Both the position numbers and the translations under genes were made by a program. From a virus (taxonomy: Duplodnaviria; Caudoviricetes): a stretch of DNA of 25,601 nucleotides. The notes below the pieces were generated by a model. That model was not told the DNA's origin. It worked only from the letters and a program-made list of their open reading frames with translations, and did no database searches. The stretch is taken from IMG/VR virus record IMGVR_UViG_3300031470_000003, positions 1 to 25,601 of that record. The stretch is one strand, 5' to 3'. Below are positions 1 to 25,601 of this stretch, one piece after another. Within the stretch, counting starts at the first letter, position 1, and each line of letters begins with the position of its first letter.

Positions 1-480
1 CTTGTCCGCCGACGCCACAGTCGCATCAGCGCTCGCAGCAGCAGCTTCGGCCTGCACCTTCGCGGAGTCCTTCGCCGCCGCCCCAGCTTCGACCTCAGCG
101 GCTTTCAACCGGTCCAGGGCCACAACCTGCCGGTCGGCGGAGGCGATGGCGGCGTCACCTTCGGTGGCGACCGTGGCCATCGACGCTTCGTACTCACGTT
201 GCGCCGCCGCCAGCTCCGCCGTGGACGCGGCGACCCGTTTCTGCGCGGCCGCCAACTTGTCGGCGCCACCCGCAGCCGCCGTGGAGGTGTCTGCGACCTT
301 CTTCTGGGCGGCGGACAGCTTGTCCGACCCGCCGGCCGCCGACGTCATGGCCGCACCGGAGTCCTTCGCGGCTTTCCCGGCGTCCACGAGCGCCTTCTGG
401 GCGTCTTTCAGCGTTCCGAGAAACTCCGCCCGGCCGGTGAGGACGAGCCGTGCCCCCACATCAGCGATGCTGTTAGTCAC
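1..480 (-). CDS. Tape measure protein, N-terminal 160 codons (truncated by window edge)
   Basis: Not in the ORF track. GTG at 480 follows GAGGTGA; reads MTNSIADVGARLVLTGRAEFLGTLKDAQKALVDAGKAAKDSG..., Ala/Lys-rich and helical, open to base 1, directly after the chaperone genes. Confidence 0.85.
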   Translation of the reverse strand, partial: MTNSIADVGARLVLTGRAEFLGTLKDAQKALVDAGKAAKDSGAAMTSAAGGSDKLSAAQKKVADTSTAAAGGADKLAAAQKRVAASTAELAAAQREYEASMATVATEGDAAIASADRQVVALDRLKAAEVEAGAAAKDSAKVQAEAAAASADATVASADK

Positions 481-508
481 GTCTCACCTCGCCCTCTGTA
501 GTTGTTGG

Positions 509-769
509 TCAGCCGAACGCTTTGGCGACGACCCGGCCCACTTCGTTGCCGATCAACTCCGCTGTCGCCTTCAGTTCCTCGCGGCGCAGTTCCATCGCCC
601 GCTGCACAACGGCTTGCGCGATCAGCCAGTCGCAACCCGAGTCGTGATCGAGGAAGGTGATGGGGTCCGCGACACCCAGGTGCAGGGCGGCGGCCGCGGA
701 CCCGATGATGGCCCGTTCACGGCCGAAACCGTCGTCGGGGTCACCGGGTTCGGTCAGCCCGTGAAAAAA
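509..769 (-). CDS. Tail assembly chaperone -1 frameshift extension (gpGT-like C-terminal part)
   Basis: The -1 frame is open from T_TTT_TTC (769-763) to TGA at 511-509 and reads FFHGLTEPGDPDDGFGRERAIIGSAAAALHLGVADPITFLDHDSGCDWLIAQAVVQRAMELRREELKATAELIGNEVGRVVAKAFG. It fills the gap before the tape measure gene. Confidence 0.85.
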   Translation of the reverse strand, partial: FFHGLTEPGDPDDGFGRERAIIGSAAAALHLGVADPITFLDHDSGCDWLIAQAVVQRAMELRREELKATAELIGNEVGRVVAKAFG

Positions 770-1398
770 TCCTCATCCGCCTCCGGTTCCGCCACCCCGG
801 ACCACTCCACCAACTTGTTCGCGGCGGCCAGCAGGTCACCTTCGGTGAGGTACAGCTTGCGGACGACGGCGCGAGCGGATTGCACACCTTCCACCCCCAA
901 ACTGAACCCCAACTCGTGGTCGAAACGGGTCCAGTCCCCGGTGGGCTCCCCGTCTTTGAGGGAGATCATCTGCTCGCGGGTCGCTTTCTCCGGTGGGGTG
1001 CCATCCTCGATGGCGAACACCGCCACACACGACTGGATCAGGGCGTCAGCGTTGGCGTTGACCATCCAGTCGTCCGGGCGCGGTTTCTGCTTCTTCGCCT
1101 TTTCGATGGTTTTCCCCAGGAACGCGGGGGATGACGGGTTGTAGCGGACGTAGATGGCGGGGCCACCGTCGTCGTCCCAGCGGGGCACTTTCAGGTCGAG
1201 GTACAGCTTCTCCTGCAACGCCTCACGTCGGGCGCGCAGCGACGCGAGGGGCGAGCCCTGGCCGGTGGGGGCGGCGGTGGGCGGCGGATCAGGCAGCGGG
1301 GCGGTGGGGGATGCTGTAGGGGCAGCGTCCATCGGTGAACCGTTCGGTGACGGTGGTGGCACCGTCACCGTGATCCCGCCACTGAAAGGTTCGGTCAT
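754..1398 (-). CDS. Tail assembly chaperone (gpG-like)
   Basis: ATG at 1398 overlaps the tail tube stop (ATGA). Lies between tube and tape measure and ends EDFFTG with a slippery heptamer two codons before the stop. Confidence 0.85.
   Translation of the reverse strand: MTEPFSGGITVTVPPPSPNGSPMDAAPTASPTAPLPDPPPTAAPTGQGSPLASLRARREALQEKLYLDLKVPRWDDDGGPAIYVRYNPSSPAFLGKTIEKAKKQKPRPDDWMVNANADALIQSCVAVFAIEDGTPPEKATREQMISLKDGEPTGDWTRFDHELGFSLGVEGVQSARAVVRKLYLTEGDLLAAANKLVEWSGVAEPEADEDFFTG
763..769 (-). promoter_or_regulatory. -1 ribosomal slippery site T_TTT_TTC
   Basis: Minus strand reads GAG GAT TTT TTC ACG GGC TGA: an X_XXY_YYZ heptamer in the correct phase, at the conserved G/GT position. Confidence 0.85.
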
Positions 1399-1805
1399 GC
1401 GACCGTCTCCGGCTCCACGTCGAGCTCGAACATGCGCACCGCGTTCGATGCGGAGTCCACCTGACCGGGCTTCACATTCGACAGCCGGCCGCGCCACGTC
1501 ACCGGGACACCCCACGCGTTGCCGTCATCGTCCAACGGTTGCTCGGTGACGGTGACGTACCGTTTCCCACCGAGGTTGCGCATGGCGCGGACCAGTTCGT
1601 GGTCGCGGACCCGCTCGTAAACGCGGGTGATGGTGATGTTCGAGTAGGTGGGCAGGGTGACGTAGGTTTTCTCCGGTCCCATGCCGCCGGGGCGGTGTTT
1701 CGCGGAGGCGATGGTGGTGTCGCCACCGGTGCGCTTGTCGAACACCCCCAGGTCACCGACACCATCGACGTTGACGGAGAGCAAGTACTGCATTTCGGCC
1801 GACAT
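1395..1805 (-). CDS. Tail tube protein (contractile tail)
   Basis: 136 aa directly after the sheath; FDKRTGGD...PGGM...TYSNITITRVY...W.G.L pattern resembles T4 gp19-like tubes; AAGGAGG RBS. Confidence 0.85.
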   Translation of the reverse strand: MSAEMQYLLSVNVDGVGDLGVFDKRTGGDTTIASAKHRPGGMGPEKTYVTLPTYSNITITRVYERVRDHELVRAMRNLGGKRYVTVTEQPLDDDGNAWGVPVTWRGRLSNVKPGQVDSASNAVRMFELDVEPETVA

Positions 1806-1843
1806 AGCGGGCCTCCTTCTATGAGATCAGGTGATGGTGGGGG

Positions 1844-3325
1844 TTACAGGGCCTGCAGCAGGGGGACGTTGGCTATGGTGATGTTCACCTGTTCCGCGAA
1901 CGGGGAACGCTTCACCGACATCACAGCGTTCAACTGCCCGGCGGCGATCGTGGCGGGGGTGTTCACGGAGGGACCGACATTCACCTTGTACGCGGCGGAA
2001 GCGGTCGCCCCGAACAGGGCGCCGATCAGCCAGTAGGAGGACAACAGGCCGCCCAAAGCCCCCGCCAACCGGCCGAACACCTGCCCTTTGGCGTCGATCT
2101 CGGAGAATTCGCCGATCCCGGAGGCGATGGTGTTCGCGTGGTCCTGCAAATCCATCCGCAGGCGGCACCAGGACAGTTGTGTCCAGGTGGGGTCGGTGGC
2201 CAGGGAACGGAACCCGTACAGCTGCACTTTCCCGGCGATGGAGCGGATGACGTTGAACCCTGCGGCGTTCAGGACGGCCCGGTCGGTGTCGGAGTAGGTC
2301 TGGGTGACACCGATCGCGAAGCTACTGACGCCGTTGGCTGCAGCGGGGGCGATGTTGGTGTTGGCGATGCCGTTGCTGTAGGTGGCGCCGTCGGATTTGG
2401 CGGTGACCGCAGCTTTGAACGCCGACCCGGGCACCACGCGGGGCGCGGCGGGTAGGGCGTTGCCGGTGGGCAAACCGGGGATGATCACCCAGTTGGTGAG
2501 GTCACCGTAGGAGCCGTCGACATTGTTGGCGATAGCGTTGGTGGCTTCGGTGAGCAGGGTGGCGGCGGTGGGGGTGTCCACCCCGTCGCAGTAGGCGACC
2601 CGGTTGTTGGCTGCGGCATGGGTGAGGAGGGCTTGGTGCGCGGCGTCGGTGGTGCGCCCTGGTGCCGAGACTTGGCCGGGTCCGAGGTCGCGGGTGAACG
2701 CGGTGAGCGCCGCAGTCCAGGTGGCTTCGGTGATGCTGGCGGTGTCGTCCACACCCCCGGCCAGGGGAGTGGTGGCGAGGGCGGCGGGGTTGTTGACGGG
2801 GTTCACGCTGGCCGCGTTGTTGTTGGTGATCGTCACGTACTGCGACACCGAGGACCAGGCCACCGCATCAGCAGGCTGGGTGAGGACCGGGGACGTTTCG
2901 ACCCCGTTGGGTCCGGTGACGGTCAGTTGGTACTGGCCGGGTGCCGGTACGGTCACCGCCACCGACAGGCCGTTGCCCCACACACCGGAGCTGTTGGCGT
3001 TGACGGTCAATGTGTTCAGGGCGGTGGTGGCGGTGGTGTCCTTCAACACCAATGTGGCGGCGGCCTGCCCGGTCCCACCGACGCGGGACACGAACATCTG
3101 GGTGCCACCGTCGCGGAAGAACAGGTCCGCGCAGTCGAACAGGGGGCTGGCAGGGTTGCGTGCACCGCAGGCGCTGACGAACTGCGACATGGACGACACC
3201 AGGATCGGCGAACCGATGACACCGCGGGAGGCGATGCCGGTGACGAACCAGTTGCCGGTGGGCGCGGAGCCGACGGTGGGTGGTGCGGAGGTGACGGAGG
3301 TGACGGTGATTCCCGGTGCGGGCAT
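1844..3325 (-). CDS. Tail sheath protein
   Basis: 493 aa with MPAPGITV start, LFFRDGG..FVSRV, ANSSGVWGNGLSVAV, LAGGVD, APAAANG, LNAAGFNVIR...LYGFRSLA and terminal SPFAEQVNITI, all sheath hallmarks; AAGGAG RBS. Confidence 0.93.
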   Translation of the reverse strand: MPAPGITVTSVTSAPPTVGSAPTGNWFVTGIASRGVIGSPILVSSMSQFVSACGARNPASPLFDCADLFFRDGGTQMFVSRVGGTGQAAATLVLKDTTATTALNTLTVNANSSGVWGNGLSVAVTVPAPGQYQLTVTGPNGVETSPVLTQPADAVAWSSVSQYVTITNNNAASVNPVNNPAALATTPLAGGVDDTASITEATWTAALTAFTRDLGPGQVSAPGRTTDAAHQALLTHAAANNRVAYCDGVDTPTAATLLTEATNAIANNVDGSYGDLTNWVIIPGLPTGNALPAAPRVVPGSAFKAAVTAKSDGATYSNGIANTNIAPAAANGVSSFAIGVTQTYSDTDRAVLNAAGFNVIRSIAGKVQLYGFRSLATDPTWTQLSWCRLRMDLQDHANTIASGIGEFSEIDAKGQVFGRLAGALGGLLSSYWLIGALFGATASAAYKVNVGPSVNTPATIAAGQLNAVMSVKRSPFAEQVNITIANVPLLQAL

Positions 3326-3328
3326 GGG

Positions 3329-3700
3329 TTAGGACTCCTTCTCGGTGGTGGCAGCGGAGGTGTCCGCTTCCGGGGACGTGTCAGGTGCCGACTCGGGCGC
3401 CGGGTCTGTAGGGGCCTCTGCGACTGCCTGGTCGGGCACGGTGGTGGGTTCGGTGACTGTGGTGCCGGGTGCGTCGCTGGCGGGCTCCGGCGGCAGCACG
3501 GCGGGCGCGGACTCCACGGGCACGTCGACGGGTAGTGGTGCGGGGGCGGCGGGTTCGTCGTCGTCCTCGTCGGCGAGCTGGTCGGCGTCGATCAGCTCGG
3601 TCACCCGGTCGGAGGCGTCGGTGTCCGCGGCCTCACCGGGGGCCAAAGTGCGGCCCGAGTCGAGGTCCACGACGTGGCTGGAAATGTTGCGTACGCGCAT
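3329..3700 (-). CDS. Small acidic virion-associated hypothetical protein with Pro/Thr-rich tail
   Basis: 123 aa; N-terminal MRVRNISSHVVDLDSGRTLAPGE beta-rich module followed by a disordered tail; directly upstream of the sheath. Confidence 0.7.
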   Translation of the reverse strand: MRVRNISSHVVDLDSGRTLAPGEAADTDASDRVTELIDADQLADEDDDEPAAPAPLPVDVPVESAPAVLPPEPASDAPGTTVTEPTTVPDQAVAEAPTDPAPESAPDTSPEADTSAATTEKES

Positions 3701-3769
3701 CAGAGGCGCCCTTCTGCATCAGGGGAAGTGAGGGTGTGGTGGGGCTGGCGTAAACGCGGGGAAGGTCGC

Positions 3770-4390
3770 TTACGACAACGGCAGGGCTGCGACCGTGACG
3801 TGCTCAGAGGTCACAGCGGGTGACGGCACCGGCGGGGTGGCGGGGTTCGCCGGGACGGTGCTGGGTCCGGCGTATGCGTTCAGCACCCCGTCGACGGTGA
3901 CCAGGACAGTGAGGACACCGTGGCCCCAGGTGTGGAACGCCGTCGGCGTTCCCGCTTGGGCGTACCGTTCCCCCGCCCAATGAGTGGACTCCGCGAAACC
4001 CCCAAGTGAGGGGTGTTGGCAGAGGGCCATCCGCAACGCAACGAGGTAGTAACCCAAGTAGTCTTCGGTAGTTTGGTAGTCCGGTCCCCACATCCACACG
4101 TTGACCAGGACTTGCCAGATGGCGCGGTACGTGCCGTCCCCGTGGCGTTGCGGATCACCCACGGTCCCAGGCACAGCGACCACGTAGCGGGGGGCCATCG
4201 TCGGGTTCAGACCGGTGATGCCCGGTTCGTTCACCCAGTCCTCGAAGCTGGTGAGGGGTGGGTTGAGGTTGCGGGCGGCGGTTTGCCGGACCGCTTCCCC
4301 GACGTAGGTCGCGGCCCACAGGTTCAAAGTGGCTTCCACGGCGTCCCGGACGTGGGCGGGGCCGACGAACGGACCCCACGGGCTAGACAC
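3770..4390 (-). CDS. Putative tail terminator / tail completion protein
   Basis: Probable GTG start at 4390 overlapping the upstream stop; ALCQHPSLGGFA motif and position between neck genes and sheath. Confidence 0.65.
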   Translation of the reverse strand: MSSPWGPFVGPAHVRDAVEATLNLWAATYVGEAVRQTAARNLNPPLTSFEDWVNEPGITGLNPTMAPRYVVAVPGTVGDPQRHGDGTYRAIWQVLVNVWMWGPDYQTTEDYLGYYLVALRMALCQHPSLGGFAESTHWAGERYAQAGTPTAFHTWGHGVLTVLVTVDGVLNAYAGPSTVPANPATPPVPSPAVTSEHVTVAALPLS

Positions 4391-4886
4391 CGGCTTCCGC
4401 GACGATCGTGGTGGTGGACCGCAAACCGGCGGAGAGGATGGCACCCCACCGGGCGGCGTCCTCCTCACTCACCTGCACGAGGATCCGTTCGGGAAGCTTG
4501 GCGTCACCCCGGCCGAACACTTTGATGACCCGCGGCCCACTCTGGTGGTATTGGGCGTAGGGCACGTTGGTGCCGACGAACAGCTCATCCGGTTTGATGT
4601 CGATAACGGTGTGCTCGGTGTGCCCCGTCAGGCTGTTGAGCAGGTCGCCTTGGCCGTAGAGGATGCGTTCCGGTTGCGGCATCCCGCGGGCGGTTTTGAT
4701 GGCAATCGTGGCGGGGGTCAGGGGGTCCCAACCGGGGCCGTTCGCGTCGAACCGGGCGGCTTCCATGCGGTGGAAGTCGCCGACGATAGCCGGGCCCGCG
4801 ACTTCGAGCAGGGTTGCGGCGGTGGCGGCCATCTTGTCCAACGTGGCGAGGGTGCGGTCAGCGGAGAACGTCAAATCCATCTGCAC
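4383..4886 (-). CDS. Virion morphogenesis protein (Mu gpG / P2 gpS-like)
   Basis: RFDANGPGWDPLTPATI, ILYGQGDLLNSLT, VGTNVPYAQYHQSG and LPERIL motifs typical of this family; AGGAG RBS. Confidence 0.85.
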   Translation of the reverse strand: MQMDLTFSADRTLATLDKMAATAATLLEVAGPAIVGDFHRMEAARFDANGPGWDPLTPATIAIKTARGMPQPERILYGQGDLLNSLTGHTEHTVIDIKPDELFVGTNVPYAQYHQSGPRVIKVFGRGDAKLPERILVQVSEEDAARWGAILSAGLRSTTTIVAEAGV

Positions 4887-4899
4887 GACGGGCTCCTTC

Positions 4900-5568
4900 T
4901 CAGGCGCGGGCGTAGGGGGCGAGGAGGTCGATGATCTCCGCCTCCAGGTCGCCGGTGTCCATCCCCGGCCGGTTCTCCGGTTCGATCTCCACGATCAGCG
5001 ACTTGGCGGCCTGCAGTTTCACGGCTTGTACCAAATCGTCGGGCATGCCGAGGATGTAGCCACCGGAGTAGGTGGCGACGATGGTGGTACCCACCGGGCA
5101 GAACGTGCCGATCGGCAACCGGACGTGCCCGGTGTCGGTTTCGGGGCCGATGAGGTGCGCCCCGGTGAGGGGTTGGGTGTCGCCCCAGGTGTGCCGCAAC
5201 TGCACCGACAGGTTGCTGTACGCCCACAGGTCGGGCCACAGCGGTGCGCACTCACTCACCCAGAAGTCCTGCACCAACGACGACACCCCCAACGACCGGG
5301 TGCGGGACAACCCCAGCGACCCGGCCATCGACATGGGCACACCCGTGTCCCCACCCGCCGCGAACGGGGACACACCCTCGGCGGTGGAGGATTCGGTGAC
5401 CGTGAACGGTGCGAACCTGCGCCCACATCGTGCCTCCACCGACCGTGATGCCCGGACCATCACCGACTGCTGGTAGGCGGCGCTGACACCCCGGAGCATG
5501 AACGACAGGGCACCGCTGTTCATGTCCGTGGGGGTGGCGATCGGCAGGTACAAGGGTGCTGTCATCAC
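4900..5568 (-). CDS. Head-to-tail adaptor/connector protein
   Basis: RASRSVEARCGRRF at the N-terminus and VATYSGGY..MPDDLVQAV...IIDLLAPYAR at the C-terminus match HK97 gp6/SPP1 gp15-like connectors. Confidence 0.8.
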   Translation of the reverse strand: MMTAPLYLPIATPTDMNSGALSFMLRGVSAAYQQSVMVRASRSVEARCGRRFAPFTVTESSTAEGVSPFAAGGDTGVPMSMAGSLGLSRTRSLGVSSLVQDFWVSECAPLWPDLWAYSNLSVQLRHTWGDTQPLTGAHLIGPETDTGHVRLPIGTFCPVGTTIVATYSGGYILGMPDDLVQAVKLQAAKSLIVEIEPENRPGMDTGDLEAEIIDLLAPYARA

Positions 5569-5789
5569 ATGCCCTTACGGGTCACCTTCCGGTGCCGCTC
5601 ATCCGGCGCCGCATGGACGTCGGTGCCGGATGAGGCGGTGTCGGGGATGACTTTGGTGAGGACTTCGGTGAAGCCGGCGATGCGAAACAACTCGTGCGCG
5701 AGCGCGTCGTGCACGTCCACCACATCCCCAGCCTTATGCCATTCGTAGCCGGGGACTGTGCCAGGCAAGTCCTTACGCACCAAAGCCAT
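5565..5789 (-). CDS. Small hypothetical virion-associated protein
   Basis: 74 aa, GGAG RBS, stop overlaps the next start; GDVVDV.D.LA.EL pattern common in short post-capsid genes. Confidence 0.7.
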   Translation of the reverse strand: MALVRKDLPGTVPGYEWHKAGDVVDVHDALAHELFRIAGFTEVLTKVIPDTASSGTDVHAAPDERHRKVTRKGM

Positions 5790-5799
5790 GAAAGACTCC

Positions 5800-6159
5800 T
5801 CAGTTGTTGTCTGGGGTGGACTCGGCGCCCAGCGCCGGGTCCGTCACAGACGAGGTGAGGGTCTGCCGGAACACGACCCGTGATGTGCCGGTGACCGGCG
5901 CCGGGTCGGCGGTCGTGGACTGCTGCACCGACGCCGCACCCGCCACCGAATCAACCTGGATGTTGTAGAACACCGACCCCGACGCGGGGGCGGTGGGAAT
6001 CGTCAACGGTCCCCCGGTGATGTTCACCGAGGGGCCACCTACCGGCTGTACGTAGCCGTCCAACTGCACCGCGGTGCCGGTGTCGGGGAGGGTGACGACC
6101 ACGTTGAACAGATCGTCGAGAACACCGTCACCGGTTTGGTTCGTGACCGTCAGGCTCAT
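5800..6159 (-). CDS. Hypothetical beta-rich structural protein
   Basis: 119 aa Thr/Val/Pro-rich, ATGA-coupled to the upstream gene. Confidence 0.7.
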   Translation of the reverse strand: MSLTVTNQTGDGVLDDLFNVVVTLPDTGTAVQLDGYVQPVGGPSVNITGGPLTIPTAPASGSVFYNIQVDSVAGAASVQQSTTADPAPVTGTSRVVFRQTLTSSVTDPALGAESTPDNN

Positions 6160-6593
6160 TGTTCGTACCCACTTACCATGAAGGCCGCGGTCGTTGCGGC
6201 GGCGGCGCCCAGCACGAGGTTCACGGCGGTACCCGAGGGTGCGGAAGGTCCCGTCTCGATGCCGGTGAGGCCGATCGGCCCGGTGTCACCTTTGGCGAAC
6301 CCCTGGAAGATGGGGGTACCGGCGGCGTTGATCGTCGCCGAGAACTGGGTGGCGGTATTCCCAGAGATGTAGATGTCGGTGATGATGAACGATTTGCCGG
6401 TGCTGACCGTTTCCAGGGGCACGGTGGCGCCGGTGGCGATGCTGACCGTCCCCACATAGGACTTCAGGGTTTGCCCGATCCCAGCGGCCCCGGCGTTGAC
6501 GCGCAGGGTGGGGGATGCGTTGCCCAGGGCGTCGAACAGGGCGACGCGGATCACCTGCCCGGCGGGGGAAGTGAAGGACTCCGATGTGGTCAC
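6156..6593 (-). CDS. Hypothetical beta-rich structural protein (possible capsid decoration)
   Basis: 145 aa directly after the capsid gene, GAGGGGAG RBS; TV..GKSFIITDIYIS ... VSGYE beta-sandwich-like pattern. Confidence 0.7.
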   Translation of the reverse strand: MTTSESFTSPAGQVIRVALFDALGNASPTLRVNAGAAGIGQTLKSYVGTVSIATGATVPLETVSTGKSFIITDIYISGNTATQFSATINAAGTPIFQGFAKGDTGPIGLTGIETGPSAPSGTAVNLVLGAAAATTAAFMVSGYEQ

Positions 6594-6610
6594 GGTGCTC
6601 CCCTCTTCTC

Positions 6611-7981
6611 TTACGCCGCCAGGGTGGCGGTGACGTTGCGCAAACGGCCGGCGTACTTGGGTGCCCTAAGCGCAAGGCAGGTGTCCGTCAAGAGCGCGAA
6701 TGGGAGGCTGTCCGGGGAGCTGGTGGTGGGGTAGATGTCCACCGGGCGCACATCGCGGGTGTAGGGCCGCAACAGCACGTCCCGGTCCTTGGGGATGAGG
6801 TACACGTCCTCACCACCGGCGCTGCGGGGCCGTTCCGCCGACCCACCGACATAAGCGGCGGGGGTGGACGCGGGGATGATGTTCCCGTTCTGCGGGACCA
6901 AGGCAGCCCCGGTGTCCACGATCGACGTGGTGAAGATGGGGGTCACCCCATCGCCTTGCAACCCGACGACAGCATCCACGACCCCGAGAAGGGTTTCCGC
7001 CCCGGCCGCACCCTCGTACACCTTGTAGGACAGGGGGAACGCGCCCTCCGGCCCCTGCGGTGGGGTGAACGCGAGGGCCACGGTGGATGTGGCGGTGGTG
7101 GTGGTCGCGGTGACCTCCGCGGACGGGGACAGCTCCCCGTAGCGGGACACGACGGCCGTGATGATGTAGGAACGGGCACCGGCAGGCAAAGCGCCACCCG
7201 TGCCACCGGGGGTGGCGGCGACCGGGGACATGGCACCACCGCGGGAGGACAGGAAACTGGACTTGATGATGGGGATGTCGCGGTAGGACATGACGTTCAG
7301 CCCGGCGGCGACCTCCACCTGGTTCGTGAACCGCTGGAACGCCGTCTCCCCCTGCGACACCTTGCTGTTCGCGGTGGGAGACATGACGAACATGTAGTTG
7401 CTACCAACGGGGGCCGCCGCGTTGGACTCCACCAAGTCGATCAGCCGATCCAACTGGTTGGTGGTGAACGAGACACCGTTCTCATCGACCGCGTTCTGCG
7501 GGGACATCCCCACCGACGCGAACTGGGTGATCAGGTTCGCCAACCCGGAGAACTGCGGGTACGGGCCGAGGTTGGTGGCGGGGTCGTTGCCCCACAGCAT
7601 CGCGGTCTCGATGTCCCACAGCAGACCCTGCACACAGGACTCGATTTCCTGGCGGCGCAGGTCACCGATCAGAGACGCGGTCACCGTCTGGGCGTAGCCG
7701 GTGACGGCACCAACGGACTGCATGTTGCGGATGGTGAACTTGAACTGCTCGTACACACTGTTGCCCACGGGGCGGGCGCCACCATCGGTGACGAAACCAC
7801 CCGGTGCCCGGTTCGTGCGCCGGTTGAAGTTGTAGTCCGTGGCCCCCCACTGCTGCGCAGGAACAGTGCGCACCAACGGTGAGTAACGGCGCTGGTACTC
7901 CAGCATCATCGGGTCGATCTGCTTTTGGATGAGCGCACCAACACCAGCAGCGGTGAGGGCTTCCTCGAGTTCGGTGGACAT
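6611..7981 (-). CDS. Major capsid protein with an internal Ig-like insertion
   Basis: 456 aa, AAGGAG RBS, follows protease/scaffold; YNFNRRT, GAVTGYAQTV, DIETAMLWGN, FSGLANLI and LALRAPKYAGRLRNV are consistent with the HK97 fold. Confidence 0.9.
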   Translation of the reverse strand: MSTELEEALTAAGVGALIQKQIDPMMLEYQRRYSPLVRTVPAQQWGATDYNFNRRTNRAPGGFVTDGGARPVGNSVYEQFKFTIRNMQSVGAVTGYAQTVTASLIGDLRRQEIESCVQGLLWDIETAMLWGNDPATNLGPYPQFSGLANLITQFASVGMSPQNAVDENGVSFTTNQLDRLIDLVESNAAAPVGSNYMFVMSPTANSKVSQGETAFQRFTNQVEVAAGLNVMSYRDIPIIKSSFLSSRGGAMSPVAATPGGTGGALPAGARSYIITAVVSRYGELSPSAEVTATTTTATSTVALAFTPPQGPEGAFPLSYKVYEGAAGAETLLGVVDAVVGLQGDGVTPIFTTSIVDTGAALVPQNGNIIPASTPAAYVGGSAERPRSAGGEDVYLIPKDRDVLLRPYTRDVRPVDIYPTTSSPDSLPFALLTDTCLALRAPKYAGRLRNVTATLAA

Positions 7982-8048
7982 GTTTTCTCCTTGCTGGGGG
8001 TGGCTCCCGACCCCTGGGGGGTGGGGTGGTCCAGGGGGTGGGGTCTAG

Positions 8049-9440
8049 CTAGCGGGCTTGGGGGAGTACGCGGTCCCAGGTGGCGGTGGCGTAGGCGTTG
8101 AACTCTTCGGTGGTCATCTTTTCGACGGGCTTTTCCGGCGCGGATTCCTTGGCGACGAGACCGGCGCGGCGCGGTGGCCCGTACTTGGTGACGATCTCGG
8201 AGCGGAGGGCGTCGACGGCTTCGGTGACCTTGGTGGCCATGGTTTCCCCGAGCTCGCCGACGATGGCCTGGCGTTCGGCGCGGACAGCTTCGGTGACGGC
8301 GTTGCGCACGGTTTCGGTGACGTCCGCCTGCTCGGTGACGGGCTTGGTTTCGGGTGTCTTCTCGGTGACCGGCGCGGTTTCGGTGACCTTCTCGTCGGGC
8401 TTCGCCGTTTCGGTCACAGCATCGGTCGGCTTGCCGTCGGTGGACTCGGCGGCCTTCGCGTCGGCCTTGGGGGCGGTGCTCTTGCTCTCGGCCACGACGG
8501 GCCTCCCTTGCTCGTTGGTCGACTCGGTTGAGTCGGTGGGTATTCCCTGCATGGCCCCGCACTGGGGGCAGTAGTTGGCGCCGTCGGGGGTGTCCGCACC
8601 GCACGACCCGCAACCCGCGGCGTTGTCGGTGCCCATGGTTTGGGCGGCTGCTTTCGCAGCGGACCCGACCTGCGTGGCGGCGGTGTCGATGTCGTTGGGG
8701 TCCACACCGTGCTTGGACATGGACATGTAGTCCTTGCCCGCGTCGTGGTAGATGGAGATCGTGGCTTCCACCAAGTCGGCGAGCTGCGCGGCGGTGTACG
8801 GCTTTTGGTTCGCGGTCTGGTTGATGTGCTCCCAGGCCGCTTGGACGTGGGCTTGGGTGTCCGCCTCTGTGGTGGTGGCCTGGTCGGTGATTTCGTCTGC
8901 CACGAGGGCCTCCACGGATTCGGTGATGGGGGTTCGTCCGGCGGGTGCCGCTTCGGCGGCCAACCGGGTTTCGAAGGTGCGGATCCGGGCGGCGTCAACA
9001 CCAGGTGAGGCGGTGAAGTCGATGCCGTCGATTTCCATGTCTTCGGCGGTTTCCACGGTTTGCCCGTTGTGCTCAACGTTGGTGACGGGGCCGAGCCACC
9101 ACCCGCGGATGCTGACGGCGGCGAGGGCGCGTTTCCCGTCAGTGCCCGGGCGGGACGCGGCGGCAATGTCTTTGCCGGCGGTGGTGCCGACGGGGGCGGC
9201 TTCCCAGGTGGCGGTGCCGTTGGGGAGTTGCTGCACGGCGGTAACGACGGCGGCGATCTTCGTGGAATCGTCACCGGCGGCGTGGTGGGTGCGCATCGTG
9301 ATGGGCAGGGCGGTGGGGTCCGCGATGCGTTCCTGCATGCGGGTCACGGCTTTGCCGATCGCCGCCTTGTCGTAGAGGCGCCCGTTCTTGGAGACGCCGG
9401 GGGCGAGGAACGTGCCGGTGATCGGGGCAGCATTCGGCAT
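8049..9440 (-). CDS. Prohead protease/scaffold fusion
   Basis: N-terminal GTFLAPGVSKNGRLY...THH...VSIRG...GIDFTASPGV is typical of capsid maturation proteases. A CxxC-x10-CxxC ribbon and an acidic Thr-Glu-rich coiled scaffold tail follow. Start is ATG 9440 or GTG 9446. Confidence 0.85.
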   Translation of the reverse strand: MPNAAPITGTFLAPGVSKNGRLYDKAAIGKAVTRMQERIADPTALPITMRTHHAAGDDSTKIAAVVTAVQQLPNGTATWEAAPVGTTAGKDIAAASRPGTDGKRALAAVSIRGWWLGPVTNVEHNGQTVETAEDMEIDGIDFTASPGVDAARIRTFETRLAAEAAPAGRTPITESVEALVADEITDQATTTEADTQAHVQAAWEHINQTANQKPYTAAQLADLVEATISIYHDAGKDYMSMSKHGVDPNDIDTAATQVGSAAKAAAQTMGTDNAAGCGSCGADTPDGANYCPQCGAMQGIPTDSTESTNEQGRPVVAESKSTAPKADAKAAESTDGKPTDAVTETAKPDEKVTETAPVTEKTPETKPVTEQADVTETVRNAVTEAVRAERQAIVGELGETMATKVTEAVDALRSEIVTKYGPPRRAGLVAKESAPEKPVEKMTTEEFNAYATATWDRVLPQAR

Positions 9441-9462
9441 GGTCACCTCGCATGTAGGGGGG

Positions 9463-9468
9463 TATGCT
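9463..9468 (+). promoter_or_regulatory. Putative -10 element (TATGCT) for a leaderless plus-strand transcript
   Basis: TANNNT hexamer followed by 7 nt and then ATG 9476, with no clear SD; geometry typical of actinobacterial leaderless mRNAs. Confidence 0.45.
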
Positions 9469-9475
9469 TAGGGGT

Positions 9476-9718
9476 ATGAGCGACGGTGAGATCAACGAAG
9501 CGGACAGGTTGGGGTTCGCCACCCACGCAGGCGCGTTAGCGCTCGACCTTGAGCAGTGCACGCGGTACGCCCGCGAGTCTCTGGAACGCCGGGCCGAGTT
9601 CGTCCGTGAGTGGCGGGCCGCCGGTTACACCCAACGGAAGCTGGCCGAAGCCCTCGGCGTGACCCCGGCGGTCATTGCCACCATCGATAAACGAGCGAAA
9701 GGAAACGACAATGGCTAG
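9476..9718 (+). CDS. Helix-turn-helix DNA-binding protein
   Basis: RRAEFVREWRAAGYTQRKLAEALGVTPAVIATI is a clear HTH; start is ATG 9476 (alternative 9464). Confidence 0.8.
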   Translation: MSDGEINEADRLGFATHAGALALDLEQCTRYARESLERRAEFVREWRAAGYTQRKLAEALGVTPAVIATIDKRAKGNDNG

Positions 9719-9860
9719 GTCTTTGCTCAAGCAAATCCAGCGGGACACGTACCTGATCTCCCGCACCGCAGGGGATGCATCAGCGTTGCAACGCGGGGTG
9801 CTGCCGAAACGGCTCATCCGCCGCCGTGCCACCCGCGGACTCTTCCGGCTGTTCCGGTGA
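9711..9860 (+). CDS. Small basic hypothetical protein (49 aa)
   Basis: AAAGGAAA RBS then ATG 9711; MARSLLKQIQRDTYLISRTAGDASALQRGVLPKRLIRRRATRGLFRLFR; overlaps both neighbours. Confidence 0.7.
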   Translation: MARSLLKQIQRDTYLISRTAGDASALQRGVLPKRLIRRRATRGLFRLFR

Positions 9861-10156
9861 GCACCCCTGAGGTAACCCCGTCGCTGGATGACATGAAGAA
9901 CTGCTGCGGGTGGTGTGATCACGCAAGCGACCGCCACGAGCTTGACCGCGGGGGTCTACGCCTTGGTCAGTGCAGCGACTGTGACTGCAACCCCAGGCTG
10001 GCAGGTGACCGGGCGGACGCTGTTATGAAGTCCGTCCCTATCCCTGCGTCTCTCCCGGACCCTGAGGCAGTAGTGAAGGCGTGGGCGCGCACTGTCTGGC
10101 CGACCCTGGTCGTCGACGGGGACGGCCCTTCTGTTCCCCGACGCCGCCGCAGCTAG
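9857..10156 (+). CDS. Cys/His-rich hypothetical protein
   Basis: GTGA-coupled; CCGWCDHASDRH...CSDCDC metal-binding-like cluster; stop overlaps the convergent gene's stop (CTAG). Confidence 0.65.
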   Translation: MSTPEVTPSLDDMKNCCGWCDHASDRHELDRGGLRLGQCSDCDCNPRLAGDRADAVMKSVPIPASLPDPEAVVKAWARTVWPTLVVDGDGPSVPRRRRS

Positions 10157-10860
10157 GCGGGCATCGTCCAGCAGCGGCACATCCCGTGCGGCACCTCGGG
10201 CACGTCTTTCAGGTCGTAGGGGCTGCGGGCCTCGTACTCGTCGCACGTCTGGCACACCCGCTCGTCGAGCATCGTTGACCAGTTCACCTGTGTCACCTGA
10301 AGAGTCGCGTAGATGGCGTGGGTGGCGTCGAGGAAGTCCCGGCTGTTCATGAGGTCCAGGTAGTACAGGGCGCCGGGGGATTCGCCCATGAGGTCGATCA
10401 GTTCGGCGTCGTCCACGTCGTTGCCGAGGGCGGTGGCGGCGTCGGCGCCGACCCCGGACAGTTGGTCGAGGACTCTTCCGTCCGCGACGTACAGACCGGT
10501 GTCCGATGGTGTCGTGGTGTCGGGTTCGACGGGCAGGTGCCCTCGGGTGAGTACATGCCCAGCGGCAGCAGCACCGGAGCGTTGCGCCGTGGCCTGCGCG
10601 TCCTGGTTGACGGCCGACCAGTCGGGGATCACACCCGTAACGGTGGCTTGGCGGGTGAGGTCGGCGGTGGCCTGCTGTTTACGGGCTGCGGGGTGGGCGT
10701 CAGGGTTGACCGCTGATCGGAGACTCGGCACGTCCACCGCGGCGGCGAACACCCCGAGGACACCGATGAGGGCGAGGGCAGCTTTCCGGTGCATCTTCCG
10801 GCGCTGCTTGTCCACGTTCGCGAGCAGAGCGGCTTGTTTCTGTTCAGTCTTGGTGGTCAC
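10153..10860 (-). CDS. Head morphogenesis protein (Mu gpF / SPP1 gp7-like)
   Basis: C-terminal W.TMLDERVCQTC...PHGMCRC signature. Confidence 0.85.
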   Translation of the reverse strand: MTTKTEQKQAALLANVDKQRRKMHRKAALALIGVLGVFAAAVDVPSLRSAVNPDAHPAARKQQATADLTRQATVTGVIPDWSAVNQDAQATAQRSGAAAAGHVLTRGHLPVEPDTTTPSDTGLYVADGRVLDQLSGVGADAATALGNDVDDAELIDLMGESPGALYYLDLMNSRDFLDATHAIYATLQVTQVNWSTMLDERVCQTCDEYEARSPYDLKDVPEVPHGMCRCWTMPA

Positions 10861-11192
10861 TGGTGAGGTGATGGTGGTGGGTCGGGGTGCGGTAAGTTGA
10901 GGTGCGCCCGGACCTGCTCACGGAACTGATGCTGCCGCTCGTTGTGCTTGGCCTGCTCGCGGATCACGTGGACGGTGCCACCGGCGGCGATGCTCGCGCC
11001 GAGGGCTGACACGACGTTGGTGTAGTTACCGAGCACGAGCTGCAGGGTGGCCGATGGTTCGAGCGCTGGGACGAACAGGCCGAGGACGCCGAACCCCACG
11101 AGATAGACGAACAGCAGCAGGTAGAAGATGATCGACGGCTTCGAGGCGAGCAGACCGGGGATTGCTGCGAGGGCTGCGTTGAGGCGTTTCAT
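10857..11192 (-). CDS. Small membrane protein (two predicted TM helices)
   Basis: Hydrophobic IIFYLLLFVYLVGFGVLGLFV and LVLGNYTNVVSALGASIAAGGTV segments with a charged His-rich C-tail; GAGGT RBS. Confidence 0.75.
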   Translation of the reverse strand: MKRLNAALAAIPGLLASKPSIIFYLLLFVYLVGFGVLGLFVPALEPSATLQLVLGNYTNVVSALGASIAAGGTVHVIREQAKHNERQHQFREQVRAHLNLPHPDPPPSPHQ

Positions 11193-11197
11193 CGGGG

Positions 11198-11725
11198 CTA
11201 CCTCTTCCTTCGGCGCCGGGACAGGTTGTGGATACTCGCCGCCCGTTGCCGGGTGGTGCGGGTCCTGCCCTTTGCGGCCTGTCGAGCCCGGGTGAGGTTG
11301 CGGATCCCTGCCGCCCGTTGCCGACCAGTACGTGGTCGTCCCTTCGCGGCTTGCCGAGCATGGGCGAGGTTGCGGACACCCGCCGCTCGTTGAGCCGCTG
11401 TATGGGGTCTGCCCCGCTGTGTGGCCCGTCCCTTCGCCAAGTTCACCAGTGCGGCGGCGTGCTGGGCTGCGGTACGTGGTCTTCCGTGTTCCGCAGACCT
11501 CGCTTTGACGAGGTTGGTGCGGGCGGCCGCCAGTTGCGCAGAAGTACGGGGGCGGCCTTTCTGTGCCGCCCTGGCCTTGATGAGGTTGCCGCGGGCGGCG
11601 GAGAGCTGCGCGGCGGACCGTGGTCGTCCTTTTTGCGCCAGGCGGGCGGCGATCAGGTTGTGGGCAGCAGCCCCGCGTTGGGCGCTTGATTCGGTGCGGG
11701 GACCGCGCCTACCACCACGGGGCAC
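11198..11725 (-). CDS. Highly basic protein with seven ~24-aa repeats (GRPR...Q.AA...NL..AR)
   Basis: The repeat is conserved at protein level while the 72-bp DNA units are diverged; it fits exactly between neighbouring genes. Confidence 0.8.
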   Translation of the reverse strand: MPRGGRRGPRTESSAQRGAAAHNLIAARLAQKGRPRSAAQLSAARGNLIKARAAQKGRPRTSAQLAAARTNLVKARSAEHGRPRTAAQHAAALVNLAKGRATQRGRPHTAAQRAAGVRNLAHARQAAKGRPRTGRQRAAGIRNLTRARQAAKGRTRTTRQRAASIHNLSRRRRKR

Positions 11726-11728
11726 AGG

Positions 11729-11872
11729 TCAGCCGATTTCCTTGGGCACCAACGCCGCCACCTTGTCGGCCGTTTCCACGCCCGCGTTCGCCGGGGACCG
11801 GGAAGGGGCGGTCACCTTGGGCGGTTCAGCGGGGGACACAGGTACCGGTGGTGGCGGCGTTGGTGCGCTCAT
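11729..11872 (-). CDS. Small Pro-rich hypothetical protein (47 aa)
   Basis: Below the ORF-track cutoff: MSAPTPPPPVPVSPAEPPKVTAPSRSPANAGVETADKVAALVPKEIG; 3-nt gaps to both neighbours. Confidence 0.6.
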   Translation of the reverse strand: MSAPTPPPPVPVSPAEPPKVTAPSRSPANAGVETADKVAALVPKEIG

Positions 11873-11875
11873 GGG

Positions 11876-12934
11876 TTACTTCGCCGACTCGGTGCCCGAC
11901 GGCGAAGACGGCAGGCTGCTGCTGCTGGCCGCCGACTTCGCGTCCGACTTCGCTGCGGAGCTGTCGGAGGGGCTGGACGTGTTCGGCGTCATCGCCGCCG
12001 CCGTGCTGGCATCCGAAGGCTTCGAGGAGGTGTCGGTGCTGGACGATGCCGAGCTGGATGTGCCCGACGGCGAAGACGGCAGGCTGCTGCTGCTGTCCTT
12101 CGGCTTCGCCGTGGTGGTGTCCGTGCTCGACTTCGAGGTGTCTGAGCTCGACGAGCTCGTCGAGCTGGACGCATTGTCGGGCTTCGGCTCGTCCTTCGCC
12201 GACGCCGCCGACTGCGGAGGCTCCGGTGTGGCACCCGCCACCGGGGTACCCGCCCCTGATGCTGCGTCCGGGGCCGTACCCGCACCCGTGGGCGCTGCGG
12301 TGGGCTGGTTCGTGGACGTCGCCACACCACCCGCCGCCGGGGGTGTCGAGGAATCGGGGGATGCTGAGGGACCCGCCTGCTCCGTACCCGGGCCCGTGGC
12401 CTGAGCCTGCGTCTGCTCCTGTGTGGGGGTCTGCTGCGCCGCCGGGGCCGCTACGGTGCCACCACCGATGGTCGGCACTGTCACCGGGGCACCCGTCGAA
12501 GCATCCACCGTGGCACCCGCCACCGTCGTCCCAGGCGCCAACGCCGAACCCGGCTCCACCGTGGCACCCACCGGCGTCACCCGGGCAGGGACAGGCACCG
12601 CATCCACCGACGCCCGCAACGACGCGACCTGCGTTTCGATGGCATCCGCCGCGGCCTGCACCTCCGGGGACGGGGCGTGCTCCGCCGCAGAGAGCTGCGA
12701 CTTCAGATTCGCCACCTGCGACTCGATCATGTTGGTGACCGCCGCGAGGTCGGTGAGGGCAGTGGTGACGGGGCTGACAGTGGGGCTGGTCATGAGGGTC
12801 TCCATTCGGTTCTCGCACACAGCGAGTCGGGTACTGATGGTTTCGATCCAAGTGTTCGTTTGGGCGTGTTCGAAGCGGGTTTCGACGGACTGCATCCACG
12901 CGTTGATCGCCGCCGACGCCGCCGGGGGAATCAC
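11876..12934 (-). CDS. Coiled-coil plus Ser/Thr/Ala/Pro low-complexity hypothetical protein
   Basis: GTGA-coupled to the portal stop; helical N-terminus and a long disordered tail; possible second start at ATG 12793 after GGAGA. Confidence 0.75.
   Translation of the reverse strand: MIPPAASAAINAWMQSVETRFEHAQTNTWIETISTRLAVCENRMETLMTSPTVSPVTTALTDLAAVTNMIESQVANLKSQLSAAEHAPSPEVQAAADAIETQVASLRASVDAVPVPARVTPVGATVEPGSALAPGTTVAGATVDASTGAPVTVPTIGGGTVAAPAAQQTPTQEQTQAQATGPGTEQAGPSASPDSSTPPAAGGVATSTNQPTAAPTGAGTAPDAASGAGTPVAGATPEPPQSAASAKDEPKPDNASSSTSSSSSDTSKSSTDTTTAKPKDSSSSLPSSPSGTSSSASSSTDTSSKPSDASTAAAMTPNTSSPSDSSAAKSDAKSAASSSSLPSSPSGTESAK
11892..12095. repeat. Exact 36-bp direct repeat (11892-11927 and 12060-12095) encoding SSSSLPSSPSGT
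   Basis: gtgcccgacggcgaagacggcaggctgctgctgctg occurs twice. Confidence 0.9.
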
Positions 12935-14400
12935 AGGGTGTCGTCGTGGAGGTTGAGGATGTGGTTACGGACCTTCTCCGCGATGCTCATGGTGTATGCG
13001 GCGGATTCGTCGGGCTGCGTTGGCAGGGCTGCACCGGACTGTGGATCAGCGGGGGGAATGGGGAGGACGTCCGCGCCCTTACCGGCGAGGGCGTCAACCT
13101 CAGCGGTGGACATGGCACCCAAGTCCCGCCACAACAGCGCGATACGGCTCAGGATCAGCGCCGGGTTGTCACCCTCGGGGCCGACGTCGGGCTCATCGAT
13201 TTCCTGCCGGTACCTGTTCAGGGTCCAGCTGCCGTTCTTCAACCGCGTGTCGCGGATGTCCTCGACAACTTTGTCGTCCCGCCAGTCGACGGTCCCGAAG
13301 TGCATTTTCCAGCCGTCGACACTGAACGCGGACAGGAGGGTGAAGTTGAACTTTTCGAGGACAATTTCCCCCACCGGCCCGCACGTGTTGACGCGAAAGG
13401 TTTTGTCCTGTGATGATCCTGTGCCGCCGCCGAGGTTCCCGGACTCTATGACCCCCACCTTCGACGGGGGCACCCCTGCTGCGGACAGGATGACGTCGCG
13501 TTGCTGGTCGAGCACCGCGAGGTAGTCGCCGATTTTCCCCACGTTCAGCTCGGCGACGGTGGTGTCGCCGTGGGTGGTGATGGGAGTGCCGATGTTCCCG
13601 ATGCCCACGTTGCGGATCATGTGCTGTTGCCGCCACAGCCGGATGTCGGAGTCCTGGTGCTCCACACCGAACCCGACGTGCAGGTTCAGCGGGTTCCCTT
13701 TCCGCATGGTTTCTTTCAGTAGTCCGGCGGTGAACAGCCACACGAGGACGGGCAGATACGCTTTTTCGCAGGTCCCGATGCCGTACAGGGAGCCGCGGGG
13801 GGCGTCTTTGGAGACGTGGATGATCTGCTCGGGCTCGAAGTGCGCGGTGCGGTACCCCAATGTTTGGTCGAACCCGGTGACTTGGCCGTGTTCGTCGGCA
13901 TCGACGCTCATCGTCGCTGCGTCCAAGCTGTACAGGGCCACTGGTTTGCCGAAGAGCACCACGATTTCGGTGAAGGAGTCGCCGTATATTTCGGCGTCGG
14001 TGATCACTCCGCGCAGGAGTTGCCGCACGTCTTCGTGGGGGTTCACGTAGTCGAGCAACGCCTGCAACTGCTGCACGGGTGGCGGTGGGTGTTCGGCGTC
14101 CAGTTCGTCGTCGGGTACCACGTGCAGGCCGCCGGCGGTGACGGTGCGGGCGATGACGTCGACGGGGGCGGACACCCAGGGGCAGGAGGTGTACGCGGAG
14201 TAGAACTGGCGCATCGTTTCGGCGCGCCCGTTTTCGTAGTCGCCGCCGGGGTTGAACGGGGTGGCGCCACCGACGGGGACATCACTGTCGTAACCGGCCC
14301 GTACCGGGGTGGCAGCGGGGCGGGCTGGGGCAAGGATCGGGGTGGCTTCGGTGACGGGTTCGGTAGGGCCTTCGAAGAGGAAGTCACGTAACCAACCCAC
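12931..14400 (-). CDS. Portal protein (HK97-family)
   Basis: VSAPVDVIARTV, YVNPHE, IYGDSF, EQIIHV...LYGIG, ILSAAGVPPSKVG and GSWTLNRYRQEI motifs; GAGGAGG RBS; follows TerL. Confidence 0.93.
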   Translation of the reverse strand: MGWLRDFLFEGPTEPVTEATPILAPARPAATPVRAGYDSDVPVGGATPFNPGGDYENGRAETMRQFYSAYTSCPWVSAPVDVIARTVTAGGLHVVPDDELDAEHPPPPVQQLQALLDYVNPHEDVRQLLRGVITDAEIYGDSFTEIVVLFGKPVALYSLDAATMSVDADEHGQVTGFDQTLGYRTAHFEPEQIIHVSKDAPRGSLYGIGTCEKAYLPVLVWLFTAGLLKETMRKGNPLNLHVGFGVEHQDSDIRLWRQQHMIRNVGIGNIGTPITTHGDTTVAELNVGKIGDYLAVLDQQRDVILSAAGVPPSKVGVIESGNLGGGTGSSQDKTFRVNTCGPVGEIVLEKFNFTLLSAFSVDGWKMHFGTVDWRDDKVVEDIRDTRLKNGSWTLNRYRQEIDEPDVGPEGDNPALILSRIALLWRDLGAMSTAEVDALAGKGADVLPIPPADPQSGAALPTQPDESAAYTMSIAEKVRNHILNLHDDTL

Positions 14401-14418
14401 AACCGCCTCCTCATCGTC

Positions 14419-16004
14419 TCATGTGGCCCACGGTGCGCGGGTGATTTTCCCCAGGTCCGGGTCACGCTCCGGTGCACCCGGTGCCCACCCGTAACCGTTG
14501 CCGGACGGTGTCGTCAACTGCTCCACAGCGACCACCGGGTCGTGCAGGTCCGGGTCGAGAAGCAGGGATGACACGGTGCCCACAGCCATCAGGAGGTAGC
14601 GACTGGCGTCGTAATGGTGGTCAGCGCCAGCGGTATTCACATCTTCGGGGCGGTGCGGGTCGTAGGTCAGGTTCGGCAGGGTCCGTACCAGTTCGGGGCA
14701 GGTGCCGTCGAGGATGTGCAGCATCGGGCAGGTGTCCCAACCGAGTGCCCGGTGATGGGCGCACGCCGGTCCATCGGCCAGGTAGGTGTGGTAGCGGGCT
14801 TTGCCGCCGAGCCGGTCGTTGTCCGCCTTCGACAGGGCCACACCTTCGATGGCGAACTGTGATGACGGTGGTAGTGCTGACCCGGTTTTGCCCCACATCG
14901 CGGGGTCCGCGGCGTGCCGGACGACTTGTTCCCCGGTTTCGGCGGTGAGGATGTTCCGGGCCTGTTCCCGTTCCGGGGTTTGCACCATGGTCAGCTCGCG
15001 GTACAGCCACATGCGGCCGTCGTTGTCGCGGGCGCCCCAGATGACCACTGATGGTGCGGTCCACCCGTAGTCCATGCCCGCGTACCGCAACCAGGTGGCG
15101 GGGAGTTCGATGCGGGGCACGACGTGCCGGTCGTGGCGCCATTCGGTGAAGACTTGGCCGCTGAAACTGGTCCATGATCCGTCGCGGAACGCGGCGCGCA
15201 TCGCCTCGGGCAGGTTGTCCAGGTCGGAGGCGTATTCGGGGTTCAGGTGCGGATTATCGGTGAGCTTCGCGGGGATGAACCGCACCTGCCGGCCCCGGTT
15301 GTCGGTGATGATTTTCGCCCCGTGGTCGGTGGCGTCGATGTAACGCTGCTTCACTGCGCCGTGCCCGACGCCGCCGGGGTTGGAGCTGCTGCGTACCCCC
15401 AACACGGGGATGTCCTCACGCCCGGACCGTAACCGGGATTCGAGGAACGACACCACATCCGGCGGAGTCAGGGTCCGCTCATCGAACAACAACAGCTGGT
15501 ACTGCCCGCCTTGGCGTTTCGTGGCGTCCGTGATGTTCTCGGCGTACCGGAACATCATCAGCGATCCGTTGGGGAACCGCAGGTCGTGGTGGGAGCGGTC
15601 GTATTCGGCGCCGACGTCGCGGGCGAAGGAGTAGTTGCCCAGTTCGGCGAGCAGGGACTCTTCGAGCTCGGGGTAGGAGCGGCGGAAGGCGCCGACCCGG
15701 ATGCCGGGGTGACGCATGCAGATGCGGATGCCCTCCATCAGGAGGGCCAGGCTTTTCCCCCGCCTGCCGATCCACCGAACAGGACATCCCATTCGGTTGC
15801 GGCGTGAAACAGTTCTTGCGGGCATTGCCCGCACGCGGGGACGTCTAGTCCTTGTTCGGCGGCTTTGGCGCGGGGTAGGCAGTTCGGTTCGTAGCCGAGC
15901 ATCCCGAACACGTCGGCGTTGGCTGCATCGGCAGCGTCAGCGGTTTGTTTCGCCGTCCGCAGTTCCCTCAATAGCTGCAATTTCGATATTTGCAGCTCGG
16001 GCAG
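14419..16004 (-). CDS. terL: Terminase large subunit, encoded in two frames joined by a -1 shift at 15759-15753
   Basis: The upstream frame carries PQELF...DVLFGGSAGGGK. The downstream frame continues SLALLMEG...FRRSYPEL, LLLFDE (Walker B), SSNPGGVGH (motif III), GMDYG and DHHYDASRY (nuclease). The start codon is uncertain (CTG 16004, TTG 15980 or TTG 16049). It may instead be a pseudogene or a sequencing error. Confidence 0.88.
15730..15759 (-). promoter_or_regulatory. Candidate -1 frameshift signal: G_GGA_AAA, 5-nt spacer, GCCCUCC-UGAU-GGAGGGC hairpin
   Basis: In-phase X_XXY_YYZ heptamer at 15759-15753; perfect 7-bp stem at 15747-15730 with the 0-frame UGA in its loop. Confidence 0.5.
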
Positions 16005-16503
16005 TGAGTTCGGCTTGGAGTTCGGCGATTTCTGCGTCGATGTGGTCAATGGTGCTCACCCCAACCCTGATCGGCGCATTCAACCCTAGGAGCTTGCTGC
16101 GGCGTTCGGAGATTTTCAGCAACCGGTCGATAGCCTGCAAGACAGGCCCGTCGTCCTCCAGCGGCGGGGCGCCGTCTTCGAGTCGGATGAGCCGGCCTTG
16201 GGACACCAGGTAGTGGCGGGCTTCGAGTACTCGCCAGGCGGCGCGGGCGAGTGCGTCGAGTTTCATCAGTTCGATGCACCGTAATTCTTCGCCGGGTTCG
16301 GTGATGGTCCGAGCCAGGGCGCGTTCGACGGCGAACCGGGCACCGCTAGCAGAGGTGAAGCCGACGGTGTCAGCGATCTGCTGGTATGTGTGGTCGCGGG
16401 CGCGGAGGCGGGCGCATTCGGCGTCACGTTCGGCGGTGTCGATGGTGCGGATGAATCTGCCGTGGCCGTCGTGGCCGGTGGTGTCGTTGTCAGGGCTTTT
16501 CAC
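15937..16503 (-). CDS. terS: Terminase small subunit (HTH-containing)
   Basis: GRF motif, HTH (LRARDHTYQQIADTVGFTSASGA) and AIDRLLKISERRSKLLGLNAP; directly upstream of and overlapping TerL. Confidence 0.85.
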   Translation of the reverse strand: MKSPDNDTTGHDGHGRFIRTIDTAERDAECARLRARDHTYQQIADTVGFTSASGARFAVERALARTITEPGEELRCIELMKLDALARAAWRVLEARHYLVSQGRLIRLEDGAPPLEDDGPVLQAIDRLLKISERRSKLLGLNAPIRVGVSTIDHIDAEIAELQAELTARAANIEIAAIEGTADGETNR

Positions 16504-16730
16504 AGTGCCCCCCTACTGACACGGATCCGACGCTCGAGCAGGAAGTCGATTCGTTCGCTCATGACCTGCACCCTGGTCAACGCCATCTGCTCGGCGACAG
16601 GTTCGTCGTGGGAGTCGGCGGCGACCTGGCGGGACACCTCACGGGAATACCGGGTCCACGCCAGCTTCTCGTCGATGGTGGCCAACAGGAACTCGCGGGA
16701 CTGCACGCTGGCCACGACCTGGATGGTCAT
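16500..16730 (-). CDS. Hypothetical protein
   Basis: 76 aa, coupled by 4-nt overlaps on both sides; GGAG RBS. Confidence 0.7.
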   Translation of the reverse strand: MTIQVVASVQSREFLLATIDEKLAWTRYSREVSRQVAADSHDEPVAEQMALTRVQVMSERIDFLLERRIRVSRGAL

Positions 16731-16927
16731 TCGGTCTCCGCGAAGGGCAGCACCGTCAGAACTGCGGGGAGGCCGTCAACAGAGTCGGGGTCTACTGCGT
16801 AGACACCCTTGGCGTAACCCGCCATGAACTTTGCACCGGTTATGCCCATCTCGTGGCGGACAACGTTGTCGAACACGGTGAAGGCGTCGCGGGCGGACAC
16901 CTCTCGAACTGGAACCCGGTCGCTCAT
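16727..16927 (-). CDS. Hypothetical protein
   Basis: MSDRVPVREVSARDAFTVFDNVVRHEMGITGAKFM...LPFAETE; ATG 4 nt after the upstream stop. Confidence 0.7.
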   Translation of the reverse strand: MSDRVPVREVSARDAFTVFDNVVRHEMGITGAKFMAGYAKGVYAVDPDSVDGLPAVLTVLPFAETE

Positions 16928-16931
16928 GCCG

Positions 16932-17366
16932 TCACCATCCTGTGCAGCTCGCGTAGAACTGCCGTGCATCTTCCGGCTCTGCCAGATCCTCTTTCATCAT
17001 TTCGATCATGTCGAGTAACTGAGACTCGCACCATCCGCAGGGGTGATCCCGCACAACCATCACCGCGGCCCGGCGGTACCAGATCGGAAACACGATGGTG
17101 GTGCGCCCGTATTCGTCTCCACTGAACAGCACATGCCACCAACGATCTCCCCGTGCTCGCGGGTAGTCGTCATCATCGGGCTCGGGAATCCAGTTCTTAG
17201 CGGGGATCATCCAAGCACGCCGACCGGCCTTCGAACCGTCGTAGAACGGGCTGCTCCGGGTCAACTCGATGGCCTCGCGTCGGTAATCCTTGCGCTCAGA
17301 TCGCGTACACCGAATCGGGGGCTCGTCCAAGTCGATCTCGGCATTGCCGTACTTGAGTTTCATCAC
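16932..17366 (-). CDS. Hypothetical protein
   Basis: 144 aa, GTGA overlap and GGAGG RBS; contains CGWC. Confidence 0.7.
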   Translation of the reverse strand: MMKLKYGNAEIDLDEPPIRCTRSERKDYRREAIELTRSSPFYDGSKAGRRAWMIPAKNWIPEPDDDDYPRARGDRWWHVLFSGDEYGRTTIVFPIWYRRAAVMVVRDHPCGWCESQLLDMIEMMKEDLAEPEDARQFYASCTGW

Positions 17367-17575
17367 CCCTCCGTGACCATCTTGTACATCTCAGCGCACC
17401 ACTCACCCCAACCAGCACAGCAGGCTAGGAACTCGGTGCGTGGGGTGATCCGACCGGCAGCGGCTTGCAGCATCGCCCATTCCGCGAAGGCGGTGGCTTC
17501 GACCCTGGAGCAGCGGCAGTTCGTCATGGCCCAGGCGATGCAATGCCCGGCGAACTTGCTCGACACGGCCATCAC
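17363..17575 (-). CDS. Cys-rich hypothetical protein
   Basis: 70 aa filling the gap in a coupled gene chain. Confidence 0.55.
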   Translation of the reverse strand: MMAVSSKFAGHCIAWAMTNCRCSRVEATAFAEWAMLQAAAGRITPRTEFLACCAGWGEWCAEMYKMVTEG

Positions 17576-17580
17576 GTCAG

Positions 17581-17751
17581 TCAGCGGGCCTCAACCACGT
17601 CGGCGTCGGTGCTTTTCACTGTGAGGCCGTGGAGGTCCACGAGAGTCTTTGCGGCGTCCTGCACCAAGGTGAACGTCTGATCATAGTCGAAGCCTTCACT
17701 CAACAGCTCGCGGCGGTACCGGCCGAGCATGTCCGAGGTGAAAGTCTTCAT
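17581..17751 (-). CDS. Hypothetical protein
   Basis: GGAGG RBS, ATG 17751; MKTFTSDMLGRYRRELLSEGFDYDQTFTLV... Confidence 0.7.
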   Translation of the reverse strand: MKTFTSDMLGRYRRELLSEGFDYDQTFTLVQDAAKTLVDLHGLTVKSTDADVVEAR

Positions 17752-17753
17752 CG

Positions 17754-17903
17754 TCAGTCCTCCAGGTACTCGCACGGATCGTGGCGCCAGCCGATGGTGG
17801 TAGACCGCTCAGCGACCATCACCATCGCCGTCGCCCCCGCAGCAACAACCATCACAGAGCCGATGACACCCCAGCACAGGGCGGTGAGCAGGTCATGCGT
17901 CAT
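17754..17903 (-). CDS. Small single-pass membrane protein
   Basis: TGATG overlap; MTHDLLTALCWGVIGSVMVVAAGATAMVMV hydrophobic segment. Confidence 0.6.
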   Translation of the reverse strand: MTHDLLTALCWGVIGSVMVVAAGATAMVMVAERSTTIGWRHDPCEYLED

Positions 17904-18118
17904 CACTGGCCGCCGCTCCCGGCAACGGTTCCGCAGTAGTCGCAGCGCGGGCCATCGACACGCTCGTGGTGACAGGTCCGGCACCTAGGTAATTGATGTG
18001 ATCGATGCAGCCGGATGGCGTGCGTGTCGGTGCGCTTGCCGTTGGTGAGCGCCACACACGGCTGAAACGGCTTAGCTCCGCACCTTTGGCACGGGTTAGG
18101 GTAACTGGTGCTGCTCAT
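17903..18118 (-). CDS. Zinc-finger hypothetical protein
   Basis: ATGA overlap; CQRCGAKPFQPC...H..R followed by CRTC and CDYC. Confidence 0.7.
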   Translation of the reverse strand: MSSTSYPNPCQRCGAKPFQPCVALTNGKRTDTHAIRLHRSHQLPRCRTCHHERVDGPRCDYCGTVAGSGGQ

Positions 18119-18330
18119 CGGTTGGCGGCGTTCACGGCAGGTCGTGCCGCAGACCTGCAGTCGTCGGTCACCGTGAACGGGTCGGTGTCGGGATGGAAGC
18201 TGTAATACCCGCCGATCGGGTGCGCCACGGTCCACATGCCATCGTCGCGGTGCAGGGCACCGATGCACAGCGGCGGCGCCTGCCCCTCGTACGAGATGTG
18301 AATGTGGGGGTGGTAACCGAGATCGATCAT
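18115..18330 (-). CDS. Hypothetical protein
   Basis: 71 aa, ATGA-coupled on both sides. Confidence 0.65.
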   Translation of the reverse strand: MIDLGYHPHIHISYEGQAPPLCIGALHRDDGMWTVAHPIGGYYSFHPDTDPFTVTDDCRSAARPAVNAANR

Positions 18331-18599
18331 GCGCTTCCCCTGTCATAGCCGTGCATGAGGTGCCAGTACGGGTCTATGCCGCGTACGAGGTCCAGCACCG
18401 CGGCCGCGTCACGATCTTCACGATGGCGGCCGGACGGGTCGAACCGTTGGTGTGCGATTGCGTCCGCGGCCTGCTCCACCGTGGGCAAATGCACCAAAGT
18501 CCAGCCCTGCGCCTCCAACTCGGCCAGCAGGTGCACGGCGTAGGTGTCGTCCCCGCGCAACAGCAGCGCAACGGCGAGGGCTTCGACAGCATCGGGCAT
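18327..18599 (-). CDS. Hypothetical protein
   Basis: 90 aa, first ORF after the non-coding gap; ATGA-coupled downstream. Confidence 0.65.
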   Translation of the reverse strand: MPDAVEALAVALLLRGDDTYAVHLLAELEAQGWTLVHLPTVEQAADAIAHQRFDPSGRHREDRDAAAVLDLVRGIDPYWHLMHGYDRGSA

Positions 18600-18623
18600 G
18601 ACTGGCGACCTTGGTCGAGTTTC

Positions 18624-18754
18624 GGTGGGTGCTCACTCGCCTCGCAGGGAAGCCGCCGACCGGTTCTCCCGGCCAGAAGCTGCACGGACAGCCAAGGCCT
18701 GAGCCTTCAATCTCCGTGCCTAGCTGTGCCCCTGCGAGCGAGTCAACACCCACC
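18624..18754 (-). ncRNA. Candidate structured RNA (multi-stem, ~130 nt) in the putative late leader
   Basis: Nested complementary segments 18624-31/18747-54, 18641-49/18730-38, 18682-88/18713-19 and 18694-98/18703-07, plus a side hairpin at 18658-74. G-U pairs extend the stems on the minus strand. Confidence 0.55.
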
Positions 18755-18924
18755 CCGTATGCCCCGCCAGGCCCGGGAGGACGACGGGGAGTTAGGTGCC
18801 CCCACAGTTGGGTTGACCGTCCGCAAAGGGGAGTGGAGACGTGCCGCAACAGCGGGGGCGGTCCCCGGACAGTGGCGGGGACGACATGAACGGCTGGCTG
18901 GAGAGTCACTGCTGCCGTAAGCCC

Positions 18925-18960
18925 ACCATACATCAGAAATTACATTGGTGTGATTTCACG
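18925..18960 (-). promoter_or_regulatory. Putative late promoter region
   Basis: AT-rich patch with two TANNNT hexamers on the minus strand (TAATTT 18942-37, TATGGT 18930-25) and no consensus -35; upstream of the whole packaging/structural array. Confidence 0.4.
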
Positions 18961-18972
18961 ACACTCCCGGGG

Positions 18973-19137
18973 TCACTCATACCACCAGCCCCAGCTGCGG
19001 TCCATTAGCCGGCGAACGGCCTCTTGGACCGATCGCGGTGCCGTGCTCAACACGATCTCATCACAGGCCGAGTGGTCATCGCCCTGATCCTGACCGCTCA
19101 GCGCGTCCAGCGCCGCTACCGCTTCTTCATCAGTCAT
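18973..19137 (-). CDS. Small hypothetical protein (54 aa)
   Basis: Below the ORF-track cutoff: MTDEEAVAALDALSGQDQGDDHSACDEIVLSTAPRSVQEAVRRLMDRSWGWWYE; AAGGA RBS. Confidence 0.7.
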   Translation of the reverse strand: MTDEEAVAALDALSGQDQGDDHSACDEIVLSTAPRSVQEAVRRLMDRSWGWWYE

Positions 19138-19165
19138 ACTTGACATCCTTCACGCGCTGCCCCCA

Positions 19166-19831
19166 TTACCTGCTCACCGGCTCGCAGCCAAGGACCGCGG
19201 CCAAGTGTTCGTAAAGCTGTGGCCCCCACTCCGCGTGGCATACGAGGCACACGCAGCCCTTGACGGTCATCGACAGTGCAGCCAACCGAACCACATCGCC
19301 GCCGGAGTCTTTGCGGTAAGTGAACCGGGTTTCACACTGAGGACATGGGGCGCATAGCTCCATCTTCCGTTGCTCTTCACCGTCGATCAGGGTGGTGGCG
19401 GTGCGCACCCAGCGGCGGATGCTGTCGGCGTGGTCCTGGACGAGGGGCACATCCTGGGGCCGCCAGGTGAGGGCGGTGAGGGCGTCGAGTTGTTCGGTGA
19501 CGGTGAGGTCGGTGCGGAGCTGGTAGGTGCGCACCCACACGTCGATCGTGGCGTGCACATCGTTGAGCCAGATCAAGCCGTCCACCCACAGTGGGGGCAT
19601 CGACCGGGCTGTGCTGCCCAGTTGTGTGCCTTGCCCACCCGGCAGGGCTGCGACCATCTCCGTGTACACACTGTCCCGGTACACAGCCCGAATCGTGGTG
19701 CCGGTGGGGGTGTCCACGGTGATCGTGCCATGCCGAACCCCGATCAGGTCTTGCACAGCGTCGTCGAGTTGTTCCCGTACCCCGGACAAACGTTCGCGGG
19801 TGTCGGTGGTGGTGCGCTCAGAATGGGTCAT
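19166..19831 (-). CDS. Zinc-ribbon phage protein, possible late-gene regulator
   Basis: GGAGG RBS, ATG 19831; SMPPLWVD, WRPQD, CPQC and CLVCHAEW motifs. Sits at the early/late boundary; the regulatory role is inferred from position only. Confidence 0.7.
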   Translation of the reverse strand: MTHSERTTTDTRERLSGVREQLDDAVQDLIGVRHGTITVDTPTGTTIRAVYRDSVYTEMVAALPGGQGTQLGSTARSMPPLWVDGLIWLNDVHATIDVWVRTYQLRTDLTVTEQLDALTALTWRPQDVPLVQDHADSIRRWVRTATTLIDGEEQRKMELCAPCPQCETRFTYRKDSGGDVVRLAALSMTVKGCVCLVCHAEWGPQLYEHLAAVLGCEPVSR

Positions 19832-20414
19832 ACGTCCTCCGCAATTCCCGACGAAAGCCGGACACATCAGGGATCAACGTGAGGACCACATGGTCGTCGT
19901 GCACTTCCACGGGGTCGTACCTCGCCTCCCGTCGTCGTGCTCGACGTTCCCGCCTGACAGCCCGGCGCTGCACCCGCAACTGGTCGGAGTGCATACGGCG
20001 GCGAGCGGCCAGAGCGCAACGAGACTGCGCCTGCGCCTGCGGGTGCGGGAGACCCAAAAACGTGCGCCTCATTGACTCCCACACCCGACTTACCTCGGCG
20101 GCCACGACACGGAACGCGGCGGTGATCACCTCCGCCGCCTCGCGTAGATCCTCCGGATCGACGTGGCTGGTCCGGCGGGGAGGGAGCGCCATCTCAGACG
20201 CCCAATTCCCGAACCTGAGCCCGGTCGCCATGAGCGGACCCTCGACGTCGGATCCGGGGCAAATACCCTGCCTCAGACCGTGCCACATACAGCCACAACG
20301 GCAGCGCGGGAACTCCGGGTCGTTGTAGTCATACCCACCTGGCGCCTCACCTGCCGCTAGCTGCTCATCGACCAGGGCGTCGATGTCGTCAATGACCTGC
20401 TGCGCGGTGCTCAC
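19818..20414 (-). CDS. Hypothetical protein
   Basis: GTGA-coupled start MSTAQQVIDDIDALVDEQLAAGE; GAGGAGG RBS; CRCGCMWHGL...CPGS motif. Confidence 0.75.
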   Translation of the reverse strand: MSTAQQVIDDIDALVDEQLAAGEAPGGYDYNDPEFPRCRCGCMWHGLRQGICPGSDVEGPLMATGLRFGNWASEMALPPRRTSHVDPEDLREAAEVITAAFRVVAAEVSRVWESMRRTFLGLPHPQAQAQSRCALAARRRMHSDQLRVQRRAVRRERRARRREARYDPVEVHDDHVVLTLIPDVSGFRRELRRTYDPF

Positions 20415-20569
20415 TTGTCCTCCTCGAACACGACGACCTGCCAGTGACGACCACAGAAGCGACAACGCACTGCTATCGGAATGCTGTCACTGGGCGACAT
20501 GAAGTCCAGGCTTCGGTGCCCGTCCGGGGAGGTGCACGGCTCCGGTGGTGGTACCCGCTCCCACCTCAC
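20411..20569 (-). CDS. Small zinc-binding hypothetical protein (52 aa)
   Basis: GTG at 20569 overlaps the TGA of the restored upstream gene; C....GH ... CRFCGRHW. Confidence 0.55.
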   Translation of the reverse strand: MRWERVPPPEPCTSPDGHRSLDFMSPSDSIPIAVRCRFCGRHWQVVVFEEDK

Positions 20570-20767
20570 GGCGTCACCACGTCGCACGTTCCGTTGAACA
20601 CCATCACACCAAGCGGCCCATTCGGATTGCTGTCGAGCCACCGCACGAGACCTTGCTCCATCTCCACCCTCATGCCCCTCGGTCTCATCTAGCACCAGGA
20701 TGTACGGGGTTCGTGTCACCGCTCCGACTGTTTCTGTTGGCAGCGGCAGAACTTGAATGCGGCTCAT
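20566..20767 (-). pseudogene. Hypothetical gene apparently carrying a 1-nt insertion near the G4 run at 20678-20675
   Basis: Removing one base gives MSRIQVLPLPTETVGAVTRTPYILVLDETEGMRVEMEQGLVRWLDSNPNGPLGVMVFNGTCDVVTP, ending in a GTGA overlap. As given, it reads through into the next gene. Confidence 0.5.
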
Positions 20768-21147
20768 GCTGCATCCCCCGGAAAGTCGCGGGCCAGCACG
20801 TACGTCTCACACGGCCAATCATCAGGCCCCCACTCGGAGTCGGGACAGCACGAACAGCTCGGCTTGAACCCGAACTCCTCGAACGTCGGTGCGTGCAACT
20901 CCAGAACAGCGCGGCGAAACCCCAGCGAGTCCGCGAGTGCCTTGTAGTGCGCAAACTCGGCCTTGTAGCGCTCGGCCGCCCGCTCAGCGTCCCGCACACG
21001 GCGGCGCTCGGCAGTCTCTACCTCCCGCTGCTCGGGCGTGAGGGCGTACCACCGTGCGTACTCTTCCGGCGCGTACCGGCTCCACCCATATTTCAGGCCA
21101 GCCATGACGTTTTCGTACGGGCTGAACGATGGTTCCGCGTCACTCAT
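20764..21147 (-). CDS. Hypothetical protein
   Basis: 127 aa; AVLELHAP...CSCC...WPCETY motif; GGAGG RBS. Confidence 0.75.
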   Translation of the reverse strand: MSDAEPSFSPYENVMAGLKYGWSRYAPEEYARWYALTPEQREVETAERRRVRDAERAAERYKAEFAHYKALADSLGFRRAVLELHAPTFEEFGFKPSCSCCPDSEWGPDDWPCETYVLARDFPGDAA

Positions 21148-21352
21148 CAGGCGAGTCCTCCAACAGCGGCACGATCGCTTGCCAAATCTGATTGAGCGCC
21201 GTAGATATCGTTTCGGCCTGACTGTCCTCTAGGCGTACCCGCCGCCGTCTCTCACCCTCACGTAGCGCAAGCCACGCCTCGCCAGGTGCAGGTGTCAGAT
21301 TAAGATTAAGCGTCACGTCATCCTCGATGCTGTCTACCCTGATCACACTCAT
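21140..21352 (-). CDS. Hypothetical protein
   Basis: 70 aa, ATGA-coupled with GGAGG RBS; visibly lower GC than neighbours. Confidence 0.65.
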   Translation of the reverse strand: MSVIRVDSIEDDVTLNLNLTPAPGEAWLALREGERRRRVRLEDSQAETISTALNQIWQAIVPLLEDSPDE

Positions 21353-21723
21353 ACTGCCTCCAGCTCTACGATTTGCAGTTCTATGCGGGGGTGGGCGCGG
21401 TCCACAACCACCGACGACCCGGAACGGGTGACGTACCGATGATCATCACCGGGCAACACATCGGCCAGCACCAGCGCGTCCAAAGCGGCTTTTAGCATCG
21501 GAGAGGCGGCGTCGCTGTCTCTGATTCGGGCGTCTTTGGCGTACCAGGTTAGGAACACCTCCACCGGGGGCTGCACGGCGATGCGGGCGGCCTTCACGCG
21601 CCAGTACACATCGGTCTCGACCTCCACCTTGGCGCGGCGCACCTCGGTCCAGTGCGCCTTTCTCTGGTCGTTCGCGGTCATCGGCGGGCGCTGGAAGTCG
21701 AGGCGAATCGTGTGCGTGCTCAT
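21349..21723 (-). CDS. rusA: RusA-like Holliday junction resolvase
   Basis: PPMTAN...HW, RIRDSDA..MLKAALDALV...LPGDD...PRIELQI; ATGA overlap with whiB. Confidence 0.82.
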   Translation of the reverse strand: MSTHTIRLDFQRPPMTANDQRKAHWTEVRRAKVEVETDVYWRVKAARIAVQPPVEVFLTWYAKDARIRDSDAASPMLKAALDALVLADVLPGDDHRYVTRSGSSVVVDRAHPRIELQIVELEAV

Positions 21724-22136
21724 GCCCCCACCATCTCCGGGTGCTTGCGTGCGTGCTTGAAACAGGAGTGGCAACGCCCGTGCGCCGCGTGACGTCGGGT
21801 GCCAGGGCGTCGCCGGGTGTGATGGCGGGTCATCGGGAACCCACAGTCCGTGCACTGATCGGCGCCCACCAACCGGCCGGCCCACACCCCGGCATCCTGG
21901 GGGGTGACCGCCGCAGCACAGGCTTGCAGAGCCGGGCAGGTAGCGCAGACGGCTTGCGCTTGGCGGTGCCGGGCCCGGCGTTCCTGTGGGGTTTCGCTGC
22001 CTGCACCATCCAGGTGGTCATCCCACAGGTAGGCCAGGGGGCCGCGGCAAAGGGCCTGCACCTCCCACGACTCTGCAGTGAGGGTGTCAAGGAGATGCTT
22101 GGGAACATGCACGGCGCGGGCCGCGTCAGTCCTCAC
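21720..22136 (-). CDS. whiB: WhiB-family transcription factor with an extra C-terminal zinc finger
   Basis: W...ALC...AQAVCATCPALQAC...GVWAG (four Cys plus the GVWxG turn), then CTDC...GRCHSC. Confidence 0.88.
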   Translation of the reverse strand: MRTDAARAVHVPKHLLDTLTAESWEVQALCRGPLAYLWDDHLDGAGSETPQERRARHRQAQAVCATCPALQACAAAVTPQDAGVWAGRLVGADQCTDCGFPMTRHHTRRRPGTRRHAAHGRCHSCFKHARKHPEMVGA

Positions 22137-22720
22137 TCGGTCACGCCCCGAGTCGCAACCGACCGCCAGGAGTAATGCACGCCGTGATCATCGCAACGCC
22201 ACGCGTCGTCTGAGACCTTCCGCCATGTGCAATTCCACTGTCGCGCGGTGTCCCGCACTACGGTGACGCCCACCGGCTCCGGATCACCGTCCTTCCACAC
22301 CCTGGGCTGCCGTTTGGCCCGTTCCCGTGCGGCCTCAGCGTGAGCGGCGACCGCGGCCAGGACATCACGCAACGCGTCCCGCTCCTGGCTAACCGTGGCG
22401 TGACGCGCCCTGGCTTCATCGGCTTGTTTCTTGCGGTCCTCCGACTCATCGCACGCGAGCTTGAACTGCTCCCGCCAGTACTCGACGTCCTTCCGGGCCT
22501 TGTTGCGCTCAAGTAGCACCATCTCGAACTGGGCCACTACTTTGTCCTGCTCGGCCCGTAGGGACTCCACCGTCTCGGGTGGGTCGATCCTGCTGGCGTG
22601 AGCGAGCAAGCATTGATTCACCTCATCGGGCGAATAACCGCACAGCGTGTTCCGCGCGATCCAATCCGCTGCCCACCGTGCGGCGCGGGCCTGCCCAGCA
22701 GGGGACAGGTCGTCACTCAT
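22133..22720 (-). CDS. Coiled-coil hypothetical protein
   Basis: ATG 22720; long heptad region then PRVWKDGDPEPVGVTVVRD...W motif. Confidence 0.75.
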   Translation of the reverse strand: MSDDLSPAGQARAARWAADWIARNTLCGYSPDEVNQCLLAHASRIDPPETVESLRAEQDKVVAQFEMVLLERNKARKDVEYWREQFKLACDESEDRKKQADEARARHATVSQERDALRDVLAAVAAHAEAARERAKRQPRVWKDGDPEPVGVTVVRDTARQWNCTWRKVSDDAWRCDDHGVHYSWRSVATRGVTE

Positions 22721-22901
22721 GCACACCACCGCTCGGTATTTGCAGCGGGATGATCGTGTCCCTGAACCACTGCTTGTCAGCGTCCGGATCCCATCCGCTA
22801 CCGGCGCACGGTGAACATTTCTCGCGGAAGTCGCCGGACCACCAACCACCTCGGCCGCCGCAGCACAGGCATTGCCCCGGTGTGGGCTCCCAGTCGTTCA
22901 T
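22713..22901 (-). CDS. DnaJ-type zinc-finger small protein
   Basis: CLCCGGRG and CSPCAGSG (CxxCxGxG twice); ATGA-coupled. Confidence 0.7.
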   Translation of the reverse strand: MNDWEPTPGQCLCCGGRGGWWSGDFREKCSPCAGSGWDPDADKQWFRDTIIPLQIPSGGVHE

Positions 22902-23095
22902 GTGTCGTCCTCATCAGGTAGCGGCGGGATGCAGTCCGGGCACAGGTGGTTTCCGCCCTCGATATGCCAGTACTCGTCGCGGGCTGCGCTCTCGGCGTTT
23001 AGCTCGGATGTGTCGAACCAGCCGACATACCCGTGGTTGCGTTCCTGCTTGCACCTGTCGCACCAGGCCAGGTAGTGCACAGTCGACCCGATCAT
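22898..23095 (-). CDS. Zinc-finger small protein
   Basis: CDRC...W......LCPDC; ATGA-coupled; GAGGT RBS. Confidence 0.7.
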   Translation of the reverse strand: MIGSTVHYLAWCDRCKQERNHGYVGWFDTSELNAESAARDEYWHIEGGNHLCPDCIPPLPDEDDT

Positions 23096-23262
23096 GCGAC
23101 CTCACCCCCGGTGTGCTGTGAGCACCAACGTGCCCACGCTGTGGCGGTGTCCGCCTCCGTGCACGAATCCGCGTCCAGCTTCGGCCCCCACAGGGTTTCG
23201 GTGATCTGCGTGGGGTTCGGCACCAGAGTGGACAGGCGTAGGGCCAGCTCGTCGGTGGTCAT
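23092..23262 (-). CDS. Small hypothetical protein (56 aa)
   Basis: MTTDELALRLSTLVPNPTQITETLWGPKLD...GGEVA; ATGA overlaps at both ends. Confidence 0.6.
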   Translation of the reverse strand: MTTDELALRLSTLVPNPTQITETLWGPKLDADSCTEADTATAWARWCSQHTGGEVA

Positions 23263-23828
23263 ACCGCACCTACTGCCAGCAGTTCGAGCAGGTCAGTCGG
23301 CTCAGCGCCGGCAACCGACAGTGGCAGCGCCTCGTCCTGCAAGCGTCCCTCATCGGCGATGAGTGTTGCCCGTTCCGCTAGCCATTGGTCGTAGACGCCG
23401 CTGCCCTCCCACGCTTGGTACTGCTCGTCGTAGAGGGCTTGGGATCGGGTGAGTGGTCCGAAGGCGCGCCCGCGGCCGCACCCCACCGCTTCACCGTGGG
23501 CGGCGAACCGGGGAGAGTCAGCGGCGTGCAATCTGCTGCGCAGCCGGTGGTTGGCGAGCCGCTCACGGAGGTCAGCAGGAACAGCGCCAGCGATGCGCTT
23601 CACCTGTGTCCACGGCAGCACCTCGCGGGGATCTTCCTGGCCCAGTTCGATGCCCTTGGCTCGCGTCTGCATCCAACACCGCTCCCCGCCGACCACGTAG
23701 CCGGTCGCACCGTAGAAACTGCCCTTCGCATCGGCGATACCGGCGTCTGGGTCGATGAGAATGTTCGTGAGCATCCAGCCGCCGTAGGGGCGGAGAATCT
23801 GCTGGGCGCGACGATCAGTGAGGCTCAT
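23259..23828 (-). CDS. Hypothetical protein
   Basis: ATG 23828 (ATGA overlap); 189 aa ending EPTDLLELLAVGAV. Confidence 0.75.
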   Translation of the reverse strand: MSLTDRRAQQILRPYGGWMLTNILIDPDAGIADAKGSFYGATGYVVGGERCWMQTRAKGIELGQEDPREVLPWTQVKRIAGAVPADLRERLANHRLRSRLHAADSPRFAAHGEAVGCGRGRAFGPLTRSQALYDEQYQAWEGSGVYDQWLAERATLIADEGRLQDEALPLSVAGAEPTDLLELLAVGAV

Positions 23829-23953
23829 CGTGCACCGGTCAGTGTTGCGGCGTCCGCCAACCCCACACGAGCAAACCGAAGTGCGCGGGTGAAGGGGATG
23901 CGGGTGCCGTCCAAACCCCGGCGCATCCGCATGGCCAACAGGTAGGCGGTCAT
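23825..23953 (-). CDS. Small hypothetical protein (42 aa)
   Basis: MTAYLLAMRMRRGLDGTRIPFTRALRFARVGLADAATLTGAR; ATGA overlaps at both ends; GGAGG RBS. Confidence 0.55.
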   Translation of the reverse strand: MTAYLLAMRMRRGLDGTRIPFTRALRFARVGLADAATLTGAR

Positions 23954-24102
23954 TTTGCGTTGCCTCCCATGTTCGCAAGGAGAATCTGCCCGACCACGGT
24001 CAAGGCTTGCTGCTCGCTGAAGCCCTCAAGGGTCAGCGCCACGTACGTCTGCCACATCGCTGAGGCGAACATCCGAATATCGGCGGCCGGTTCGGTGTTC
24101 AT
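23950..24102 (-). CDS. Small hypothetical protein (50 aa)
   Basis: MNTEPAADIRMFASAMWQTYVALTLEGFSEQQALTVV...; ATGA-coupled. Confidence 0.7.
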   Translation of the reverse strand: MNTEPAADIRMFASAMWQTYVALTLEGFSEQQALTVVGQILLANMGGNAK

Positions 24103-24314
24103 GTCGTCGCCTCGCTCGCGTCGGCGGCGGCCAGGAGAGCAGCAGCGAGGGAACGGGCCTCGTCGGCGTCGAGGTATAGGTCGCCATCGCGCAACCACAC
24201 CTCCACCCTTTCGCTTCCGGGATCAGCTGCAACCTCGAACAGAGTCGAGGTGAACACGGGCTTGCCACAGGAGCTGTAGTGCGTCTCGGGCAGGTCCACG
24301 GTCGCGGCGCTCAC
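24099..24314 (-). CDS. Hypothetical protein
   Basis: GTGA-coupled; LDADEARSLAAALLAAAD motif common in actinophage small proteins. Confidence 0.7.
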   Translation of the reverse strand: MSAATVDLPETHYSSCGKPVFTSTLFEVAADPGSERVEVWLRDGDLYLDADEARSLAAALLAAADASEATT

Positions 24315-24580
24315 AGCCCCACCACCGTGCTGATGCCCTGCCACACGATCCGGCCCACCACCAACAACACCAACACCGCGGCGACGTCCAGCAGCACCCA
24401 CACAGCCACCCTGTGCAACGGGGACATCTCCGGTTCGGGTTGTGCGTCGAGGTGGGCTGTCCAGGCGGCGAGCTGGTCGCAGTCCGTCCATACCGGGTTC
24501 ACCGCATCGAGTGAGAACCCGGACGGGTGTCGTCGCATTGCTGCGTCGACATCGGCGTTCCGGGCGTCGCGGGCGTTCAT
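24311..24580 (-). CDS. Membrane-anchored hypothetical protein
   Basis: ATGA-coupled; MRRHPSG motif and C-terminal TM segment VAVWVLLDVAAVLVLLVVG. Confidence 0.7.
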   Translation of the reverse strand: MNARDARNADVDAAMRRHPSGFSLDAVNPVWTDCDQLAAWTAHLDAQPEPEMSPLHRVAVWVLLDVAAVLVLLVVGRIVWQGISTVVGL

Positions 24581-24963
24581 GCCGAACAACCCAGTGCGCC
24601 GTCGTTGAAGCGGGCCACCACAGCGGGGTCAACACCCGTCAACCGCAGCAAGGCGGGGTCCACCCCAACCTCCACCACCGTGCCGGCGACGAGGGGGTTG
24701 CCGCCGGGGCTGTCCGTGGCATAGGCGATGAGGGCGGGCAGGTGGTGGGAGCACACCAGCCCGTCGCGGTTCAGGAAGTCCACGGGCGAGGCATCGCCGG
24801 GGAGGTCTTCCACCATGTACGACACGTACGCGATCACCGGGGCGAGGCAGTCGTTCTGCCATTCGCACTGCCCGATAGTGGCCCACGGCTCGCGGTCCAG
24901 GTACCAGCGGGTGTCCGGGGTGTTCAGCAGGCGGGGCCAGTCCAACACGGTGAGGGTGCTCAT
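24577..24963 (-). CDS. Hypothetical protein
   Basis: 128 aa; CEWQNDC...VCSHH; ATGA-coupled. Confidence 0.7.
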   Translation of the reverse strand: MSTLTVLDWPRLLNTPDTRWYLDREPWATIGQCEWQNDCLAPVIAYVSYMVEDLPGDASPVDFLNRDGLVCSHHLPALIAYATDSPGGNPLVAGTVVEVGVDPALLRLTGVDPAVVARFNDGALGCSA

Positions 24964-25592
24964 GACGTCGCCAACTCACGCATACGTGCTTGATAGGCAG
25001 CGGATTTCACTCCGAGGTCATCAAACGTCGCGTGACAGCGATTGCAGCGAGGCGCGTAGTGCTCCGCCTTGAGGCTGTATGCCAAGCCTCGGTCTACCAT
25101 CTGATCCGGGTCATTGTGGTCGTACGACCAGTGCGCACCCAGCCCATTGCAGTCAACGCACGGATGCGCCGCTGCCGGTCCTCGATCTCTCCTCAGCCTG
25201 GCATGCACTGTCACGTACGCGGCGTTTTCGACGCGCGCTCTACCGCCCCGCTTTTCGCGGATTCTACCGTCCAGCTTGGCGCATGACGTTATTTCACCAG
25301 ACCGCAACTTTGACGCTGGAACATTCCTCGACTTACCACAGATGCACTCACAACGCCATCTGGCATTCCCAATCGACTCAGTGACCGTCAAGCGCCCGAA
25401 TTGCATACCGGTCAGGTTGAGTACGCGGGGCTTGTTGACAACTCTTGGGGCGGGGACTCGACGCGGTTTCACGTAGAACGGATCGCCGTGGCGATACCAC
25501 CTCATGTAGTGAGAGCAGCACATCTTTTTGTATTGGTAGCAGGGCATTTCGCACCTGTCCACTGAGCACGTTTTCTTGCTAACCTCTTGCAT
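24960..25592 (-). CDS. HNH-type (homing) endonuclease with modular DNA-binding domains
   Basis: CSVDRC...CCSHYMRWYRHGDP zinc module; LTGMQFGRLTV...WRCECICG...LRSG..TSC module; C-terminal VHARL...CVDC...WSYDH...Y.PRCNRCH; GAGGA RBS; lower GC. Confidence 0.8.
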   Translation of the reverse strand: MQEVSKKTCSVDRCEMPCYQYKKMCCSHYMRWYRHGDPFYVKPRRVPAPRVVNKPRVLNLTGMQFGRLTVTESIGNARWRCECICGKSRNVPASKLRSGEITSCAKLDGRIREKRGGRARVENAAYVTVHARLRRDRGPAAAHPCVDCNGLGAHWSYDHNDPDQMVDRGLAYSLKAEHYAPRCNRCHATFDDLGVKSAAYQARMRELATS

Positions 25593-25601
25593 ATCGTCCT
25601 C

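Follow-up and report, generated by a model that had tools for sequence, protein, structure and literature searches.

The large terminase gene (terL) of this phage is divided between two reading frames at its Walker A motif, and the full-length protein (543 aa) is probably made by tandem -1 ribosomal frameshifting on the heptamer G_GGA_AAA. The split is inherited in relatives and recurs on the same slippery sequence in other lineages, which makes -1 slippage of the ribosome the likely route to the packaging motor. The window, that is the whole stretch of 25,601 nt under analysis, is a 25.6-kb piece of a phage that carries head, neck and contractile-tail genes on the minus strand. The features at the site are listed in Table 1.

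Table 1. Features at and next to the split terL (positions in the window)
Feature	Position	Strand	Remarks
Likely small terminase (terS) gene, 188 aa; 3' end overlaps the terL 0-frame start	15937..16503	-	phrog_645 match
terL 5' part, 0 frame: TTG start, 99 codons up to the Walker A Lys, then AWPS-stop	15738..16049	-	
GGUGG at the first Gly pair, upstream Shine-Dalgarno (SD)-like position	15772..15776	-	spacing rule as in extracts of PMC4066793
Slippery heptamer G_GGA_AAA, in phase, Gly-Lys of the Walker A	15753..15759	-	same in 25/25 split loci and in L887
terL 3' part, -1 frame, 444 codons: remaining ATPase and nuclease domain	14419..15753	-	
7-bp hairpin GCCCUCC/GGAGGGC, loop UGAU, 5 nt past the heptamer; holds the 0-frame stop	15730..15747	-	
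Portal gene, intact, directly downstream of terL	12931..14400	-	ORF and family matches

Organisation of the split gene

The 0-frame ORF of terL (16049..15738, with an alternative TTG start at 15980) terminates GGSAGGGKAWPS*. The -1 frame from 15753 reads SLALLMEG and onwards, and is assigned to TerL by matches to Terminase_6N, phrog_979 and phrog_2. A profile of A1 gave a weak match (E 2e-4) to the solved TerL structures 5oe8/5oea in the C-terminal half; a single-sequence PDB search gave no match. On the minus strand the junction consists of five G (15761-15757) followed by four A (15756-15753). A slip of -1 on the heptamer makes AGC (Ser) the next codon and completes the Walker A as GGSAGGGK followed by S. 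The 0-frame UGA (15740-15738) overlaps a -1-frame AUG (15738-15736). The inferred shifted TerL has the same length as the natural in-frame allele. Both TTG starts are also those of the in-frame alleles P0002 and P0129, which read GGSAGGGKSLALLMEG; the -1 product is continuous with them, no residue being gained or lost. No UUA codon or insert is present at the junction. The earlier note had described the heptamer, the divided Walker A and a hairpin 5 nt downstream with UGA in its loop, and each of these is exact on the minus strand.

The gene lies between terS-like and portal genes, not between the tail tube and tape measure genes. The phrog_645 family is labelled 'Rnase E' in PHROGs, and the terS role of the 188-aa protein is inferred from gene position; the family is also found upstream of five other split terL. 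Where neighbours could be identified across the split lineages, they are terS-like and portal genes. The head, neck, sheath and tube genes downstream of the portal are all full-length ORFs. A WhiB-like gene in the window points to an actinobacterial host. The terS-terL module of assembly L376 is 94.7% identical to the window (14426-16505) without a gap, while the flanking genes match in patches only, which suggests that the split module may move between phages as a unit.

Several other observations were made in the window. Between the portal and head genes, 11198-11725 encodes a 175-aa Arg/Ala-rich protein with about seven imperfect 22-residue repeats and no family match. At 570-1397 a likely tail chaperone comes after the tube gene; the overlapping ORF in another frame that follows it, with a T6 run near 765, makes this a candidate for an ordinary tail-chaperone frameshift. 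The ORF at 20411-20767, where the earlier note saw a second apparent indel, is a chimera. Its last 52 residues form a stand-alone gene family that starts at a GTG overlapping the stop of another frame, and the coding sequence before them probably shifts frame at a G4 near 20675. The region is absent from L376, and the possible break there does not bear on terL.

Alleles in the window's population

Contigs (not raw reads) of eight public rock-metagenome runs from separate studies were aligned to the site. Seven bridge it; run X3 has no listed contig across the terL junction and was not counted. The split is present in five of the seven (X1, X2, X4, X5 and X8), at identities down to about 94%. 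X1 is identical to the window at the site and is possibly the source run, whereas the contigs of X2, X4, X5 and X8 carry 5 to 60 substitutions but have a gap-free junction. The split is likewise found in assemblies L376 and L386. In the other two bridging runs, X6 and X7, the allele is in frame owing to an additional C in the run of G (GGC GGC GGG AAA AGT); the aligner displays this equivalently, as a G-to-C change with one G added. This allele lacks the heptamer, keeps the hairpin unchanged and is not a run-length variant. With in-frame alleles in the same population, the -1 shift is dispensable there. Both forms are also seen among the predicted proteins, mostly at the protein level: the 90% cluster of 14 members has four in-frame proteins, eight that start at Met-Glu-Gly and two fragments, and the sister cluster adds two Met-Glu-Gly starts. 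A Walker A match is held by 116/136 homologous proteins.

Substitutions among the runs follow the frame that each half would use. Upstream of the junction, 8/11 fall at third positions of the 0 frame (one of the 11 belongs to the indel, and four sites overlapping terS were left out); downstream, 10/13 fall at third positions of the -1 frame. One change directly after the slip, AGC to AGT, is silent only in the -1 frame. Across split clades, pN/pS in the downstream -1 frame is 0.00-0.14, and the same region read in the 0 frame gives values above 1.5. Upstream, in the 0 frame, it is 0.00-0.34 in three other split clades and 0.66 for the window against L376, the latter on six changes (4 N, 2 S). 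The L412 clade (eight members, six compared) has kept the split at a pS of about 0.4-0.7. Judged by these substitution patterns, both halves of terL evolve under purifying selection in different frames.

Two types of insertion were seen in related proteins. P0135, a split-form member of the window's TerL group, has an intein-like insert of about 310 aa in the nuclease domain. In many terL among L137-L255 and L395-L483 the Walker A Gly-Lys is directly followed by a long in-frame insert, at the same junction as the frameshift, which resembles the start of an intein.

Recurrence on one heptamer

Searching IMG/VR by protein yielded 17 loci. The junction is visible in 16 of these, and two (L013 and L014, a single lineage, 55% identical) are interrupted at the window's position and on its heptamer. 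A complete IMG/VR set was then defined by the loop Phe/Tyr-Gly-Gly-x-x-Gly-Gly-Gly-Lys ending in GGN GGA AAA plus G or C, and comprises 89 loci. In this set 21 loci from nine lineages have a -1-split terL, all of them on G_GGA_AAA; the split is found in 21/29 rows with GGG vs 0/60 with GGH (GGA, GGC, GGT). A pattern scan of GTDB gave one split terL in 121 rows (L683, a Neobacillus drentensis prophage), the others being mostly unrelated sequence. When 401 genomes of the order to which L654's genome belongs were searched by protein, with no sequence pattern imposed, seven close terL came up. One of them (L887) is split, with G_GGA_AAA, Thr as the next residue, GGAGG upstream and a hairpin of -15.9 kcal/mol. 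In a phylum-wide sample, seven matches were obtained in 6/401 genomes; six had a visible junction and none was split.

The total is 12 split lineages, the window's clade and the GTDB matches included. Eleven of them were placed on a tree of 148 sequences (FastTree, midpoint root, monophyly taken from topology alone), where they occupy nine separate places with 19-80% mutual identity, most with in-frame sisters. Slipping brings a Ser or Thr codon next in 25/25 split loci, and all splits seen are -1. The proteins P0006, P0011, P0014 and P0033 (58-70%), distant homologues called from a Met-Glu-Gly start, may represent further split lineages and were left out of the lineage count. The earlier note had taken a continuous terL in all close homologues as an argument against recoding: some are continuous, which counts in part against it, but not all.

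Cultured phages whose tblastn matches start past the Walker A had appeared to be splits; all four records turned out to be in frame on reading. No close relative emerged from further searches, and the split was not encountered in any cultured phage. Five records, among them a complete 80.7-kb genome with terminal repeats (G002), were checked for a second terL. The split gene was the sole TerL-like match with four queries, two of which, phrog_2 and PF03237, failed to pick up the known gene in part of the records. The genome G026 holds an additional in-frame terL elsewhere.

Mutation controls

Control genes were counted for contraction of the A run and of the G run. For the A run, about 1,200 in-frame parents of the type GGH GGA AAA A[CG] (117/120 sampled are TerL-like) compare with about 114 of the G5A5 type; contraction would predict more splits from the GGH parents, which give none. 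For the G run, about 126 G6-AAG parents would be expected to behave like about 67 G6-AAA-A genes, and neither of the two deletion-type matches is TerL. With the Gly-Gly-Lys codons left free, a sample of 119 loci contained eight splits, every one of them on the heptamer. Fisher tests on lineages yield p 2e-8 and 0.013. However, we regard these values as a guide only, since the denominators are estimates that count non-independent contigs and the A-run control is mostly low-GC (15/120 GGH parents above 0.55 GC). With no split from the GGH parents and no TerL among the G6-AAG-type matches, contraction of the A run or G run by mutation alone does not account for the splits on the heptamer. G5A6 or G6A5 was found in none of 120 loci. 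The homopolymer phase variation proposed earlier is disfavoured by this and by the extra C, rather than G6 or A5, of the in-frame allele, although this comparison used contigs, which drop rare variants.

Hairpin and upstream sequence

According to extracts of PMC4066793, bacterial tandem -1 sites combine a heptamer with a structure 5-8 nt downstream and an SD-like sequence 6-17 nt upstream, a layout that the terL site resembles. In the window the perfect 7-bp stem (arms 15747-15741 and 15736-15730) is present in the MFE fold, with a z of -2.0 (9/200 shuffles fold as well). Of 25,561 minus-strand positions in the window, 70 are followed at 4-8 nt by a perfect 7-bp stem. Against synonymous recoding z is only -1.7, because the Ala-Leu...Glu-Gly codons are self-complementary. 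The stem is unchanged in runs X5-X8, and in X5 the UGA of the loop is UAA. As the in-frame alleles keep the hairpin, it may predate the frame split.

Across lineages the pairing and the spacing are kept, with stem sequences that differ. In a 24-nt segment 4-6 nt past the heptamer, picked after the split set had been seen, the fold scores z < -1.5 against synonymous recoding in 7/11 split vs 10% of 226 in-frame lineages (p 3e-5), with a mean z of -1.8 vs -0.1. When nine offsets were scanned, one (5) was strong (p 1e-4) and the others gave p 0.04-0.5. L887 is the one out-of-sample check of the hairpin and passes. Stems are weak in the other 4/11 split lineages (z -0.15 to -0.63), and the in-frame homologue L886 carries a hairpin of -14.4. 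GGAGG at the first Gly pair is modestly enriched (5/11 split vs 21/156 in-frame lineages, p 0.015); the window carries GGUGG only, a sequence that any Gly-Gly gives. The main proposal of the earlier note, a -1 recoding site inside the Walker A of TerL, holds up in these comparisons: the split is inherited, recurs on the heptamer, has both frames under purifying selection and is enriched for the hairpin.

Discussion

A sequencing or assembly error in the homopolymer, which the earlier note had taken seriously, would be repaired by one extra base, and contigs, not raw reads, were compared. It is refuted by independent assemblies and has next to no probability: four additional runs of separate studies share the gap-free junction despite as many as 60 substitutions around it, the split is also found in L376, L386 and 11 other lineages, and error-spectrum siblings are absent. 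A real split could still belong to inactive alleles, in defective prophages or helper-dependent elements, or be the off state of a phase switch in the DNA. The coexistence of split and in-frame alleles, the in-frame majority of homologues, the second terL of G026 and the failure to find a cultured example (four records checked in frame) would all fit. However, purifying selection acts on both halves and the split has persisted while synonymous divergence came close to saturation; what sets the in-frame allele apart is a C, not run length, the run-length controls are empty, and the complete genome G002 shows no other terL with the queries tried. We consider inactive or switched-off alleles quite unlikely. 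The split gene might also work without any recoding, as a two-chain terminase of the N-terminal product and a C-terminal chain re-initiated at the UGAUG overlap (Met-Glu-Gly), or by the C-terminal chain alone. In the window, L402, L405 and L683 an AUG shares bases with the stop of the 0 frame, and gene callers give products of 439-441 aa from the overlapping Met. Against this, the P-loop would lose its Ser/Thr and the start of the following helix, yet that Ser/Thr is kept in the -1 frame in every split locus; L399, L439, L398 and L887 are without the stop/AUG overlap, and the fixed heptamer would be left unexplained. This arrangement is very unlikely.

Repair could also take place in the mRNA, if RNA polymerase realigned on the 9-nt G5A4 and added one base to some transcripts, which would then be read normally. 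The full G5A4 is present in 25/25 split loci, realignment sites can combine two short homopolymers (PMC3711429), and repair in the mRNA and on the ribosome are inseparable by sequence comparison. The G5, however, is forced by the Gly codons, and a single direction is seen, which PMC3711429 gives as the mark of ribosomal shifting. A hairpin spacing of 4-6 nt and GGAGG about 10 nt upstream fit the geometry of the ribosome, and back-slippage in G-then-A order would require an A:C mismatch. We consider polymerase realignment unlikely.

Our data are best accounted for by -1 ribosomal frameshifting, which would proceed as follows. The ribosome, its tRNA-Gly paired with GGA and its tRNA-Lys with AAA, would pause at the hairpin 5 nt downstream, aided in some lineages by the upstream GGAGG. 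Both tRNAs would re-pair on GGG and AAA, and the next codon, Ser or Thr, would complete GGGK[S/T]. Ribosomes that do not slip would stop four codons later and release a fragment of about 100 aa without a conserved tail. The likely outcome would be a TerL output below that of terS and portal from the same message, and in four lineages a side product without the Walker A could arise if translation restarted at the AUG that overlaps the stop. A functional Cys-containing short product, as suggested earlier, is disfavoured. The 0-frame tails range from 3 to 116 aa and the Cys insert is found in 2/11 split lineages and also in in-frame homologues, which makes a second functional product from unshifted ribosomes unlikely.

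The site may owe its origin to the protein. The Gly-Gly-x-x-Gly-Gly-Gly-Lys loop would be pre-adapted, its Gly codons supplying the SD-like sequence and the G run and the Ala-Leu...Glu-Gly codons the stem. Because of this sequence, loss of one base leaving G_GGA_AAA would be survivable, and the split could then be kept and tuned, independently at about nine places in the tree. Whether the shift is adaptive dosage control or a tolerated rescue is about evenly balanced, since in-frame alleles coexist and the shift is not required. The frameshift may throttle motor levels, as the earlier note suggested. Few terminase molecules are needed, and the enzyme includes a nuclease. Both properties could be motives for lower TerL, as could its sensing by the Avs1-3 defences (extracts of PMC13581612). 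In extracts of PMC4066793, G_GGA_AAA is inefficient in earlier E. coli work yet among the more efficient IS-element motifs. We propose tentatively, giving it somewhat less than an even chance, that phages of several bacterial groups have repeatedly and independently made the Walker A loop a tunable translational valve. The efficiency of the shift would set the dose of TerL (limiting a DNA-cutting enzyme, timing packaging or evading terminase-sensing Avs), and throttled and unthrottled alleles would be under balancing selection.

Frameshifting in phages is known mainly from tail chaperones and from capsid or tail extensions that yield two useful products. If our reading is true, a P-loop shift in an essential enzyme, recurring at one codon pair, would show that recoding sites can be born from protein-imposed sequence and then kept. 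In the window's population both alleles of a 98-99% identical protein provide a natural comparison for TerL dose. Gene callers turn split terL into fragments that lack the Walker A (the two closest clusters contain 10 such proteins), and such phages would consequently be filed as defective.

Comparison with known recoding systems

No published report of a recurrent Walker A heptamer in terL was found in the literature searchable without subscription. The word 'terminase' is not in the text listing of PMC3711429 or in two of its three supplements, and PMC12846349, PMC3556154, PMC11375127 and PMC10885494 concern other genes in the extracts available. The closest precedents for TerL itself are of another kind. 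In the Streptomyces phages Hau3 and StrepC.1, recoding of an actinophage large terminase was proposed as regulation (extracts of PMC10732093 and PMC5009743). It involves bypass of 7-10-nt inserts after UUA elsewhere in the gene, in 3/100 ter genes (extracts of PMC10732093), whereas terL here has one base missing, no UUA and a canonical heptamer at the Walker A. In vB_MoxS-R1 and Gordonia phage Nyceirae terL is likewise in two ORFs, and a -1 shift was speculated for vB_MoxS-R1 (extracts of PMC9030533). As described there, these are single cases with a GGT-AGC site, no canonical heptamer and no comparative support, which sets them apart.

The tail-chaperone shifts, such as lambda gpG/gpGT, resemble the terL site in being tandem X_XXY_YYZ slips in a phage morphogenesis gene, and G_GGA_AAG and G_GGA_AAC are listed for them (extracts of PMC5009743 and PMC3556154). 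However, tail chaperones need two products at a set ratio and the shift joins two domains, whereas the terL shift lies inside a catalytic motif. The tail-chaperone shift is conserved; that of terL is patchy and recurrent, with an unshifted product that has no conserved tail. The transposases of IS1/IS3 and E. coli dnaX share with terL the heptamer and the hairpin 5-8 nt downstream; they also have an SD-like sequence 6-17 nt upstream, to which the GGUGG or GGAGG at the first Gly pair of terL is a candidate counterpart, and in IS elements G_GGA_AAA is among the motifs and the shift sets the amount of active enzyme (extracts of PMC4066793). terL encodes a packaging ATPase-nuclease and belongs to another gene class; the dnaX shift truncates its product, and OrfA of IS elements has its own function, whereas none is evident for the TerL fragment. 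The terL site works like the tail-chaperone and IS frameshifts but stands outside the tail-chaperone family. There is precedent for recoding in TerL, and the recurrent Walker A heptamer is best read, from the comparative sequence data, as a new variant of programmed -1 frameshifting.
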